Virus record (IMG/VR): IMGVR_UViG_3300032212_000014
Coordinates: 1-50,970 of that record
DNA: 50,970 nt
DNA from: a virus
Taxonomy: Duplodnaviria; Caudoviricetes
Strand: one strand, 5' to 3'
Shown here: positions 1 through 50,970 of the stretch, one piece after another
Numbering within the stretch: position 1 is the first letter of the stretch
How the letters are laid out: each line of letters starts with the position of its first letter
Program-made: the position numbers and the translations under genes
The notes under the pieces: model-generated
Told to the model about the DNA's origin: nothing
The model's database searches: none
Seen by the model: only the letters and a program-made list of their open reading frames with translations

Positions 1-127
1 ATGATCTCGGCGTGCCGCACCCTTGCTGCAAACACAATGGTCCGTTTTCCTTCGCAATACTTCTTGAGACCCGCAACCTGCTCGATCAAGGCTTGCTGCG
101 CCTCCATGATCTCGCCGATCTGTTCCT
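1..127. repeat. 127-bp direct terminal repeat, left copy (circular contig overlap)
   Basis: Bases 1-127 are identical to 50844-50970; the helicase reading frame continues through the junction. Confidence 0.97.
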
Positions 128-794
128 CACTGAAATCCCCACCGCTTCGAGGCTTGACATCCGCGAGCTTGACCGAGTTGCACCGAACAATCTGGCCTCG
201 CACGGGCACCAGCCATCCGTCATTGATCCCGTCCATAATGTCATAGCGGAATGGGCAGGTTTGATAAAGCTGTTCGAGCGATCGACCGTCACCACGCTTG
301 GGTGTCGCGGTGTATCCTGCGGCTCGGCAGTTCGGATTTCCCTTGATGAAATACTCAACGATCTCGATGATGGTTGGTGTGATAGAAAGATGAGCCTCGT
401 CAACAAACACCCGATCAAAGTCTGTAGGCTTGAAGCTCATGTATCGCTTCCACTTCCCATCATCAGAACCCGACCGCAAGCTCTGAACCGTCGCGATGAC
501 AACAGGCATGCGATAGTCTGGATTGATGATCGCCTTTTGACCGGCTTGCTCGATGTCCGCTGTGACGCCAAGGATTGTCTCGATTTCTTCGCGGGTCTGG
601 TTCACCAACTCCGTCGAGTCCACCAAGATCAAGCAACGGACGCCCAGAGCAATCGCCCTGGCAATCATGGCGACGAACATGAAGGTTTTACCCGTCCCTG
701 TCGCCGATACAACCAGCGCGGTTTGATAGTCAACCCACGCCTGATCGAGCGCATCGTTTGCTTTCTCTTGATAGTCACGGCATACGAGTTTCAA
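1..794 (-). CDS. SF2 DEAH-box helicase, N-terminal part (continues across the junction to 49961; about 558 aa in total)
   Basis: Manual translation from TTG at 794 (overlapping the upstream TGA): MKLVCRDYQ (Q motif), SATGTGKT (Walker A), VFVDEAH (Walker B). 794+883 nt = 559 codons, in frame with 49961..50950. Confidence 0.92.
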   Translation of the reverse strand, partial: MKLVCRDYQEKANDALDQAWVDYQTALVVSATGTGKTFMFVAMIARAIALGVRCLILVDSTELVNQTREEIETILGVTADIEQAGQKAIINPDYRMPVVIATVQSLRSGSDDGKWKRYMSFKPTDFDRVFVDEAHLSITPTIIEIVEYFIKGNPNCRAAGYTATPKRGDGRSLEQLYQTCPFRYDIMDGINDGWLVPVRGQIVRCNSVKLADVKPRSGGDFSEEQIGEIMEAQQALIEQVAGLKKYCEGKRTIVFAARVRHAEI

Positions 795-1738
795 TCTGTC
801 CCCCTCGCGTGCTTGGCATCTTGATCAAGCTGGCTGGCCTGATACTTGCATACCCATCCCTTGCCGTTGCACTTAGAGCAACCCGCCGATTCACACGCAT
901 CGCATGAGCGAGCGGGTGCCGACAGCGTGAACACACGGCGAAGAAACTCGATATTGCGGTCGATGTCTTTTACATGCTCTGCGAGATAGTGCCCACACTC
1001 CAAGGTGGCGATGTGCTTCTTGCATGAGTTGAGGTCATTGATGCAGCGGGTGGCTTCCTTAAAAGCCTGCTGACCGTCATGCACATTGGTTTCAACGATA
1101 ACCATTTTCTTGTCAGCATCGGCCTTCGCTTCTTGCTCCTGATCATCTTGAACAATCTCGGGCTCGTTTTCGTTGGCGTTTGCCCAATCGCTGTTGTCCT
1201 TCCGATCTTCGGTGTATGCCGTTTCTTCCTTGGCATTGATATCGAAGCTGTCCGCTGATCTGCTCTGTCCGGCGGGGTCGATCTTGTTGAGTATTCTTCG
1301 CACGGTTTCATGGCTCACGCCGGCGAGCGTTGCCATTGCCCTGAGTGATGGAAGAGGAACACCCGCCCGCTCATGGGATTCAACAAGATTGCGAACACCG
1401 TTCTCTCGATCCTTGGTGCTCATTTGCAAGCCATGGATTGAGTTGGCGACAAGTGCATGATGCACACATTCAAGCATTGTTCCCTGGTGGATCGTGGCAA
1501 GGATCTGCTTATTGCCCGCATCCTTGGCCGCGGTGTAGCGGTGGTATCCGTCGGAGATCCGCAACATCCCATTGCCGCCCACGATATCCCAAACATCGAT
1601 CGCGGGCATGTCGATATCCTCGTTCTCGTAGTTGGCTTTGTAGGTGCCCAGCGTCGGCTGGTTGAGTGTTGACCGGGGCTGAATCCCGGTCGGGTCTGGG
1701 TCGATTCTTCTGAGACCGATGTATTGTGCCTGGATCAT
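791..1738 (-). CDS. ParB/Srx N-terminal domain protein with HTH and C-terminal Cys cluster
   Basis: ISDGYHRYTAA ParB-like motif; ANSIHGLQMS; SLRAMATLAGVSHETVRRI HTH; CDACESAGCSKCNGKG at the C-terminus. Start at 1738 by ATGA overlap. Confidence 0.8.
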   Translation of the reverse strand: MIQAQYIGLRRIDPDPTGIQPRSTLNQPTLGTYKANYENEDIDMPAIDVWDIVGGNGMLRISDGYHRYTAAKDAGNKQILATIHQGTMLECVHHALVANSIHGLQMSTKDRENGVRNLVESHERAGVPLPSLRAMATLAGVSHETVRRILNKIDPAGQSRSADSFDINAKEETAYTEDRKDNSDWANANENEPEIVQDDQEQEAKADADKKMVIVETNVHDGQQAFKEATRCINDLNSCKKHIATLECGHYLAEHVKDIDRNIEFLRRVFTLSAPARSCDACESAGCSKCNGKGWVCKYQASQLDQDAKHARGTD

Positions 1739-1950
1739 TTGTTGATACCTTTTCTGACCGGGGCGAGAACCTTGTCGGCTTCGTCGCTGAGGATTTGTGT
1801 TTTCACTTTGACCGCTGCGGCGCATAGGACTTTTAATGCACGGGTCAGTTCAGGGCTGTTATTCGGGTTCTTGGAGTCGTGATCCGCATCACGGCTCACG
1901 CCTTCGAGTCGCCTTGGGGAGTGCTTTCGGTTTCGATTATCCCTGCTCAT
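1735..1950 (-). CDS. hypothetical protein
   Basis: 71-aa ORF overlapping both neighbours in the leftward operon. Confidence 0.55.
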   Translation of the reverse strand: MSRDNRNRKHSPRRLEGVSRDADHDSKNPNNSPELTRALKVLCAAAVKVKTQILSDEADKVLAPVRKGINK

Positions 1951-2794
1951 GTGCTACCTCTTCCTTCCCATCCTTGGGCTTCTTGGCGGTTTTGGTTTTG
2001 GGTTCTTCTTCCTTCACCGCGTTCTTGCTAATGAACTCGTTGATCATGGGTGCGAAAACTTCCGGCCATTCGGCGGCTTCCTTCTCTGCCAAATCTGCGT
2101 AGTCGCTTTCTACAAGGTGATCGCGGATCTGATTCATCGTGATGCCGTTTGCCTTGGCATGGTTCTCAAGACCAATGGCACGATCGTCGCCGAACGGTTT
2201 ATGCTGCGGCTCTACATTGAGCTTGGCACGCACACGGTTTGCCCCTGCTCCGCTGCTTCCGCGAGCCTTGGGAGGCTGCCTGTCGCCTTGCTGGTAGCCT
2301 TGTGCCATGTTCCCATCGTCATCGTCGCCGGTCGTGATGCCAAGCGCAGCAAGGATGCTGTATCGCCGTGCATAAGTAACCGCCGATGCAAACTCCTGGG
2401 GGCCGACCTCATTGGTTTTGCGGTGCGGTGTCACGGGGAGCACAACCGGGGGGAATGTTAAAAACTGCCCGCTGCTGTGATTCAATGTGGTCTGAACTTC
2501 AACACGATCATTATGTGTGATTATCGATTGGCTTGGCATGAGCCCGTGCTTTGCCATTGCAGGGCGGATCTCTCGCACAACTGCATCAAGTGTTGCGTAC
2601 TTGTTGCCCGAGTGATTGTTCTTCGCATCCATTCCAACGGTATCAAACTCGCCCCACGCCTTCACCATCGCCATGCGTACTTCGTTGGTTGGTGGTTCTG
2701 GAATCTGTACAGGCGGCACAACAACTTGTGCGATTGCTTGCTGGTCGATCATTTCGTCTGGTGTGTTTTGCTGGGACATAGTTCGTGTGCTCAC
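1937..2794 (-). CDS. erf: ERF-family single-strand annealing protein
   Basis: KYATLDAV, LNHSSGQF and SAVTYARRYSILAALGITTGDDDDG signatures; next to the exonuclease. Confidence 0.92.
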   Translation of the reverse strand: MSTRTMSQQNTPDEMIDQQAIAQVVVPPVQIPEPPTNEVRMAMVKAWGEFDTVGMDAKNNHSGNKYATLDAVVREIRPAMAKHGLMPSQSIITHNDRVEVQTTLNHSSGQFLTFPPVVLPVTPHRKTNEVGPQEFASAVTYARRYSILAALGITTGDDDDGNMAQGYQQGDRQPPKARGSSGAGANRVRAKLNVEPQHKPFGDDRAIGLENHAKANGITMNQIRDHLVESDYADLAEKEAAEWPEVFAPMINEFISKNAVKEEEPKTKTAKKPKDGKEEVAHEQG

Positions 2795-3696
2795 TTTGGT
2801 TTGATGGTGGTCATGGTGTATGGATTGCCGTATGAATGAACGGCCTTGTATGCTTCTGGGTAATGCTTTTCGAGCATCTTCTTATCGATTGAAGATCGCC
2901 CCTTGCAGGTGGTGGCACGGCAGGCAAACCCCTCAACCTTGCCAACCGCGCAGTCGCCCAACTGCTGCTGGATCTTCACTTTGGCAAGTTTCTTGGCACT
3001 CTCGGCAGCGGTCATGGCTATGTGAGCGTCGTAATACTCCTTGCAGAGCTTTGGATCGACAAGGGCTTCTTTGCCCCCGTCACGCTGTCGCGATCCGTAA
3101 TAATCAAGCGTTCCATCAGTGGCTTTATCGATCGGGGGCGGGAAATCTGCGATCACATTGTCTTGCCAAAACTTGTTGGCTGAATACTCGATCATGTCCG
3201 CGATGTCACGCTGGTATTCAATCTCATAGATATCGAGCTTGAAGAAAGCGCCGAGCTTCACGGCATAGGTGAAGTCAGATTCGGCGGTCATCATCTGCAA
3301 CATCACTTGAAGGAATACATGCTCTGGGATCTCGTCGGTGCCAGGCTCACCCCACCCCTCATCGACAAGGCTGCTCTTGGCTTCAACGATCTTCTCGCCC
3401 TTGCCGTACCGATTGATCTGCCCGTCAACATTCCCGCGAAGAATCCCCTTGACAAACGCCCCTTTCGGTGCAGCAATCTTCTCGTCAAGCTCCATCGATG
3501 CGAGTTGGAGGATGGCGGGTTCGAGAACATCGCCACGCCGGGTGTGGTCATTACCCTCAAAGGCAACCGCGCGGCCTGTCTTGTCGAGCCAAACATCATG
3601 AGCCGATCGGAATGGGTTGCATCCCATGATGGCACCGATATCCGAAGATCCGATCCCTTTCATGCGTGCGATGCGTTGTTTATCTGTAATAGCCAT
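2791..3696 (-). CDS. YqaJ-like viral recombinase exonuclease
   Basis: RMKGIGSSDIGAIMGCNPF, GNVDG, VEAKS and QVMLQM motifs. Confidence 0.92.
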   Translation of the reverse strand: MAITDKQRIARMKGIGSSDIGAIMGCNPFRSAHDVWLDKTGRAVAFEGNDHTRRGDVLEPAILQLASMELDEKIAAPKGAFVKGILRGNVDGQINRYGKGEKIVEAKSSLVDEGWGEPGTDEIPEHVFLQVMLQMMTAESDFTYAVKLGAFFKLDIYEIEYQRDIADMIEYSANKFWQDNVIADFPPPIDKATDGTLDYYGSRQRDGGKEALVDPKLCKEYYDAHIAMTAAESAKKLAKVKIQQQLGDCAVGKVEGFACRATTCKGRSSIDKKMLEKHYPEAYKAVHSYGNPYTMTTIKPK

Positions 3697-4252
3697 TGCG
3701 ATTCCTTTGGTTAAACCCGTGTGATTTTGCCGCGACCGGATTGGTCATAATCAAGATCCCATCCTCACCCAATGACGGGGTTCTTGTGATCTTGATGCGG
3801 AGGTCGGTCTTGTGATTACAACTGTCCTCGAAATCGAAATGAGCGCGAAGTGCTTTGACGATCGATCGACTGGTGTATTCATCGCTGTCGTTTATCCTGG
3901 TGATGAAATCAACATCGCCGCCAAGGGCTTCGCTCTCATACACTTCGTCGAACGAGATCCCCGCGAGCAAGCACACCGAATAGGGCGGCAGTTCTCGCTG
4001 AAACTCTTGCTTGGTGACATGAACGAGCTTGAGGTTGTGGCACACTTGGCAAAGTAAACCAAGCACGCTTCGTATCCCATTCGCTTCGAGCATACCTGTT
4101 GCGCGAGGGAACGGCAGGCAGCTTTCCATCAGGCCCAGCCACACATTTCGCACATGGGCAATCGATGTCGGATGGATGAAGTCTGGACCGAACGAAGCGG
4201 TACAGGGAACTACACAATCATCCCCGATCATTATTGTGGGTCGCTCGCTCAT
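3680..4252 (-). CDS. hypothetical protein
   Basis: 190-aa ORF coupled to neighbours. Confidence 0.6.
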   Translation of the reverse strand: MSERPTIMIGDDCVVPCTASFGPDFIHPTSIAHVRNVWLGLMESCLPFPRATGMLEANGIRSVLGLLCQVCHNLKLVHVTKQEFQRELPPYSVCLLAGISFDEVYESEALGGDVDFITRINDSDEYTSRSIVKALRAHFDFEDSCNHKTDLRIKITRTPSLGEDGILIMTNPVAAKSHGFNQRNRNGYYR

Positions 4253-4578
4253 GCTGTTTCGTCCAATCGATCAACCTGCTGTGAGGCAAACTGCGTACGG
4301 CAAAGATCGGGATCGATATAGCACCGATTCCCAGGAATGCCATCGCCGATGGAGTTGAGCTTGCTGAACCCGAGCTCAAAGAACACGCGATCAGGTGTTG
4401 TCCCCACCACCCGAGAGCACACGATTGAATGAGTGCGTGTGTGTGACTCCATGCGAACAATGAACGAGACATACATGCCTGCACCGATGCGTCGACCCTC
4501 AGCGCTCAGCGGGAGCGCGTCAAGCAAAGCGCGAACATCGGCTTGGTCGTATTCGCTGTATGGGATTGGTTCAGCCAT
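4249..4578 (-). CDS. hypothetical protein
   Basis: 109-aa ORF with GGAG RBS and ATGA overlap. Confidence 0.6.
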   Translation of the reverse strand: MAEPIPYSEYDQADVRALLDALPLSAEGRRIGAGMYVSFIVRMESHTRTHSIVCSRVVGTTPDRVFFELGFSKLNSIGDGIPGNRCYIDPDLCRTQFASQQVDRLDETA

Positions 4579-4780
4579 GCTTGCTGCTCCTTCTGATACT
4601 CTTTGATTTCACGATGATGAGATACAATCCCGAAAACATGCAGGTGAACGGTGAGAACACGATCAGAACCCACTCGATAAGCGTGGGCATCTTGGAGCCG
4701 CCGCTTGTCAGGTGTGCCCACATCAGAGCGCCACAGTTGAACCAGAGCCAGATTGTGATAATGAATAGGAGGGTGTTCAA
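4571..4780 (-). CDS. small membrane protein with two hydrophobic segments
   Basis: LLFIITIWLWFNCGALMW and WVLIVFSPFTCMFSGLYLIIV followed by a basic tail. Confidence 0.6.
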   Translation of the reverse strand: MNTLLFIITIWLWFNCGALMWAHLTSGGSKMPTLIEWVLIVFSPFTCMFSGLYLIIVKSKSIRRSSKHG

Positions 4781-5508
4781 AACGGCACGCTCCCATTGTC
4801 AAGACGCTTGTTGGCAATGGCCACAAAGTCGGGGTTCAAGTCGCCGCCTGTGTAACGGCGATTGAGCCGTTGTGCCACCACCGCCAGCGAGCCAACACCG
4901 CAACAACTCTCGGCGACCGTATCGCCTGGATTGGTGTAGGCATGGATCAATCGCTCAAGGGGTTCGGGTGGGAGCTGGCACGGATGCCCCTCCACACGAT
5001 GCTTGCTCGTCCCTTGCAGGCGTCGAACGGTCCAAACGGTGTCAGGCACCCGCGGCCCCTTCGCTCGCTTGTCGCCGGCGAGCATCCGTTGGCTGGGCAC
5101 TCGGATATGCTCGGTGTTCCAAGTGTGCTTTGGACCCTCGATCTTGTGAATGATCAAGTGACGGTGAGCCTTGGTCCAGTTGTGTTGGTTGTATTGCGAG
5201 AAGCGTTCATGCCAGATGATGCGGGCGAGCGGATCGCCGTACTGCTCGATCATCCAATCAGCAACAACATGAGCGTGGGCATCGCTGATCAAGACCGCGA
5301 TCACCCCGCCTGGACGCAAGCAATCACCGAGACCATCAATCCAGCTACGAAGCATCTCATGGTATCGGTATGTTTTTCTATCGTCACTGATACCATGGCC
5401 GTAGTCAACGCCTTGGTTATATGGCGGATCGATGAAACCGAAGTCTGCATCGGTCACATGATCAGAGAGGGAGCAAGCCTCGGATTGAACAGCACGATGA
5501 TGATTCAC
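4777..5508 (-). CDS. DNA N6-adenine/N4-cytosine methyltransferase (beta class)
   Basis: IDPPYN precedes HPCQLP and TNPGDTVAESCCGVGS (degenerate motif I). Confidence 0.9.
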   Translation of the reverse strand: MNHHRAVQSEACSLSDHVTDADFGFIDPPYNQGVDYGHGISDDRKTYRYHEMLRSWIDGLGDCLRPGGVIAVLISDAHAHVVADWMIEQYGDPLARIIWHERFSQYNQHNWTKAHRHLIIHKIEGPKHTWNTEHIRVPSQRMLAGDKRAKGPRVPDTVWTVRRLQGTSKHRVEGHPCQLPPEPLERLIHAYTNPGDTVAESCCGVGSLAVVAQRLNRRYTGGDLNPDFVAIANKRLDNGSVPF

Positions 5509-6008
5509 GATGCTCCGCCTTTACACGCGTCAAGATCCACACTGTAAATCCGCTGCTGGCCTCGAACTTGAACCGGCTCATCAAGCACCTTGACATGAGT
5601 GAGCATCCAGACCCAGCGGCCTACGGAGTAATCGCCCCACTTGTCAGTCAAGACCATGCACTCTCTACCAAACCCCTCGCCAAATGCGTACTTCTTCCTG
5701 CTGACCCGATTGATCTTAAATGCGCCCTGGATCACCGCAGTACAGAGCACCACGCCACGGGGCAATGGTCTCAGCGCCAACGGAATACTCAAGCTAGATT
5801 TGATGGGATACATACCGGCCTTGATCAATGAACCAACGATCTCGCCGGTCTCAAAAGGTGGTCGCTCATGCGGGATACGCTTGGCGGCATGGATCGCGAT
5901 TCGCTCGCCGATCATGCTCTTGGGCGGTGCCCATGATCTTGTTTCGCAACGCTTCGTACCACAGGCAATCAGCGAGGCGTATGGCTGGTGGAGTGTTATG
6001 CACTTCAT
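5505..6008 (-). CDS. ASCH domain protein
   Basis: ITLHQPYASLIACGTKRCETRSW and IAIHAAK signatures. Confidence 0.9.
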   Translation of the reverse strand: MKCITLHQPYASLIACGTKRCETRSWAPPKSMIGERIAIHAAKRIPHERPPFETGEIVGSLIKAGMYPIKSSLSIPLALRPLPRGVVLCTAVIQGAFKINRVSRKKYAFGEGFGRECMVLTDKWGDYSVGRWVWMLTHVKVLDEPVQVRGQQRIYSVDLDACKGGAS

Positions 6009-6304
6009 TGGACACCGCCTTTGCGGAGTGTCACAATGTAGTCATCGCCTCGGATGTATTGGATCTTGATCTTGATGCCAAGGCCGCGAGCGATACTGCC
6101 CACCGAGGTTCGCATGTTAAATGCGTACTCGCTCGAAGATCCGCCATCGATCTTGAGATAGTCACACTCGCCGTCAGCAAGTGCGCATAGATGATTCTTC
6201 CAGAACCCGTGCGGATTGCGTCGGCGAAGTGGCGGGCGCATGTCGGGGAGATCCCCGGTGCATCGTTCAACTTTGGTCTCGATCGGCTGAGTGTCCGTGC
6301 TCAT
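6005..6304 (-). CDS. hypothetical protein (possibly small DNA-binding protein)
   Basis: Start MSTDTQ after GGAGATCACG RBS; coupled to the ASCH gene. Confidence 0.6.
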   Translation of the reverse strand: MSTDTQPIETKVERCTGDLPDMRPPLRRRNPHGFWKNHLCALADGECDYLKIDGGSSSEYAFNMRTSVGSIARGLGIKIKIQYIRGDDYIVTLRKGGVQ

Positions 6305-7625
6305 CGTGATCTCCGAGCACGGTTTCGAGCAAGGCGACAAGGCGGCCTTGCTGAAAGAGTGCTTCTTTCAGGAGATCGATTGAATCAGACGATTTAGGTT
6401 TCGGTTTCGGGTCCGAGCTTCCCCCCCGGAGGGGGGCCTCTTTTGCTCTGAACCCTAATAATGACCCCAGCGGGATTTGAACCCGCGTTGTCTGATTGTT
6501 CGATCTCGGCGGCGCTGAACCCCCAAGGCCGATAGTTAGCGGGGTTGCAAACGCCGGGAATCTAAATGCTCCATCGGCACCATCATCATCTCCGCCTTCA
6601 TGTTGCTTGTCAAGTTGGGTACGCACTTGCTTGCGTGTTTTCGGCCCCAGATTGGCGAGGTCGCGAGTGCTGTTAACATCGCAACTCAAGTAGTGATCGA
6701 ACATTACCTTCGGGTCTGCGTGCCGTGAAAAAAAGTGTAATCTTTTTGCTTGATCCACAGTTGCGACATCATACCGAGTCTGGATTGCACACTTTCGGAA
6801 CCGATGCCAACAGCCTCGCACCACTTCACTGGTCTCGATCCCGCACGCTGCCATATCGAGCTTGAGCGTGTTGTGATCCGGCCACTTCTCAAAGAGCATA
6901 CAACCGGTTGAAAACTTCTTCCACTCGATAAGGATTTCAACAATCTCGTCACTCAGCGCCACACGATCACCACGGCGAGCCTTGTCGTCCGTCACGACCA
7001 TACAACGCTTTTCGAGGTCGATGTCCGACCACTCTTGCCGTCGCGATTCAGTCCGCCTCATGCCCGTGTGATACAAGAACTGATACACCGTCGAACGCAG
7101 GGGACCATTCGCCCTGGCCTGCCATCGTGTTTTCTCACAATGCTTGGCGTACTCAACCAGCTTCTCATATTGTTCGTAGGTGAAAGGGGCAAGCGGCTTG
7201 CCTCTGGGCGCTCGCGGTGTCTTGATGCCCACAAATGGGTTCACTGGCAACAACTGGCTCTTGACCAAGAACTTCGCGAAGTCACGAATCGAGCTCAGTT
7301 TGTTCTTCGCCGTCTTGACCTGCCCATTGCTACACATTTCACCAAGCCAATCCATCAGCGGTAACACCTGCATGTCCTGTGGACACGCGATATTGCACAC
7401 GGCAATGTATTCGCGGACATGACGCTCCTTTGATTTCACAGTGCTCGGCCTCTGTTGAAGCCAGTTGATGCGATTGGACGCCCAGGATTCTATCAGTACT
7501 TCCATGCCGGACCCTTTGCAATCGTCCGCCCCAATAAGTTGTATCGATCCATTCCGACTAGGATCGTGATACGGTGATGTTATCCGGGTTTTTAACCCAC
7601 TGTCAACAAAAACTTTACGATACAT
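6267..7625 (-). CDS. int: tyrosine integrase (start may be 7505)
   Basis: HTGMRRTE (R), WHRFRK (HxxR) and SRHAD...HY catalytic residues; GCAAAGG RBS before the Met at 7505. Confidence 0.92.
   Translation of the reverse strand: MYRKVFVDSGLKTRITSPYHDPSRNGSIQLIGADDCKGSGMEVLIESWASNRINWLQQRPSTVKSKERHVREYIAVCNIACPQDMQVLPLMDWLGEMCSNGQVKTAKNKLSSIRDFAKFLVKSQLLPVNPFVGIKTPRAPRGKPLAPFTYEQYEKLVEYAKHCEKTRWQARANGPLRSTVYQFLYHTGMRRTESRRQEWSDIDLEKRCMVVTDDKARRGDRVALSDEIVEILIEWKKFSTGCMLFEKWPDHNTLKLDMAACGIETSEVVRGCWHRFRKCAIQTRYDVATVDQAKRLHFFSRHADPKVMFDHYLSCDVNSTRDLANLGPKTRKQVRTQLDKQHEGGDDDGADGAFRFPAFATPLTIGLGGSAPPRSNNQTTRVQIPLGSLLGFRAKEAPLRGGSSDPKPKPKSSDSIDLLKEALFQQGRLVALLETVLGDHDEHGHSADRDQS
6409..6455 (-). other. 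GC-rich interrupted hairpin immediately downstream of the attP core
   Basis: GGGTTC-AGAGC...CCCCCC TCC GGGGGG...GCTC-GGACCC on the minus strand; no U-tract. Confidence 0.5.
6462..6497 (-). other. putative attP core: 3' fragment of a host tRNA (Glu/Asp-like)
   Basis: Minus strand AATCAGA-CAAC-GCGGG TTCAAAT CCCGC-TGGGGTC-A gives a T-arm plus acceptor 3' strand with no matching 5' half; it lies within int. Confidence 0.75.
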
Positions 7626-7871
7626 AAACTCCCCTAAATACGATCAGGCATTAAAGGGGGGAACTTATACGATTTTATACTTTTGGGATATTCACAAAAC
7701 AGCCATAATCCTAAATAGCAGGAATTAAGGCCGGAATGTTAATCTGGGGTACTCTGATGAGAAGCGTTATAGGGCTTAAACCTGATCCGCCTGTCGATTC
7801 CGTCGCGTATAACCGCGATAGGCCAGGTAGAAAACAGGCCCATATTCTGAATACGGAACAACCCACACGAA

Positions 7872-7945
7872 CCCATAGCGATAACAGGCGAGAGAATACA
7901 CCCGTTTCAATCGCCTTGGGCGCTGATTCCTGTTTCGCTTATGGG
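7872..7945 (-). ncRNA. predicted three-way-junction structured element downstream of the tRNA cluster
   Basis: CCCATA/TATGGG, GCGA/TCGC and AACAGG/CCTGTT helices enclose two small hairpins. Confidence 0.45.
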
Positions 7946-7960
7946 AAGTGTTCATCGTAA

Positions 7961-8034
7961 TAACGAGAGCGGGATTTGAACCCGCGACTACCGGCTTATG
8001 AGGCTAGCGTTCTACCAGACTGAACTATCTCGCA
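7961..8034 (-). tRNA. tRNA with CAT anticodon (Met/fMet/Ile2 unresolved), no encoded CCA
   Basis: TGCGAGA TA GTTC AGTCTGGTA GAAC G CTAGC CT-CAT-AA GCCGG TAGTC GCGGG TTCAAAT CCCGC TCTCGTT A. Confidence 0.88.
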
Positions 8035-8035
8035 A

Positions 8036-8107
8036 TGGGACGGGCAGGACTCGAACCTACGCATACGGGCACATCGTCCCGCACTCTGCCAACTGAGTTA
8101 CCGTCCC
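8036..8107 (-). tRNA. tRNA-like gene with non-canonical anticodon loop (isotype undetermined)
   Basis: Perfect acceptor GGGACGG/CCGTCCC, D-arm ACTC/GAGT and T-arm GTAGG TTCGAGT CCTGC; anticodon arm GCGGG-ACGATGTG-CCCGT. Confidence 0.75.
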
Positions 8108-8215
8108 AAACGACTCTGCGTCCTGCCAACTAGACGAATGGCCTGCCGCTCGCCGATCAAAGCGATTGGCACCTAGGAAAGCCATACAGGACTCGAACCT
8201 GTGTTTCAGAGTTAA
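8108..8215 (-). ncRNA. circularly permuted tRNA-like gene (3' half 8215-8178, 33-nt linker, 5' half 8144-8108)
   Basis: TTAA CTCTG AAAC ACAGG TTCGAGT CCTGT ATGGCTT T - linker - AGGCCAT TC GTCT AGTTGGC AGGAC G CAGAG TCGTTT; the halves pair in both the acceptor and anticodon stems. Confidence 0.8.
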
Positions 8216-8288
8216 TGTTCCATTCGGGGCTTGAACCCGAGTCGCCGGGATGAAAGCCCGGTGTTCTGGCCAACTAAACTAATGGAAC
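8216..8288 (-). tRNA. tRNA-Glu(TTC), no encoded CCA
   Basis: GTTCCAT TA GTTT AGTTGGCCA GAAC A CCGGG CT-TTC-AT CCCGG CGAC TCGGG TTCAAGC CCCGA ATGGAAC A. Confidence 0.93.
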
Positions 8289-8431
8289 ATCTCCGTCTTA
8301 CTTGGGACTCTTACCCCGCCATTGAGCCCCCGTAGACGGCAAGGGGCAGGCGCTTTCCTCAACGCATCGCAGTACTACGAATACGATCAGTGTAAATCAA
8401 CAATCCATCGAAACAGGCTCATCGCGATCTC

Positions 8432-8656
8432 CTAAGCATGGGAGGGGACTGGATCGAAACGCATACGACGCAACACCAAAACAACAGATTCAGGTGTCAC
8501 AGGACGCCGATAGCGAGATGAAAAACTAAAGTTCTTAAAATTATCAATGTCATCAATGGTCAAAGAACCACACTTGCCCGAACGAGGCCAGCGACCAGAC
8601 GCAAGCAAGCCAACGCGGTAAGAACCAGATGAAATGACAGGGGTGAGCGAATCCAT
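8432..8656 (-). CDS. hypothetical protein (74 aa)
   Basis: Start MDSLTP after GCAAAGGAGATCGC RBS. Confidence 0.5.
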   Translation of the reverse strand: MDSLTPVISSGSYRVGLLASGRWPRSGKCGSLTIDDIDNFKNFSFSSRYRRPVTPESVVLVLRRMRFDPVPSHA

Positions 8657-8744
8657 GCGATCTCCTTTGCATGAGTTGTTGAAATCCGCGAGGGAAGCCG
8701 TCGCCTCCGAGCCACATGAGGGCTTGCACATCACGCGGTCGTGT

Positions 8745-9047
8745 TCAAAGTGAACCGGAAATCGATTCCAGGTTCGTGATATGAGAAAACAAAGTCGTCA
8801 GATCAGATTCAACGAATCCAAGCAAGCTGCTATCCCCTTGCTTGTCTGATTGCACAGGCGATGGAGGCATATGGCCTGAGCCCGAGATCGAAACGATCTT
8901 CTCGCTGAGCGACAACGAGAGCTTGGATACCCGCTCATTGACATCAGCAAGGTTTCGAGCAATGTTACCAATACGCTCAGCTGTAGAGGCTGGTGTTGCT
9001 GATCCAGATATTGCTGACATTTCAGCTTGGATGGAGGCGGTGTTCAT
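8745..9047 (-). CDS. hypothetical helical/coiled-coil protein
   Basis: Start MNTASIQ after GAGGA RBS; heptad-like Ile/Leu pattern. Confidence 0.6.
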   Translation of the reverse strand: MNTASIQAEMSAISGSATPASTAERIGNIARNLADVNERVSKLSLSLSEKIVSISGSGHMPPSPVQSDKQGDSSLLGFVESDLTTLFSHITNLESISGSL

Positions 9048-9091
9048 ATCGTTTCCTCTCGATTGTGGTTGTAAACGCAGGTCATGTAAAA

Positions 9092-9241
9092 CTCCAACAG
9101 CGAGAATCGAACTCGCGGGGTCGCTATCTCTTTCGAGACACGGGATGACTCCCATCTAGGCACCATGTTCGCAGTGCCGCCCCATCTACCCGAGTTGATC
9201 AAGCTCGGTAATCCGCCGATTGCCAAGACGGTCTATTGGAA
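9092..9241 (-). ncRNA. about 150-nt tRNA-like RNA with expanded multi-hairpin variable domain
   Basis: Acceptor (T)TCCAATA/TGTTGGA(G); D-like arm CCGTC/GGCGG; anticodon-like arm CCGAG-CTTGATCAA-CTCGG; three tetraloop hairpins closed by GGGG/CCCC; T-arm GCGAG TTCGATT CTCGC. Confidence 0.75.
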
Positions 9242-9304
9242 TCCGACTGCTCCCTGAGGACAAACAGTCGGGGGGTGTGCGAATCCATGCGATCTCCATC
9301 ATGG

Positions 9305-9319
9305 AAAGTTAGTGTACAC
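9305..9319 (-). promoter_or_regulatory. GYGWWCRCTAAC motif heading the leftward RNA/integrase unit
   Basis: GTGTACACTAACTTT; related copies at 15978, 21826, 32124 and 38916. Confidence 0.55.
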
Positions 9320-9685
9320 AAACTCAGAGGGAGGGTTGTGGAAAAGATGAAAAAATTTGAGATAGGAGATAGGGGAGGTTTATCAGTATTGTAAGGCCGG
9401 GGGTCCGGGGTCGGGGCCGGGCCTCTGATCGGGCGGGCGGGCGAGCTCGAGCCGATGTTAGCGAGTACTTACTAACCCCGTAAACCGCGTTTTTACGCTG
9501 CAAACCGTGTAGGGCGTACCATGGCAGGGGGTGTATGACACGAAGGGCACCCATCGTGCCACGATATCGGCGAGCCGTGGAATAGGGGTAAGGCGAGCAC
9601 GATTGAGGGGTCTAAAGCTGCCTTCTATCTCTCTCTTGCCCCCCTGAATCCCTGTTCTTCCATCTCGTGTATCCTACCATCGGCT

Positions 9686-9988
9686 ATGAGTATCCGCCTG
9701 AATCTACGCTTGCCGCCTTCGACGGTATCCCGCGCCCGCATTATCCGTGCAGTATCTAAGCGGCTTGGGGATCGTATCGAATGGGGCGATATGATGGAGC
9801 GGGGTATCGGCCCTATTGAGGATCAGCTCAAGAGCGATTGTAAGCGTATGGGCGTGAACTATGACCGCTTGTTGCTTGAGTGTCTCAAGAGCATGAACAA
9901 TGGAGCGAACGAGAACACCCCTACTACCCGTGCCTATGAGTATGCACCTAGGCCCGGCGCTGGCTTTGTTGATTCGGGCTTATCCTGA
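9686..9988 (+). CDS. hypothetical protein (possible DNA-binding protein)
   Basis: 100-aa ORF, first rightward gene; alternating N-terminal pattern IRLNLRL reminiscent of ribbon-helix-helix. Confidence 0.5.
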   Translation: MSIRLNLRLPPSTVSRARIIRAVSKRLGDRIEWGDMMERGIGPIEDQLKSDCKRMGVNYDRLLLECLKSMNNGANENTPTTRAYEYAPRPGAGFVDSGLS

Positions 9989-10093
9989 CTATGGGTGTTT
10001 TGTTCATTCGGGCTGTTGAGCATCTACGCTTCTGATTGTCTATGAATATCTTCGCTTTGGGTGTTTATTGTGGGTATCGCTGCAATTTGTCGC

Positions 10094-10108
10094 CGTCATA
10101 TTGTGACA
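10094..10108. promoter_or_regulatory. palindromic operator-like site YGTCAH-WWT-GTGACA, copy 1 of 4
   Basis: CGTCAT ATT GTGACA; others at 21745, 38841 and 42805, all intergenic. Confidence 0.6.
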
Positions 10109-10175
10109 CTCCACCCCCCTGGCGAGCTTGAATCGGGGTTATCCTAAAAATATCGCTTTTGTTTTGCCTTGTCAG

Positions 10176-10204
10176 TTGACACGGGGGGGAGTGTTGACGA
10201 TACT
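10176..10204 (+). promoter_or_regulatory. sigma70-type early promoter
   Basis: TTGACA-17 nt-GATACT upstream of the ArdC-like gene. Confidence 0.75.
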
Positions 10205-10266
10205 ACACCCATGCAAGCCGTCGGACGCTTGCAACAATCAAATCGCCTTTTGCAAAGGGGCAAACC

Positions 10267-11214
10267 ATGAAATATACACGACGATCCAGCAAGCGAGCCT
10301 CGGGCGCTAAGCGCCGGGCGAATAATGCCGCGGCTTTGCGCCGGGCTCGAGAAGGAATGAGCCCCGAGAATGACGCTCGAGTAATCTCGGGCATGATAGC
10401 CGCCGGCTATGATCCATCCGAGATCGACCCGCGCACCAACTGCTTTACTTATCCCGCTTGGCAAGCGCTCGGCCGACAAGTGCTCAAGGGCGAAACAGGC
10501 GTAAAGATCCCCGTAGGCAAACGGCTTGCCTCTATCTTTCATATCTCCCAAACTAGCGCGATTGGCGACTCCCCAAAGCCGGCGAGCATTCGCGAATGGA
10601 GCACCGCGGGCGTGAATCGCAAAATGCAAGCCGTCGCCGAAAACTCGGGATTCGATCCGGGGGATTTAATCTACAATACTGAGGCAACCGGCGGACCCGT
10701 ATCCTTTTCGTTCCCCGGCGCTATCCCCGCTGATCTTAAAGAATCCCTAGAGGGCTTGCCCTTCGATGTTCGCGCAATGTTTCGCCCGGATATGCCCGGA
10801 TCAACCGGCGCTGATACGCTCGCTGAACATGGCGCCGATGGTATGATTGATCTCGCTAAGAATCTAATCCGATCCGGGGCAACTGGTATAGCCGATCATA
10901 TCGAGCGAGTAGGCAACGAAACAGACCCACAAACGCAACTGCTCCAAGTGTTGCAAGCCCTACGCGCCGGCGTTCCGTTTGTGAGCCGCCCGGCGCTAGA
11001 AGTTGTGCAAGCCGATACGCTCAAAGATGGATCGGGTTTCGAGCTTGTGGGCGTTCCCTTCGCAGTCTATACCGCCGACGGTTGCCGGCGTGCATCATCG
11101 GGCGAGCATGATTTCAATCTCGACGGCTTGGACTCAATCCCCGCCGACAAGGGCACGGTTGATATAGACGCCCGCATAGCGCCCGAGTTGGCAACCGCCG
11201 ATATTCCATTCTAA
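10267..11214 (+). CDS. ArdC-like N-terminal ssDNA-binding domain protein
   Basis: CFTYPAWQALGRQVLKGETGVKI...IFHISQT matches the ArdC-N (DUF1738) pattern; ends in DIPF. Confidence 0.75.
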   Translation: MKYTRRSSKRASGAKRRANNAAALRRAREGMSPENDARVISGMIAAGYDPSEIDPRTNCFTYPAWQALGRQVLKGETGVKIPVGKRLASIFHISQTSAIGDSPKPASIREWSTAGVNRKMQAVAENSGFDPGDLIYNTEATGGPVSFSFPGAIPADLKESLEGLPFDVRAMFRPDMPGSTGADTLAEHGADGMIDLAKNLIRSGATGIADHIERVGNETDPQTQLLQVLQALRAGVPFVSRPALEVVQADTLKDGSGFELVGVPFAVYTADGCRRASSGEHDFNLDGLDSIPADKGTVDIDARIAPELATADIPF

Positions 11215-11223
11215 TCCAATCCC

Positions 11224-11304
11224 CGCCGGGTCCGCTGAAAAGCGGGCGCGTCGATTTGAGAGCCGGTGTCGGATCGGCTCTTATTCATGATCTTAAAGCA
11301 AAGG
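11224..11304 (+). repeat. structured intergenic leader, copy B (GAAA hairpin + GTCGGA hairpin + GCAAAGG RBS)
   Basis: GTCCGCT GAAA AGCGGGC; TGAGAGCCG GTGTCGGAT CGGCTCTTA. Confidence 0.8.
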
Positions 11305-11311
11305 GAAAAGC

Positions 11312-11752
11312 ATGAAACCCAACGAACTAGCGGCGCTATTAAACATGATACTCAACGAATCAGACGACGATACCATTATTGACCTCATCGTCAACAACGC
11401 GGAAGAACTTGAGGAGCTTGCCATAGCTCTTGCTGCTGTCCCCAAGATCGGCGACGGTAAACCGGACGCGCCAACCCATACGCCGGGGCCGTGGCATATC
11501 GGTGATACGAATAAAAACCATCCCGCTATCGTCTATGCCTCTGACGGGTGGGTGATTGCAAACACTTCGGGCGTGATATGCCGAACAGACGACGAGGAAA
11601 GCGCAAACGCTCGCCTGATTGCCGCGGCTCCTGGAATGCTCGAAGCTCTCGAAACCGTTGCAGCCTGCAAGCCTGATCACTCGGGCGGCGTGACCCTCGG
11701 GCATGTTGAGCTGTCAATGATTGCCGATACGCTTCTCAATGCTCGATCTTGA
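11312..11752 (+). CDS. conserved phage hypothetical protein
   Basis: HTPGPW...ANARLIAAAPGMLEAL motif common in phage early genes. Confidence 0.8.
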   Translation: MKPNELAALLNMILNESDDDTIIDLIVNNAEELEELAIALAAVPKIGDGKPDAPTHTPGPWHIGDTNKNHPAIVYASDGWVIANTSGVICRTDDEESANARLIAAAPGMLEALETVAACKPDHSGGVTLGHVELSMIADTLLNARS

Positions 11753-11757
11753 CACGC

Positions 11758-11839
11758 TCGCCGGCCCCGTGGAAACGCGGGGCGGTGGTTTTGGGCACGG
11801 TGTCGGATCGTGCCCGGTTTCCAGATTTCAATGCAAAGG
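11758..11839 (+). repeat. structured intergenic leader, copy C
   Basis: GCCCCGTG GAAA CGCGGGGC; GGGCACG GTGTCGGAT CGTGCCC; GCAAAGG. Confidence 0.85.
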
Positions 11840-11847
11840 ATTTTACA

Positions 11848-12324
11848 ATGTCTGTTTCAATACTCGAGCCGCGCGATATTCAATATCTCTGTGAGATGGC
11901 AGCGATAAAACCAGATTTTAGTTGGTGCCGCGTTGCCGATGGCCATGCGATCGACCGGATTATGCGCCGAGACCTTGCCGGTGCTCTGATTGTGCAGCTC
12001 AGCGCCCTCGGGCAGATTCTTGTCGATGATAACTATGCAAGCTATAACGCCCGATACGACGACAACCTAAAGCCGTTCCGATATGTTCACCACTCCCAAG
12101 CCGTAGACCATAAGCCCGGCGAAGTGTTCGCCGCGTGCAACTACTACGAATACCAAGCGAGCGAGCACCCCGAGGGTATGAACTGTGAAGGGCTCCAGGT
12201 GATCGGCGCGATAAGGGCTCAATCCATGCGGCATGTTATCGCGTCACAATCAAAGAACCCAACAGGGACGCCGGACCACTTCGGAAACTCAACCGCGGTC
12301 TGCCTCTCTCGCCTGATTGGATAA
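11848..12324 (+). CDS. conserved hypothetical protein
   Basis: Start MSVSILE after GCAAAGG; LVDDNYASYNARY...CNYYEYQASEHP. Confidence 0.7.
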   Translation: MSVSILEPRDIQYLCEMAAIKPDFSWCRVADGHAIDRIMRRDLAGALIVQLSALGQILVDDNYASYNARYDDNLKPFRYVHHSQAVDHKPGEVFAACNYYEYQASEHPEGMNCEGLQVIGAIRAQSMRHVIASQSKNPTGTPDHFGNSTAVCLSRLIG

Positions 12325-12332
12325 AAAACTTT

Positions 12333-12414
12333 TCGCCGGCCCCGTGGAAACGCGGGGCGCGGCGATTCGTTGCACGGTGTCGGATCGTGCAACTTTCCGA
12401 ACCCCCAGCAAAGG
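12333..12414 (+). repeat. structured intergenic leader, copy D
   Basis: 27-bp and 19-bp exact matches to copy C; GTTGCACG GTGTCGGAT CGTGCAAC. Confidence 0.85.
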
Positions 12415-12425
12415 GATAGTAAACA

Positions 12426-13694
12426 ATGACACATGAAAACGAAGCGACTTATTGCCCGGAAGATAACAAAATCCGCCTGTACTGCGGACGCGTACCGCGT
12501 GAGGAATACCTAGAGCTCCGGGCGCTCGGGTTCAAATCGACGCCGAAACAGGATTGTGATTTTGTCGCAACTTGGGGCATCGCCCGAGAAGATCGGGCGC
12601 TCTCCATGCTTGCCGAGGGCGACACTATCGGCGACGAGGACCAAAGCCCCGCGGATCGTGCAGCCGATCGCGCTGAACGATTCGCCATGTATCGAGACAA
12701 GCGGCGAATCGAAGCCGGCGGACACGCGGACGCATTCGACGCTGGGCCAAGCTCGCACGGCTACCAATCACAAGACAGAGCCAACCGCGCAGCCGCCAAG
12801 CATGACCGCCATCGCGGGCGAGCCCTGAGCCAATGGGACAAGGCCGAGTATTGGCAACAAAGAACCGCCGGCGTGATTGAACACGCGATATACCAGACGA
12901 GTGCATCGGTTCGCCGTGGGCGGATTGTTCGCCTGGAGTCGGATCTGAGAACGCACACGGGCGACTGCTACACCCGGTACCGTGCTCATCTTGAAAACCG
13001 CCTAGCCTATGAGCGTCAGATGTTGGCGAGTCAGGGCGGATCAGCTGCCGATGTCGATATTATCCCCGGCGGATACTTTGGGCGTCATCAAGTGATCAAG
13101 GTGAATCGCTCGCCGGTGACTAAGCAGCCCGTATCGGTGAAAGTCTGGGGAGCGCACGACTGGAAGCGCGACGCCAACGGGGAGCCCTTGCAATGCCTGA
13201 AATCTGTGAATATCCAGCGGCTCGGAGAGGATGCTTATACACCACCAACCGAGGCCGATCTTGTGAAGCTCGCCGAGTTCAACGCGGCGCTCAAAGAAAA
13301 GACTAAAGAGAAGAACGCGGGCAAGCCCAAGCTCATCAACCCAACCGACGCCGACGCGCAACGGTTGCAAGATACTTTAAACGCAGCCGCTAGAGGGGGA
13401 TCTTCTGAGATCCTAAAAATGACTCAAGCCCAGTATTCTGCACGCTCGAAGGGTTCGTATTCAAGTTATGGCGCCGAGTTCTTGCACGCCGACGGTTCAA
13501 CTGATTCAAGTCCGCGGGCGGGCCGATGGATCGACGGGCAGATGGTCCAGCATACCAACATCTGCAAAGTGCGAATCGGTCCGAATATTGGCAGCAGTTC
13601 ATTCTATTCTGCTGACTCCGTGATCATCATCACCGACAAGCCACAAAAGCCGCTCCCGGCTTGGTCAACCGTTGCCGAGGGGGTGGCATCATGA
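12426..13694 (+). CDS. DUF3560-like protein
   Basis: RAADRAERF...WDKAEYWQQRTAG...VRRGRIVRLESDLR pattern; adjacent to an MTase, as is typical for this family. Confidence 0.7.
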   Translation: MTHENEATYCPEDNKIRLYCGRVPREEYLELRALGFKSTPKQDCDFVATWGIAREDRALSMLAEGDTIGDEDQSPADRAADRAERFAMYRDKRRIEAGGHADAFDAGPSSHGYQSQDRANRAAAKHDRHRGRALSQWDKAEYWQQRTAGVIEHAIYQTSASVRRGRIVRLESDLRTHTGDCYTRYRAHLENRLAYERQMLASQGGSAADVDIIPGGYFGRHQVIKVNRSPVTKQPVSVKVWGAHDWKRDANGEPLQCLKSVNIQRLGEDAYTPPTEADLVKLAEFNAALKEKTKEKNAGKPKLINPTDADAQRLQDTLNAAARGGSSEILKMTQAQYSARSKGSYSSYGAEFLHADGSTDSSPRAGRWIDGQMVQHTNICKVRIGPNIGSSSFYSADSVIIITDKPQKPLPAWSTVAEGVAS

Positions 13695-14320
13695 ATCGCG
13701 GCCTATTACGATTGCTCCATCTACGCGAACAAACCGAAGCCGTAGACGCGGACATGATCGGCGAGCGGGCACGCTTTAAGCGGCTACGCAAGGCCGAAGC
13801 GCCCCGCGCGGTGTCGGCGTTCAATCTGTTTCAAACCCCGCCGGAGCTCGCTGATTGTATGGTTGCGAATCTCCCAACCCTGGGCGACGGTTCGCGGGTG
13901 CTTGAACCTTCCGCCGGGCTCGGTCGATTGTTTCACGCGATCCGTCGAAAAGCGCCCGGCGCTCTGGTCACGCTTGTTGAATCCTCGCCCGATTGCTGCG
14001 CCGAGTTGTACCGTGCGATAGATGGCGACGAATCCGCGCACCTTGCCCAGCGTGATTTCTTGAACTTCTCGGATCTCGACGGGTTCGATTTCATCGTGAT
14101 GAATCCGCCATTCAAGCGGGGGGCGGATGTGAAGCATATCAAGCACGCACGCGGATTGCTCAAGCCTGGCGGGGTGCTTGTGGCGTTGTGCTATGACGGT
14201 AGCGCCCAGAATAAGCACCTCAAACCAATCGCGGACACTTGGACGCCGCTGGGCTCTGATCTATTCAAGACTGAGGGCACGCGGGCGGCCGTGGTGATGA
14301 TGACGCTCTCTACGCGATGA
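13691..14320 (+). CDS. N6-adenine DNA methyltransferase (gamma-type, small)
   Basis: FQTPPELA, VLEPSAGLG, DFL and VMNPPF motifs; ATGA overlap. Confidence 0.9.
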   Translation: MNRGLLRLLHLREQTEAVDADMIGERARFKRLRKAEAPRAVSAFNLFQTPPELADCMVANLPTLGDGSRVLEPSAGLGRLFHAIRRKAPGALVTLVESSPDCCAELYRAIDGDESAHLAQRDFLNFSDLDGFDFIVMNPPFKRGADVKHIKHARGLLKPGGVLVALCYDGSAQNKHLKPIADTWTPLGSDLFKTEGTRAAVVMMTLSTR

Positions 14321-14328
14321 TCCCAAAG

Positions 14329-14455
14329 CCCCGAGATCGTGGAAACGCGATCCGCGGGGATTCGATCAGCTACGGACGGTTGATCAAAAAGTAGGTGAGG
14401 GCGATACGCTCGAAAGCGGTCGGACACGCCCCCACCCTAGCACCCATTGCAAAGG
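14329..14455 (+). repeat. structured intergenic leader, copy E (divergent, three hairpins)
   Basis: GATCGTG GAAA CGCGATC; GATCAGCT ACGGAC GGTTGATC; GGGCG...GTCGGACA CGCCC; GCAAAGG. Confidence 0.75.
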
Positions 14456-14466
14456 GGATAAATCCC

Positions 14467-14754
14467 ATGAGTACCGAACCAATCATAGACGCAATCACTC
14501 AGAGAATCATGGACGACGCGGGGGCATATGAACCAACCCCCCAAGAAGTCCGCTGGGCTTTGATCGAGCACCAATCAAGGAAGCTCGCTGACGCTTTGAC
14601 CCGTCATCAGTTCGTAGGCGTGACCGGCGACGCGCTCATCGCGTTGCGCGATCTTCGCGAAGCTATGGACGGGGCGACCGAGAAGCCCGAGCCAATCGAG
14701 CCGGATAACCCGCTGGCAATCATCGGCAACCGTGGATACACAACGACCTATTGA
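14467..14754 (+). CDS. hypothetical protein
   Basis: Start MSTEPII after GCAAAGGGG RBS. Confidence 0.65.
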   Translation: MSTEPIIDAITQRIMDDAGAYEPTPQEVRWALIEHQSRKLADALTRHQFVGVTGDALIALRDLREAMDGATEKPEPIEPDNPLAIIGNRGYTTTY

Positions 14755-14763
14755 GCGAAACCA

Positions 14764-14815
14764 CCCGGCGGGAGTGAAAGCGCCCGCCGGGCCTTGTATG
14801 ATCTTAAAGCAAAGG
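14764..14815 (+). repeat. structured intergenic leader, copy F
   Basis: CCCGGCGGG...GAAA...CCCGCCGGG followed by ATGATCTTAAAGCAAAGG, identical to 11287-11304. Confidence 0.75.
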
Positions 14816-14823
14816 AGAATAAA

Positions 14824-15210
14824 ATGGGAATGTTTGATACTGTGGCAGTTGAATGCCCTCAATGCGCCGAGTTCGTCGGCGTTCAAAGCAAAGCGATGGG
14901 CCACAGACTCACCAACCTGAATCTGTACAACATTGAGAACGCACCAGACGATATCAAGGCTGACATTGCAGACTGCCAATGCGAGTGCCGAAAGTGCGGG
15001 CAAAAATTCACTGTCCGGGCAGAGATTACTTTAACAGTCATGGCTTGCCACGATTTTCCGCCGGACACTGATTCGTGGATCGTCTGGAGCGAGCCACACC
15101 CATTATGCAAAGATGGCGGGTCGGAATACCCGGATTGGTATCTGGATCATATCCAACAACAGATCGAATCCAAACCTAGTGATCCCCTTATGCCAGGGGG
15201 CGAGCGATGA
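14824..15210 (+). CDS. zinc-ribbon hypothetical protein (MGMFD type)
   Basis: MGMFDTVAVECPQC...QSK...CRKCG. Confidence 0.75.
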   Translation: MGMFDTVAVECPQCAEFVGVQSKAMGHRLTNLNLYNIENAPDDIKADIADCQCECRKCGQKFTVRAEITLTVMACHDFPPDTDSWIVWSEPHPLCKDGGSEYPDWYLDHIQQQIESKPSDPLMPGGER

Positions 15211-15923
15211 GCAAGAAGCAAATCAAGTGTGTTATCTATGCCCGTTTCAGTCCGCGCCCAGCTAAGGCGCTCAAAGACTGTCAATCTATCGCCGTGCAGA
15301 TTGAATCCTGCAAAGCGTTCGCAGAGAAGCAAGGGTATCGCGTGATGAATACCTATGTGGATCAAGAGAAGTCTCGAAACGACTTCGATCGTCCGGGTCT
15401 CCATGAGGGCATCAAATCACTCTATCGCGGCTGGATCTTTCTCGCCTATAGCCCTGATCGAATCGGATCAGGACGGCACGCCGCGGTGATCGAGAACGAT
15501 ATCATCAGCAAGGGTGCCAGGATCGAGTACGCCACCGGCGATATGAACGGACAATCCGACGAGACCACGCTCATGCGGGGGTTCTTTTCGCTGCTCGCTG
15601 AGTATGAACGAGCAAAGATTGGCCGGCGAACCAGTGACGGAATGCAGTTCAGGCAGGCCAACGGGGAGCGAATGACAAGCATCGGAACCTTGCCCTACGG
15701 GAAGATGGTTGACCCTGAGAATGATCGCCGGATGATCGACAATCCAGACGAAATCAGGGTTATTCGAGCGATTAAACGATGGAATAAGCAGGGCGTGACC
15801 GTCGCGGGCATGATCTCAAAGCTCCACGAAAACCAGTGGAAACCGAGAGGCAAGGAATGGCACCGGACCACGATCAATCGGATTTTGGCACGCTCAAAGG
15901 GTGACAAGCCCAAGGATAGTTGA
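15207..15923 (+). CDS. serine recombinase (resolvase catalytic domain plus short recombinase domain)
   Basis: VIYARFS, DRPGL, PDRIG, LAEYERAKIGRRT and LPYG motifs. Confidence 0.9.
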   Translation: MSKKQIKCVIYARFSPRPAKALKDCQSIAVQIESCKAFAEKQGYRVMNTYVDQEKSRNDFDRPGLHEGIKSLYRGWIFLAYSPDRIGSGRHAAVIENDIISKGARIEYATGDMNGQSDETTLMRGFFSLLAEYERAKIGRRTSDGMQFRQANGERMTSIGTLPYGKMVDPENDRRMIDNPDEIRVIRAIKRWNKQGVTVAGMISKLHENQWKPRGKEWHRTTINRILARSKGDKPKDS

Positions 15924-15943
15924 ACCAAAGACAGATTGCAAGG

Positions 15944-15992
15944 TTGACCTAAAGGCTTTGCTTCGTGTACCATGTTGGCGTTCACTAACTTA
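15944..15992 (+). promoter_or_regulatory. putative promoter of the packaging/head operon with downstream CTAAC motif
   Basis: TTGACC-18-TACCAT followed by GCGTTCACTAACTTA. Confidence 0.55.
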
Positions 15993-16002
15993 GGGGCAGC
16001 CA

Positions 16003-16425
16003 ATGTCATTACAGAAAACTGTATTCTCTTCTGCCGTCAGCGGCACTGACTACCCATCATTCACCAAGATCGGTGTCTCTGGGTCAGCCGCATCATGCAA
16101 GGGTGCACAAGTCGCCCGTTTCTTTGTTGAGGGGGCACTCTCAAGCGGTACGGATGTCGGCGAGATCACTCTGGTCCTACTCAAAGACGGCTTGCCTATC
16201 TTTCACGATATCGCAACCGTCACCAAGACCGCCATTGCTTCGGGCTCGGGTCGCTTGGTCGCTACCGTTGCGTTCGCCAAGAGCACCAGCGAAAAGATCG
16301 ATCTTCTTGGCTACTGGCGCTCGGGTGCAGCTTCACGCGATGGATATGAATGGAAATATGCCGTCACCGACCTCGGCAGTTTTACCAGCCTTAGTGTAAC
16401 TGTCGCCACCTCGACGGAGCTCTAA
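16003..16425 (+). CDS. hypothetical beta-rich protein (possible virion protein)
   Basis: 140-aa Ser/Thr/Gly-rich ORF directly before the terminase. Confidence 0.65.
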   Translation: MSLQKTVFSSAVSGTDYPSFTKIGVSGSAASCKGAQVARFFVEGALSSGTDVGEITLVLLKDGLPIFHDIATVTKTAIASGSGRLVATVAFAKSTSEKIDLLGYWRSGAASRDGYEWKYAVTDLGSFTSLSVTVATSTEL

Positions 16426-19008
16426 ATGGGTGGCCATCCGTTCATCGCAAAGGCTCCCGATGGGGCGACTTATTACGGCAACAATCTTGCCCTGCTTTGC
16501 CGTGAACACAAGCTCAACAAAGACTTGATGAACAAAGTCAGGCAAGGCATTGTCGCAGACCATCGCAAGTGGACTGTTCGTGAAGCCACCGACTTTGAAA
16601 TCGCAAACCTCGGTGATCCTCGCGGTAATCCAAAGGTTGATGTTCCTAGAGATGAAACCGACGCGATTTCCATGGTCATGGATATGTATGCGCCCGGCTC
16701 TGAGCACACCGCTCCATCCGATCCGCGTGAACTTGTCAAGCTGCTCGCCAACGCCCAGGCACAAATGGCCTTTGGTGTTCATGTCTTGGGCAAGGAACCG
16801 CCGACTGGCTGGAACCCTGCACAAATCAACGCCACGATCACGCACCTTTGCACCACCCATGGTATCGACCGCAAGCACGCCGAGGACTATCGCACCGCCG
16901 AAGAGAGGGTCATGGACGCCATGACCGAGCTCATCGGTAACAGCGCTTCTATCTGGGAAGCCGAAGATGAAATCCTCGCCACACTTGAGCAGGAAATGAT
17001 CGGTGTTCGCGACGGCGGCGAAGAATATCTACGCATCCTTGAAAAGTTCCCCGCAAAGTCGCTGCTCCCCGAGAGCCAGTTGCCCGCCGGCCAAGACCCG
17101 GAGGCACCCCCCGGCCCAAAAACAATAGCGGCGGTCGCGTCTAAATGGATTGATCGCATCCGCCGCGTCCGTCACCTTGCACACCGAGCACAGACCGATT
17201 CGATCCCAGGCATGAGCCGGCGCGAGAAGATGATCAGCCAAGCGACCCACACGCTTCGTTATCAGCTCTATGTCAACCGATCAGGAATCATGATCCGTCA
17301 CAAGGGGATGAAGAAGAAGAACAATGTATTTACCATCGGCCCCCCGCATATCCGTATGTCGATGGGCTTGTTCTTCTCTCGCAACCGATACGGAATCACT
17401 GACCAGGGCATTCTTGCCCCCGGTGAAAGTTATATCGTCGATGGCAAAGAGACTCCATTCCCCGGCGCTGATTACACGGGCACCATCTGGATGATCCCCC
17501 CTCGCCACGGCAAAACCGATGAGCTCAAAGCCGTGGTCGGATTAGAGATCGGTCTCAATCCGCGAGTCCAGATTGGCTATGTCCACGATGTCGATGAGGA
17601 AGCGAAGAAGTTTAAGAACTCCGTGGAGCGCATGTTCCACCGAGACAACGATCAAGGCCGAAGAAACTACAGGCTCTTTCCCTACGAGCTCGATGCAAAG
17701 CAGAACGATGCCAATATGCTGCGCGTCAAATGCAAAGATCCTCCAAAGACCCCGAACCTTGTGGTCGGTGGCGTCTTTGGATCTGCGCAGGGTTTGGATC
17801 TTGACCTGCTTATCGGCGATGACCTTGTTCCCCAGCGAGACAACCATCAGCCAGGCACAAGAAAAAAACGGCTCACCGCTTGGGCTGGCACTTGGGTCAC
17901 TCGATTACAAGGCGAGAACCCTCATATCATTCTCTCGGGCTATCCCCGCCACTTTCAGGATCTCATGTGGACCAAGTACAAAGAGGCTTTGGAAGCTGCC
18001 AAGTCTCAGTTCCGCCGCGGTGATCCGATGTGGGTTCTTCGCATGCCTGTCGGCGATACAAAGTCATCACCGAAGTTCAAAGCAATCTGGGATTACTACG
18101 GACCCGCCGCGCTTCGCCGTCGGTATCGCCAGTTAAGTTCGCGAGCAACCTGGGCCGCCAACTACGGACTCCATCCGATCACCGACGATATGAAGCTCGT
18201 CAAGAATGTTCGGATACTTGACAAGAACGATCCAAAGGTGATCGAAATGCTCAAGGCCAGCGAGAACCATCTCAACATCGACCCGGCGGCCAAGGGTGAC
18301 GGGCTCAATGATATGGCCGGGCTTGTCGTGCTCTCTGTTGGGAGTCTCGAATGGGTTGACACAAACGAGTTCGGCAAAGTACAGAACAGCGAAACACTCG
18401 CGGTTGTTCGCATGGCGCGTGAGTTCCACGCCACCCAGACCGAGATCACCCAGGAAATGATGGAAGTCTCTCAGTCGTTACCGATTCACCAGGCGAATGT
18501 CGAATGCGTGACCGGCCTAGGCTCGGCCATCATCGAGATCCTTGAAAACTACCACGGCGTCTATGGGGTGAACCCGATCGGCACCGGGAACCTCAACAAG
18601 AAAGCGCGATTCAAAGCCGTCGCCGGTATGCTCGAACATCAGCCGGGGATTGTTCCCGCAAAGGTCGCGTTCCTTGGCGAAAAAGAGCGTGACGAAAACG
18701 GGAACATTATCGAGGACTCACCGTTGCAGGTGATCGAATCGCAACGCCGGCTCTTGGAGTATGTCGTCAACTACGCGGTTGAGGAAGGCTTCCACTCCCT
18801 CGATGCCCTCACCCAAGGCTGCCGCCAGCTCATGCCGGTCATCGGTGTTGGCGAAGGCGAGTTCAGTGCTCAAGTTGAGCAGGATATGTACGAGGGCAAG
18901 GACAAGAACAAGTGCAACATCATCAAGAAAATCAAGATCGATACCAAAAGAAAACAATCGCATAGTGCCGGGCGGCGTCGCTTTGGCATGTCCACTTTAC
19001 AGGTTTGA
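16426..19008 (+). CDS. terL: terminase large subunit with long N-terminal extension
   Basis: MIPPRHGKT (Walker A), DLLIGDD (Walker B), NIDPA...ND and LDALTQ nuclease motifs. Confidence 0.9.
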   Translation: MGGHPFIAKAPDGATYYGNNLALLCREHKLNKDLMNKVRQGIVADHRKWTVREATDFEIANLGDPRGNPKVDVPRDETDAISMVMDMYAPGSEHTAPSDPRELVKLLANAQAQMAFGVHVLGKEPPTGWNPAQINATITHLCTTHGIDRKHAEDYRTAEERVMDAMTELIGNSASIWEAEDEILATLEQEMIGVRDGGEEYLRILEKFPAKSLLPESQLPAGQDPEAPPGPKTIAAVASKWIDRIRRVRHLAHRAQTDSIPGMSRREKMISQATHTLRYQLYVNRSGIMIRHKGMKKKNNVFTIGPPHIRMSMGLFFSRNRYGITDQGILAPGESYIVDGKETPFPGADYTGTIWMIPPRHGKTDELKAVVGLEIGLNPRVQIGYVHDVDEEAKKFKNSVERMFHRDNDQGRRNYRLFPYELDAKQNDANMLRVKCKDPPKTPNLVVGGVFGSAQGLDLDLLIGDDLVPQRDNHQPGTRKKRLTAWAGTWVTRLQGENPHIILSGYPRHFQDLMWTKYKEALEAAKSQFRRGDPMWVLRMPVGDTKSSPKFKAIWDYYGPAALRRRYRQLSSRATWAANYGLHPITDDMKLVKNVRILDKNDPKVIEMLKASENHLNIDPAAKGDGLNDMAGLVVLSVGSLEWVDTNEFGKVQNSETLAVVRMAREFHATQTEITQEMMEVSQSLPIHQANVECVTGLGSAIIEILENYHGVYGVNPIGTGNLNKKARFKAVAGMLEHQPGIVPAKVAFLGEKERDENGNIIEDSPLQVIESQRRLLEYVVNYAVEEGFHSLDALTQGCRQLMPVIGVGEGEFSAQVEQDMYEGKDKNKCNIIKKIKIDTKRKQSHSAGRRRFGMSTLQV

Positions 19009-19024
19009 AAAGGAGATCCAAACC

Positions 19025-19363
19025 ATGAAATCAATAGAACAAATCCAAGAACTCAAGGGCCTATTCAAGCCACGAAACAACCATGTTGTTTTGGTGCTCG
19101 ACGAGGCAATGGTCAAGACCGAGGCGGGCTTGCATATTCCAGAGGTCGGCGTCGCCCAATCAGTCACCGGGCAGGTTGTCGAGGCCGCGATCAAAGACAA
19201 AGAAGATCCTGATGTTGAGCTCAGACCCGGCGACCGTGTGTACTTCAACGCGTTCGCTGCACAAAAGCTGACCATCGGCGATGCCAAGATCATTGTTGTT
19301 CAAAGCGAAAACATCATGGGGACTATCAACTCCGCTGAGATCGTCAAGGAGGACAACTCATGA
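19025..19363 (+). CDS. groES: co-chaperonin GroES
   Basis: FKPRNNHVVL...KTEAGLHIP...GQVVE...LRPGDRVYF...ENIMG; AGGAG RBS. Confidence 0.9.
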   Translation: MKSIEQIQELKGLFKPRNNHVVLVLDEAMVKTEAGLHIPEVGVAQSVTGQVVEAAIKDKEDPDVELRPGDRVYFNAFAAQKLTIGDAKIIVVQSENIMGTINSAEIVKEDNS

Positions 19364-19746
19364 TTTCGATCTATGTATTCTCAACGATCGTTCTCTTTGG
19401 TGCCTCGGTCTCTGTCGCGTTCTTTGTCGGCTGGCTTTGCCGAGGGTACAAGATCGAATCAAATGAGCCGGCGGGCAATGTCTACACGCTTGTCAACGCG
19501 CTCACCGACCTTGCCCAAAGGCCGCCCGTCGTCATCCGTGAGCCACCCCAGCAAGCGAACCAACCACGCGAGCGAGAGGGTATCCATCCGCTCGCACAAT
19601 CATACCTGGATACAGACGAAACCGATCCCGAAGCAGACCACCACCAAAGCCCCGAACATGAAAACATGGTTATCAGTACATCGCCGGGGAGATCAAACCC
19701 CGGCTTTCCGCTGATCCACCATACTGTTGACATGCACGGCTCCTGA
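19360..19746 (+). CDS. hypothetical protein with N-terminal TM helix
   Basis: Hydrophobic segment IYVFSTIVLFGASVSVAFFVGWL. Confidence 0.65.
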   Translation: MISIYVFSTIVLFGASVSVAFFVGWLCRGYKIESNEPAGNVYTLVNALTDLAQRPPVVIREPPQQANQPREREGIHPLAQSYLDTDETDPEADHHQSPEHENMVISTSPGRSNPGFPLIHHTVDMHGS

Positions 19747-19763
19747 TTAAAAAGGCGTATGCC

Positions 19764-21743
19764 ATGATCCAACCATTCAAAGACGAAGCTGATTTTCTGC
19801 AATGGCAGGACGACAAGATCCTCGAGTCTGGTCCGCTCCAACGGCAGAGCGAGGTCTACGCTGCGCAATGCCGTGCGTTTGATAATGGCTCACAGCATAT
19901 CGAATCGTGCGGCATCAACGAGAAGGGGCTGCAAGGGTTCGTCAACACTTGTGATCAAATCTCGGAGAAGGCAGGGCGCGGGCCGGCTCGGATGACGATG
20001 AACCGAATCACCAGCCAGCGCATCCGCAACGCCGCGAGAACCAATCCGCAACGCTTCGAGGTCGTCCCGCTCCCGCCTATCGGAACCGCAACACCTCAGT
20101 CATTGGCAAAGGCGACGATCTATCAATCTGTCGCCAATGCCATGATCGAAGATAGCCATTATGTCAACCACGCATCGGTGGCAAACGACAACCGCGCCAT
20201 CGATGGGCTCCATGGTCACGGCTTCCGAATCCACAAGGGCAAGCGCCCCAACGGCGCACCTGACGCACGGATGGAGGCGTTCACATTCGACGGCTTCCAG
20301 CTCTCGCTCGACCCATCGAATCAGAGCGGCAATCTGTGTGATCACGAATGGGTGATCTTTACCGAAGTGCTCACCAAGACCAAGGCAGAGCGGATCTACG
20401 GCGAGGATGTTTTCGCAGGGATCAAGGACGACGAGTTTACTTCTATCCAATCACTGATGCCAACCGAGACCGCGTTCAACCGGCTCTCGGGCGGCTCGCT
20501 CTACCCCACGCTCTCCACGCACGCCAAGAGTCCCGGCGTTATTGTTCGGACCGCCTGGCTCAAGGGCTACGGTCGTCGATTCGATCGCATGATTATCACG
20601 ATCGATGTCAAATCAAAGAACAACCCCGCAAGCAAGAAGGTGATCGGCGATGTCAACCACGCGCCCAACCCATACGGCGGCGACGGGATGCCCCTGGGAA
20701 CACTCAGAGGATTCCGCAGAGCGGTAAGCCGGCTCCCGATTTCCGATGTCGGGCTCATGATCGATGATCAACGAAAAGGGAACATGGCCGCAACGATCTT
20801 GTTCCAAGGCTACTGGAACTACATGAACACGATTCATGTGATCGATCGCAACTGGCTCCATAACGGGGCCAATATGTCAGAGAATGAAATCTGGGATTCG
20901 CTCGACAACGGGATGATTGTTGGCCGAGGCAAGAAAGATGCCAAGGCTCCGGCCATCATGCAGGCACCGCCACCACCGCAGTTTGCATCCGAGGATGCCG
21001 AGCGATGGACTCAGCATATGCGTGAGGATGTGTTCTCAAGCGATGTGCATGTTGGTAAGACCAAGACCCATGTTCCAGCCTCAACCACACAGCTTGCCGT
21101 CCAGCTTGCAGAAGGGCCATTGCAGGATCGCGAAGAGGGCGATATCAAAGAGTACACCCGGATCATCGAGACCATGGCCGCAACTGCCGTGCTCTTGGCG
21201 AAGGCTCAAGCCCCCCATATTCTCACGATGCTGCACAAATCAGGGATGAGCGCCGATCAGATCGGCACCTTGCTCGAGCTCGACTACACCGAGCACCCAC
21301 GGCTCAAACTAACCCAAAACGCCATGCGCCGGCAGACGAGATCCCAGCGCAAGGATCAAATGTTCCAGCTCCTTGAGAGCCAAGCGCTCGATCCGGCAGT
21401 TGTCCCGATGCTCTTGGCTGATATCGATATGCCAATGAGACAGATCGACAAAGACACCTCTCAATGGGCAGAGAGCTTGGTCCTCAAGATCATGTCTGGT
21501 AGGGCGTACAAGCCTATCCCGCTGGGCACCCGTGTCGGTTTCTTGCTTGAGCAGCTTCAACGGGCGATGATGCAAACCACCGACGACGAAGAAACCCAAG
21601 ACCGCTTAGTGGATGCCTATCAAGCCCAGCTTGAGATCGACGGCCTGCTCGACGATCCCGAGGAAGAAGAAGCACAAGGCGAACCCGCACCCGAAGAAGT
21701 GAGCCTCCAAGACCTCGTTGGCGGGGCTCAAGCCCCGGTTTAA
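19764..21743 (+). CDS. portal protein (podovirus-type)
   Basis: 659 aa, between terminase and scaffold/capsid; helical with acidic C-terminus; mainly a positional call. Confidence 0.75.
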   Translation: MIQPFKDEADFLQWQDDKILESGPLQRQSEVYAAQCRAFDNGSQHIESCGINEKGLQGFVNTCDQISEKAGRGPARMTMNRITSQRIRNAARTNPQRFEVVPLPPIGTATPQSLAKATIYQSVANAMIEDSHYVNHASVANDNRAIDGLHGHGFRIHKGKRPNGAPDARMEAFTFDGFQLSLDPSNQSGNLCDHEWVIFTEVLTKTKAERIYGEDVFAGIKDDEFTSIQSLMPTETAFNRLSGGSLYPTLSTHAKSPGVIVRTAWLKGYGRRFDRMIITIDVKSKNNPASKKVIGDVNHAPNPYGGDGMPLGTLRGFRRAVSRLPISDVGLMIDDQRKGNMAATILFQGYWNYMNTIHVIDRNWLHNGANMSENEIWDSLDNGMIVGRGKKDAKAPAIMQAPPPPQFASEDAERWTQHMREDVFSSDVHVGKTKTHVPASTTQLAVQLAEGPLQDREEGDIKEYTRIIETMAATAVLLAKAQAPHILTMLHKSGMSADQIGTLLELDYTEHPRLKLTQNAMRRQTRSQRKDQMFQLLESQALDPAVVPMLLADIDMPMRQIDKDTSQWAESLVLKIMSGRAYKPIPLGTRVGFLLEQLQRAMMQTTDDEETQDRLVDAYQAQLEIDGLLDDPEEEEAQGEPAPEEVSLQDLVGGAQAPV

Positions 21744-21744
21744 C

Positions 21745-21759
21745 TGTCACAATGTGACA
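21745..21759. promoter_or_regulatory. palindromic operator-like site, copy 2
   Basis: Perfect TGTCAC AAT GTGACA just after the portal stop. Confidence 0.65.
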
Positions 21760-21810
21760 CTGACAAAGAATCGAGCCTCAATAAATCTCTCAGGAGATGC
21801 AAGTTGCAGG

Positions 21811-21840
21811 TTGACAGTGCGGTTAGCGAACGCTAACTTA
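21811..21840 (+). promoter_or_regulatory. putative promoter for scaffold/capsid overlapping a CTAAC motif
   Basis: TTGACA-17-TAACTT; GCGAACGCTAACTTA; inverted repeat GTTAGCG-AA-CGCTAAC. Confidence 0.55.
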
Positions 21841-21934
21841 CCAGTAGATAGCCCGGCGCGTTGCCGATTACCTATCTCCCGTCAGCCGATCCGACTACCC
21901 GCACCGCGGCCCGGATAACGCGAAGGAAACCGCC

Positions 21935-22825
21935 ATGGAAACACCACCCAACACCCCCGCTGCTCCCGAAGCTGCACCCGCACCCGCGGCCCCTGAATCT
22001 ACAGGAATACCCGCCCCCGCGCCCGCTGCACCGGCCCAACCAGCTACAAACCCTGCGCCCGCTGCACCCGCACCGCCGCAGTACACCCCCGAACAGATTT
22101 CTACTTTCCAGAGATCACACGAACAGTATCAAGGCAACCGTCCACTTCTTGCCCCGCTTTTGCAAGCGAACATCAAGACACCGGATCAGGTCAATCAGTT
22201 ATTGCAAGTGAACCAGCTTGCCGCCGACCGTGGCGTCGATCTCAACGCGCTGCTCTCAGCGCTGGGGACCGACACCAACACGCCGGCTACTCCCGAAGCG
22301 ATCACGCTCGATTCCATCAAAGGGGTTATTGATTCGTCTATCGAATCAACTATGACTCTCCGTGATGCAAACGCTCAAGATCAATCACTCAACGATTTAT
22401 CGACCGCTTCACTGGAAACCGCCAAATCAGAAATCGCAACATCAATCGGCCTCACCGCCGCTGATCCTGTTCTGGGTTCAATCGTCGATAAGCTGGCCGA
22501 TGCCAGGCAAAAACAGTCGTTCTATCCAGCGGGTCATCCGCTGGCGGACAAAGTATACAAACCACTCGACGCCACCGAAATCGCAGCCGTCAAAGCCGAC
22601 GCCCTTGCCCAGCTCACCGCGTTCCGTGGTGAAAAAGCAATCGCCGACGCCCAGGCGGTCATCAACGCCGCCGCCGCCCAACCGGACGGGGACGGGTTGC
22701 ACACCCCCGCAGGAACACCAGCCCGAGCTTTCAATCCGCTTGAAAGCCCGACCGCTGACGATCGTGCGGAAGCTGTCGCCATTCTCAATGGTGCATTGGG
22801 TGGCGTCGTACCAAGCGCCGTCTAG
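21935..22825 (+). CDS. putative capsid scaffolding protein
   Basis: Pro/Ala-rich disordered N-terminus and helical body; directly before the capsid gene. Confidence 0.7.
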   Translation: METPPNTPAAPEAAPAPAAPESTGIPAPAPAAPAQPATNPAPAAPAPPQYTPEQISTFQRSHEQYQGNRPLLAPLLQANIKTPDQVNQLLQVNQLAADRGVDLNALLSALGTDTNTPATPEAITLDSIKGVIDSSIESTMTLRDANAQDQSLNDLSTASLETAKSEIATSIGLTAADPVLGSIVDKLADARQKQSFYPAGHPLADKVYKPLDATEIAAVKADALAQLTAFRGEKAIADAQAVINAAAAQPDGDGLHTPAGTPARAFNPLESPTADDRAEAVAILNGALGGVVPSAV

Positions 22826-22859
22826 GTCTCTTGTCTGACCTTGACGCAGGAGAAAAGTA

Positions 22860-24251
22860 ATGTCACAACTCGCCACTGTCGAATCAAGGTTTACCGGACT
22901 GACCGCGCTCTTGCGTAATCGGTATCTCAAGGATGTCATCGACCTCCGTACCCGTGTTGGCACGCCAACCATGCAGCGCCTCAAGCCTGCCGCAATGCAC
23001 ACAACCGCCCGCGACAACTGGTTGCAGTACGAAGTTGCCGCCGCCGATAGCGCTCGGATGAACACCAACCTGCTCCGTGACTACGGCACGCCCAACAAGT
23101 CCAAGGCCGGAAGCCTCAATTACCGATACGACCCGGACAATCCAGCACTCAATGATGTGGTTGGTATTGACTCGGTTGCTCGCGTATCGCTTGCCGATAT
23201 GGAGAAGGCCGGCACCCCCGATGGCATGATGTCCCTGGCACAGAAAGTGACCAAGGATGTGTTCGCTGGGATCAATGAGACCCCATCAACCATGATGCAC
23301 TCTGATGCAGGTGCTTCGATCGGTGCTGTCAACGGAACCAAAGTGAAGCCGACCACTGACTTTGCCAATGGCGACACCTATGTCAGCGGCGACACCTCGG
23401 CGACCATCGCGATCGACGGATACTCCATCGGCGTGTACCGCAGAGGCATGGTGCTCGATCTCTACAACGGCGAAACAATGGTGCTCGACAATATCTATGT
23501 CCGCCATGTTGATTACGATCAGCACACCATTGTTGTTGAGCGCACCAGCGATACCACCGCACTCAACCTCGATGGCATTGTTGACAACCTCACCATCTAC
23601 CGATCCGGCGAAAAAGGTCAAGGATTCAAGACCTCATTCGGCGGCGTGTTCCCTGAAACCGTGACCGCCGGCGAGAGCTGGGTTGGCGGGGTCGATCGCT
23701 CGACCATCGATTACATGCACCTGCTCCCGATGATGCTCCGTCGCAACAACGCCACCCCTGAGCTCCCATCACAGTCTCATCTTGACGCCCTTGGCCTTGC
23801 CATGGGATACGCCAAGGCGGGCACCAAAGAGAATCCTTACACCCTCTTTGCGGGCAACGGGCTGATCCAGTCGATGCGAAACTCTATCGGCGATATGAAT
23901 GTTGTTATGGCGTCAAACACCAACAACAAAGATAACCAGTTCGGCAACGCCAGCCTCCGTTACCATCACCCAGACTTGGGCGAGATCGAAATGGTTTCGG
24001 ATGTCACCGCCCGAAACGATCGTTTCACCTTCCTCAAGACCCAGAATGTGAAGATGATGCAAGCCGGATTCAAGGGCTTGCATATCGCCACCGAGGGCAA
24101 CGGCCTTGGATACTTCGAGCGACTTGAGGGCACTAATGGTGTACGCGGCGGATCGAAGTTCTACAAGATGGAAGCATCGTTGTGGGAAACCCCTGTCTGG
24201 GAACGCTTCGACGAGTGTGCAACCGTATTCGGCCTCACCACTGATAGCTAA
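22860..24251 (+). CDS. major capsid protein
   Basis: 463 aa after the scaffold, AGGAG RBS; positional and compositional call. Confidence 0.75.
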   Translation: MSQLATVESRFTGLTALLRNRYLKDVIDLRTRVGTPTMQRLKPAAMHTTARDNWLQYEVAAADSARMNTNLLRDYGTPNKSKAGSLNYRYDPDNPALNDVVGIDSVARVSLADMEKAGTPDGMMSLAQKVTKDVFAGINETPSTMMHSDAGASIGAVNGTKVKPTTDFANGDTYVSGDTSATIAIDGYSIGVYRRGMVLDLYNGETMVLDNIYVRHVDYDQHTIVVERTSDTTALNLDGIVDNLTIYRSGEKGQGFKTSFGGVFPETVTAGESWVGGVDRSTIDYMHLLPMMLRRNNATPELPSQSHLDALGLAMGYAKAGTKENPYTLFAGNGLIQSMRNSIGDMNVVMASNTNNKDNQFGNASLRYHHPDLGEIEMVSDVTARNDRFTFLKTQNVKMMQAGFKGLHIATEGNGLGYFERLEGTNGVRGGSKFYKMEASLWETPVWERFDECATVFGLTTDS

Positions 24252-24302
24252 TCAATACCCCCACCCCCCCAAACCAATCCATACGGCTTCTAGCGATGTC
24301 GT

Positions 24303-24758
24303 ATGGGATTCATGAAACGATACCGCCACCTCATCCGAGTCGATGGAAGGTCTCTCCCAAAGCTGCCCAAGTCCGTGTCCAAACAGGTCACAGATGCGTG
24401 CAGACAGATCGAGGCCCGTTGCAAAGTCACCGCATGGTATCATTGCGGGAATAGCACGGTGCAATATCACTTTACCAGAACACCAACCATCGCCCCGGTC
24501 GCTGATTACTTGATAACCAACGGACGGTATCACCCCATCTCTGTTCGTGATTCTTGCAGCCGATTGCTCCGCGCTCGCATGTCCCGCAAGCGCAAAGACT
24601 ATGAGATAGCAAAGATTGAATCGAACAATAAAAGTGTTCGTGAGAACGAGATCAACAAACTTGCAGACGATTGCAAGGGCAGCCTTGTCGGCGAGCTCTT
24701 GCACAACATCCGAAAGATCCAGAACCCGCACTCACAGCGGGTATTCGCAACATCCTAG
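24303..24758 (+). CDS. hypothetical basic protein
   Basis: 151-aa ORF in the structural operon. Confidence 0.6.
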   Translation: MGFMKRYRHLIRVDGRSLPKLPKSVSKQVTDACRQIEARCKVTAWYHCGNSTVQYHFTRTPTIAPVADYLITNGRYHPISVRDSCSRLLRARMSRKRKDYEIAKIESNNKSVRENEINKLADDCKGSLVGELLHNIRKIQNPHSQRVFATS

Positions 24759-24771
24759 CCAGGAGCCTGAA

Positions 24772-25227
24772 ATGAAAACGATCCCCACCACAGAGTTCGC
24801 AGCAGAATCAACCGTTGAAGATTTCCGCGATGTCGGCGCTGCCGGCTTCGTTCGATCAGTGTTTAAGGAGCTTGTCGTTGTGGCATCGGCCGCCGCCGAC
24901 ACGACCATGGACATGCTTATCCCCGCCAACTTTGTGATCGAAGGATACACAATCAAGGCCGCAACCGCAATCACCTATGCGACCGCTGTTGCAACGAGTC
25001 TCGGCGACGGCTCCGACGCTGACCGCATTGCTAGAGTGCCTATTGCAAGCCTTGAGGATTTGAACGAATCATCTTCCGATGTCCTTGCCGCCCCAGATTA
25101 TAACACCACCGCTTTCAATCCTCATCTGTACGCAACAGACGGCACAGGCACAGAGGACGGCACCGTTGCAGGCAGCTTTGCCGTGGTCATCTGGGGTTAT
25201 GAAGTCCCGCAAATCGAATCGTTCTAA
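24772..25227 (+). CDS. putative capsid decoration/minor virion protein
   Basis: Start MKTIPTT after AGGAG; Ala/Thr/Asp-rich; LIPANFVI motif. Confidence 0.6.
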   Translation: MKTIPTTEFAAESTVEDFRDVGAAGFVRSVFKELVVVASAAADTTMDMLIPANFVIEGYTIKAATAITYATAVATSLGDGSDADRIARVPIASLEDLNESSSDVLAAPDYNTTAFNPHLYATDGTGTEDGTVAGSFAVVIWGYEVPQIESF

Positions 25228-25299
25228 CCCCCCATTGGCGCATAGAACACTGAACCGATCCCTGAGCCCGTTGGCTCATGCTGAATAAAGGAAAGTCCA

Positions 25300-25662
25300 A
25301 TGAGTAATCTCCGCCAAGCCAATGTGCTCCGCCTCATGGGTCCAATCGTCAACAAGACGCAGACAAGCGCCTCGCTCGTGCTCAAAGAGTCGATTGTCAA
25401 AGCCCGTATCACCGTGTCCGCCGCCATCAACATCGACAAGATTGTTTCGACATGGGAAGATGGACGGATGATCCAGTTGATCTCCGCTGCTGGTAATAGC
25501 GACGACATCACCATCCGAGACAACCAATCGGGCAGCAACCTTAAAGTTGATGGCACTTCAATCACTCTTGGCGCAACCGATAGCGTTTGGTTCCGAGCCG
25601 ACATCGCCTCATCGGGCGCTAAGGTCTGGATGCAAGATACGCCTGTCATGAACATCACCTAA
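25300..25662 (+). CDS. putative virion protein
   Basis: 120-aa beta-rich ORF with AAGGA RBS. Confidence 0.6.
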   Translation: MSNLRQANVLRLMGPIVNKTQTSASLVLKESIVKARITVSAAINIDKIVSTWEDGRMIQLISAAGNSDDITIRDNQSGSNLKVDGTSITLGATDSVWFRADIASSGAKVWMQDTPVMNIT

Positions 25663-25690
25663 TCCCCAGCTGAGAGGGGGGTGGTGATCC

Positions 25691-26773
25691 ATGCCTGAGC
25701 TGACTTATTCATCCAGTATGCAGAACGACATCGCTTTGCTTGTGTCCAAATCGCTCTACGCGAATCTGAGCACGGAACAAAAGACGATGATCGATGGCGA
25801 AAGCCTCGGGTCCCCTACGGGTGCCGTTGGTCGTGCATTAAGCCTGCTGGGTGAATACGCCAACAAGCTCAACCTTGGAGCTCCCGACGAGATCCCGTCA
25901 ATCTGGGAGCACTGGCTTGTTAAGAAAGCCGCCGCTGATTGTGCCGCATCGTTCTCGGTTGCCGAGGACGAGGATCTTACCCGAGCCGCGTTCACCGCGC
26001 AGGTCGAGGCATTCCAGGCATACTCGATGCTCGCCTCTGATCACACCACCGCCGATGATCTTGGCTATGAAGTTCAGAAGATCCGCCGATATGTCTTTAC
26101 CTCAACAACCTCGGGCGATAAGCCGGTGCTTCCACAGGTGTCGCTGATTGATACCGCGATTGAATCTGTGCTCTCTGAGTTGTGGAACATGGCTGATTGG
26201 AGCTTCCGATCACAAGATATTGTGGTCAACCTCGCCGCCAATGGAACCGTCACCTACACCCCCGCCGTCACCGTGACCAAGTTTCTCAGCCCGATCCTGT
26301 TCTACACCGATGTCAATGGCGGCCAATGCGTTCTCGCCGATGATGAAATGATCAACGAGTGGAGATCAGAGAACGATCTTGACACCGGCAAGCCGGAGTA
26401 TTTCCGCACTTCTAAAACCGGCTCAACGGTCTCTCTTGTGTTCAACCGTGATCCCGACGACGCATACACCATGCGGACGAGCGTGGCCGTGGGCACCCCT
26501 GCAATGGCCTCTATCGACAACCTCAACACCATGCTGGGTCTCATCACCAATGAGTTCAAACCGATCATCCGCGATTGGGTGCTCGGCAAGGTGCTCGCTC
26601 GCATGAGCCAGCGTGAATCAACCGCCATTCTCAGGCAGGTTCACGACCAAATGGACTCCATGCTCTACACCATGAACGCCAGTGAGAGCGAAGAGAAGCA
26701 AGACTCTTACCGATCGGGCCGTCGCCAGAGCCTTGGCGGTCCATCATTCGGAGATAGTGGCGGCTTCGTATGA
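25691..26773 (+). CDS. putative head-tail adaptor (tail tubular A-like)
   Basis: ELWNMADWSF...TGKPEYF...PDDAYT pattern; position after the capsid genes. Confidence 0.6.
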   Translation: MPELTYSSSMQNDIALLVSKSLYANLSTEQKTMIDGESLGSPTGAVGRALSLLGEYANKLNLGAPDEIPSIWEHWLVKKAAADCAASFSVAEDEDLTRAAFTAQVEAFQAYSMLASDHTTADDLGYEVQKIRRYVFTSTTSGDKPVLPQVSLIDTAIESVLSELWNMADWSFRSQDIVVNLAANGTVTYTPAVTVTKFLSPILFYTDVNGGQCVLADDEMINEWRSENDLDTGKPEYFRTSKTGSTVSLVFNRDPDDAYTMRTSVAVGTPAMASIDNLNTMLGLITNEFKPIIRDWVLGKVLARMSQRESTAILRQVHDQMDSMLYTMNASESEEKQDSYRSGRRQSLGGPSFGDSGGFV

Positions 26774-27588
26774 GCCTCGACCAAAAACTATTCCAGTGGG
26801 TCAAGACAACAATCGCCCCCGCCTTCACGGACCCAACCCGCGTTGTCCGCCGAGACTTCCCCCAATCGATCGGATCGATCGCCCCGCCTCGCGCGGTCTA
26901 TATCCCGTTCAACGAATCAACTCGGGATATCGGCAGCGGCGCAAAGGAACATGCGGGCACCTTGACGATCAGGATCGATGCAGAAAGGGCCATAGCCTTT
27001 GGAACCGGCGACACCCCCGAGGCATCGGGCACCCTTCACGACCTGATCGATGTTATCGACGCCCTTATCGATGACGCCGTTCCAACACTGGCGGGCTACT
27101 CGGCAGTCAAGCTCACAAAGATCGTTGCTCGCGACGGGGACGGCACAGTAGATCATGCCGCTCGAACACTCCGATACACACTCAAGGCATACACCGGGCT
27201 CTCGGGCGTGCCGATGTCCGGCGGCGAGGCTTCTTTGGCGATAACGGGTTATGACGGTGTTGTTGAATCATGGATCGTCAATGATCGATCCCCGCTCAAT
27301 GCAGACATGACAAGCACGGACGATGATCATCCTCAGTATGAACTCGGTGACGCGACCGCCCTTGGCACCATCCGATTCATTCCCCTTGAGACCGATATGC
27401 CATTGCCGGCCTTGGGCTCGACCGCGTGCGTATTCACCTACCACGATGCTGCCTCATGGAGCGACACGATCAAGATCCATGATCGCCGGTGGGCGGTTCG
27501 CCCTGGCACCAACGAAGTGATCGGCCTCGATCTTTCGTTCGTGATTGACAATGACGCCTCCCCATTCTTCACGGGGGTGATTCCGTGA
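26770..27588 (+). CDS. putative neck/tail protein
   Basis: 272-aa ORF, ATGA-coupled. Confidence 0.55.
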   Translation: MSLDQKLFQWVKTTIAPAFTDPTRVVRRDFPQSIGSIAPPRAVYIPFNESTRDIGSGAKEHAGTLTIRIDAERAIAFGTGDTPEASGTLHDLIDVIDALIDDAVPTLAGYSAVKLTKIVARDGDGTVDHAARTLRYTLKAYTGLSGVPMSGGEASLAITGYDGVVESWIVNDRSPLNADMTSTDDDHPQYELGDATALGTIRFIPLETDMPLPALGSTACVFTYHDAASWSDTIKIHDRRWAVRPGTNEVIGLDLSFVIDNDASPFFTGVIP

Positions 27589-27809
27589 TCACAGAAGAAC
27601 AGGCAGCCCAAATCATCGAACTGCTCACTCGCATCGCCGATGGGAGCAAACCTAGCGAGGGTATCGAATCGATCGCCAGCTCCTTAGATACTCTTATCAC
27701 CCAGCTTGATTCACGGATAGACAACCTGCAAGACACCCTTGATCAGATCGAAGAGAGTGTTGGTCAGATTGTCGAATCCCAGTATGATGGATCGGGGGGC
27801 GGCCCATGA
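27585..27809 (+). CDS. small acidic coiled-coil protein
   Basis: Heptad pattern IESIASSLDTLITQLDSRIDNLQDTLDQIE. Confidence 0.6.
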   Translation: MITEEQAAQIIELLTRIADGSKPSEGIESIASSLDTLITQLDSRIDNLQDTLDQIEESVGQIVESQYDGSGGGP

Positions 27810-28591
27810 CTGTAAGTAAACTCACACGCCAGGGTACAACCGATCGGACTGGCGATGTCATCGTACGCGTCGAAGAAGTCTATAAGATCAGTGAGCTTCC
27901 CAACACGGGTTCTTTGTCCGATCTTGAAATCCTTGCACTGGCACAAGCGCCTGATTCGGGCACGCCTGTAGCTGGGGATTTTTCGGTTCGTTCAGGGCTC
28001 ACTCTCCCCCGCTTCCGAATCAATCGAAACTTGGCCTCGAAGCATCAGGCCACCATCCGTGTGGTCTGGGGTCGGCGATACAGCAACGGCGGCGGGGTGA
28101 TCTCGGTTCAGGGGTTTGGCTCAGACTCGATCGATCGCACCGTTCTACAGCCATACCTCAAGACCGAGGATATCGATGTCGATGGTGTTCCTGCCACAAT
28201 CTTGAGCCTTGATTTTCGCCAGATTGACCGGATGATTACCACCTCAGTCTACCGCCGCTTGCTTGACGCCTCGATCCCCGTCGAATCTGTCGAGGCTATG
28301 GTGAACTTCAATAGACGACGGCTCTATACATTCGGTGGCGAGTGGCGATTGCTTCTCCGCCACAAGATCGTCCAGGCGAACGCCACGCAATTTTATGTTG
28401 ATACATTCTTCATCACCAAGTCAGCCTTGCCCCCGGTCCTAGCCGATGAGTTTGGGACCGGAACATTTCCTATCGACGAGCTCCCTGTGCTAGGCGAGTA
28501 TGTCGATCCTGTTCCCTTTACGGATAACAAAACGCATGTCAAAGGACCAGAAGAACTCTATCAGTTGGGGCTCACTCTCCCATGGCTCTAG
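27806..28591 (+). CDS. putative tail protein
   Basis: 261-aa coupled ORF. Confidence 0.55.
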   Translation: MTVSKLTRQGTTDRTGDVIVRVEEVYKISELPNTGSLSDLEILALAQAPDSGTPVAGDFSVRSGLTLPRFRINRNLASKHQATIRVVWGRRYSNGGGVISVQGFGSDSIDRTVLQPYLKTEDIDVDGVPATILSLDFRQIDRMITTSVYRRLLDASIPVESVEAMVNFNRRRLYTFGGEWRLLLRHKIVQANATQFYVDTFFITKSALPPVLADEFGTGTFPIDELPVLGEYVDPVPFTDNKTHVKGPEELYQLGLTLPWL

Positions 28592-28983
28592 TCAACCCAT
28601 CCATATTCGAGACCGTCAATCAGCTCCGCGACGAGATGGGCAGGGGGAATATCCGTGTGCTCAAAGCGATCATCCTCGGGGTGTTCGTGGACGGGGCGAG
28701 TATCGGGGATCAGGTGCCCCGCGATGTGGCGAGCAAGATCACTTATGCCGTGGGCATATTGGATTCCTCCGCTCGGATCGATCAATCGGTGCTCAATGCA
28801 ATGACGCCAGCGGATCGACCGGGCATCAATGTCCGGGTCGTTGGGCCAAAGAGGTACACGCCTGTCGAGATCGTCATCGTCAGCATTGGCGGTACGCCCA
28901 AGGTGCATCTATTCGTGAGAGGGACCGAGCGGATTGATTTGTACGGATGCAACGGCAAGCCAGTATTGGAGATCAGCCCATGA
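28582..28983 (+). CDS. putative virion protein
   Basis: 133-aa coupled ORF. Confidence 0.55.
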   Translation: MALVNPSIFETVNQLRDEMGRGNIRVLKAIILGVFVDGASIGDQVPRDVASKITYAVGILDSSARIDQSVLNAMTPADRPGINVRVVGPKRYTPVEIVIVSIGGTPKVHLFVRGTERIDLYGCNGKPVLEISP

Positions 28984-29303
28984 GTTTTTCCCAAGGCCAG
29001 AAATACATGATCGACCTCGCGAATGATGGCGACTATGTTGATATCGATGTCTCTCGCTTGCCCGGCTGGACAGTGCGAGTCCTTGACATTGCCGATTGGG
29101 GCAACGCGGTTGTTGAGATACAAAAACTCTTTGGTTCTATCACACACTCATATTCGACCGCCAAAGAACTCAGCGTCGCCGGCGTGGACATCCACGAAAA
29201 CACCACCGATGAGCAGACTCAAAGTATCCGCCTCGTCGTCACCACACCAGACACAGCAAAGGGTCATGGAAGAATCATGCTCTTTGGTAAGGAGACACAA
29301 TAA
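28980..29303 (+). CDS. putative virion protein
   Basis: Start MSFSQGQ by ATGA overlap; beta-rich. Confidence 0.55.
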   Translation: MSFSQGQKYMIDLANDGDYVDIDVSRLPGWTVRVLDIADWGNAVVEIQKLFGSITHSYSTAKELSVAGVDIHENTTDEQTQSIRLVVTTPDTAKGHGRIMLFGKETQ

Positions 29304-30109
29304 TGCCACCTGTAACAAGAACATGGACCGGAGCAACCAGCGGTGCCTTTGACGAAACGACCAACTGGCTCGGCGGGGTCATCCCTCTGGTCACCGATCA
29401 CCTTGTCTTTGATCGCGGAACACGGGATCTTGATTCCGTGACCCCCGGCTTTGCTCTGGGCAATATCGTTACGACCAGTGGATACAAAGGCCGCATCGCT
29501 CCGGGCGGGTCGTTTAATGCGGATTGCGATAGCATCCGGCACGGGTCAGGGTCGGCCAACTACAACGGCGATTGCGCTGATGTCAAGATCAACCCCACGC
29601 CGGGCGCGAAGATCAACCTTGTTGGAGGCACATGGACTGAGGCATTCGCCGAGCGAGCGGATATTTCAGTGCAATCATCGGGCGTGATTACCACTCTTCG
29701 CGGGCGTGATATTGATCTTGACGATGTGGGCGGCACAGCCTACACGCTCCTTGAGGCCGCGGGCGCATCGCGTATCAAGACCAAACGCGGCGGTCGGATC
29801 ATTGTCAAGTCTGGATCGATGGCCGACATTCTTGATTCGGCGGTGCTCAGCGCCAACTCAAAGGCGGAATCGGCGGGCGTTATCCGATATCTTTCCGACG
29901 CCGAGATTGCCGGCCTTGTTGAGGTTGAGCGAAAGGGTGTATTCTCGGCGACCGAGAACGCCAGCGCCTTCGCATTCAGCGGCACGCTCGGTCTCTGGCC
30001 CGACGCGATCTATGACCTCAACACCCGCGCCGGCTCGGTCACCCCTGCTACATTCAAGCCTTACGGCCTGAGTACATCGAGCAACGCAGGGCGTCCGACC
30101 CCGAAGTAA
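29303..30109 (+). CDS. putative beta-helical tail spike/fibre protein
   Basis: TRTWTGATSGAFDETTNWLGGVIP adhesin-like N-terminus; Gly/Ser/Ala-rich. Confidence 0.55.
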   Translation: MPPVTRTWTGATSGAFDETTNWLGGVIPLVTDHLVFDRGTRDLDSVTPGFALGNIVTTSGYKGRIAPGGSFNADCDSIRHGSGSANYNGDCADVKINPTPGAKINLVGGTWTEAFAERADISVQSSGVITTLRGRDIDLDDVGGTAYTLLEAAGASRIKTKRGGRIIVKSGSMADILDSAVLSANSKAESAGVIRYLSDAEIAGLVEVERKGVFSATENASAFAFSGTLGLWPDAIYDLNTRAGSVTPATFKPYGLSTSSNAGRPTPK

Positions 30110-30121
30110 TCAAGGGTTCTT

Positions 30122-32095
30122 ATGCCTCCCACCGAGCCTGCGGGCCTTGCGATCACACTCGATGACGGCACACCTGCTGCCCGCGCGATCACTCTACCTG
30201 ATGGTTCGGTGGCGATGCTTTCGGATTCGGATGCGGAGTGTTGTTGTGATGATGCCATGTCGGATTGCTACATCAAGATCCTACCCTGTTTTTGCAGCCT
30301 TGAGTCCGAGGCTCGGTATCTCGAAAACACCGACGAGCTGGCAACGCTTTGGCCTGAGTCGGATCGAGAGTCGGGCGGGGCGATTAGTATCGACGGCGTG
30401 TGCTACGGGTGGTATGGGAATCATCTGGGAGTCGTGCCCCAATCCCTGATCCTTGATATTTCAAGCGCTACAGCGTCGGGGAACTGTCATACTGCGCCAT
30501 GCCTCGACCAAGAGCCTTGCCCTGAGTGCGACAACGGCGGGTACACTGCGCGTATTTTCGGAGATTGTGATTATCCGGGCGAGTCGCTTGAGTGTGTGGG
30601 TCGAACCTACACCCTGTTCCATGCGTCGGGCCGTGAAACGCTCACAAGCTCAACGGGCGTTGTCTTGTTGTCTCGGCGGGTGTCGGTCTCTCGCAGTGTT
30701 CTCTGGGAGGCTGACGCGAGCGGGGTTATTCATCTGCGATCGTGGGCGTACAGCGCTAGTTATTTCGAGGAACAGTACACGGCGGGCGGTTCTTTTTCAG
30801 AGCGTACGGTTGGTGTCGCTCGATACTCGACGGGTGACAACCCCAACGGATATATCTCAAGCACCAACGGCGCGGGTTTGCCCGGCATTCTGGGTGGGTT
30901 GTGGGGTGCAAACGCAACATTTGAGAATGGCGATGTGACACGAACCTTTGCCAGCGGGAGTGAAATCACGCTCGGTGGTACATTCGGTGTGAGCGGATCT
31001 TTGCAGGGGATCGAATCCTGCAACGACTCATACTCGGACGGGGACAGCTCGGCAACACTCGATAAAAGATTTGGACTGAGCGGCGGGCATTCAAACGCGA
31101 CAACATCCTTGACGACTGGAAACGGATCGGTACGCGAGATGTCGGGCAACTCGTCCGTCGTCAATCTGTTTACGAATCTCGGAGAAAACGGCGAGCTTCC
31201 ATCTTTCGAGCTTTGCACCGATCCCCGCATTGCCCGCGCTTGTAACCCTGAAACAGTCCCCCAAGTGATTACATACGATCGCGATCTTGCCCCTGAATGG
31301 GCCTTGTCTGCTCGGAACACCGAGAACGACGAGCTTTACGCTTTAACGCTTGAGATCAGCGAGGATGAACCGATCGAAGGGCTGGCGTATTCCACCGAGG
31401 AATGTGAGGGGGTCGTGTCGTTCGTCGCGATTGAGTGCGGGGGAGAAAGGCGAATCGCGTTCGATCCCGATTCAGTGTCCGCTGAAAGCGTCACGCTCCT
31501 GCACGAAGGCGTGCGATACTCACCGACAGACGAAGTTTCAGCTGATGATCCGGTATCGGTCACAGGCTCCCCAGACCCATGCCCCGGCGAGTGGTTTATT
31601 GCCGTTCGCTGCGGGTCTTTGCCGAACGATGCAGATTTCCCAGATCAACCGGTGTTCAAATACCAAGTTGAGCCGGGGATGGTTGCGGGTGAGGGAACAG
31701 TTATTGCTCACTGGACAGACGGCGGAGATCCGGGCACGCCCGGCGTATGTCGGCACACATTCTTCTTGAGACCGACAACAACACCCACCACGCCGGGGAG
31801 TGATTTCTTTGAGCGCCAGATCCCCGGCAACTGCTCAACGGCCATTGGCGGGCGATCAGGAGAGTGTGTGGACGGTACACGCCCAGTTCGATTCCCGATT
31901 ATTGAGCGTAGGCCGGGCGGGCTTGGAACCATGCTCAAGGGCACGATCAACACGGCGGCTCGCATTGCTACTCTCGGACGAGTAAAGCAGGTGAAGCAAT
32001 GCAGCGGGTGTAAAAATCGAGAAGATCAGCTCAATCAAATCGGGCAAAGTGTCGCCCAAACCACCAATCGAATCTTGAAACAGATAAGTTCCTGA
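30122..32095 (+). CDS. Cys-rich putative receptor-binding/tail protein
   Basis: 657 aa with many Cys; C-terminal GLG...CSGCKNREDQLN motif. Confidence 0.55.
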   Translation: MPPTEPAGLAITLDDGTPAARAITLPDGSVAMLSDSDAECCCDDAMSDCYIKILPCFCSLESEARYLENTDELATLWPESDRESGGAISIDGVCYGWYGNHLGVVPQSLILDISSATASGNCHTAPCLDQEPCPECDNGGYTARIFGDCDYPGESLECVGRTYTLFHASGRETLTSSTGVVLLSRRVSVSRSVLWEADASGVIHLRSWAYSASYFEEQYTAGGSFSERTVGVARYSTGDNPNGYISSTNGAGLPGILGGLWGANATFENGDVTRTFASGSEITLGGTFGVSGSLQGIESCNDSYSDGDSSATLDKRFGLSGGHSNATTSLTTGNGSVREMSGNSSVVNLFTNLGENGELPSFELCTDPRIARACNPETVPQVITYDRDLAPEWALSARNTENDELYALTLEISEDEPIEGLAYSTEECEGVVSFVAIECGGERRIAFDPDSVSAESVTLLHEGVRYSPTDEVSADDPVSVTGSPDPCPGEWFIAVRCGSLPNDADFPDQPVFKYQVEPGMVAGEGTVIAHWTDGGDPGTPGVCRHTFFLRPTTTPTTPGSDFFERQIPGNCSTAIGGRSGECVDGTRPVRFPIIERRPGGLGTMLKGTINTAARIATLGRVKQVKQCSGCKNREDQLNQIGQSVAQTTNRILKQISS

Positions 32096-32123
32096 GTACA
32101 GGGTTTCACAACCTCTCTGTATA

Positions 32124-32138
32124 GCGTACACTAACAAC
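32124..32138 (+). promoter_or_regulatory. CTAAC motif upstream of the ejection-protein genes
   Basis: GCGTACACTAACAAC. Confidence 0.45.
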
Positions 32139-32155
32139 AACCAAGGAGCCCGCCT

Positions 32156-33685
32156 ATGAGCCAGTTTCAAAACATCGGTTACGCCGTCAGCCGGCAGATC
32201 AATCAGGCCAACCCGTCCGCAGGCGATCAGTCCAAAAAAACCCGCGACGACATACTGAAAAAGAAGAAGAAAGCCAATGCCGAAAAGATTGCCAGCGGAC
32301 GCTCAAAGACCAAGCTCCGTGATCTTCGTCATCAGGCATTGCTCGACCAGGGGGTAGATCCTGAACAGCTTATCAAGGACCGCCGCGCCCTGCGATTCCA
32401 AACCAATCGCCAGCTTATCGATTCTCGCCGGCTCCATCGCAAAGCGAACGAAGCGGACCGCAACGGAAACAGTGAAGTTGCAGAATCAATCCGTCAAGGC
32501 GCGTCCGCCCTGCGATCCACCGCCGAGGGCAACCGCCGAACAATCAGCGACCAGAGCAGTTTGCTTCGCACCAATCTCGGTGACCTCTCGCCAGCCGAAC
32601 AAGTCGCCAACCGCAAGGCGAGCGAGCAGCAACTCAACCGATCCCTCGCAAGCACCGCGAGCAGCGCCAACGCCAATGCCACCGCTCAAGGCCAGAAGGT
32701 TACTCGCCAGCTTGCTGATATTGGCCGGCGTGCCTTCGCTCTTGAGAATGGGAGACCAGCGCCAGAGGGTTTCAGTGACGAAGCCTTGGCTGATTATGCA
32801 CGCACCAGCTCGCCCGATCTTCTCCAAAGAATCACCCGTGGTGTGCCCCTGCCCAATGCGAACGCTGCACGCGAGTCCGCCGATGCGATCTCCCAAAGTG
32901 CCGAGCGGGGGTTTTCTATTCCCGATCGCGGAATCTCCACAAACACCAACGATCCGCGCGTGATCAACGATGTCCGCCAAGCCCAGGAAATCGCCAACCT
33001 TGCAGGGGACGCACAGGCTGGGATCAACCGCAGGCAGATCGGTGCCGCCGATGCACAGTCTCGACAGCTTCTCTCAGGCTCACAGACCGCCGCGAACATT
33101 GCCGAGCAGACATCGACACCAAACATCGAAACCGCAACTACCAATGCCCAAACCGAAGCATCAGAAGCCAAGCGAAATCTGAATCAGTCTGAATCTAACC
33201 AGCAGATCGAATCAGATCGAAGCAATCGACTTATCGGAGCTTTAGGAAGCTCTGATGATGAATCTTTCGTTATTTCAAGCATCCAAACAACCGACCAAAA
33301 CATCGATCTTGTAGACTCTCTCTCAAACAAGATTCCTCGAAGTATCGCAAGACTCAAGGGGATGAAATCAACATCTTCAGCCCGGAAGAAGGTTTCCGAC
33401 GCACTTGATCATGTTGATCGACTTCAACTCGATAGCAGCCTCAGTGTTTCCGAAAAATCAGCCCTTGCCAAAAGTGCTCTTAAACAAATGGGCCAAGTCG
33501 CCAATGAAAAAGACCTTGTTGTAAACGGCGTGTTTGACACCGTAAGAAGAAGTTTCAATGACGATCGAATCCTCTCTGGGTTTAATAACCGCAAGACAAC
33601 TCCACAGTCACGGGACACATTTGAGATCAATCGAGATTTCAGGATTCTTATCGACAAGCTACGAAGAATCGCCGCAATCTCATAA
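32156..33685 (+). CDS. putative internal virion (ejection) protein
   Basis: 509 aa, Ala/Gln/Ser/Arg-rich and helical, AAGGAG RBS. Confidence 0.6.
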   Translation: MSQFQNIGYAVSRQINQANPSAGDQSKKTRDDILKKKKKANAEKIASGRSKTKLRDLRHQALLDQGVDPEQLIKDRRALRFQTNRQLIDSRRLHRKANEADRNGNSEVAESIRQGASALRSTAEGNRRTISDQSSLLRTNLGDLSPAEQVANRKASEQQLNRSLASTASSANANATAQGQKVTRQLADIGRRAFALENGRPAPEGFSDEALADYARTSSPDLLQRITRGVPLPNANAARESADAISQSAERGFSIPDRGISTNTNDPRVINDVRQAQEIANLAGDAQAGINRRQIGAADAQSRQLLSGSQTAANIAEQTSTPNIETATTNAQTEASEAKRNLNQSESNQQIESDRSNRLIGALGSSDDESFVISSIQTTDQNIDLVDSLSNKIPRSIARLKGMKSTSSARKKVSDALDHVDRLQLDSSLSVSEKSALAKSALKQMGQVANEKDLVVNGVFDTVRRSFNDDRILSGFNNRKTTPQSRDTFEINRDFRILIDKLRRIAAIS

Positions 33686-33700
33686 TACAAGAGTTATCGA

Positions 33701-36700
33701 TTGTCCACCCTCACCAATATCTCCCCGCTTAATCTTTCACGAAGCGCGATCACTGCGCCGCGAGCGTTTGCCTTTGACCGCTCTATCACTCCGTCGCCCA
33801 GCCCTGCGATCGAGCAACAAGAAACCGTGAAGCCTGTCACGCTCGGCCCGATCCCCGTCGAGCAATCACCCCAAGCACGGGTCAACACCCTCAAACTCGA
33901 TACCGCTGTTGAGTTTAATCGCAAGACGACACCGCAATCAGTGGTCGATCTTCGCGCGGCTCCCCGGTACTCTATCAGCCAGATCAACTCACTCTCTACC
34001 GACGAAATCAAATCTCGGATGTCACAACTCGACAACAACGACCGTCGCCCAGGCTGGGTGAAGTTCCTTGATCTCGTTGATGCACCGCGCAACTTCATCG
34101 CCAACACCGTCACCGAAAACTTCATGCCCGAAGCACACCGCATGGCGATCGAGCGAGGCGACTTCGATCAGTTCGGGCAAGTCAAGGTCTTTGGTTCTGA
34201 CATGCTCCGATCGATGGGGATCAAAAACAATGTGGTTAATGCGGTTGCTGGATTCTTGATCGATGTCGCCACCGATCCGATCTCGTTCATCGGCGGTCCG
34301 GTCGGCGGGCTCAAGACGGTCGGCACTCGCGGCGCTATCTCGATCTCCAACCGTGGACAGAAAGTGCTCCGCGGCGGATTCAAGACCCTCTCGAACACTG
34401 GCTCGACCGCGGGCATTGTTGACGACGCCGCTCGCAACCTTATCGAAAAAACACTCATGGTCGGTCGCGACGCCGGCCATATCGACGACACCACCGACGC
34501 GGCCTCGTTGGGTGCCTATGTATCCAACACCCTGCTCGGACAGCAAAGCAAGCTCTCCAAGGCCGGCGAGAAAGTGCGGCTCGGCGGAAGCACCAAGGGC
34601 GGCGCGTTGGCCGAAGATTTCTTCGATGTCACGGATGATGTTGTCGGGCTCGCTCGCAAGAATGGTACGCTCTCGCCAGCGGTTCCCGGCGCCCAAGCAC
34701 TCGGGCATCTCCCCGGCCAAGGCGAGCGTGTGAAAGCGGTCAAAGACTTTGTTGCAGCCCACACCAACAACGGAGGATTCGCCCTTGGGCTCTCGGGTAA
34801 AAGCGGCGGTGCTGAGATCGCTCATCTCCCCTTCACCAGCAAGACCCTCACCGCCCCCGCGTTCAATGTTGCCGGCATCCAGTTCGGCAATCGCGCCGTT
34901 GTCCAGAAGGGCATCGCTCTGGCACTCAACGGCAAGGCCGCCGGTGGCCGTCACTTGATCCGTGCCGCCGAGGAATCCAAGGATATCTCAAGGATCTCCG
35001 ATGATATCAATCGCTTGCTTGACGAGAAGATCCTCGGCGAGCAAGCCGGCGATGATGTCTCTGGCGTCCTCGACGAACTGATCAACAAACAGATCGAGCT
35101 TGGCGAATGGCATGAGCGTGCCAAGGTTCGCAAGGGCCAAGTGCCCGCGGGCCTTAATGATCTCCAGTCCCCTGAAACACTGGGCGACTTCCTGGCAACC
35201 GCGCAGCTTGAGGCAGCGGCATCGGCTGATCTCCGCCGGGCCGCTGCCTCACTCGCGATGTCTGATATTGAGAACGGCATCCAGCGGGGAATCACCGAGG
35301 GCACCTTGTCATCGAGCCGCCGTATCCGCGATGCGTTGATCAATGAAGCCGGCGTCAAGTTTGAACTCACCCCAGAAGAAGCGTTCGATATGATCGCGCA
35401 CCCTGAGCGTCGCAACCTGGCGATGCAAGACTTGATCGATCTTCGTACGCAGCATGTCGATGATCGATATGCTGACCTGATCAAACTCAGTGACGAAAAC
35501 CTTATGTTCGCCGAATCATCGATCGATGGTCTCCATGCGGTTGTCGAGGCTGCCGCTGAATCCGCCAAGCTCCGTGGCGGAAGTGTCCGCCGAGCGCTCA
35601 GCTCTGATAACCGGCTCATGGTTGACGCGGCCAAGAAGGTGATGCGGATCAGCGATGATGAAATCGGTGTTCATCCCCTCTCCAAGTTTGAGACCATGGC
35701 CCGATCCCTCGGTTTTACCGGATGGGACACCTCGATCGCAGGGCTTGGGATGAGCGGGGCGATCAATCTGGGCGGAGTTGGTGGAATCCAACAAGGTGTA
35801 TTCCAATCCATCCGCCGTATTGCCGCGGGCGCTGACGATGCGGGGACCGCGATCTCGACCAACTTCCTCAAAGGTCGCGGCGAGTTTGCGGGCAGCGGCG
35901 GGATCAATGGAGTTGCCAAGGCCGGCGGGGTTAAGACAGGTCGCGAATATGATCTCTTGTCGCAATGGGTCACGATGAAGGCGGAGATAGCCTTGCGTGA
36001 GGCTTCCGGCTTTCCTCCCCTTGTGATCAAGAACACCAACGCAGATGGAGCACCAACGGCAGCCGCACGCTTCAAGCAAAGTCTCGATGCCCAAGGATGG
36101 CTCAACAACCCTGAGATGGTTGCCAAGGTCGATCAACTGGTTGCCGAATCACAGGGCGTCATGCTCAAGTACGGTGAGGATATGCTTGCACGCGGAGAGG
36201 TGGACAGCCTGATCTCGGCGTATCTCCCGTCCCAGCTTCGCGAGGGTGCAGCAGGCCGTGCTCGGGCGCTCAAGCAAAAGGGCGGGGTGCAGGCGAAGAT
36301 TGCCGAGCGAACATCAAACGCCCTCAACGATCCAACACACGGACGCTCCACAAACCTGGTCGAGTTCACCGACAAAGACGGCGTTGCTCGCAGCTTTATG
36401 ATCCTTGAGTCCGATGTATGGCGCGGTGTGAGCGACGAGGATCTACTCAAGCTACAGACTGTTGATCCCCAAGCCGCCCAGCGAGCACTTGAGATCCGCG
36501 ACGACATCCGCGCCTTCGATGAGATATTCGGGGCCGACCCTGAAACCATGCGTGATATCAGCCGTCCGCTTCTCCCCTTCGAGATCAACGACTACTCTTC
36601 GACCGGTGCCCTCGATGGTCTTGTCGGCGGGCCGCTCATGGAGAGCGAGCAGTTGTTTGAAACCGATATGATGAAGCTGCTCTATAACCGCACACGATCG

Positions 36701-38581
36701 GCGCGGGTAGCCGAAGCCGAGACCATGTTTTCCGAAGCGATCAATCCCTATGTGCTCACCAAGATCGGTCGCGACGATCACCTTGCCCTGGGCTCATCAA
36801 ACAAGCCCGCCAAACTTGAAACGGGCGAGGAAATCAAACGGCTCAACGATGGCCGGTATCAGGTCGGCGGGACAACCTACCGGCATATGAGCGATGCCCA
36901 GATCGATTCGACGAGCCTCTTTGTGCCCGAGCTCATTCTCGGCGCGGATTCCCGCAACGCCATCATCCCCGAACCGCTTGTAGTGGCGATGGAGCGGATG
37001 AACGACACCCTCAAACCAGGCAATATGGGTCCGATCATGGGGCTGGCGAACAAAATCACCACCTTGTTCAAGGTCTCAACGCTCTCTCACCCATCATGGA
37101 CCGTAGGAAACATCTTTGGCAACACGGTACTTGTGGCGATGGATGATCCCCGGCTCTTGACTGATCCCAAGCGTGCGATTACTTTCGCCCGCCACTTCAA
37201 AGATGCCTCTCGAATGCTTTCGAGCAACGCTTTCAAGAAGGGGTACAACCCGAATCGAACGATCATGGTTGGCGGCGGTCCCAAGAAGATCGGTGAAATC
37301 CTTGAGATGGCACGCGAGCAAGGTGTTGTGACTGGCGGCGGGCTCGCCGGCGACCTCACCCGTCAGATCATCGGCAAGCAATCTCGCCGGATCGCACCCG
37401 AGTCTGCCGCCAGCGGTGCGGGCAACTTTGCGTCCCGAACAATCGGCGGTGCTAAAGATGCCTACTCCGAACGGCTTGCCGAGCTTACTCATTTGCGTGG
37501 TGTAGGATCGGGCGCTGCCAGCGGGGCCGATAAAGCGAGAGCGGTTGCCGAAGCCGGAAAGACAGGGTTATTCAAGAAGGCCGCTACACACTGGTTCAGT
37601 GTCAATGGTATGGTTGATGATGGGTATCGGCTTGCCCACTTTATGAACCTGCTCGATGACGGATTCGATGCCGCCACCGCCGGCGATCGTACCCGTCGCG
37701 CCATGCTCAACTTTGGCGATATGACTTCGTTCGAGCGCAACTATGTCCGCCCGCTGATCCCGTTCTACGCATGGACACGGGCGTCGATGCCCAACTTCTT
37801 GATGCGGACCGTTCGCGACCCCGCCCACATTGCCGCCGTCCCCAAGTTCACCAATGCGATCGAGGAGTTTTTCGTTGGCGAGGACAAGCTCCCGCGTTGG
37901 AAGCGTCCGGGCTGGCTCCAACAAACACTCGCCGTCCAACTCACCAAAGATCCTGAATCTCGCGTAGCATTCCAGCTTGGCACATTGCTGCCCCAGGAGG
38001 GTGCCCAGCAAATCATCTCCGGCGGCTTGGGCTTGGCGGGCGTCGCTGGCTTTGATGGTCAAGACTTGATGGACACACTCAACTCGCTCTATGGCAATGC
38101 TGGCCCGGCGATTAAGATCCCCTCTGAGCTTGCCTTTGCCCGTGAATCATTTACAGGCCGATCGATCAGCGCCCGCGCCGGCGAGGGTGATATATCGCTC
38201 GATGATTACTTGTTCAAACAAGTGCGAGCGTTCAAGGAGTTTGGTATTGGTGCAAGCCGGCAAGGTCCGGTTCAACGAGCGTTTGATCAGAGTGTCGGAC
38301 AAGGTGTCGGTCGGCTCACTGTGGGCGGACGGTTCCAGGGCGGACTCTCAGAGGATAGCCGCGTGACCGCATTGCTCTTTGAGATGAAAGACCGCGAGAG
38401 CGAGCTCCGCAAGAACATCCGACGCGCAGAAAAGAACGGCGACGATGCCGCTGATCTTCGGATTGAAATGTTCAAGGTCTATGCCAACGCATTGAGCGGC
38501 GGTGTCGATCCGTCATCGATCCCCAAGTATGCCCGCGAAGAACTTGCTGCGATGGGCCTGTACGATCAGCCCTCACCATGA
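33701..38581 (+). CDS. large internal virion/ejection protein (1626 aa)
   Basis: Gly/Ala-rich and helical; C-terminal FERNYVRPLIPFYAW and ARESFTGRSI motifs typical of large polyvalent/ejection proteins. Confidence 0.7.
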   Translation: MSTLTNISPLNLSRSAITAPRAFAFDRSITPSPSPAIEQQETVKPVTLGPIPVEQSPQARVNTLKLDTAVEFNRKTTPQSVVDLRAAPRYSISQINSLSTDEIKSRMSQLDNNDRRPGWVKFLDLVDAPRNFIANTVTENFMPEAHRMAIERGDFDQFGQVKVFGSDMLRSMGIKNNVVNAVAGFLIDVATDPISFIGGPVGGLKTVGTRGAISISNRGQKVLRGGFKTLSNTGSTAGIVDDAARNLIEKTLMVGRDAGHIDDTTDAASLGAYVSNTLLGQQSKLSKAGEKVRLGGSTKGGALAEDFFDVTDDVVGLARKNGTLSPAVPGAQALGHLPGQGERVKAVKDFVAAHTNNGGFALGLSGKSGGAEIAHLPFTSKTLTAPAFNVAGIQFGNRAVVQKGIALALNGKAAGGRHLIRAAEESKDISRISDDINRLLDEKILGEQAGDDVSGVLDELINKQIELGEWHERAKVRKGQVPAGLNDLQSPETLGDFLATAQLEAAASADLRRAAASLAMSDIENGIQRGITEGTLSSSRRIRDALINEAGVKFELTPEEAFDMIAHPERRNLAMQDLIDLRTQHVDDRYADLIKLSDENLMFAESSIDGLHAVVEAAAESAKLRGGSVRRALSSDNRLMVDAAKKVMRISDDEIGVHPLSKFETMARSLGFTGWDTSIAGLGMSGAINLGGVGGIQQGVFQSIRRIAAGADDAGTAISTNFLKGRGEFAGSGGINGVAKAGGVKTGREYDLLSQWVTMKAEIALREASGFPPLVIKNTNADGAPTAAARFKQSLDAQGWLNNPEMVAKVDQLVAESQGVMLKYGEDMLARGEVDSLISAYLPSQLREGAAGRARALKQKGGVQAKIAERTSNALNDPTHGRSTNLVEFTDKDGVARSFMILESDVWRGVSDEDLLKLQTVDPQAAQRALEIRDDIRAFDEIFGADPETMRDISRPLLPFEINDYSSTGALDGLVGGPLMESEQLFETDMMKLLYNRTRSARVAEAETMFSEAINPYVLTKIGRDDHLALGSSNKPAKLETGEEIKRLNDGRYQVGGTTYRHMSDAQIDSTSLFVPELILGADSRNAIIPEPLVVAMERMNDTLKPGNMGPIMGLANKITTLFKVSTLSHPSWTVGNIFGNTVLVAMDDPRLLTDPKRAITFARHFKDASRMLSSNAFKKGYNPNRTIMVGGGPKKIGEILEMAREQGVVTGGGLAGDLTRQIIGKQSRRIAPESAASGAGNFASRTIGGAKDAYSERLAELTHLRGVGSGAASGADKARAVAEAGKTGLFKKAATHWFSVNGMVDDGYRLAHFMNLLDDGFDAATAGDRTRRAMLNFGDMTSFERNYVRPLIPFYAWTRASMPNFLMRTVRDPAHIAAVPKFTNAIEEFFVGEDKLPRWKRPGWLQQTLAVQLTKDPESRVAFQLGTLLPQEGAQQIISGGLGLAGVAGFDGQDLMDTLNSLYGNAGPAIKIPSELAFARESFTGRSISARAGEGDISLDDYLFKQVRAFKEFGIGASRQGPVQRAFDQSVGQGVGRLTVGGRFQGGLSEDSRVTALLFEMKDRESELRKNIRRAEKNGDDAADLRIEMFKVYANALSGGVDPSSIPKYAREELAAMGLYDQPSP

Positions 38582-38746
38582 GTTGCCGTGCATGTCCGAC
38601 GACGCGCCGCCAACGATGCTGATCAGCAAGAACGCGATCCCTAAAAAACCGACACCGAATATTCCCGCCCAGATATACCATGGAAGCGGATCATGTTTCG
38701 ATGGTACAACCGGTTCTTTGTTTGCATGTAAATCATCACCCATCAT
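38573..38746 (-). CDS. small single-TM protein, antisense to the late operon
   Basis: AAGGGG RBS then MMGDD...WYIWAGIFGVGFLGIAFLLISIVGG. Confidence 0.55.
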   Translation of the reverse strand: MMGDDLHANKEPVVPSKHDPLPWYIWAGIFGVGFLGIAFLLISIVGGASSDMHGNSW

Positions 38747-38840
38747 CAATCCCCTTATGTAAGCGTCACACAAACCGTACCATGCGCCGCTCGTCGAATC
38801 AAGGGTAGAACGCCATGAAGGGGAGTTTGTTGTTGAAGAG

Positions 38841-38855
38841 TGTCATAATGTGACA
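38841..38855. promoter_or_regulatory. palindromic operator-like site, copy 3
   Basis: (G)TGTCAT AAT GTGACA(C) between divergent genes. Confidence 0.65.
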
Positions 38856-38882
38856 CCCAAACACTGATTCTGATCTCCCAGC

Positions 38883-38930
38883 TTGCACAAGGGGCATATT
38901 TCGCATAGCATGTTTGTGTTCACTAACTTA
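38883..38930 (+). promoter_or_regulatory. putative promoter plus CTAAC motif for the terminal block
   Basis: TTGCAC-17-TAGCAT then GTGTTCACTAACTTA, same offset as at 15978. Confidence 0.55.
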
Positions 38931-38943
38931 CACGGAGCCTGCT

Positions 38944-39537
38944 GTGAAAAATCGCAAATCCACCACTCTCATAGTCCTTGCTGTCCTGTGTTTGCCGATC
39001 CTCTCGGGATGCTCGGACGACCAACTACGCGATCGCGCAGATAGACTTCAAAGCGCAGCCAATCGCATCGAGTCTGTGCTGGACACCTATCAAACTGACC
39101 AGATCGAAGAGAGCGTGCTTGCCGAGGCGATCGTCGAAGCATTGCCTGAGTCATGGCGTGAAGCCGGCGACAACACCATTGGTGTTCTTGGTGATGCTCG
39201 CGAAGCTGGACAGCTCATCATCACTAAGCTCAATGAAGCATCGGCATCGCTTGAAGCTCAGGCTAACCTTGAAGCCACCGAGACCGAGAACGCAGTCTTT
39301 GGTGTTATGTCTGTTGCCGATCTTTTACTAGGTACGAATGGGCTGATTGCTGGCATTGCTGGATTGCTCTGGCGCAAGAAGTCCAAAGCCGAGCAGGCGA
39401 CCGAGGACATTGTTACCTCTATTCAATCGAGCCCGATCATGCGGAAAGCGATTGATGAAGGTGGCGGGGATCAAGTCCGTGCCTCCATGCCATCGGCGAC
39501 TATGCGAGTAGTCAAGAAAATCAAAGCCACAACCTGA
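38944..39537 (+). CDS. lipoprotein with C-terminal hydrophobic helix (u-spanin-like topology)
   Basis: GTG start after GGAG; KNRKSTTLIVLAVLCLPILSG-C lipobox; LLLGTNGLIAGIAGLLW followed by RKK. Confidence 0.7.
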   Translation: MKNRKSTTLIVLAVLCLPILSGCSDDQLRDRADRLQSAANRIESVLDTYQTDQIEESVLAEAIVEALPESWREAGDNTIGVLGDAREAGQLIITKLNEASASLEAQANLEATETENAVFGVMSVADLLLGTNGLIAGIAGLLWRKKSKAEQATEDIVTSIQSSPIMRKAIDEGGGDQVRASMPSATMRVVKKIKATT

Positions 39538-39546
39538 TCCCTCATC

Positions 39547-39590
39547 GGCCTCTCCGGTTCATCGTCACCTGTGAACCGGAGGGGTTTTTT
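39547..39590 (+). terminator. intrinsic terminator
   Basis: CTCCGGTTCAT/GTGAACCGGAG stem followed by TTTTTT. Confidence 0.85.
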
Positions 39591-39642
39591 AGAATCACTC
39601 GAACTCTCACACCCACTCAAACACCATTATGGAGATCATACA

Positions 39643-40092
39643 ATGGCAGCCAAGAAAACAGACCAAAGCCAACTCAACCGCGCCGCACTCAAGCTCTTTT
39701 CCGATCCAGGCGAAGCGACAACAACCGGGCAGGTTGATGCGCTCCAACGATTGTCCAGCAGCTACACACACTGCGCCAACGACATCATTGAAACCCTTTC
39801 GCCAGGCATCGACCGTGATCAAGCAATCAAATATCTGCAATCCTCATCCTTGTTCTCGCGGCAATCAGTGATGAACAATGCCAAGAACCATGGCGGCACC
39901 AAGCTCGATCAGGCCAGTGCATCTGAGATCCAGTTTGCTCTCGATAGTCAACTTGATATCAACAAGACACTCGGCGAATCAAATGAAAGATTGAGCGCCG
40001 AAAACGCCAAGCTCAAAGACTATATCGAGCTGCATGTCAAGCCAAGCGAACCCGAAGACACCACTAAGGATAACGCCGAAGACAGCGCCTGA
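39643..40092 (+). CDS. protein with putative Acb2/Tad1-like helical hairpin plus coiled coil
   Basis: GQVDALQRL...CANDIIETLSPGIDRDQAIKYLQSSSLFSRQSV; GGAGA RBS. Confidence 0.5.
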   Translation: MAAKKTDQSQLNRAALKLFSDPGEATTTGQVDALQRLSSSYTHCANDIIETLSPGIDRDQAIKYLQSSSLFSRQSVMNNAKNHGGTKLDQASASEIQFALDSQLDINKTLGESNERLSAENAKLKDYIELHVKPSEPEDTTKDNAEDSA

Positions 40093-40102
40093 GACAGACA
40101 CC

Positions 40103-40155
40103 AACCCTTCCCCTGATCCAAGCGCATGGACGCGTCTGGGGGGAGGGTTCTTTTT
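40103..40155 (+). terminator. intrinsic terminator
   Basis: AACCCTTCCCCT/GGGGGGAGGGTT stem followed by CTTTTT. Confidence 0.75.
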
Positions 40156-40167
40156 CTAGTCACACCC

Positions 40168-40746
40168 ATGATTTCCAATGCGATCAAAAACCATGATCAC
40201 TTGAAAGACATCACTGTCTCGGACTTCCTGGATTTCTTCTGGAAGGAATGCGTCACCGGCGCGTCGCTGGTGGACATGGACAACAAATGGGTCTCCCCGA
40301 ACCCCAAGATATGCGGGCTGCTGGGGTATCCAGCCTCTCGGCTCGAAGAGATGACTTGGAGAGATGTGACGATCGAGCCGGATCGCGCAGAGGACATGAT
40401 TGCGGTCAGGGCAGTAATCACCGGCGAGATGTCGCACTATGTGATGGACAAAACATATCAGGCTCGCGGTGGGTCGCTGATCCGTGCTCGCCTGACTGTG
40501 AAGCCGATCCGGGGCGCAAATAGAGATGTGGCGATGCTGCTTAGTCAGGTGCAAGAGATCGACGGGGTGCCGGTCGGAGCAGCCGACGAGTTGCGGGTGG
40601 TGTGGGACTTTGTTGGAAAGCACAAGAAATCGCTCGGCCTGTTAGGGATGACATACACCGTGGGAGTGGCGCTCGCGGGAGACAGCGCACTCGTCTGGTT
40701 CAAGTCGGTGATCGAAGTGGTGACCAGCCTCGGAAGCGGTGGATGA
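40168..40746 (+). CDS. PAS domain protein with C-terminal membrane segment
   Basis: GASLVDMDNKWVSPNPKICGLLGY...TWRDVT.EPD...DKTYQARGGSLIRARLTVKPIR...SQVQEI is a PAS/PAC pattern; hydrophobic tail. Confidence 0.85.
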   Translation: MISNAIKNHDHLKDITVSDFLDFFWKECVTGASLVDMDNKWVSPNPKICGLLGYPASRLEEMTWRDVTIEPDRAEDMIAVRAVITGEMSHYVMDKTYQARGGSLIRARLTVKPIRGANRDVAMLLSQVQEIDGVPVGAADELRVVWDFVGKHKKSLGLLGMTYTVGVALAGDSALVWFKSVIEVVTSLGSGG

Positions 40747-40807
40747 AACAGATGAACGAAGTGAGTAGATCCATGAAAAAGAATCGATCCAAGCAAAGAG
40801 GCAACCA

Positions 40808-41242
40808 ATGAAGCACGCCTTCGCACTTTCCATCCCAATCGCTGCAACCCTGATCCTCGCACCAGAAGCAACACGGCCAACCCCCACAACGATCATCGTC
40901 ACCGGCACAGAGTACGCTGGTGTGCAACCCTTCGACGGCTCCGTTGACACCACCGAGGGCACGCAACTGGTCAACGGCATCGTACAGACCGACGATGGGC
41001 GGATCATCTACACAGTCGATCCAATGACCGACTACACGGTCTACGCATTCGCACCAGCAATCGGTGACGAACCACGCGAGCGGATTGATGTTGATCTACC
41101 CGTCAGCGCCGAGAACCGACTCGATTGGATCGTCTACAACCGGATCATCTGGGAGCGGGCGATGGATGCTGAAAACGCAACTTACTTTCAAATCATGGAA
41201 TCCGTGCAGCGGGTTGAGGCCATGTTGGAGGAATCAGAATGA
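40808..41242 (+). CDS. hypothetical protein with signal peptide-like N-terminus
   Basis: MKHAFALSIPIAATLILA; GAGG RBS. Confidence 0.65.
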   Translation: MKHAFALSIPIAATLILAPEATRPTPTTIIVTGTEYAGVQPFDGSVDTTEGTQLVNGIVQTDDGRIIYTVDPMTDYTVYAFAPAIGDEPRERIDVDLPVSAENRLDWIVYNRIIWERAMDAENATYFQIMESVQRVEAMLEESE

Positions 41243-42534
41243 GTACCCCGCTCAATGAAAATCTCGACACTACCGTTTTGCCGACAAGAGCATTGGACTT
41301 GCTCACCAAAGTAGGAACCGTGGGTGACTCTCAGTCAATCCGAACCCAAGAAACATGGGTGGGGCAAACTCAAAAGTGGGATATGCAGCATGTAGGCATG
41401 TTCGTTTCCGGTGCATCCCAGCAGTCAGTTGGGCACTACTTCTCACCGAACACAGTAGCGGGCCTGACTAACTCCCAGCTCGGGATGGGGTCAGCATGGA
41501 ACGACGGGAACACCAGCGATCACCTTGCATGGTCGCGTGAATGGCAGCAAGGGTCTGCGATCGGTAACTACACAAACCACGGCGTTTATGGACTCACAAC
41601 CGGCGGCTTTGAAAACGCCTTCGACTTCAACACACGCAAGAACAGCCGTACACTGGTTCGGTTTGAAGGATCATCTGCGGGCGAGACATACGAGCGAATG
41701 CGGATCTATGAATATCGCGGGTCAACCCGTGGGGCTGCATCCGATGTAGGGTGGACGAACGGATCGTCAGTCGTCGATGACCCGTTGTTTACCACGCCGG
41801 GAATCTATCTGGTAAACCATGAAATCCGCCCAGCGGGAACATTCGGTACATCGGGCCAGATCCCCGTCGGTATCCAGGTGACAGACAACAACAAGAACGA
41901 CGCGAACCGGGATTTGCAGATCCTCGGATCACTCGTCTACAACTCGCCTTCGGGTGAAGATTTCCCATCTACGGGACTGGTTCTTTGTCATACGGCACAA
42001 CCCAGCTACTCGGCTTACGACCTAGTGAACAGGCAGTCGGCAGCAGCGAGAGCAGCGATGTGTAATCTCGTTGATGGGTTTGATCTCATGATCTTCATGC
42101 TCGGCCACAACAACGAGGATTCAGGCACATACAGCGACAATATGACTTCGCTGATCAATGCTTGGAAAACGGCACATACTGACGAGGGATATTCGGTACC
42201 GGATATCTTGTGTATCGCTCCGTGGGCCGCGACAGGTTCAAACATGGATGCTACAAAGGCGAGCGATCTTCATCTGCTTTGCCGGGCCGGTGGGTACGGG
42301 TTCATCAACCTATGGGAGTCATACGGCGGGGTGACACCTGACGGGCGGACAGAACGGCTCGACGGGGTATCGGCCACCTACGCACTCGACCCGATCCATC
42401 CTGATGATGTAACGACAGCGACAGCGATTGCAAAGGACATCGAATGGCATTTCCAGTCTGACAACTGGATTAGAACAGTGTCGCCAACCCGCATACGAGC
42501 ACGGCAACTTCGGAACATCAATCGCGTGCGATGA
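41239..42534 (+). CDS. SGNH/GDSL hydrolase-family protein
   Basis: VGDSQS (block I), LGHNN (block III) and DPIHP (block V). Confidence 0.75.
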   Translation: MSTPLNENLDTTVLPTRALDLLTKVGTVGDSQSIRTQETWVGQTQKWDMQHVGMFVSGASQQSVGHYFSPNTVAGLTNSQLGMGSAWNDGNTSDHLAWSREWQQGSAIGNYTNHGVYGLTTGGFENAFDFNTRKNSRTLVRFEGSSAGETYERMRIYEYRGSTRGAASDVGWTNGSSVVDDPLFTTPGIYLVNHEIRPAGTFGTSGQIPVGIQVTDNNKNDANRDLQILGSLVYNSPSGEDFPSTGLVLCHTAQPSYSAYDLVNRQSAAARAAMCNLVDGFDLMIFMLGHNNEDSGTYSDNMTSLINAWKTAHTDEGYSVPDILCIAPWAATGSNMDATKASDLHLLCRAGGYGFINLWESYGGVTPDGRTERLDGVSATYALDPIHPDDVTTATAIAKDIEWHFQSDNWIRTVSPTRIRARQLRNINRVR

Positions 42535-42804
42535 TTTGAGCGTGAATGCTTTGATCAGTGGTGAAGCCTGAGCGCAGCAACCCCGCATTGGGAGTTGCAA
42601 GCGTTTGATCAGCGGAGCCGCCGTCGCTTTGCCCTGGATTCTTTACGCCATTCCAGTTCACCTAGCGCCCGCCTAGCACCTACATGGGTACATGGTTTGT
42701 CCGTGTCACCTTGACCTACGACGGGATTTGGTGCTACAGAGCCGCACCTGGCTTGTCCGCTGCCCGCAGGCTCATGCCGGGCGGACGCCGGCGCTAATAT
42801 GTGC

Positions 42805-42819
42805 TGTCAATATGTGACA
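42805..42819. promoter_or_regulatory. palindromic operator-like site, copy 4
   Basis: TGTCAA TAT GTGACA directly after the ssb stop. Confidence 0.55.
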
Positions 42820-42820
42820 C

Positions 42821-43273
42821 TCAAAAGGGAATGTCGTCGTGATCGATGGTCGTTGATCCACCACCCCCACCACCTTGCGGCGCAGATCCTGAGCGAGCGT
42901 ATCCGCCTCCACTCCCGCCGCCGGAGTTGCCTCCGTCTTGTCCCGCGTCAATAAACTGGAAGTTCTCAACGACGATCGATAGCTTTGATCGCTTCCCTCC
43001 CTCGTTCTTGTCCTCCCACTGATCGAGCTTGAGGCGGCCCTCAATGAACACAGGGCGGCCTCGCTCAAGATACTGAGCCATCACCTCTGCGGTGCGTCCC
43101 CACGCTTCACAGTCAACGAAGGTGACTTCCTCGCGCTGCTCACCTGATTGGGTCTTGAACTTGCGGTTTACTGCGAGTCCGAAGTTGCCAACGGCGGTGT
43201 TTCCTGATGTGTGTCTGATCTCGATATCACGCGTCATGTTTCCCATGAGCATGACTTTGTTGAATGATGCCAT
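42821..43273 (-). CDS. ssb: single-stranded DNA-binding protein
   Basis: MASFNKVMLMGNMTRD...FVDCEAWGRTAE...IEGRLKLDQW...Gly-rich linker...DDIPF. Confidence 0.97.
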   Translation of the reverse strand: MASFNKVMLMGNMTRDIEIRHTSGNTAVGNFGLAVNRKFKTQSGEQREEVTFVDCEAWGRTAEVMAQYLERGRPVFIEGRLKLDQWEDKNEGGKRSKLSIVVENFQFIDAGQDGGNSGGGSGGGYARSGSAPQGGGGGGSTTIDHDDIPF

Positions 43274-43332
43274 TTGATTTCCTTTGTGTGATTAAACCAT
43301 TTTGCCGACTTCAGCAAGATGGTATTGAGTTT

Positions 43333-43746
43333 TCAAGGATTACTTGACGAGTGGGCGTATCTGAGTGCGTCGGGGAGTGAGTTCTTGATGAGATACGCAT
43401 TGTCTATCTCCCTCACTAAATGCGGGCTATACCTTGTGTAGTCGGGGCCTTTAGCCAGAAGCCACCCTCGCTCAAGCAACCATTCCTCCGCGATGCCGCG
43501 AGCGATGTGTAGAGCGTGATGCTCTGCCATAGTCCCTCTGAACTCATATTCATCGGTGTATCCCCACCCATGCTCATCTTGAGACAGGTGTGTGTCTTCC
43601 CATATCCCGATCTCCGTCATGATTTCGTACAGCTCGTTGAGTTCTTGTGTGTCAGTCATTGGGTCGCACTTTGTACCCATTTGATGCCTCCGCTTACATT
43701 TTGAACATGTGTAGTTATGTATATCATCCACCCTCCACCTCCTCAA
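43333..43746 (-). CDS. hypothetical protein (start uncertain: 43731 or 43659)
   Basis: ORF in the leftward operon. Confidence 0.55.
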   Translation of the reverse strand: MRRWRVDDIHNYTCSKCKRRHQMGTKCDPMTDTQELNELYEIMTEIGIWEDTHLSQDEHGWGYTDEYEFRGTMAEHHALHIARGIAEEWLLERGWLLAKGPDYTRYSPHLVREIDNAYLIKNSLPDALRYAHSSSNP

Positions 43747-44152
43747 TCCCCATCACCTTCGCAGCGAGCCGGACGACGGCGTATCGGAAAGTGGGGCCTG
43801 ATGTTTCATTGAAAATCCAGAAGTCATCCCCCTTGTCTGTGTCGAAGATCATCCATCCCCCATCACCACCGTCCGGTAGCATCGCGTAGTGTTTCCCCAT
43901 GCTATTCAGAGTGTGTCGCAACAACTCTAACGCTGCCGATTCGTCATCGCGGGGGTCATTTTCGTAATAGTCTTTGGTATCAGGGTGGTCTCTTGTGGAT
44001 GCCCATACCTCTCCGTTCTCAATCCAGAAACGGTTGTAGTAGTCTGTATATTTTCCGGTTGGTGGATTCACTGCTTCATACCACTTCGCCACCACCTCCC
44101 CCGTAATCTCATCACTCGGTCGTGTCATCCCAGTCGTTGCATCGCTTGCCAT
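43724..44152 (-). CDS. hypothetical protein
   Basis: Start MASDATT after AAAGGA RBS. Confidence 0.65.
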   Translation of the reverse strand: MASDATTGMTRPSDEITGEVVAKWYEAVNPPTGKYTDYYNRFWIENGEVWASTRDHPDTKDYYENDPRDDESAALELLRHTLNSMGKHYAMLPDGGDGGWMIFDTDKGDDFWIFNETSGPTFRYAVVRLAAKVMGIEEVEGG

Positions 44153-44361
44153 TGCTTGTCCTTTCTTGTTTGAATCTGTGAGGGTTTGTGTTTGCCGTAG
44201 ACCAGAATCGCATCGACCGTCACCCACTTGTCGGGTCGGATTTTCATGTGGATCGTTTCCCACTTCTCCCGCAGTTCCTTTGCACCGATCCGGCAGTGTC
44301 GCCTGTCAGGTTGAACACTCGGTCGTGTATCTGTCGTGGACTCACTTGGTTGGTTGGTCAT
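44125..44361 (-). CDS. hypothetical protein
   Basis: 78-aa ORF, ATGA-coupled. Confidence 0.45.
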   Translation of the reverse strand: MTNQPSESTTDTRPSVQPDRRHCRIGAKELREKWETIHMKIRPDKWVTVDAILVYGKHKPSQIQTRKDKQWQAMQRLG

Positions 44362-44501
44362 TGGGTTATCCTTTCTTTCTCCACGATCACAGGTCCAGCC
44401 AGCGTCATCACTTCAACAGTTGATTTGTTTACCCGAATCACAAGGGCATCCATTTCGCCGTGTTCTGGATGATTTACTTTTACTTCATCTCCAGTATTCA
44501 C
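44358..44501 (-). CDS. 47-aa SH3/KOW-like small protein (absent from the ORF track)
   Basis: GGAGG RBS, GTG start; MNTGDEVKVNHPEHGEMDALVIRVNKSTVEVMTLAGPVIVEKERITQ. Confidence 0.6.
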   Translation of the reverse strand: MNTGDEVKVNHPEHGEMDALVIRVNKSTVEVMTLAGPVIVEKERITQ

Positions 44502-44528
44502 TCCCCACCTCCCACTCTACTTGTCACG

Positions 44529-44981
44529 TTAAAAATTGTCATGATTAGTCATCTCCTCTGCTTCCGCTAACCTCTCGATCGCGTTGGCGGTTAAATCTCC
44601 CACTCTCTCGGCGACTGCGAGGATCAGGGCGAGGGAGGCGGTGATTTGAGAAACGCAGCCTCCACAAGGACCCGGCTCACCGTCGAACCAGCATTCATAC
44701 GCCCAGCTATTCGATTCGTCATCAGGCCATAAAGTCAGGTTGTGACCCGCTTCCATACGGTTCATCCACGCCTTCACTTCACCCGCATACGCAATCACGG
44801 CGACCTCGCAGGCTTGGGTGTTTCTGACAAACGGACAGCTAGCCTTGCTGATCTCACAGGTTGTTTTGACGATGCCCTGCCGCAGACAAATACGATCATC
44901 CCACTTCGGCCCACCCGCCTGTTCAATCTTCGCAATCGCGGGGATTGCTGGGGTTAGGTTTGTCTGTTCAGTTGTCATCAT
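44529..44981 (-). CDS. hypothetical protein
   Basis: 150-aa coupled ORF. Confidence 0.6.
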   Translation of the reverse strand: MMTTEQTNLTPAIPAIAKIEQAGGPKWDDRICLRQGIVKTTCEISKASCPFVRNTQACEVAVIAYAGEVKAWMNRMEAGHNLTLWPDDESNSWAYECWFDGEPGPCGGCVSQITASLALILAVAERVGDLTANAIERLAEAEEMTNHDNF

Positions 44982-45288
44982 CTTCCTTTCGTTGTGCAGC
45001 TTCGTAACACCGATCTGCTAACCCTTCTGGTGCAGATCCCCAACCAACAAATGGGAACGCTTCATTAAGTAAAGCCCGCAACCTCTCGTTCTCCGCACGC
45101 TCGGCGGTGAGTTGAGTCTTCATCTTTAGGTACTTGTCAAACACGGCGATCCTCTGCACCCTCGAATCATGGAGGGCGGCGTTGAGGCAGTCAAACTCAC
45201 TAGCAATAGCAAGCAACCCCTCTTCCGAATACTCTCGGCTCGCCCCGTTCTTTAGATTGTTTCGTATGATCTCAGCTACGCCCATCAC
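44968..45288 (-). CDS. hypothetical coiled-coil protein
   Basis: AAGGAGGT RBS; LTAERAENERLRALL. Confidence 0.65.
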   Translation of the reverse strand: MMGVAEIIRNNLKNGASREYSEEGLLAIASEFDCLNAALHDSRVQRIAVFDKYLKMKTQLTAERAENERLRALLNEAFPFVGWGSAPEGLADRCYEAAQRKEDDDN

Positions 45289-45625
45289 TCACCTCCTTGA
45301 TCTCGGCGAGGGTTTGGGTTGCAAGTGAAGTACCTATAAAACAAGCCTCTTCATAAGACCCGTACCCTTTAGGACACCCACTTCCATCGTAATACCCCCA
45401 GTTATCCTTATCTGAATATTGTTCTAATGCCTCAACAGCCTTCTCCAACGCCTCGTCCCTCGCGGCGAGTTTCACCCTTAAACGAAGCACTTCATCTCTC
45501 ATTCGCCATGCGACATCAGGGCATAATCCGTCTCCAGGGTATTTTTGCAGTGTTATATATGCCCCCAATATTCGCGTCTCATCCATCTGCTCGTCCGTCA
45601 GGCGGGGTGTGTCTGGGTTACTCAT
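45272..45625 (-). CDS. hypothetical protein
   Basis: GGAGG RBS; 117 aa. Confidence 0.65.
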   Translation of the reverse strand: MSNPDTPRLTDEQMDETRILGAYITLQKYPGDGLCPDVAWRMRDEVLRLRVKLAARDEALEKAVEALEQYSDKDNWGYYDGSGCPKGYGSYEEACFIGTSLATQTLAEIKEVSDGRS

Positions 45626-46389
45626 CGTGTACCTCCAGCAATCCCGATCGAGTTCCAGCCGTCGAGGAACACCGGAGCCAATCGCTCTGCTCTCCGAAGT
45701 TGTGCGTCCAAGTGGTTGCCGTTGTTGCCGTTCTCAAACCACCACATAGCGTTTGCTCCTGATGCAGCGAGTGTGCGCCCAAGCAACCACGCCTCATCGT
45801 CGTTCATCTCAACGAATGTCTGGCCGTCGGGACGAATGACGAGCTGGAAGGCAAGGTAGATGTCTGGCTTTGGTGACATGCGGCGTACGCTGTTCACCCA
45901 CCACTGAGCATTGCTGATAAACATGATCTGCTCGCGGGGCGTGTCGAGATGCTTCGTTAGATACGCACCTGTTACAACGAAATCGGGGGTAGGTGTTTTC
46001 AAACACTCATACATTGCCGTCTGGCTCATCGGTCGCTTGTGGTTGATATAGATTCCCGGCTCACCCCACATAGCCATTTGCTTGCCCGCTCGTCGTCCTT
46101 CCTCGAAGAACTGCTTCTTGGTAAGTCGCTGCTGCTCTGTGTTGAGCTTGTGCCGTGCGATGTGATCGGGGAACTCCCAATCCATGTACACCATGTCGCC
46201 CTCGGCACGGTGGATCGAGCGGATCATCGCGTCCCAGTTTTCGTGATCCGGGGTCAGGTTCGGATCTTTGCCGCACGGTACTTGTGTGCAGCGTCTATCA
46301 CTGAACTCGTAACCGAACGATGCGAGTGTTTCGCGTGTTGATTCGTACTTGGATTGGTCGCCGTCTGCTTGGCATAGTGTTATGTTCAT
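45622..46389 (-). CDS. putative (beta/alpha)-barrel glycosidase-like protein
   Basis: VYMDWEFP, MAMWGEP, DFVVTGAYL and AASGANAMWW recall the GH56-like motif order; start by ATGA overlap. Confidence 0.45.
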   Translation of the reverse strand: MNITLCQADGDQSKYESTRETLASFGYEFSDRRCTQVPCGKDPNLTPDHENWDAMIRSIHRAEGDMVYMDWEFPDHIARHKLNTEQQRLTKKQFFEEGRRAGKQMAMWGEPGIYINHKRPMSQTAMYECLKTPTPDFVVTGAYLTKHLDTPREQIMFISNAQWWVNSVRRMSPKPDIYLAFQLVIRPDGQTFVEMNDDEAWLLGRTLAASGANAMWWFENGNNGNHLDAQLRRAERLAPVFLDGWNSIGIAGGTR

Positions 46390-47102
46390 TGGTTGCCTGC
46401 TTTCTGTGTTTTGATTTCGTACACCCATACCCACGGATTCGCGTCCCAGTCCTCGCCGGGCTTGGCGTAGGTGTTCCAGACATGTTTAAAGTGCTCATAA
46501 GGCATCGCGCTAAAGCCATAACCCGGAATCGAGCCATGCCCACCTTTACACCCCTCCGCAATCGCATCCTCTTTACTGATCTCCTGCAACCTCTCCACGC
46601 GGACGCTGACGATTTCGAGGATGATGCGGGATGCCCAGCGGGGCATGACGGCTCCTGATCTCCATCGCGGCGTAAAATCGGGGTTATCTCCTGAAAAAAC
46701 CTCTTCACATTCAGTTGTTGACATAGGAATAGTTGAGCATTTCTGCAAATCGCCTTCAAAGCCGACTCCACCTGCTTTGTACTCGATACGGCAATCAGAT
46801 CCCATGAAAGCCTTAAACGCCTCCCGCCCCCATATCACATCGCCGGGTCGGCCAAGGGGGTTGGTTTCAATAAGTTGTTTCGTTGCAAATGGGCATCCAC
46901 CATTCATGGTCATTTTTGCTTTAGTGCGAGCAATCTTTGTGCCCTGGACGCACACACTGTGATCCCATGATTGATGATGGGATGTTGTAACAACCCCATC
47001 TTCGGGCTGCGGCTTCATCACCCGCCGAAACTGTGTCCTACTCCCATCAAGCAAGCCGGGGATCTCATGGGGTTTAAAGTTGCACGCTCGTTCGGCATTC
47101 AT
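46386..47102 (-). CDS. ASCH/PUA-like conserved phage protein
   Basis: GSRTQFRR...PGDVIWGRE...MPRWASRIILEI...VERLQEIS..DAIAEG...WDANPWVW. Confidence 0.85.
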   Translation of the reverse strand: MNAERACNFKPHEIPGLLDGSRTQFRRVMKPQPEDGVVTTSHHQSWDHSVCVQGTKIARTKAKMTMNGGCPFATKQLIETNPLGRPGDVIWGREAFKAFMGSDCRIEYKAGGVGFEGDLQKCSTIPMSTTECEEVFSGDNPDFTPRWRSGAVMPRWASRIILEIVSVRVERLQEISKEDAIAEGCKGGHGSIPGYGFSAMPYEHFKHVWNTYAKPGEDWDANPWVWVYEIKTQKAGNQ

Positions 47103-47758
47103 GATTCGCCTGCTTTCGTTGTTTCACTGGCACGCATCGCGTTGTACAGCTCCGCGAACCGTTCTTGGATCGCAGACAGCAACTTCACATCACGCGGGTT
47201 GTATGTCCATCCGGGGATGTCATCAGTGTCTATGTCTCGATCTGATAGCCACTCATAAAGATCCTGATGAGTACAGTCGCCGTACTCAAGATCATCACAG
47301 AGTTCGATTACTTCCTTCTCCCAATCCTCAGCAGTCAAAGGCGTGGACAAGTCGTCTTCTGGATCGCCATGGATCCAATGCTGATGATCACGCATCTCCT
47401 TCGCTGCTTCCTTGGCGTGAAATCCTTTTTCAAGAAACTTCTCTGCGAGATAGCAGGGACTCAACTCGCCTCTAAACCAGTTGATCCCTTTCCCATAGCA
47501 TGAAATCACGCCATTCCTGCATGGGGTTAAATCACCGTGGATTACGATGCCCTCGGGAGTGAAAGTGACCAAGCACGATTCCATCCGCCCCTCACCGGGA
47601 ATCTTGAGGTAGAAAGACTGGGTTTTCTCAGATACCTCAGAGAGTTCGCATCTCGCCATTGTTTGTTGATAACAGTTGCCCACTGGTTGGACTGGTTTGA
47701 TCGGTTCGTCTCGAAGCTTTACCAGCGAGTTGCACGCTCGTTCGTTGGTCGTGGTCAT
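47099..47758 (-). CDS. conserved phage hypothetical protein
   Basis: IVIHGDL...YLAEK motif; coupled to neighbours. Confidence 0.7.
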   Translation of the reverse strand: MTTTNERACNSLVKLRDEPIKPVQPVGNCYQQTMARCELSEVSEKTQSFYLKIPGEGRMESCLVTFTPEGIVIHGDLTPCRNGVISCYGKGINWFRGELSPCYLAEKFLEKGFHAKEAAKEMRDHQHWIHGDPEDDLSTPLTAEDWEKEVIELCDDLEYGDCTHQDLYEWLSDRDIDTDDIPGWTYNPRDVKLLSAIQERFAELYNAMRASETTKAGES

Positions 47759-47994
47759 GATGTCACCTGCTTTCTTGGTTGGTTGAACTTCTTCATGTTG
47801 TAATACAACTGGATGTCATCTACTTCACGCTGGATCGGTGCCTCAACGATCGCGTCCTTGTGCACGCTCAAGTAGCACGGCACACAACCTGCGCCGTCGA
47901 ACGCTTCGTGCTGCTCGTTGACTGGTAAGCACCGAACCATGTCGCGGGAGTCGTCAACGATCGCCACGCGGATGTAGGCCTCGCGGAAGCTCAT
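47755..47994 (-). CDS. hypothetical protein
   Basis: GCAAAGGAG RBS; ATGA overlap. Confidence 0.6.
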   Translation of the reverse strand: MSFREAYIRVAIVDDSRDMVRCLPVNEQHEAFDGAGCVPCYLSVHKDAIVEAPIQREVDDIQLYYNMKKFNQPRKQVTS

Positions 47995-48218
47995 GGGGTG
48001 GCTCCTTTGCTGTCGTAGATGCGATTCGCGTCGGCGGTTGCAGATAGAACTTTGCCGGTGAGCCCAGCCTGCTGGATCTCTCCGTCAGATAGATCAGGAG
48101 TTGATACCAGCCGTCCACCCTTGCACTCACCAATCCTCCATGTCGCCATTGCACGGCCATTGGGGCCGATGTATACCTTTCCGATTGGGGTGTCGATATG
48201 AGCTGATGCTGCGATCAC
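47991..48218 (-). CDS. hypothetical protein
   Basis: GTGA overlap with the resolvase gene. Confidence 0.55.
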   Translation of the reverse strand: MIAASAHIDTPIGKVYIGPNGRAMATWRIGECKGGRLVSTPDLSDGEIQQAGLTGKVLSATADANRIYDSKGATP

Positions 48219-48754
48219 GCCGCACCCCCGATCTGTCCGGTATTGATCAAGTTCATCGTGTAGTCTCCGAGCAAGATCGCGTCAGCAAGATCACTCCCGC
48301 CGTCTTTCGCTGACCAGTGTTCTTTGTAGATCGGATAGCTGAGTTCAGCTTGAGGCTTGCGGTAGATTTTCTTCTTGCCCTTTGTCCAATCGTTCTCGTA
48401 AATCTGATGCACGCGATCTTGACCAACATTGCAGATTGCCCAGCGAGCAACTTGCCCGACGACCATGCCGTATGTGCCGAGTCCTGCACCCTTGCCGCCG
48501 TGTCGTCCGCTGGTCTTGCCGCTGGTGACTTCGATCGCAAACTGTGCGTCTGGATGTTGTGAGAGCCACTTGTCGAGCTCACGGATGATCTCGTCGATGC
48601 GGTCGATTGAGGGGATGGTGTGTTTGATTTTGTTGCGTGTGTAATCAGTGCGTGGTTTGATCAACGCACCGTTCACCAGCTCGCAACTTGTGTCGAACAG
48701 TGCAACGCCTGTGCACCTGATGGATGGGTCGATAGAGATGAGGGGGCGATTCAA
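48215..48754 (-). CDS. RuvC-like Holliday junction resolvase
   Basis: ISIDPSIRCTG, FAIE and DLADAILLG acidic motifs. Confidence 0.85.
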   Translation of the reverse strand: MNRPLISIDPSIRCTGVALFDTSCELVNGALIKPRTDYTRNKIKHTIPSIDRIDEIIRELDKWLSQHPDAQFAIEVTSGKTSGRHGGKGAGLGTYGMVVGQVARWAICNVGQDRVHQIYENDWTKGKKKIYRKPQAELSYPIYKEHWSAKDGGSDLADAILLGDYTMNLINTGQIGGAA

Positions 48755-49443
48755 GCTGCACCTCTCTTCGTGTGTTTAATGATCATGTCGCGGGCACGGT
48801 TGAGCTTTGCCATTGCCTGATCACTACCACCCTTGTCTGGGTGGCATCTCATAGAGGCATCCCGGTACGCGGATTTCAGCATCGTGTGATCGTCGAGAAT
48901 GTAATCGCACTTCTCTTGCTCGGTTTCATCTCCAAAGAAACATTCGCTGACATGTTCAACAATGAACCCAGCTGCGTCTTCGACTGATCGGAAGTCTTGC
49001 AGCACGATCGCGTTGCTTGGTAGTTGCTTCCAGCCAGTGTATTGCTGACTGTTCTTTGTCACGCCGTAGCGATCGACTGCTCGCAGCGATTCCATCGTCT
49101 TGACGATACCTCGAACATTGTTCCAGAATCCGTCGTATGTATCGCATGGAAAGCTGACTGAACCTTGCTCTGGGTGATCAAACGAGATAATGACACGATC
49201 AGATTTGAACTTGGCTGACGCGTAAGGCATCCCATCGTTGCGGATCTGTGATTCATCTAAGTCAGCTTGTATCACGCATTCATCAACACCGATAGCTGCA
49301 AGCTCGCATTTCAAATCGTTCTGAGTCTGCCCTGCGGTGGATCTGAATCTGCATGTCTCTTTCTCGCGTCGGGGTTGATCCCATTGTTGGATGGGCCTGA
49401 ATGTGAACTCAACATTGGCAGGATGTACGCCTGATCTCATCAT
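48751..49443 (-). CDS. phage protein with C-terminal J-domain
   Basis: YRDASMRCHPDKGGSDQAMAKLNRARD (HPD motif). Confidence 0.85.
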   Translation of the reverse strand: MMRSGVHPANVEFTFRPIQQWDQPRREKETCRFRSTAGQTQNDLKCELAAIGVDECVIQADLDESQIRNDGMPYASAKFKSDRVIISFDHPEQGSVSFPCDTYDGFWNNVRGIVKTMESLRAVDRYGVTKNSQQYTGWKQLPSNAIVLQDFRSVEDAAGFIVEHVSECFFGDETEQEKCDYILDDHTMLKSAYRDASMRCHPDKGGSDQAMAKLNRARDMIIKHTKRGAA

Positions 49444-49468
49444 GGTTCGATTCCTCTCGTGTGTGTGC

Positions 49469-49744
49469 TCATTTCTTCCCTCTCTTGATCATCCGAATCA
49501 TCTTCGATGGGTTGTGTCCGAGGTGCCATTTTTTGCACCACAAACATCTGTAGGCGACGATGCACCACGATCCTTCGTATGCGTCATCATCTCGAATGCG
49601 CCTCGCCTCGGACTTTGCTCGCTTGGCTCCGTACCTGATCTTCCCTTGGCATGACGCCATGTTGTTCAAGAGCCGGTCGCGGCTTGCGCCGCCTGGGATC
49701 TGTCGTCGAGCGTACCGTGTTGCTTTTTTCTTTTTTCTACGCAC
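49469..49744 (-). CDS. basic zinc-finger-like hypothetical protein
   Basis: CQGKIRY...AYRCLWCKKWHLGH. Confidence 0.7.
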   Translation of the reverse strand: MRRKKKKATRYARRQIPGGASRDRLLNNMASCQGKIRYGAKRAKSEARRIRDDDAYEGSWCIVAYRCLWCKKWHLGHNPSKMIRMIKRGKK

Positions 49745-49961
49745 GGCGGTTGAGTATCCTTTCCATCGCTTCCTTTGGGGTGATCAGCGAACCCTCCCGA
49801 ACATAATGGTGCTCGGGCATAGCATCACCGTTGTTGCTCACCGGAGTCGCGACCACAACATCACCCATCGGAGAGCCGTTCTGCGCGTGGTCATAGCCGA
49901 CAACCTGCAATCGCATATAGACATACTCGCCCCTGCGGAATCGATCAGCTTGCTTTGCCAT
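49737..49961 (-). CDS. hypothetical protein
   Basis: TAATG overlap with the helicase stop. Confidence 0.6.
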   Translation of the reverse strand: MAKQADRFRRGEYVYMRLQVVGYDHAQNGSPMGDVVVATPVSNNGDAMPEHHYVREGSLITPKEAMERILNRRA

Positions 49962-50970
49962 TACGCGCCCTTCCTCTTGGATTTGAACTCTTGCATCCGC
50001 GAGACCACAATGCTGCTGGCCTGCCGCTTGGTCATGGCCAAACGATCTTCGCGGGTGTACTGCTTACAGTTTTTCTCGATGAACTTTGATTGCTTGTATG
50101 AGGACATCCCGTTGCGTTCACGATCTTGCGACCACTTGATCGCCCGCTCAACCTTCTCGCCAGGCCATGTGCCAGTCTCCCTAGGCTCATACCCGAGCTT
50201 GTGGAGATACGAGAGCCGGCGTCGTGGCGGGATATCAATCTCACCCTTCTGGGCTAGCTTGAACTCCCGGTCGTTAAACAGGTCGGTCTCGGATATCTCA
50301 AGGTCGGCATCACCAACATTGATCTTGGCGTTCTCCATCCGCTCGACCCGCTCGGTCTCGATCTCTTCACGCGCCTGCTCAATGGCGTCGATCGTGTCCA
50401 TCTCGCCCTCTTCCATCAACTCCTTCGCTCTGGTCTTGACCTCTGGGGGGTCCATGTCTCCGCTGAGAGCGTCCGCCGGCCCAACAAGGTTCATTGCTCC
50501 TTCACGCCCGACAAATGAGAGCACAGTCATGTGAGGCTTCTCTGACGACTCAATAGCGACCTGTCTCTCGGCAACGGTATCAAACCCGTCAACAACCCCC
50601 CTGAGTGGCCGTGTTCCACGCCCGACGCATTGGGTGAACAGGCTCCATGACTTCGTTGGCCGGCAAATAGCAACCACCTGGATCTCGGGCGAGTTGAATC
50701 CTTTGGTGAGCACCGCACAGTTGATCAAATACTGGATCTTCCCGGCCTTAAACTCGGCGATTGTGTGGTCTCGTTCACGCTTGGGAGTCTTGCCCGAGAC
50801 CGATCGAGCACACCCCGGATTATCATCGTTGAGCATCGAGGCTATGATCTCGGCGTGCCGCACCCTTGCTGCAAACACAATGGTCCGTTTTCCTTCGCAA
50901 TACTTCTTGAGACCCGCAACCTGCTCGATCAAGGCTTGCTGCGCCTCCATGATCTCGCCGATCTGTTCCT
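49961..50970 (-). CDS. SF2 helicase, C-terminal part (same gene as 1..794)
   Basis: TIVFA, INCAVLTKGFNSPEI, RPTKS and QCVGRGTR helicase C-terminal motifs. Confidence 0.92.
   Translation of the reverse strand, partial: EQIGEIMEAQQALIEQVAGLKKYCEGKRTIVFAARVRHAEIIASMLNDDNPGCARSVSGKTPKRERDHTIAEFKAGKIQYLINCAVLTKGFNSPEIQVVAICRPTKSWSLFTQCVGRGTRPLRGVVDGFDTVAERQVAIESSEKPHMTVLSFVGREGAMNLVGPADALSGDMDPPEVKTRAKELMEEGEMDTIDAIEQAREEIETERVERMENAKINVGDADLEISETDLFNDREFKLAQKGEIDIPPRRRLSYLHKLGYEPRETGTWPGEKVERAIKWSQDRERNGMSSYKQSKFIEKNCKQYTREDRLAMTKRQASSIVVSRMQEFKSKRKGA
50844..50970. repeat. 127-bp direct terminal repeat, right copy
   Basis: Identical to 1-127. Confidence 0.97.

Follow-up and report, generated by a model that had tools for sequence, protein, structure and literature searches.

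The 50,970-nt window analysed here, positions 1 to 50,970 of the IMG/VR virus record IMGVR_UViG_3300032212_000014 (Duplodnaviria; Caudoviricetes), carries a cluster of five tRNA-shaped units (7961-9240), and it raises the question of why a phage should encode tRNA-like bodies with altered anticodon arms beside apparently ordinary tRNAs. An earlier note on this DNA proposed a set of non-decoding tRNA mimics, perhaps decoys for anticodon nucleases. Its account of these units stands in part: ARAGORN, Rfam and folding place the five units in the claimed order on the minus strand, to which all features below belong, and each has a perfect 5-bp T-stem and an acceptor stem of 6-7 bp, the T-arm in five of five being partly a matter of ascertainment because the T-arm is how tRNA-like units are recognised. 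Three anticodon arms are indeed altered, being open in a permuted unit, closed by an 8-nt loop at 8036-8107 and by a 9-nt loop in an expanded 149-nt RNA. The tRNAs abut, with spacers of 1-6 nt, and encode no CCA.

The phage is temperate with a circular genome, and its host is likely to belong to the Phycisphaerae; the sequence from which this host group was suggested turned out to be a pattern match by chance within a gene. A tyrosine integrase (6267..7625) lies directly downstream of the cluster, and a contig break with loose ends indicates a likely attP core (6460..6489) that matches the 3' portion of a tRNA-Glu(CUC) of the host. The locus sits in a single circular Logan contig, possibly the window's own source run, whose even depth and zero variant letters rule out misassembly as the origin of the permuted unit. 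Among sequencing runs, the locus was listed for a single DNA run, possibly that source, and for no RNA run. No clear promoter was found upstream of the cluster, which is presumably one transcription unit. Collecting related contigs through the terminase, as had been suggested, produced 56 pattern matches of which alignment confirmed none; terminase homologs reach at most 51% identity and lack genomic context. The integrase search returned no phage relatives, one DNA search gave hits to tRNAs only, and a second matched 136 of 401 genomes, with coverage limited to the three full tRNAs among the matches listed. The viral, metagenome and genome collections searched held no homolog of the whole locus.

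Probable decoding and non-decoding units

The canonical tRNA-Glu(UUC) lies at 8216-8288, without encoded CCA, and is called by both ARAGORN and Rfam (65.7 bits). It has the features of a decoding tRNA (RF00005), namely a cloverleaf, a 7-nt loop, U33 and a purine at position 37, and its anticodon arm is near-identical to that of Phycisphaerae tRNA-Glu. The tRNA-CAU at 7961..8034, called by ARAGORN and Rfam, is initiator-derived by comparison with Phycisphaerae tRNAs. Initiator tRNA-fMet is characterised by a 1:72 mismatch, A11-U24 and an anticodon stem with three G-C pairs; of this set the CAU unit retains only the 1:72 mismatch: relative to the initiator five pairs are changed on both sides, 11-24 is now U-A, the three anticodon-stem G-C pairs are lost and an A29-C41 mismatch has appeared. 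It had been described as a CAT tRNA with mismatches: U1-U72 and A29-C41 are present, the loop is a normal 7-nt one, and U1-U72 is found also in a Phycisphaerae initiator tRNA. Both tRNAs probably decode. Since two of the five units look like decoding tRNAs, the operon is not mimic-only, and the idea of a set of non-decoding mimics holds for three units, all with paired stems, but not for the other two.

The tRNA said to have a malformed loop (8036-8107) is called by Rfam and, as 'tRNA-???', by ARAGORN, with an 8-nt loop without U33; it offers neither a 7-nt loop with U33 nor a readable anticodon. Its closest Phycisphaerae match, a best BLAST hit rather than an ortholog, is tRNA-Lys(UUU), from which it differs in 14 of 22 anticodon and variable columns compared with 6 of 53 elsewhere. 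The changed pairs remain paired and the loop has been replaced, and by sequence the unit is probably a tRNA-Lys(UUU) derivative with a replaced loop. Set against Phycisphaerae tRNAs, nearly all changed pairs in this unit and in the CAU tRNA are still paired.

The expanded tRNA-like RNA of about 150 nt was recovered as a fold of 149 nt (9092..9240), comprising a 7-bp acceptor stem, G73, a D-like arm from which U8 and A14 are absent, a 9-nt-loop arm, a variable region with a four-way junction and a canonical T-arm. The fold has z -2.53 and is equalled by 6 of 200 shuffles. Rfam gave no hit, viral and metagenome searches found no homologs, and two viral and five metagenome pattern matches were judged chance on inspection. 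A tmRNA reading was rejected, as the calls appear only below normal ARAGORN thresholds and amid many junk calls.

The permuted tRNA occupies 8108..8215 (core 8114-8211) and is wedged in 5 nt past position 72 of tRNA-Glu and 6 nt ahead of the next tRNA. The 3' half (8211-8179) comes first, with the 3' strand of the anticodon stem, a 4-nt V region, the T-arm and the 3' strand of the acceptor stem; a 34-nt hairpin linker leads to the 5' half (8144-8114), with the 5' acceptor strand, the D-arm and the 5' strand of the anticodon stem, so that the anticodon loop is open. This permuted cloverleaf is the minimum-free-energy fold of the unit, with 7/7 acceptor and 5/5 anticodon-stem pairs formed at mean probabilities of 0.86 and 0.99 respectively, and it contains the tertiary nucleotides U8, A14, G18G19, U54U55C56, A58 and the Levitt pair G15-C48. 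The body resembles Gln/Glu-type tRNAs. The permuted body, the former tRNA-Lys and the 149-nt RNA probably read no codon.

Permuted units in phage tRNA arrays

Three pattern scans of IMG/VR supplied a candidate set of 247 loci; when a detector was applied to 248 sequences, the window included, 66 of them yielded permuted units, 54 of which are distinct. Tightly wedged units, which start 2-12 nt after the previous tRNA, account for 34 of the 54 (the window's unit counted) and form 30 families at 80% identity. In controls comprising 168 sequences, the pass rate was 32/143 for adjacent orphan half pairs, compared with 5/112 for canonical neighbours and 124/20,286 for swapped partners. Evidence from outside the selection criteria is provided by the Levitt pair 15:48, which covaries across both halves in 28 of the 34 wedged units (Fisher p 5.5e-4). 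A covariation set of 24 rows is 96.6% paired, a figure that is partly by construction because the rows were chosen for pairing, and both permuted helices exceed a probability of 0.5 in only 22 of 34 wedged units. Y32, U33 and R37 are all kept in just four of the 34, and NCCA is encoded in none. ARAGORN and Rfam overlook this recurrent gene class in phage tRNA arrays.

The window's unit has 66% identity over the core to its nearest classmate and an atypical 34-nt linker, where 24 of 34 wedged units have 8 nt or less; a pattern search specific to its family gave no matches. GNRA or UUCG loops occur in 13 of 45 short linkers as a raw count. Elsewhere the neighbours of permuted units are ordinary tRNAs, and tRNAs with odd loops are present at about 1-2% in all sets (2/265 beside permuted units, as against 18/758 in other viral loci; 4/395 and 1/72 in further sets). 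RtcB is present in 6 of 30 carrier records and absent from the window. Our searches found no paper describing a permuted unit class in phages, though a b7a-tRNA review, the cluster M genome paper or a 2018 Y RNA review may mention Ro-less units.

The cultured cluster M mycobacteriophages MrMagoo, Aziz, Reindeer and Rey carry an unannotated permuted ortholog after tRNA-Asn (at about 57862-57933 of NC_053515.1), those of Reindeer and Rey having been recovered through BLAST alone. Across these orthologs 97.6% of cells are paired and eight pairs, among them acceptor and anticodon-stem pairs, are changed on both sides, a result matched by none of 500 shuffles. Compensatory change of this kind means that the permuted class is not random decay, as the earlier note had argued for the locus at large; because the locus itself has no homolog, selection is demonstrated for the class and not for the window's copy.

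Kinship and possible function

The permuted unit has the topology of the YrlA tRNA-like domain without its Ro-binding parts, the arms following in T-AS-D order with a closed acceptor stem. In YrlA (RF02553; PMC4201824; 10.1101/312249), as in the phage units, the T-arm lies 5' of the D-arm, the acceptor is closed by a loop or linker and the termini fall at the anticodon-stem position; the two also share Levitt covariation and the tertiary nucleotides of tRNA. YrlA binds Ro60 and PNPase and carries psi55 and D, whereas the phage units, at about 70-110 nt, are wedged directly between tRNAs and have neither a Ro-binding 5'/3' stem nor the motif GNCGAAN0-1G. The R1 model, based on phage units only, matches beside the TROVE gene in all 10 TROVE-positive genomes among 151 Phycisphaerales, several of the matches being YrlA by Rfam call; it also gives ordinary tandem tRNAs 48-52 bits (five loci). 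A weak R1 match (23 bits) occurs around attP. YrlA, which the earlier note did not name in suggesting an undescribed system, is a described relative of this architecture.

The 149-nt RNA recalls T4 species 1 RNA (rnaC), a stable RNA of about 140 nt from the T4 tRNA cluster that is expressed late (PMC9697503); it has a T-arm at its 3' side, and long helices take the place of a decoding arm. The fold of T4 rnaC has two long helices, whereas that of the window's RNA combines a four-way junction with a D-like arm and an arm with a 9-nt loop, and no sequence match to T4 appeared among the 30 records listed of 49 that matched. Irregular or allo-tRNA polycistrons (PMC5389517) and Lak phage tRNA 'introns' (10.1101/356790) are comparable as irregular, partly non-translating tRNA-like arrays on mobile DNA, but they differ from the window in their acceptor branches (8/4 or 9/3) or in carrying insertions; the string 'permut' does not occur in PMC5389517.

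Our leading interpretation, held tentatively and at slightly less than even confidence, is that two decoding tRNAs stand beside three non-decoding units and that the permuted RNA is a free mimic of the tRNA elbow which binds enzymes of RNA processing or decay in the host. If the host processes the 3' end of tRNA-Glu and RNase P cuts before the next tRNA, an RNA of about 108 nt (8215-8108) would be released; its D/T elbow would be intact and its acceptor capped by a hairpin, and it would lack an anticodon loop. Given the full 7-bp acceptor stem, the linker may also be opened by RNase P and CCA attached; these steps, as for M. smegmatis YrlA, would yield a two-piece RNA in the shape of an anticodon-cut tRNA. 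Its target is a matter of speculation; a host factor that reads the elbow is the most plausible, for instance PNPase or an enzyme of tRNA surveillance or defence, and the RNA would keep it occupied during infection or lysogeny. The same design would recur independently in the former tRNA-Lys and the 149-nt RNA, for which the evidence is weaker. A broader and doubtful extension is that tRNA bodies without an anticodon, arising through circular permutation, a replaced loop or an expanded variable arm, are widespread in phages and serve counter-defence or host control without any protein. From the permuted gene, RNase P and the CCA enzyme of the host would make a ready 'cut tRNA' able to jam or mislead sensors of tRNA damage, RNA-decay enzymes or tRNA-directed defence effectors; the window's phage would then stack three independent designs in one transcript. 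These proposals touch on the effector of the YrlA tRNA-like domain and on the job of stable tRNA-like RNAs such as T4 rnaC. A free YrlA-type domain selected in phages without Ro60 is one parted from its usual partner, which makes its function testable, and the cultured cluster M phages (host M. smegmatis mc2 155) with their unannotated orthologs are an immediate genetic handle.

The units might instead work only in cis, as signals for cutting and folding that are read by RNase P and by nucleases acting on 3' ends and that organise how the polycistron of tRNAs and small ORFs matures; once freed they would have no role. The tight wedging of 34 of the 54 units, the abutting CCA-less tRNAs of the window and the position of the 149-nt RNA directly ahead of a 100-aa ORF all suit this account. 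We nevertheless consider it rather unlikely: the flanking tRNAs have processing signals of their own, linkers of 8 nt or less in 24 of 34 units would seal the acceptor end rather than expose it, and the anticodon stem, dispensable for elbow recognition, is also conserved by compensation.

Decay would make the odd units pseudogenes or recombination debris, left by tandem duplications that lost their outer halves and by loop scrambling in a little-used array of one phage. The lack of a homolog, the uniform background of odd-loop tRNAs, the A-C mismatch and lost initiator G-C pairs of the CAU tRNA, and an 8-nt loop that one recent event could have produced speak for it; it is unlikely, however, in view of the compensatory conservation and Levitt covariation of the permuted class and the persistent pairing in the former tRNA-Lys and the CAU tRNA.

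Still less likely are decoys, meaning uncleavable look-alikes that bind and stall enzymes of the PrrC, RloC, VapC, OLD or AriB type, with host tRNAs that have been cut being replaced by the two decoding tRNAs. The 8-nt-loop unit is most like tRNA-Lys(UUU), a known AriB target, and keeps the D-loop U16 modelled as read by AriB's second monomer (PMC12409363), but AriB also needs to clamp the anticodon loop, which the units lack; the three mimics are without the arm that anticodon nucleases grip. The anticodon-stem change in the CAU tRNA is of the kind that confers OLD resistance (PMC12445682), and T5 tRNA-Lys (against PARIS/AriB) and phage tRNA-Thr (against P2-OLD) similarly combine stem changes with an intact loop; such tRNAs, however, decode and replace the host tRNA, which the three non-decoding units cannot do, and the P2-OLD study describes rescue by replacement and explicitly not competitive inhibition (PMC12445682). 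This published rescue, together with the lack of odd-loop enrichment beside permuted units, is why a decoy role is not favoured. PADLOC, run on 27 window proteins, returned only methyltransferase models and one weak PDC-S10 hit.

It is very improbable that the halves are re-ligated across the anticodon loop to give a decoding tRNA, as happens in Cyanidioschyzon or Thermofilum. In red and green algae and in Thermofilum pendens, permuted genes also encode the 3' half ahead of the 5' half, some broken at the anticodon loop, and are spliced into decoding tRNAs through BHB motifs and a splicing endonuclease (PMC3978253), an enzyme that, according to 10.1101/312249, is not reported in bacteria. The window's halves joined in silico are called tRNA-Asn(GUU) by ARAGORN and RtcB accompanies some carriers, but the rebuilt loop has C33, for which reason the call was set aside as evidence of decoding, on a Gln/Glu-like body; the termini leave 4-6 unpaired nt and no BHB motif that would rebuild a canonical loop, the window has no RtcB, and the phage units conserve no anticodon loop. 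Equally improbable is an ordinary YrlA exploiting host Ro60, which the identical topology and the TROVE gene with adjacent YrlA in 10 of 151 Phycisphaerales genomes might suggest: GNCGAAN0-1G does not occur in 7700-9400, the same test finds it in five of seven host YrlA loci and it is present in two of the 34 wedged units, the 5-nt gap after tRNA-Glu leaves no room for a Ro-binding stem, and Rfam YrlA (threshold 69 bits) does not match the unit, its one partial hit (24.3 bits, 8009-8061) spanning two other tRNAs. The window's record has no match to a Ro60/TROVE gene, in a search that found TROVE in 2 of 14 control genomes, and the gene is missing from 28 of 30 carrier records searched.

Small ORFs and hairpins of the locus

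Between these RNAs lie the two small ORFs already noted, of 100 aa (8745..9047, with a strong ribosome-binding site) and 74 aa (8432..8656, coding uncertain, assigned from a ribosome-binding site), but a third, putative ORF of 29 aa (9199..9288) was missed; taken from the ORF list and its ribosome-binding site, it overlaps the 149-nt RNA in its 5' portion, and its stop codon falls within the 9-nt loop of that RNA. The 100-aa ORF has no homolog but itself, and a feature similarity of 0.91 to unnamed viral clusters is a lead only; the 74-aa ORF has no family match or PADLOC hit, and neither Pfam nor PHROG gives a match for a longer reading (8432-8734). Repeat alignment shows that the ribosome-binding sites and starts of the 29-aa and 74-aa ORFs lie in two copies of a 26-nt repeat (9272..9297 and 8640..8665) that are 96% identical, with two exact 19-nt matches where 0.04 are expected; a pattern search gave two identical matches, neither near a tRNA. 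C4/CI-type antisense RNAs have loops complementary to repeated leader sequences. Antisense control of these repeats was rejected, the longest loop complement being 4-6 nt and equalled by 24-100% of shuffles, and there was no Rfam C4 hit.

Folding places a long hairpin (8291..8352) upstream of tRNA-Glu. The predicted pseudoknot found no support: the hairpin (8290-8375) has z -0.52, and when its 5' strand was shuffled 1000 times, pairing with the loop was as good in 464 cases. The three-way-junction hairpin at 7872..7945, which has no Rfam family and for which no homolog was found, is a strong fold, with z -3.97, no equal among 200 shuffles and 19 of 2036 genome windows of the same stability.

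A permuted tRNA body in phage arrays

Between tRNA-Glu(UUC) (8216-8288, minus strand) and a tRNA gene with an 8-nt anticodon loop (8036-8107), the window encodes a full tRNA body with its halves swapped (core 8114-8211): the 3' strand of the anticodon stem, V loop, T-arm and 3' acceptor strand come first, followed by a 34-nt hairpin linker and then the 5' acceptor strand, D-arm and 5' strand of the anticodon stem. Pairing is complete in the acceptor (7/7) and anticodon stem (5/5), G15-C48 is present, the anticodon is absent, and the permuted cloverleaf is the predicted unconstrained minimum free energy fold.

This architecture recurs. IMG/VR scans with three architecture patterns returned 47, at least 120 (an estimated 130 or so) and 80 loci, some contigs being repeated. 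A detector was set to accept units with at least 6/7 acceptor pairs, at least 4/5 anticodon-stem pairs and no canonical partner half, and it picked out 54 distinct ones in 66/248 sequences, the window included; 20 of the 54, some resembling tandem duplicates or intron-bearing genes, were left out for not starting within 12 nt of the preceding tRNA, and 34 units in 30 families were retained. As controls, in the first 168 sequences 32/143 adjacent orphan pairs passed, against 5/112 canonical neighbours and 124/20,286 swapped partners. In GTDB, 10/109 loci also passed the detector, some being tandem duplicates.

The permuted class is under selection. Alignment of 24 of the 54 units gave 96.6% of cells paired and both sides changed at 20/21 pairs, partly by construction. 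Two results are free of this bias: between-half covariation of the Levitt pair in 28/34 units (p 5.5e-4), and the orthologs that follow tRNA-Asn in four mycobacteriophages (MrMagoo and Aziz, plus Reindeer and Rey, for which BLAST was the only source), which are 97.6% paired with 8 two-sided changes. A second four-member family is 98.8% paired with 4 two-sided changes, a count reached in 20/500 shuffles. Anticodon-loop remnants are kept in 4/34 units, NCCA is encoded by 0/34, and both permuted helices exceed a probability of 0.5 in only 22/34. The unit is unannotated in the records of MrMagoo (L384:6088-6159), Reindeer (L385:388-457) and Rey (L386:355-428), all cultured cluster M mycobacteriophages; in Aziz (L062), also of cluster M, it likewise lies directly after tRNA-Asn, and GOLLD, tmRNA and RtcB lie near that of MrMagoo.

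Some arrays hold at least two permuted units (back to back at L074:1418-1562 and L140:220-360; also L028), and elsewhere a unit adjoins a phage-encoded RNase P RNA (L015:1171-1552) or a ROOL RNA (L110:1812-2386). A scan run without chance control also found, in permuted-unit arrays, tRNA bodies in which large hairpin domains replace the anticodon/variable region (e.g. L023, L050, L064, L069, L081, L117, L126, L210, L253, L290), with runs of such bodies, their domains 40-80 nt long, at L117:1001-1743, L290:2897-3510 and L069.

Relation to YrlA and possible roles

The permuted unit shares the topology of the tRNA-like domain of YrlA, a bacterial Y RNA (PMC4201824, 10.1101/312249). Matches to R1, a model built from phage permuted units only, adjoin the TROVE (Ro60) gene in 10/10 TROVE-positive genomes among 151 Phycisphaerales searched, and Rfam scored several of these matches as YrlA; R1 is not specific, because ordinary tandem tRNAs also score. 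In seven Phycisphaerales genomes (G196, G306, G346, G367, G391, G401, G409; loci L372-L382), YrlA RNAs form arrays of two or three next to rsr, several of them below the Rfam gathering score. The closing stem is long in the host YrlA loci of Phycisphaerales, 5/7 of which have a Ro motif; the window's unit has neither and thus no Ro module. A search of the phage record found neither TROVE nor RtcB; of 30 carrier records, many partial, 2 contain TROVE and 6 contain RtcB, and YrlA reached the Rfam gathering score in 0 of 20 loci from permuted-unit arrays. By analogy, the unit would act like a YrlA effector domain, yet it is no YrlA. None of the papers listed by the literature searches deals with permuted tRNA units of phage arrays that lack a Ro module.

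The permuted RNA would be released by processing of the flanking tRNAs, and may also be opened by RNase P and receive CCA, as the 7-bp-stem YrlA of M. smegmatis suggests by analogy. Its target may be a host factor of RNA processing or decay that reads the tRNA elbow, a reading to which we give somewhat less than an even chance; it is favoured because of the prediction for YrlA and because phage Yrl RNAs bind PNPase (PMC12135203). A purely cis role, as a processing signal within the array, is unlikely, and decay as the source of the cluster's oddities slightly more so. The earlier note suggested non-decoding decoys or scaffolds, and a decoy role against anticodon nucleases we consider less probable again: AriB is modelled to read U16 of the D-loop, but it clamps the anticodon loop as well (PMC12409363), and OLD rescue was non-competitive (PMC12445682). 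Re-ligation into a decoding tRNA and service as a YrlA using host Ro60 are both very improbable; nor is the unit an algal-type spliced permuted tRNA (PMC3978253).

The neighbouring elements

The five tRNA-shaped elements of the earlier note are borne out by five minus-strand T-arms (9116 to 7985), each 5/5 paired. ARAGORN and Rfam, proposed there as a check, called three, namely tRNA-Glu(UUC), the 8-nt-loop tRNA and a CAU tRNA (7961-8034), and left the permuted unit and a 149-nt RNA (9092-9240) uncalled.

Compared with Phycisphaerae tRNAs, tRNA-Glu(UUC) is ordinary. The determinants of initiator tRNAs include the anticodon-stem G-C triplet and the 1:72 mismatch. The CAU gene, which derives from the initiator tRNA, has lost the triplet, and retains an intact anticodon loop and a host-like 1:72 mismatch (L398); the alignments, as we read them, show two-sided change at five pairs, one-sided change with pairing kept at three, and a single broken pair (A29-C41). 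It likely decodes, and resembles the anticodon-stem-altered tRNAs that resist P2-OLD (PMC12445682). The 8-nt-loop gene is nearest to tRNA-Lys(UUU), a best match and not an ortholog, with 24 of the first 25 positions identical; it differs at 14/22 anticodon/variable-region columns against 6/53 elsewhere, and its changed stem pairs remain paired. The loop may have come from a single replacement event.

The predicted fold of the 149-nt RNA (z -2.53) comprises an acceptor of 7 bp, a D-like arm in which U8/A14 are absent, a 9-nt-loop arm, a four-way junction and a T-arm. T4 rnaC is its nearest described analogue; the hairpin-domain bodies of other arrays are architectural analogues, none a sequence homolog. 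The three-way junction (7872-7945) has a strong predicted fold (z -3.97), while fold and shuffle tests gave no support to the pseudoknot proposed at 8290-8375.

The collections searched yielded no homolog of the locus, and therefore nothing shows joint retention of the three mimics. Odd-loop tRNAs are not commoner beside permuted units (2/265) than in other viral (18/758), GTDB (4/395) or Phycisphaerales loci (1/72), which speaks against the idea of an operon of mimics. A single transcript is plausible because of the element spacing. Misassembly is excluded: within the cluster the Logan contig has no variant letters and no joints, although its run is possibly the window's source and hence not an independent sample.

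In two small ORFs, whose first residues are alike, the ribosome-binding site and the start codon lie within copies of a 26-nt repeat (9272-9297 and 8640-8665, minus strand; partial copy at about 8424-8440). Tandem GGA motifs stand in each copy and might be read as a CsrA-like signal. An 11-nt motif occurs three times in the cluster, on the minus strand (7637-7647, 8380-8390, 8970-8980), with six matches genome-wide, all on that strand, against 0.84 expected; it also lies upstream of a tRNA at L046, and is possibly a regulatory box. The 9-nt loop of the 149-nt RNA (9199-9207 region) and the linker loop of the permuted unit (8145-8178) share a palindromic 4-6-nt core, and a kissing-loop contact between them is conceivable.

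The phage, its integration site and its host

The window is a circular phage genome with a 127-nt terminal repeat, matched by one Logan contig of 50,873 nt at even depth; CheckV estimates completeness at 80%, despite the circular form. Among its genes are those for a terminase, ERF/RecE recombination, methyltransferases and a tyrosine integrase (6267-7625). The break point of the Logan contig lies at a 30-nt core (6460-6489, minus strand) within the 3' end of the integrase ORF, identical to the 3' part of a host tRNA-Glu(CUC). This is likely attP, because the loose ends of other contigs sharing the core complete tRNA-Glu(CUC). With one mismatch, the core was found in 3/301 genomes of a Phycisphaerales genome's class, and the loose end is consistent with a tRNA-Glu(CUC) carried by one Phycisphaerales genome (G404); hence the host is likely a member of the Phycisphaerae. 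The core is of tRNA-Glu(CUC) type, whereas the phage-encoded tRNA is Glu(UUC). R1 gives a weak permuted-style match at 6385-6495 (23 bits), lacking a D-arm. A divergent block (10267-15923, plus strand) encoding a weakly matched ArdC-N-like protein, DUF3560, a methyltransferase and a serine recombinase looks more plasmid- or ICE-like than phage-like, and the structural region ends with a PAS-fold protein that has weak Pfam matches (40126-40746, plus strand).

Follow-up and report, generated by a model that had tools for sequence, protein, structure and literature searches.

As set out in two reports (Chen et al. 2014, PMC4201824; structure preprint 10.1101/312249), YrlA RNAs carry a tRNA domain in which the T-arm precedes the D-arm and the acceptor stem is closed by a loop. 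In Salmonella, YrlA was found not to be cut by a DNA-damage anticodon nuclease, and the RNA was proposed to act as a competitive inhibitor (PMC7790460). An engineered, circularly permuted and nicked tRNA-Leu with the same topology was treated as a nicked tRNA by both RtcR and RtcB (PMC10159003). Known permuted tRNAs require a bulge-helix-bulge motif and EndA (PMC4033280).

The YrlA-type tRNA domain is known; what is new is a stand-alone version of it in phage tRNA arrays, where it forms a large and unannotated class. A literature search, which mostly covered sources other than subscription journals, returned no title or abstract describing permuted tRNA mimics free of Ro60 in phage tRNA arrays. 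tRNA callers miss or mis-call such units. They bear on the question of what tRNA arrays do for phages: a selected tRNA body without anticodon loop or CCA would mean that these arrays do more than supply decoding tRNAs. The locus analyzed here was brought up by an earlier note, which described a tRNA gene split at the anticodon loop with its halves in swapped order and took it for either a ligated permuted tRNA or a pre-nicked, YrlA-like mimic.

Structure of the permuted unit

The window, which is the whole stretch of DNA analyzed, comprises the 50,970 nucleotides of virus record IMGVR_UViG_3300032212_000014. The permuted tRNA-like unit spans 108 nt of its minus strand (8108..8215, -), and its bounds coincide with the predicted processing sites of both neighbours. 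Transcribed first is the 3' half of a tRNA, which runs through U73 and lacks an encoded CCA (8178..8215, -). It consists of a 4-nt overhang TTAA (8215-8212), the 3' strand of the anticodon stem CTCTG (8211-8207) with the 4-nt variable loop AAAC that ends in C48, the T-arm (8202-8186) and the 3' strand of the acceptor stem ATGGCTT (8185-8179), followed by the T at position 73 (8178). A linker of 33 nt (8145..8177, -) closes the acceptor stem; it starts with the palindrome CCTAGG, continues as a predicted two-stem hairpin and is the longest among the 39 units described below, with an acceptor loop of 34 nt. The 5' half is transcribed second (8108..8144, -) and contains the 5' strand of the acceptor stem AGGCCAT (8144-8138), U8, the D-arm (8135-8120) with G15 and a GG in its loop, G26, the 5' strand of the anticodon stem CAGAG (8118-8114) and the 6-nt overhang TCGTTT (8113-8108). 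All of these parts lie on the minus strand, and the order of 3' half, 33-nt linker and 5' half is as the earlier note had described it.

The two stems claimed there, a 7-bp acceptor stem with one G-U and a perfect anticodon stem, were recovered as well, with 7/7 pairs in the acceptor stem (one G-U) and 5/5 Watson-Crick pairs in the anticodon stem. The letters that build the tRNA elbow are all present, namely G15-C48 (the Levitt pair), U8, A14, the GG of the D-loop and the T-loop UUCGA. Position 8215 adjoins the discriminator of a tRNA-Glu gene (8216) and position 8108 adjoins the +1 (8107) of a pseudo-tRNA, and the unit indeed fills the gap between the two genes exactly.

The minimum-energy fold of the isolated unit is the permuted cloverleaf. 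Its stability is modest (z -1.82; 9/200 shuffles were equally stable), and within a 341-nt precursor the anticodon, acceptor and D stems of the unit were predicted with probabilities of 0.15-0.36. Energy-folding models disregard tertiary contacts. With our own detector, dinucleotide-shuffled windows yielded a unit with 7 and 5 pairs in 0/200 cases and one with 6 and 4 pairs in 1/200.

The element order agrees with a single Logan contig that covers positions 7000-10000 unbroken at a mean depth of 40.7 and without differences, the underlying run being possibly the source of the window and not an independent one. A misassembly was rejected, as this contig is continuous across the unit. A scar of phage integration was likewise rejected, since the att core lies elsewhere (6460-6490).

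The phage and its tRNA array

The phage is temperate and has a circular genome; the record has a terminal repeat of 127 bases and a completeness of 80% as estimated by CheckV. It encodes a terminase, an integrase, ERF and YqaJ recombinases, a single-stranded DNA-binding protein (SSB) and a helicase. Among the 34 terminase relatives in the matches listed, the sole name bearing an organism is that of a Phycisphaerales genome. In 72/77 genome matches, a stretch of 29 bases (6490-6462) corresponds to the 3' terminus of a tRNA-Glu gene, 21 of the 77 titles naming Planctomycetota by our own count. Positions 6490-6460 (-) are probably the attP site, corresponding to the 3' end of a host tRNA-Glu gene, a reading made because the Logan contig breaks at that very site, and the host is likely a member of the Phycisphaerae. 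The probable attP falls within codons 378-388 of the 452-codon integrase reading frame, and integration would thus alter the C-terminal tail of the integrase; the phage also has a tRNA-Glu(UUC) of its own.

The minus-strand array contains, in this order, tRNA-Glu, the permuted unit, the pseudo-tRNA and tRNA-Met. The upstream neighbour, tRNA-Glu(UUC) (8216..8288, -), scores 65.7 bits and its CCA is not encoded. The downstream neighbour (8036..8107, -; 49.2 bits) has a non-canonical anticodon loop of 8 nt and was called as tRNA-???, and the last gene is a tRNA-Met(CAU) (7961..8034, -; 59.9 bits). The pseudo-tRNA (8107-8036, -) has its D-loop and 14 bases of its T-arm in common with the permuted unit, and together the two are adjoining non-decoding tRNA bodies.

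Upstream of the array, at 9196-9089 (-), a second tRNA-like element was noted, in which an acceptor-like stem is stacked on a T-arm and a three-hairpin junction replaces the D and anticodon arms (folding z -1.22); Rfam gave no match to it at E values up to 5. A leader resembling GGAGATCGCATGGATTCGC is repeated upstream of the array at about 9300-9270, 8670-8640 and 8435-8415 (-), and looks like a duplicated ribosome-binding site with the start of short reading frames. A promoter scan returned 1 site against 2.0 expected. The sequencing runs listed as holders of the sequence included none of RNA, an outcome that does not bear on expression. Elsewhere, a GroES-like (Cpn10) domain is encoded directly after the terminase gene (18761-19363, +).

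Relatives of the locus were sought in several ways. A specific sequence pattern gave 0 matches in viral contigs, and an integrase search found no related loci, the integrase itself standing alone among 8000 candidates scored. Relatives recovered with a terminase profile reached only 25-30%, and none of those 80 loci contained a permuted unit. None of 301 Phycisphaerae-class genomes carried a relative of the locus, and blastn against 50,697 phage records matched short pieces of the arms and nothing longer. As no close relative of the array was found, selection on the copy in the window is borrowed from the class described in the following.

Permuted units form a class in phage tRNA arrays

Because an orthologue of the locus was not found, viral contigs were scanned for like units with patterns of T-loops or D-loops that are spaced too closely for ordinary arrays; pairing was not required. 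The scans yielded 3, 4 and at least 119 loci. Together with the window, these 126 loci contained 52 units without overlap to an ARAGORN tRNA, which correspond to 42 distinct cores. Three of the 42 were removed by eye (the duplicate parses L045 and L002/L116, and L070 with a poor D-arm), leaving 39 units including that of the window. At least 38 other distinct permuted units therefore exist in phage tRNA arrays.

Both stems were paired (at least 6 and 4 pairs) in 28/95 distinct hits from the last of the three scans compared to 17/2375 half-swapped controls, and at 7 and 5 pairs the counts were 12/95 and 0/2375. The tertiary pair 15:48 is G-C or A-U in 33 of the 39 units (shuffle p 0.0001). The overall pairing of 90.9% (0/500 shuffles) was counted on rows that had been selected for pairing, and for this reason we rely on the half-swap control and on syntenic orthologues. 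The letters of the T-loop and D-loop were forced by the search patterns, and consequently their conservation is not evidence.

CCA at positions 74-76 is encoded in none of the 39 units. Acceptor loops measure 4-34 nt, with 9 nt or less in 26/39, and the pair 1:72 is variable. In the 16 units with both neighbours parsed, the two open ends together make up 4-21 nt, and a single unit has a total of 7 nt. The 39 units have 13 types of D-arm, which vary as those of ordinary tRNAs do. On a covariance model built from the 38 other units, that of the window scored 54.8 bits, with a runner-up in the window at 29.8; the score is not specific, as junctions of tandem tRNAs attain 57-59 bits. Non-overlap with canonical tRNAs was checked for this reason, and the score is unusable for counting members in genomes. 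In the window's unit both stems are paired, no canonical tRNA overlaps it, it adjoins a tRNA gene and it matches a model built without it, which are all of the features by which the class was delimited. A scan of metagenomes returned 2 loci; each of them contains a class member, neither of which is an orthologue of the window's unit.

Three arrays (L002, L034 and L049) hold two permuted units each, which stand in direct tandem in L034 and L049. The palindrome CCTAGG is found in the acceptor loop of 5/39 units, namely that of the window (8177-8172, -), L018, L037, L059 and L077. Its recurrence had suggested a dimer signal. A targeted scan returned 28 loci with just 4 units, all already known; two of them belong to phages related to each other, and tblastn gave no match between the window and any of the four records. 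A sub-group of eight units (L030, L037, L049, L051, L057, L059, L076 and L114) shares the 5' flank ACG(AG), often with CGT after the unit. Three of these eight are in records with a Ro60 gene, at non-adjacent positions, and because of this co-occurrence some members of the class might yet bind Ro60; the copy in the window does not have that flank.

Compensatory changes in orthologues from cultured phages

Orthologues were chosen by synteny and not by pairing. A unit located after tRNA-Asn was found by blastn in mycobacteriophages of cluster M. Between its four versions (Aziz/GenevaB15, one further record, Reindeer and Rey), the differences within the T, acceptor and anticodon stems are paired ones; the unit of Reindeer keeps 5/7 acceptor pairs. 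In the Vequintavirinae a unit follows tRNA-Lys in 3/6 records and is missing at the syntenic site in PVP-SE1, 4MG and Csp-D17, which indicates that it is dispensable. Four Vequintavirinae versions keep their stems via double, compensatory changes; here the anticodon stem is extended to a helix of 12-13 bp with paired changes, and the acceptor stem has 3-5/7 pairs. A lack of complementarity between the halves in homologues had been named as grounds for abandoning the interpretation; in the syntenic orthologues the stems are instead kept by compensatory changes.

The units of Reindeer, Rey, AV124 and pEa_SNUABM_55 are unannotated. In GenevaB15 an annotated 'tRNA-Leu' overlaps the second half of the unit, and in KE23 a hypothetical reading frame is placed there. 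Since phages of M. smegmatis and E. coli that are in culture carry members, expression, ends and a role as decoy are testable with ordinary tools.

A probable non-decoding tRNA mimic

Taken together, these results make it very probable that the unit is a selected, non-decoding tRNA mimic. The claim of a pre-nicked, YrlA-like mimic is supported by the topology, and also by the family, in which elbow and stems are kept but an anticodon loop is not. That the elbow and stems are kept, but not the ends needed for decoding and charging, agrees with a mimic that can bind proteins and is not consumed.

In the proposed mechanism, the tRNA array would be made as one transcript. Maturation of the 3' end of tRNA-Glu would generate the 5' end of the unit, and a cut by RNase P at +1 of the pseudo-tRNA would generate its 3' end. 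RNase P and RNase Z leave 5'-phosphate and 3'-OH ends. The freed RNA of 108 nt would fold into the L-shape of a tRNA, as in the solved tRNA domain of YrlA, and would resemble a tRNA nicked in the anticodon loop with predicted 5'-phosphate and 3'-OH ends. An anticodon nuclease would have nothing to cut, because the ends of the unit are already open at the anticodon loop. The freed unit could then compete for host proteins that recognise either the elbow of a tRNA or a nicked tRNA, chiefly anti-phage anticodon nucleases, and this competition would shield the real tRNAs of phage and host. We slightly favour such a function as a decoy for tRNA-targeting enzymes of the host. RtcR binds 3'-OH ends more than 25-fold more weakly than cyclic-phosphate ends (PMC10159003), and because of this preference, which does not suit the predicted 3'-OH of the unit, a role as decoy for RtcR is weakened.

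A wider proposal would be that arrays hide widespread RNA-only counter-defence genes, pre-nicked tRNAs that jam anticodon nucleases, and that the copy in the window is in addition opened by RNase P and tailed with CCA to give a natural two-piece tRNA without anticodon. We consider this combination doubtful.

Alternative explanations

The unit might be a neutral relic or a processing spacer, left after the loss of the outer halves of two tRNA copies in tandem, the remnant simply persisting or aiding the cutting of the array. One deletion per side can yield the observed order, the unit is dispensable in some phages, a pseudo-tRNA adjoins it, and the 13 D-arm types among 39 units fit repeated origins. 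However, the compensatory changes in syntenic orthologues and the covariation of 15:48 show selection on the fold at the level of the class, and debris would not be expected to fit both neighbours exactly. A relic is therefore unlikely.

The unit might also be opened as is YrlA of M. smegmatis, by an RNase P cut at 8144, after which the linker would be trimmed and CCA added to give a chargeable two-piece tRNA without anticodon. Such an RNA could soak up a synthetase, EF-Tu or toxins acting on the CCA end. The 34-nt loop, the longest of the 39, the CC that follows U73 and the 7-bp acceptor stem speak for this, and it is to a 7-bp acceptor stem that RNase P cleavage of the M. smegmatis YrlA was credited (PMC4201824). 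On the other hand, the bases immediately upstream of the cut at 8144 are predicted to pair within the linker hairpin, and CCA is not encoded. Because loops are 9 nt or shorter in 26/39 units, opening is not the purpose of the class; it could be a side fate of the window's copy. We regard both the opening and the sequestering role as rather unlikely.

A third explanation is a minimal Y RNA that binds Ro60 (Rsr) of the host and tethers or diverts PNPase, in the manner of Ro60 and the Yrl RNAs of phage phiLo. The unit shares its topology with YrlA, and the YrlA model (RF02553, gathering cut-off 69 bits) gave scores of 23.5-37.7 bits, below that cut-off, to 12 units in 11 of 20 loci tested. On 8108-8215 itself the model had no match at E values up to 10, and its only match nearby is a weak one of 24.3 bits over the junction of pseudo-tRNA and tRNA-Met. 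A strong match, which according to the earlier note would have placed the unit in a known class, was not obtained; nor is the unit unique, since it belongs to a widespread class. The reciprocal model of 38 units served as positive control and recovered true YrlAs (70-75 bits) in Phycisphaerae-class genomes, beside Ro60 and sometimes RtcB.

Ro60 searches were performed with TROVE (PF05731) and repeated with PF25045 and a custom profile, because PF05731 alone misses real Ro60 genes. Neither a TROVE, a vWA_Ro60 nor a custom-profile match was found in the phage genome, and the absence of Ro60/Rsr and of RtcB from the phage, claimed on inspection of the letters, was upheld by the profile searches. 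Ro60 was found in 5/40 unit-bearing virus records (3/15 near-complete ones; two of the five are near-duplicates). Among 150 sampled genomes of the likely host class, 8 carry YrlA and the same 8 carry Ro60 above cut-off, which speaks for this explanation; in the remaining 142/150, many of them incomplete, Ro60 above cut-off was not found, which argues against it. RtcR was present in 18/150. The Ro60-binding motif GNCGAA(N)G, which 5/7 host YrlAs contain, and the long terminal stem are both absent from the released unit.

The upstream tRNA-Glu contains a near-motif in its 3' end, CCCGAAUG and then GAAC (core CGAAUG), which was noticed post hoc; CGAA(N)G occurs in 3/388 tRNA tails. It counts in favour of a Y RNA, yet it would leave with tRNA-Glu, and in the folded precursor its pairing to the 3' end of the unit had a probability of 0.0. 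Judged from its letters, CGAAUG-GAAC in the tRNA-Glu tail is a hint of YrlA ancestry that would depart with the tRNA. A minimal Y RNA appears distinctly unlikely for the window's copy. In a Phycisphaerae-class genome (L292:1486-1800; G123), a tRNA array ends in permuted tRNA domains on long stems, together with a repeated GAGCATACAAAC motif; the YrlA scores of these domains are 43 and 37, and no Ro60 match was found in that genome.

Finally, the unit could be a true permuted tRNA, whose ends would be trimmed and ligated to a 7-nt loop with GUU, whose linker would be removed and to which CCA would be added for decoding of Asn. All parts of a tRNA are there, with a full 7-pair acceptor stem and a long linker. 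When the halves were swapped in silico, ARAGORN did call a tRNA, and in four joins giving a 7-nt loop it called tRNA-Asn(GUU), but the anticodon called shifts with the trimming chosen. The loop UC-GUU-AA put forward earlier is possible as a 7-nt join, but it requires the loss of 3 nt; the predicted natural ends (6 + 4) give a loop of 10 nt, and any 7-nt join places C at position 33. No helix of 4 bp that could form a bulge-helix-bulge exists within the overhangs of the unit. Searches of the phage genome found no RtcB, Rnl2-type ligase or EndA (PF01974), the PF01974 control having matched in 4/14 and the search for T4 Rnl1 having matched no control; RtcB is present in 5/40 unit-bearing records. 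The end chemistry does not suit RtcB either, which joins a 3'-phosphate or cyclic phosphate to a 5'-OH (PMC10159003; PMC7790460). Further, the family does not rebuild 7-nt anticodon loops, and in the Vequintavirinae the ends form a helix of 12-13 bp. The claim of a ligated tRNA(GUU) is not supported by these observations: the unit is probably not a ligated decoding tRNA, and decoding of Asn in particular is highly improbable.

Comparison with known systems

The permuted tRNAs of Cyanidioschyzon merolae, green algae and Thermofilum pendens have the same order, with the 3' half first and a linker across the acceptor stem (PMC4033280). According to the same source these tRNAs contain a bulge-helix-bulge and are spliced, circularised and decoding, whereas the unit has neither this motif nor EndA nor a 7-nt loop, and its host is bacterial. 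The permuted, nicked tRNA-Leu that Chen and Wolin engineered in 2023 (PMC10159003) is man-made and carries 5'-OH and cyclic-phosphate ends, compared to the predicted 5'-phosphate and 3'-OH ends of the unit.

Yrl1 and Yrl2 of Thermus phage phiLo, with their Ro60, are likewise phage-encoded and Y-like and were proposed to act in counter-defence; as described in PMC12135203, they have a CGAA motif and a neighbouring phage Ro60 gene, and the unit has neither. The 22 phage YrlAs listed in the supplement of PMC4201824 may include some Ro60-linked members of the present class.

With YrlA (RF02553) the unit shares the order of T-arm before D-arm, the loop-closed acceptor stem, ends that lie in the anticodon-side stem and the Levitt pair. 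In contrast to YrlA, it is without the Ro60-binding motif, the long terminal stem, a Ro60 gene and a match to the YrlA model. In YrlA the motif is placed near the 5' end, in a long stem made by both ends of the RNA, and a Ro60/Rsr gene is encoded on the same strand at a distance of up to about 4 kb; YrlA also binds Ro60 and carries pseudouridine 55 and dihydrouridine. The unit's D and T stems (GUCU/GGAC and ACAGG/CCUGU) differ from those of host YrlAs (GCUC/GAGC and mostly GCGGG/CCCGY), and unlike YrlA it sits within a tRNA array, where its ends are set by the neighbours. As the class separates the tRNA domain of YrlA from Ro60, the unexplained role of this domain becomes testable alone. From the comparison of sequences, the best reading of the unit is that of a stand-alone, orphan tRNA domain of the YrlA type rather than a member of YrlA.

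Follow-up and report, generated by a model that had tools for sequence, protein, structure and literature searches.

We found that a temperate phage genome encodes, on its minus strand, a putative RNA of 149 nt that is predicted to fold like a tRNA (positions 9092 to 9240) and in which the place of the variable arm is taken by a domain that is likely, judging from its sequence, to consist mostly of a second tRNA-like unit nested within the first. The reading that we favor, though tentatively, is that this element is a non-decoding tRNA mimic that arose by fusion of two tRNA-type genes, would be matured by host enzymes, and may be a decoy for host proteins with tRNA-binding or tRNA-cleaving activity. 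All positions refer to the window, by which we mean the whole stretch of 50,970 nt analyzed, a complete phage genome (51 kb) with a 127-nt terminal repeat. The element lies near the head of a leftward run of genes, where it is followed by two small open reading frames (ORFs), a tRNA cluster (8289-7960) that begins about 0.8 kb downstream, and the integrase gene.

Predicted fold of the 149-nt element

The element runs from position 1 at 9240 to a discriminator base, G73, at 9092, with a 7/5 top half and no encoded CCA. The outer 5' acceptor strand (9240-9234) pairs with 9099-9093 through six Watson-Crick pairs and one G-U pair, the first three pairs being U1-A72, C2-G71, and C3-G70. It is followed by a 5-bp D-like arm (9231-9213; pair probabilities, 0.75 to 0.79) that keeps G18G19-like Gs in its loop and by a 5-bp anticodon-like arm (9208-9190) with a 9-nt loop, which contains an 8-nt palindrome and is predicted to be non-decoding. 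A closing helix of 4 bp (9183-9180 with 9120-9117) shuts off the insert with its three hairpins (9178-9159, 9154-9141, and 9140-9125), and a canonical T arm (9116-9100) completes the structure, the 3' part being closest to that of tRNA-Glu. The region in place of the variable arm is a multibranch domain of 73 nt and not a single stem.

All of the stems listed in the original prediction for this locus were present on the minus strand (9240-9092). The acceptor with its G discriminator, thought to be extendable to 8 bp, extends outward to 9 to 11 bp when G-U pairs are included, and both the anticodon-like stem with its 9-nt loop and the insert of three hairpins, closed by 4 bp and followed by the T arm, were recovered as described. 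Most of the helix pairs had predicted probabilities of 0.59 to 1.0; the weak ones were the 2 bp of closure within hairpin 1 of the insert (0.01 to 0.02) and the outer pair of hairpin 3 (0.29). The outer acceptor (7/7), D, anticodon, and T stems are free of mismatches, and the acceptor/T helix is an intact 12 bp. The fold, including the acceptor and T helices, persisted when it was predicted in a context of 290 nt.

We compared these features with chance expectation. In 100 genome-sized Markov sequences, perfect T arms arose at 0.06 per sequence, and none had an acceptor partner. The folding z score was modest for the element, at about -2 (-1.94; 4 of 200 shuffles were as good, and 19 of 500 in a second run), and about -2.7 for the insert (8 of 500 shuffles). 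ARAGORN did not call the element, and the Rfam search that had been proposed as a check on the prediction matched no described family at 9092-9241, whether at gathering level or down to an E value of 10.

A 29-codon ORF (9288-9199, minus strand) runs into the element and stops on the TGA in the 9-nt loop, an overlap that had been noticed earlier and thought to be possibly due to chance. Our results point the same way: the ORF is probably incidental to the RNA, because its 26-nt start recurs at 8665-8640 and the 9-nt core of that start occurs in a sister phage with no start codon following it.

Relatives of the phage and of the element

No full-length homologue of the element was found among GenBank phages or plasmids or in pattern scans of viral contigs and genome contigs. 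BLAST gave only short matches at E values of 3 to 9 in GenBank phages and none in plasmids. Successive pattern scans of viral contigs returned two chance matches, none, none, and then three, one of which was the sister gene described below and two of which were unrelated; the scan of genome contigs returned one chance match. Comparing the phage genome by tblastn with 50,697 GenBank phage records gave no match. No relatives of the integrase were found, and the loci reached through Erf were distant.

The terminase proved more informative. A scan of viral contigs with terminase alignments (19 of 64 parts) gave distant terminases only, among the matches listed, and the same kind of scan of metagenomes (35 of 64 parts) gave at least seven family members among the 80 loci listed, two of them with 10 kb of upstream sequence. 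Through terminase alignments we found G002, a colinear sister phage that is 92% complete. Directly downstream of the element lies a 100-amino-acid ORF (8745-9047, minus strand), for which there was no convincing relative among 1.84 billion proteins; its weak homologues in sister phages (E values of 3e-4 and 1e-5) serve as a synteny marker and identify the matching region in G002 and in a further phage, L111. In G002, no giant RNA stands before the homologous ORF, which is followed by a tRNA-Met(CAU) and then by an odd tRNA-like gene of 79 nt; a BLAST search of phages with the region of the latter gave no match. The matching region of L111 holds a different element, made up of a tRNA-Trp, hairpins, and an fMet-like gene without a D stem, and the other locus with 10 kb upstream, L106, has only a tRNA-Ala before an integrase-like ORF.

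Two further observations were made on these contigs. The fMet-like gene of L111 (7794-7985, plus strand) has a second possible 5' acceptor strand 163 nt upstream of its T arm. L011, from an unrelated phage, holds a candidate giant tRNA-like RNA (about 2003-2155, plus strand), in which the T arm may have its acceptor partner 126 nt upstream.

A probable nested tRNA-like unit within the insert

When the insert was aligned to six candidate regions, five scored at chance level and the G002 cluster scored best (equaled in 1 of 300 shuffles). The 79-nt gene of this phage (L191:3744-3822) is tRNA-like but anticodon-less, with a 5-bp anticodon stem that closes a 14-nt loop. The insert aligned to it with a local score of 25, which was reached by 1 of 2,000 dinucleotide shuffles; the best of 211 tRNAs scored 20. 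Global alignment of the 79-nt gene with the inner part up to the T arm gave a score of 30.0, compared with a best of 20.5 and a mean of 0.2 (standard deviation, 5.4) for 204 panel tRNAs, that is, the 211 minus 7 that had no T-loop match. The 79-nt gene was outside this panel because ARAGORN calls it only at a lowered threshold, and the homology concerns one sister sequence, found post hoc.

The alignment to the sister gene places position 1 of the inner unit at 9172. Within the element, only two 7-mers pair at five or more of seven positions with the 3' acceptor strand, one at 9240 (outer) and one at 9172 (inner). From the sister match, the placement of position 1, and the 5/7 pairing, we read the RNA as three successive parts: the outer 5' half, a linker of 17 nt (9189-9173), and an inner tRNA-like gene of 81 nt (9172-9092) whose T arm and 3' acceptor strand also serve the outer unit. 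The insert is thus likely to be mostly a second tRNA-like unit homologous to the 79-nt gene of G002. The original prediction had pictured a tRNA-Ser-like scaffold with a structured cargo; a tRNA scaffold that carries an extra domain is what we found, but the cargo appears to be mostly a second tRNA-like gene, and the serine identity was not borne out, as detailed below. The nested arrangement may go back to a tandem fusion, to an insertion, or to an internal duplication long ago. The outer and inner units showed no resemblance to each other (score, -8), so a simple duplication is without support.

The part that the inner unit has in common with the sister gene is the stretch of the second and third hairpins (9154-9125), with one compensatory change and one G-U-consistent change between the two. 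These hairpins have been kept although the sister is distant (its terminase is 33.5% identical), and the lowest-energy fold of the 79-nt gene consists of the same two hairpins and not of a cloverleaf (-30.1 versus -27.6 kcal/mol). The inner anticodon stem and acceptor have decayed. What remains of the inner 5' acceptor strand (9172-9166) pairs at five of seven positions with the 3' strand and forms part of the loop in hairpin 1 of the insert. Folded alone, the inner 81 nt formed their own acceptor with a probability of 0.61 to 0.76; in longer forms, the first hairpin sequesters the inner strand. The outer half was truncated at five points, as far as 9179, and each time the probability of the inner acceptor was 0.0. 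In stability, the outer fold exceeds the inner one by 14 kcal/mol.

In both the closing helix and the first hairpin, the 5' strand comes from the linker. When the linker was replaced, 379 of 1,000 shuffled linkers and 182 of 1,000 random genomic 17-mers folded equally well, and the junction helices are therefore no evidence of adaptation.

Non-decoding tRNA shapes in the phage family

The tRNA cluster of the window (8289-7960, minus strand) comprises a tRNA-Glu(UUC), a circularly permuted tRNA-like gene (8215-8108), a tRNA with an 8-nt loop, and a tRNA-Met/Ile(CAU). In the permuted gene, which neither ARAGORN nor Rfam called, the 3' half comes first, followed by a 34-nt linker with a hairpin that closes the acceptor (7/7) and then by the 5' half. 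The tRNA body next to it (8107-8036) has an 8-nt anticodon loop without U33 and is likely, from these features, to be non-decoding, and the last tRNA of the cluster, with the anticodon CAU, has mismatched top acceptor pairs in both phages (8034-7961 in the window and L193 12597-12532 in G002, both on the minus strand). G002 has two tandem permuted tRNA-like genes on long handles (L193 12945-12620, minus strand), and the first of these is preceded by the motif GNCGAAN0-1G, which is described for YrlA in the available text of PMC4201824. The YrlA model of Rfam gave no match at either gene. Because of the permuted genes in the window and in G002 and the tRNA with the 8-nt loop, we conclude that shapes predicted to be non-decoding are a recurrent feature of this phage family.

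YrlA-type Y RNAs (Rfam RF02553) are non-decoding tRNA mimics that also occur in phages, and the YrlA mimic is cut by RNase P and given CCA, according to the same part of PMC4201824. A YrlA-like topology is seen in the permuted genes of both this phage and G002. The 149-nt element itself was rejected as a YrlA Y RNA, its order being normal and not permuted and the motif GNCGAAN0-1G being absent from 9300-9060. A scan of 45 plus 14 ORFs of the window gave no Pfam match to a Ro60/TROVE gene.

Possible roles of the RNA

The fusion that we favor would have left two tRNA-type genes sharing a single T arm and 3' acceptor strand. The RNA would be transcribed along with the leftward run; promoter calling over the stretch from 10147 to the element gave no sigma-70-like promoter. 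The 12-bp acceptor/T helix and the elbow loops suggest that host RNase P could cut at 9240 and that host enzymes could trim the 3' end and add CCA, which would release a stable RNA species. With its 9-nt loop, this RNA would not be expected to decode, nor would it be charged in an anticodon-dependent manner, as the anticodon determinants for Glu and Asn are absent. It might instead occupy host defenses that bind or cut tRNAs. We propose such a decoy role because of the non-decoding shapes in the family and because phage tRNAs counter tRNA-targeting defenses (PMC10264068 and PMC11555353, as far as their available text goes). That counterdefense needs a working anticodon, and changing the anticodon abolished rescue (PMC11555353, same text); the word "decoy" does not occur in the available text of either paper. 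Since both concern working or anticodon-dependent tRNAs, the decoy step stays a proposal.

A somewhat unlikely but serious alternative is that the element is a relic, in which a deletion collapsed two adjacent tRNA-like genes and the fold is a by-product, at most a mark for processing by which the mRNA downstream acquires its 5' end. A linker without special stabilizing effect would be expected of such a relic, as would the decay of the inner anticodon stem and acceptor, the failure to find a full-length homologue, and the matching place in G002 that holds no giant RNA. On the other hand, a long-dead gene is unlikely to keep the outer acceptor, D, anticodon, and T stems without a mismatch, and the inner hairpins show a compensatory change relative to the sister gene.

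The fusion reading can also be taken further. The tRNA inside a tRNA may be under selection, with the tRNA bodies of this phage family forming a kit of anticodon-less mimics (permuted, loop-expanded, and fused) that are decoys against tRNA-targeting defenses, an extension that we regard as more doubtful than the relic. If it were true, the same hairpin pair would be found on a 79-nt or a 149-nt scaffold, and the route would be unlike that of supplying cleavage-resistant working tRNAs.

It is improbable, in our view, that the tRNA shape provides stability only and that the RNA is either a scaffold that shows the conserved hairpin pair to a phage or host protein or a partner for other RNAs through its palindromic loop. 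The stretch in common with the sister gene is exactly hairpins 2 and 3, which the lowest-energy fold of that gene forms, but the comparison is of two sequences, the energy gap is small, and no partner protein was identified among the ORFs scanned. As for pairing, the loop is self-complementary and permits an extended homodimer duplex in silico (cofold, -128.0 versus 2 x -56.6 kcal/mol), and six of its nine nucleotides are complementary to the linker-hairpin loop of the permuted gene (8160-8155). By a rough estimate, however, a 6-nt match of this kind is plausible by chance among the many hairpins of the region.

Isotype resemblance and amino acid identity

The tRNA-Ser(UGA)-like identity given in the original prediction did not survive closer comparison. 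Bacterial tRNA-Ser nearly always has G1-C72 and G2-C71 (PMC9976931, in the part available), and a 7-nt anticodon loop is the rule for tRNAs (PMC7609411, likewise in part). The element has G73 in the 7/5 register (9092), as tRNA-Ser does, but its loop is of 9 nt and not 7, and we rejected it as a class II tRNA-Ser on its U1-A72 and C2-G71 pairs.

We ranked the similarity of the element to the 20 isotypes in a panel of 211 distinct tRNAs called by ARAGORN in one actinobacterial genome, in ten named phage regions, chosen mostly by means of a tRNA-Met query, and in the window and its sisters; a single tRNA-Glu picked by BLAST was omitted from the statistics. Glu ranked first of 20 for the 3' part (P = 0.0018, 15 Glu versus the rest) and for both halves summed (P = 0.0009), neither value being corrected for 20 isotypes, and Ser ranked 11th of 20. 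For the outer 5' half, the best mean was that of Asn, and the phage's own tRNA-Glu was joint second of the 211 as a single gene. In a two-sequence model, the best nontraining match was also a phage tRNA-Glu. The 9-nt loop conforms to no rule for anticodons; by inspection, the loop minus two bases gives Ser, Glu, Ala, or Ile loops alike, and it therefore identifies no isotype.

Resemblance to tRNA-Glu does not extend to its identity set of U34, U35, C36, and A37 in a 7-nt loop with G1-C72 and U2-A71 (available part of PMC9976931); the element lacks this set, and we rejected it as a tRNA-Glu. Measured against tRNA-Glu (Rfam RF00005), it is twice as long and has no Rfam match, although Glu gave the highest scores for its T arm and 3' strand. 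U1-A72, an amidotransferase mark seen in an Asn context (same part of PMC9976931), fits an asparagine reading, but Asn charging needs the anticodon, and Asn ranked only 15th of 20 for the 3' part. Class II tRNA-Ser, tRNA-Sec, and allo-tRNAs share G73 and a large variable region with the element but differ from it in having a loop of 7 nt and only one stem in the variable region (available part of PMC7609411). A tRNA-Sec was rejected, as there was no Rfam match at 9092-9241 down to an E value of 10 and the loop has 9 nt in place of UCA in a 7-nt loop. The acceptor of tmRNA has G3-U70; the element, with C3-G70, a length of 149 nt, and no Rfam or ARAGORN match, was also rejected as a tmRNA.

Whether the RNA could nonetheless be a serylated, tRNA-Ser-like carrier of cargo, as first suggested, turns on the fact that the determinants of serine identity include G73 and a large variable region and that SerRS ignores the anticodon (available part of PMC9976931). 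We hold this to be very improbable in view of the U1-A72 and C2-G71 pairs, the multibranch domain, the rank of Ser, and the 9-nt loop.

Excision or refolding of the insert

In introns of the bulge-helix-bulge (BHB) type, each strand of a central 4-bp helix is followed on its 3' side by a bulge of 3 nt. In the element, the strands of the 4-bp helix are followed by 1 nt and 0 nt, respectively, and we rejected a BHB-type tRNA intron. The idea that an intron-like insert is excised, or the RNA refolded, to release a working tRNA might draw on the permuted genes nearby and on the ability of the inner 81 nt to fold alone, but it is just as hard to credit as serylation: there is no bulge-helix-bulge, the unpaired runs being on the 5' side of the 4-bp helix and not on the 3' side; the insert matches neither the permuted genes nor their flanks (109 to 252 of 300 shuffles were as good); excision would leave a 9-nt loop; no RNA ligase or fitting endonuclease was seen among the ORFs scanned; and refolding is opposed by the inner acceptor probability of 0.0 at all five truncation points.

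Comparison with oversized phage RNAs

Oversized tRNA-like RNAs of phages have long been known, without assigned roles (PMC3014915 and PMC12685909, in their available parts). T5 RNA1 and RNA2 (AY543070), annotated as "tRNA-like stable RNA with unknown functions," and T4 rnaC and rnaD (species 1 and 2 RNAs) are 119 to 144 nt long and lie, like the element, in phage tRNA regions. In the predicted folds of T5 RNA1, RNA2, and T4 rnaC, as in that of the element, the ends are paired, a T arm is present, and the interior is enlarged. The element has no sequence likeness to T4 rnaC or T5 RNA1 beyond the T arm. In the T4 and T5 RNAs, moreover, the enlargement mostly replaces the anticodon arm, whereas the element keeps an anticodon-like arm and its extra domain appears to be a nested tRNA-like unit. 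By its size, predicted paired ends, T arm, and non-decoding interior and by its place in a tRNA region, the element fits the T4 rnaC/T5 RNA1 kind, which is a loose grouping and not a defined family.

We searched the literature for phage tRNA-like, permuted, fused, or nested tRNAs and for decoys and found no fused phage tRNA mimic in what was covered, which was mostly open access, with the older T4 and T5 work lying outside it; PMC10690425, in its available part, compiles 10,006 candidate viral RNAs. The element may be new as a fused form of the oversized phage tRNA-like RNAs, which are already known as a kind. For RNAs of that kind, the element suggests an origin by gene fusion. The natural pair of a 79-nt and a 149-nt scaffold with the same hairpins, together with the permuted neighbors, offers material on decoy action of anticodon-less shapes. 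If the element is only a collapsed gene pair, it warns that a "giant variable arm" may turn out to be a nested tRNA relic.

Host and other features of the phage genome

The ORFs of the phage include those for an integrase, RecE, Erf, terminase, SSB, and helicase. The terminase has 33 relatives at 34 to 57% identity, among them P0003, P0004, and P0005 at 55 to 57%, two of these three on contigs of 37 and 54 kb. Because a single one of the relatives carries a Phycisphaerales label, the host is likely to be a planctomycete. The leftward run that contains the element also encodes an ASCH-domain protein (5505-6008, minus strand), and a PAS-domain protein is encoded at 40126-40746 (plus strand).

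The 3' part of the integrase ORF contains a tRNA 3' half, Glu-like by inspection (about 6500-6460, minus strand), and positions 6460-6489 are exactly common to other contigs of run X1, with differing flanks. It is likely, then, that attP sits inside the integrase gene at about 6500-6460, and integration would therefore alter the C terminus of the integrase.

A 9-nt motif occurs three times in the leftward run (9297, 8665, and 8432, minus strand), two of these within the 26-nt repeat. It also occurs once in G002 (L191, about 3826-3900), where it ends a hairpin flanked by sequence that resembles a stretch of L111 (about 7800-7880), and may be another RNA motif conserved in this phage family.

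What the first reader, a model, noticed from the sequence alone, without database searches (positions are those of the whole stretch)
10212..14815. Covarying two-hairpin leader repeated in front of each early gene cassette
Seen: six intergenic leaders (10212, 11224, 11758, 12333, 14329, 14764) are built from a GAAA-capped stem and/or a stem with a (T/A)CGGA loop, then a GCAAAGG RBS. Stems change with compensation (CCCCGTG/CGCGGGG vs GATCGTG/CGCGATC; GGGCACG/CGTGCCC vs TTGCACG/CGTGCAA vs GAGCCG/CGGCTC vs TGCAAGC/GCTTGCA) while the loops persist. The first copy starts at the predicted +1 of the early promoter. Known: CsrA/RsmA binds GGA in hairpin loops, and GNRA hairpins act in boxB-type antitermination. 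Inference: an undescribed cis-regulatory RNA (or ssDNA hairpin) module that co-regulates early genes and may also provide homology for cassette shuffling.
Basis: partly seen in the sequence, partly recalled or inferred. Interest (0 to 1): 0.78.

Follow-up and report, generated by a model that had tools for sequence, protein, structure and literature searches.

The report
Two-hairpin spacers between phage early genes
An uncultured phage, likely of Planctomycetota bacteria, and a related prophage separate their early genes with a repeated spacer predicted to fold as RNA (a hairpin just after each stop codon, a short AU-rich gap, and a second hairpin about 45 bases before the next start), which likely protects the ends of each gene's message and likely marks where genes are swapped.

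Summary
All six leaders are at the stated places; in four aligned copies 10 of 21 pairs change on both sides (0 of 500 shuffles); no Rfam family matches. The window is a circular temperate phage; a syntenic prophage in a Phycisphaerales genome has six leaders of the same plan around partly different genes. That relative undercuts both named mechanisms: its second loop reads GUCGC(A/G), not GGA (against CsrA), and 4 of 5 first loops carry CAAC, not GNRA (against boxB). The first hairpin starts 5-15 nt after the upstream stop and resembles host terminator hairpins with a shortened U tail; a near-identical hairpin lies inside host rplJ-rplL operons. The second hairpin is phage-specific: its loop core lies 39-48 nt before the start codon in 11 of 12 cases, and the first copy starts at the predicted +1 in both phages. 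Best reading (0.45): a cassette spacer giving each message a 3' and a 5' hairpin, with a conserved loop for an unknown ligand, doubling as a recombination joint. No RNA data were available. It is a new variant of a known kind (PeSL, ESAS, cip-cel processing); this scan noted similar arrays in other phages.

The parts
9686..9988 (+). 100-aa ORF upstream of the early promoter; possible ribbon-helix-helix regulator (lead only)
   Evidence: No Pfam/PHROG hit; weak Atlas leads to RHH clusters; a homologous stretch lies at the same place in the prophage
10176..10204 (+). Predicted sigma-70-type early promoter TTGACA-17-GATACT; +1 predicted near 10211
   Evidence: the prophage has TTGCAT-16-TATGCT at the same place
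10212..10266 (+). Leader A: P2 hairpin (10212-10233, loop CGUCGGAC) at the predicted +1, RBS GCAAAGG at 10252
10267..11214 (+). 315-aa ORF with a weak ArdC-N-like N-terminal part
   Evidence: PF08401 E 0.008, under cut-off; prophage orthologue 30% identical hits anti-restriction phrog_7245
11224..11311 (+). Leader B: P1 11224-11253 (GAAA loop), gap AUUU, P2 11258-11282 (GUCGGA), RBS at 11298
11312..11752 (+). 146-aa ORF, phrog_1273 (unknown function)
11759..11847 (+). Leader C: P1 11759-11787, gap GUUUU, P2 11793-11815, RBS at 11833
11848..12324 (+). 158-aa ORF, no family; no match in the prophage
12333..12425 (+). Leader D: P1 12333-12364, gap AUUC, P2 12370-12392, RBS at 12408; shares 27 identical bases with leader C
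12426..14320 (+). DUF3560 ORF (12426-13694) with overlapping methyltransferase ORF (13691-14320), one cassette
   Evidence: 61% and 57% identical to the prophage pair
14329..14466 (+). Leader E: P1 14329-14359, gap AUUC, degenerate P2 14364-14385 (UACGGA), third element 14394-14436 carrying GUCGGA at 14419, RBS at 14449
14467..14754 (+). 95-aa ORF, no family; no match in the prophage
14764..14823 (+). Leader F: P1 14764-14791 only, RBS at 14809; shares 18 identical bases with leader B
14824..15923 (+). 128-aa ORF, then small serine recombinase (15207-15923) closing the array; the recombinase also closes the prophage's array

Best explanation
The early block is an array of gene cassettes behind one predicted promoter, and each junction carries a terminator-like hairpin right after the stop codon, a short AU-rich gap and a second hairpin about 45 bases before the next start, which together likely give each gene's message a protected 3' end and a protected 5' leader. 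Shown: the two hairpins, their covariation, their positions, and the same plan in a related prophage. Inferred steps: (1) P1 has only 2-4 U in its next 8 bases, so it likely stops few polymerases and mainly blocks 3' exonucleases. (2) The (G)AUU(U/C) gap is likely where the long transcript is cut (host RNase E is the candidate) or where the leaky stop falls. (3) P2 then likely serves as the 5'-terminal hairpin, as the first copy does at +1, and shows its GUCG(G/C)A loop just upstream of the ribosome's landing region to an unidentified ligand that is not CsrA. (4) The 12-27 identical bases between leaders likely let the phage's Erf/RecE-type proteins swap cassettes.
For: P1 starts 6-9 nt after the stop in 5 of 5 window junctions and 5-15 nt in 5 of 5 prophage junctions. 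The first leader lacks P1 and begins within about 1 nt of the predicted +1 in both phages. The loop core lies 39-48 nt before ATG in 11 of 12 cases; the exception is E's degenerate loop, and E has a second, intact core at 48. The last intact core of each array sits after an inserted hairpin inside an outer stem (in the window's MFE part of it is paired), so the motif survives a change of scaffold. An AUU or UUU follows P1 in 11 of 12 junctions of three genomes. The phage's late-region terminators have real U runs (39537, 40092). A window-only covariance model finds GAAA-capped host hairpins: 12 of 19 loci examined lie 5-38 nt after the stop of a frame of at least 567 nt; 4 are in the rplJ-rplL spacer, which from general knowledge is read through. 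The + strand folds better than the - strand in 13 of 14 leaders; 23 G-U pairs against 2 A-C mismatches in 24 hairpins. The host-like genome G001 encodes an RNase E/G of 960 aa. [quoted passage not shown] Gene content differs at leader boundaries; Erf-like and RecE-like genes are in both phages.
Against: No transcript ends were seen; every functional step rests on position and comparison. A plain 5' stabiliser needs no conserved loop, so the loop is not explained by end protection alone. The gap is only 3-6 nt, short for RNase E by my recall, and a cut there could leave unpaired 5' bases. F has no AUU gap and no P2. Only two independent genomes carry the full module (L230 equals L142). Covariation among paralogues can arise by template switching, and the G-U count is biased because hairpins were chosen by folding the + strand. 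The two phrog_1273 proteins are not significantly alike by BLASTP (E 2.0), so 'moved cassette' may be independent gain.
Confidence: 0.45

Rival explanations
1. P1 hairpins are true terminators, and P2 is a nascent-RNA antitermination signal (put- or nut-like) placed at +1 and again after each terminator.
For: P1 resembles host terminators. P2 is at the predicted +1 in both phages. Its loop changes in concert within each genome (GUCGGA against GUCGCA), as cognate signals of a phage factor might. HK022 put is a double hairpin of about 65 nt (PMC8632103, passages).
Against: P1 tails hold 2-4 U in 8 bases. P2 is tied to the start codon (39-48 nt), not to the promoter. A processive signal would not need repeating at every gene. 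By inspection no boxA is shared by the leaders. No N-like protein was identified.
Confidence: 0.2
2. The transcript stays whole and P2 is a binding site for a translational regulator (phage or host, not CsrA) that switches all cassettes together; P1 only insulates.
For: Fixed distance of the loop core to ATG in 11 of 12 cases; loop core GUCG invariant in 9 of 9 aligned copies while stems differ; motif absent as a hairpin from 25 of 25 host matches examined.
Against: The hairpin ends upstream of the Shine-Dalgarno and no pairing with it is shared among copies. No candidate RNA-binding protein was found. Other DUF3560 loci have RBS-proximal hairpins with other or variable loops.
Confidence: 0.2
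3. CsrA/RsmA binds the GGA loops and co-represses the early genes.
For: Six window loops contain GGA; E's loop ACGGAC fits ANGGAX; G001 encodes 2 CsrA-family proteins.
Against: Five of 6 window loops have U where the consensus needs A (A(N)GGAX, PMC4005645, passages). All 6 orthologous prophage loops lack GGA. No CsrA gene was found in the window.
Confidence: 0.05
4. The hairpins act as single-stranded DNA (ssDNA promoter or attC-like site for the adjacent serine recombinase), or are by-products of repeated recombination with little function.
For: Cargo resembles plasmid leading-region genes (ArdC-N-like, DUF3560, methylase). A serine recombinase closes the array in both phages. Leaders share 12-27 identical bases.
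Against: The genome encodes a terminase, so it is likely injected double-stranded. No DxDGD polymerase motif was printed by the six-frame scan. Positions track stop and start codons. Arms around the gap are not conserved, unlike recombinase sites. I did not fold the leaders with DNA parameters.
Confidence: 0.1

Closest known systems
PeSL cassettes of T4-type phages (PMC2839356, abstract and section 13; PMC4122927, abstract)
   Same: Repeated intergenic module from upstream stop codon to Shine-Dalgarno, with a stem-loop, in front of variable early genes; proposed or shown joint for modular shuffling.
   Different: Every PeSL holds its own sigma-70 promoter and its stem-loop is a strong terminator. 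Here the best promoter is at the head of the array, only F has a 9-of-12 consensus hit, U tails are short, and there is a second, start-linked hairpin with a conserved loop.
SAS/ESAS of cluster K mycobacteriophages (PMC3203893, passages)
   Same: Phage-specific repeat tied to start codons, with an extended RBS-like word and upstream inverted repeats; function unknown.
   Different: ESAS arms are conserved 17-bp repeats with a variable spacer. Here the arms covary freely and the loop is the conserved part.
Selective RNA processing and stabilisation in the cip-cel operon (PMC10311766, abstract and Discussion)
   Same: Intergenic stem-loop pairs, a larger one at the 3' end and a smaller one at the 5' end, with cleavage between or beside them. 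This is what the module most likely works like.
   Different: A chromosomal operon in a Gram-positive host with RNase Y proposed; its stem-loops are not a repeat family and ends were mapped there, not here.
Establishment gene regulatory sequences EGeRS1/EGeRS2 of pLS20-family plasmids (PMC8708921, abstract and Results part 1; PMC6294495, abstract)
   Same: Repeated upstream elements mark an ardC-containing set of variable establishment genes; EGeRS2 is controlled by a ribbon-helix-helix repressor, and an RHH-like ORF may sit upstream here.
   Different: EGeRS1 is 420-750 bp and EGeRS2 is a promoter with operators; both are on conjugative plasmids. The module here is about 60 nt within one operon.
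HK022 put and lambda nut/boxB (PMC8632103, passages)
   Same: Hairpin signals near the start of early phage transcripts; put is a double hairpin of similar length.
   Different: No Rfam match; loops differ; repeated before every gene; GNRA not kept in the relative.
RNase III sites between T7 early genes (recalled, not read)
   Same: One early transcript divided at structured intergenic sites.
   Different: By recall those are single long stems; P1 is 11-14 pairs, at the lower limit for RNase III.

Membership tests
Any Rfam family | Score at or above the gathering cut-off | tested here: not met
   Window: only 3 tRNAs; 10100-15000 best E 7 and 8; L142 and L232: only a tRNA
CsrA/RsmE site | A(N)GGAX in a hairpin loop | tested here: not met
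   1 of 6 window loops fits (E, ACGGAC); 0 of 6 prophage loops contain GGA (consensus)
CsrA/RsmE site | CsrA present in the host | tested here: met
   2 matches over cut-off in G001, the relative's host; the window's own host is not known
CsrA/RsmE site | Binding in vitro | not testable with these tools
   needs EMSA
nut/boxB | GNRA-fold loop kept among relatives | tested here: not met
   GAAA in 5 of 5 window and 2 of 2 L232 copies, but CAAC in 4 of 5 prophage copies
nut/boxB | boxA and a cognate N protein | tested here: inconclusive
   No shared boxA by inspection; no search for N was possible beyond Pfam/PHROG scans, which found none
PeSL | Sigma-70 promoter in each module | tested here: not met
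   Consensus hits only at 10176 and 14774 among six leaders; 8 hits against 5.1 by chance
PeSL | Gene content changes at module boundaries | tested here: met
   Window against prophage; DUF3560's upstream neighbour differs in window, L142 and L232
PeSL | Excised mini-circles | tested here: inconclusive
   Only assembled contigs of one run were available
SAS/ESAS | Conserved inverted-repeat arms with variable spacer | tested here: not met
   Arms vary with compensation, loop conserved
Intrinsic terminator (P1) | G+C-rich hairpin shortly after a stop | tested here: met
Intrinsic terminator (P1) | U tract of 5 or more in the next 8 bases | tested here: not met
   2-4 U in 12 of 12 junctions; the looser scan flags only C's upper stem
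Processing and stabilisation site (cip-cel type) | Mapped cleavage and stabilised ends | not testable with these tools
   needs RNA-end data

The most novel reading that the evidence does not exclude
The GUCG(G/C)A loop is a phage-specific address: one RNA-binding factor or the host polymerase reads it at +1 and before every cassette, so any captured gene comes under one RNA-level switch (read-through or translation), and the loop changes in concert in each phage lineage like a lock recut for its key. It would be the first such RNA control element for phages of Planctomycetota that my searches could find.
Probability: 0.25. Interest if true: 0.72.

Novelty: new variant of a known kind. Interest (0 to 1): 0.5.

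Why it matters
Early anti-defence blocks of phages change genes quickly, and how a new gene gets expression signals is only partly known. This module shows one solution: a host-type terminator hairpin with its U tail shortened, joined to a phage-specific start-linked hairpin. Two phages with different loops give a ready swap experiment for finding the ligand. The array also marks seven uncharacterised small genes across the two phages as candidate anti-defence genes against Planctomycetota. The general plan is not rare, which caps the surprise.

Tried and rejected
Pattern scans of viral contigs: the two-hairpin pattern found 0; the 15-base P2 pattern found 61 loci, by inspection none with both hairpins, many in an apparent terminase coding stretch. 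Terminase and large-virion-protein scans of viral contigs found no relative. BLASTN against 50,697 phages: no match. The ArdC-like protein is a singleton among 8000 scored candidates. Terminase homologues in 2 of 401 genomes of the host order; the second is a 7-kb contig. No RNA holder listed; contigs of the one DNA run show no joints, which is no evidence either way. Antisense partner: loop complements show no shared intergenic site in the two phages; longest complement 12 nt. tRNA anticodon matching the loop: phage tRNAs are Met, Glu and one unassigned; the prophage region has Ala and Arg(TCT); rejected. ECF promoter reading: GAAA-to-core spacing of about 30 nt is too long by recalled consensus. 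P2 in hosts: the 13-base core occurs in 80 of 201 genomes, but 0 of 25 loci examined extend the stem by more than 2 pairs. Model R1 and count one search had P2 off by one column; superseded, and (100 loci) used the faulty model. Model R2 was built and not used. On alignment A10 two registers score alike because loops are 7-9 nt. Inversion of the block at the flanking palindromes was considered; in the prophage the sites do not flank the block.
Full report
Context. The window is a whole circular virus record: 127 identical bases at both ends, one contig. It encodes a terminase, a tyrosine integrase, Erf-like and RecE-like proteins, a helicase, SSB and three tRNAs. The finding lies in a plus-strand block from 10267 to 15923, between a predicted promoter (10176-10204) and the terminase region. 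The block holds a weak ArdC-N-like ORF, a phrog_1273 ORF, a 158-aa ORF, DUF3560 with a methyltransferase, a 95-aa ORF, a 128-aa ORF and a small serine recombinase. 'Early' is inferred from this cargo and the promoter.

Observation. All six leaders are there. I call the stop-proximal hairpin P1 and the start-proximal one P2. A has P2 only, F has P1 only, B-E have both, and E has a third element. B-F fold far better than shuffles (z -3.4 to -5.7); A and E's third element are weaker (-2.2, -2.0). With the structure correctly registered, 92.8% of cells pair in the B-E alignment and 10 of 21 pairs change on both sides; none of 500 shuffles reaches this (one search was mis-registered). No Rfam family matches. 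GCAAAGG precedes 6 of 6 leader-borne starts and 2 of 46 others; its AAAGG core pairs with the 16S 3' end CCUCCUUUCU read in 5 of 5 host-order genomes, so it is an ordinary Shine-Dalgarno with a shared prefix.

A relative. DUF3560 searches returned 10 viral loci, then 80 viral (including those), 80 genomic and 80 metagenomic loci. The best, L142 (61% identical), is in a record titled uncultured Phycisphaerales bacterium. It belongs to a prophage that matches the window's terminase, structural and replication genes in order. L230 is the same DNA. This makes a Phycisphaerales host likely but does not show it. L142 has a promoter-like site and six leaders of the same plan. Its first leader again has P2 only, starting at the predicted +1. 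Its P2 loops read GUCGCA (5) or GUCGCG (1); its P1 loops carry CAAC (4) or GAGA (1). A third locus, L232, has two leaders with a GAAA-capped P1 and the same GAUU(U/C) gap but a different second hairpin. The window-only model R3 finds F (E 1e-4), one L232 leader (E 1e-3) and one L142 leader (E 4e-3) unaided, with one coding false hit at E 0.02 and three further true leaders at E 0.1-7. A descriptor written from these two genomes, so circular for them, finds the full module at 4 places in the window, 3 in L142, and none in 400 kb of host DNA, 79 metagenomic loci or 32 viral loci.

What each part is. P1 begins 5-15 nt after the stop in 10 of 10 junctions and has 2-4 U in its next 8 bases in 12 of 12, whereas the phage's late terminators have U runs. 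Model R3 gave 20 matches in 18 of 150 host-order genomes (this tally includes one unpublished genome whose locus I left out). Of the 19 examined, 12 lie shortly after a long reading frame, and none of the 10 best alignments shows a P2 loop on an intact stem. B's 14-base P1 core occurs 14 times in 13 of 201 genomes; 5 of these extend the stem by 7 or more pairs, and 4 of those 5 run into 5 or more U; the reversed control is about as frequent, so the count itself means little. Four matches are in the rplJ-rplL spacer of probably close relatives. P1 is therefore a host-type 3' hairpin, also used inside an operon. P2 is phage-specific. Its core GUCG is invariant in 9 of 9 aligned copies and lies 39-48 nt before ATG in 11 of 12 cases (one uses an in-frame upstream ATG of the prophage recombinase that has the leader's RBS). 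Where E's loop has decayed, a second intact core stands at 48. The + strand folds better than the - strand in 13 of 14 leaders.

Mechanism. The repeat unit is best read as P2-RBS-gene-P1, arrayed behind one promoter. I commit at 0.45 to end protection: P1 likely guards the 3' end and lets most transcription pass, the gap is likely cut, and P2 likely caps the next message and presents a loop to an unknown ligand. RNase E is present in the relative's host; its liking for AU-rich single strands is recalled. The cip-cel operon is the working precedent. Antitermination (0.2) and a translational switch (0.2) explain the conserved loop better but explain the short U tails or the P1 position less well. 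CsrA (0.05) fails on the relative's loops and on the A(N)GGAX consensus.

Shuffling. The two arrays share the ArdC-like gene, the DUF3560-methylase pair, the recombinase and a phrog_1273 member, the last before DUF3560 in the window and after it in the prophage. Three window genes and four prophage genes are unshared. The gene before DUF3560 differs in all three loci. Leaders share up to 27 identical bases in the window and 20 in the prophage. Recombination between leaders is inferred, not seen; the two phrog_1273 proteins may be separate gains.

Novelty. Ten literature searches of an open-access library found no paper on this module; most subscription papers are not covered. They found the kind: PeSL, SAS/ESAS, EGeRS and cip-cel processing. 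Other DUF3560 phages carry their own unrelated repeated leaders (about 5 of 9 loci examined), and this scan's notes list similar arrays in other phages (unchecked). No note matched this sequence. Papers seen: PMC2839356 abstract and section 13; PMC4122927 and PMC6294495 abstracts; PMC8708921 abstract and first third of Results; PMC10311766 abstract and most of the Discussion; passages of PMC3203893, PMC4005645, PMC8632103, PMC7509114 and PMC5512222; no supplements. Verdict: a real, uncatalogued module, a new variant of a known kind, interest 0.5.

Noticed in passing
window 9306, 15972, 21820, 38910; G001:C1 367550, 373657, 383739, 390229, 418503: A 9+2+9 palindrome (consensus AAGTTAGTG-NN-CACTAACTT) occurs 4 times in the window and 5 times in the prophage, at largely matching intergenic places before late genes and near the RHH-like ORF, and 0 times in 400 kb of host DNA. 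Likely an operator or late-activator site; its shape also recalls serine-recombinase sites.
   Followed up: partly
window 9686-15923 against G001:C1 411200-417961: The block from the RHH-like ORF to the serine recombinase points towards the terminase in the window but has the opposite orientation relative to the terminase and replication genes in the prophage.
   Followed up: partly
L356, L357, L365, L366 (about 1480-1690 on the matched strand): A conserved structured rplJ-rplL spacer of about 180 nt in four Phycisphaerales genomes: P1-like hairpin plus several further hairpins, no Rfam match.
   Followed up: partly
L001 137-12950: A 120-kb phage contig has more than 15 leaders with CCGTA(U/C), GAAAUUC and an RBS-proximal GCCCG..CGGGC hairpin; L232's second hairpin has the same stem.
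   Followed up: no
L003, L007, L009, L010, L271: Each carries its own repeated intergenic element around DUF3560; L271 has a P1-like hairpin with an AUUC tail twice.
   Followed up: no
L142 8997-9764: A tRNA-His guanylyltransferase-like gene sits in the prophage's early array.
   Followed up: no
window 8035-8108: ARAGORN cannot assign this tRNA (anticodon loop read as gatg), between tRNA-Met and tRNA-Glu.
   Followed up: no
window 18761-19363: A GroES-like gene overlaps the end of the terminase gene; 16426-19008 also has a weak N-terminal HNH-family match.
   Followed up: no
window 9390-9460: A G-rich intergenic stretch with a hairpin whose loop reads GTCGGG; the prophage has a similar G-rich stretch at the same place. 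Possibly a genome end.
   Followed up: no
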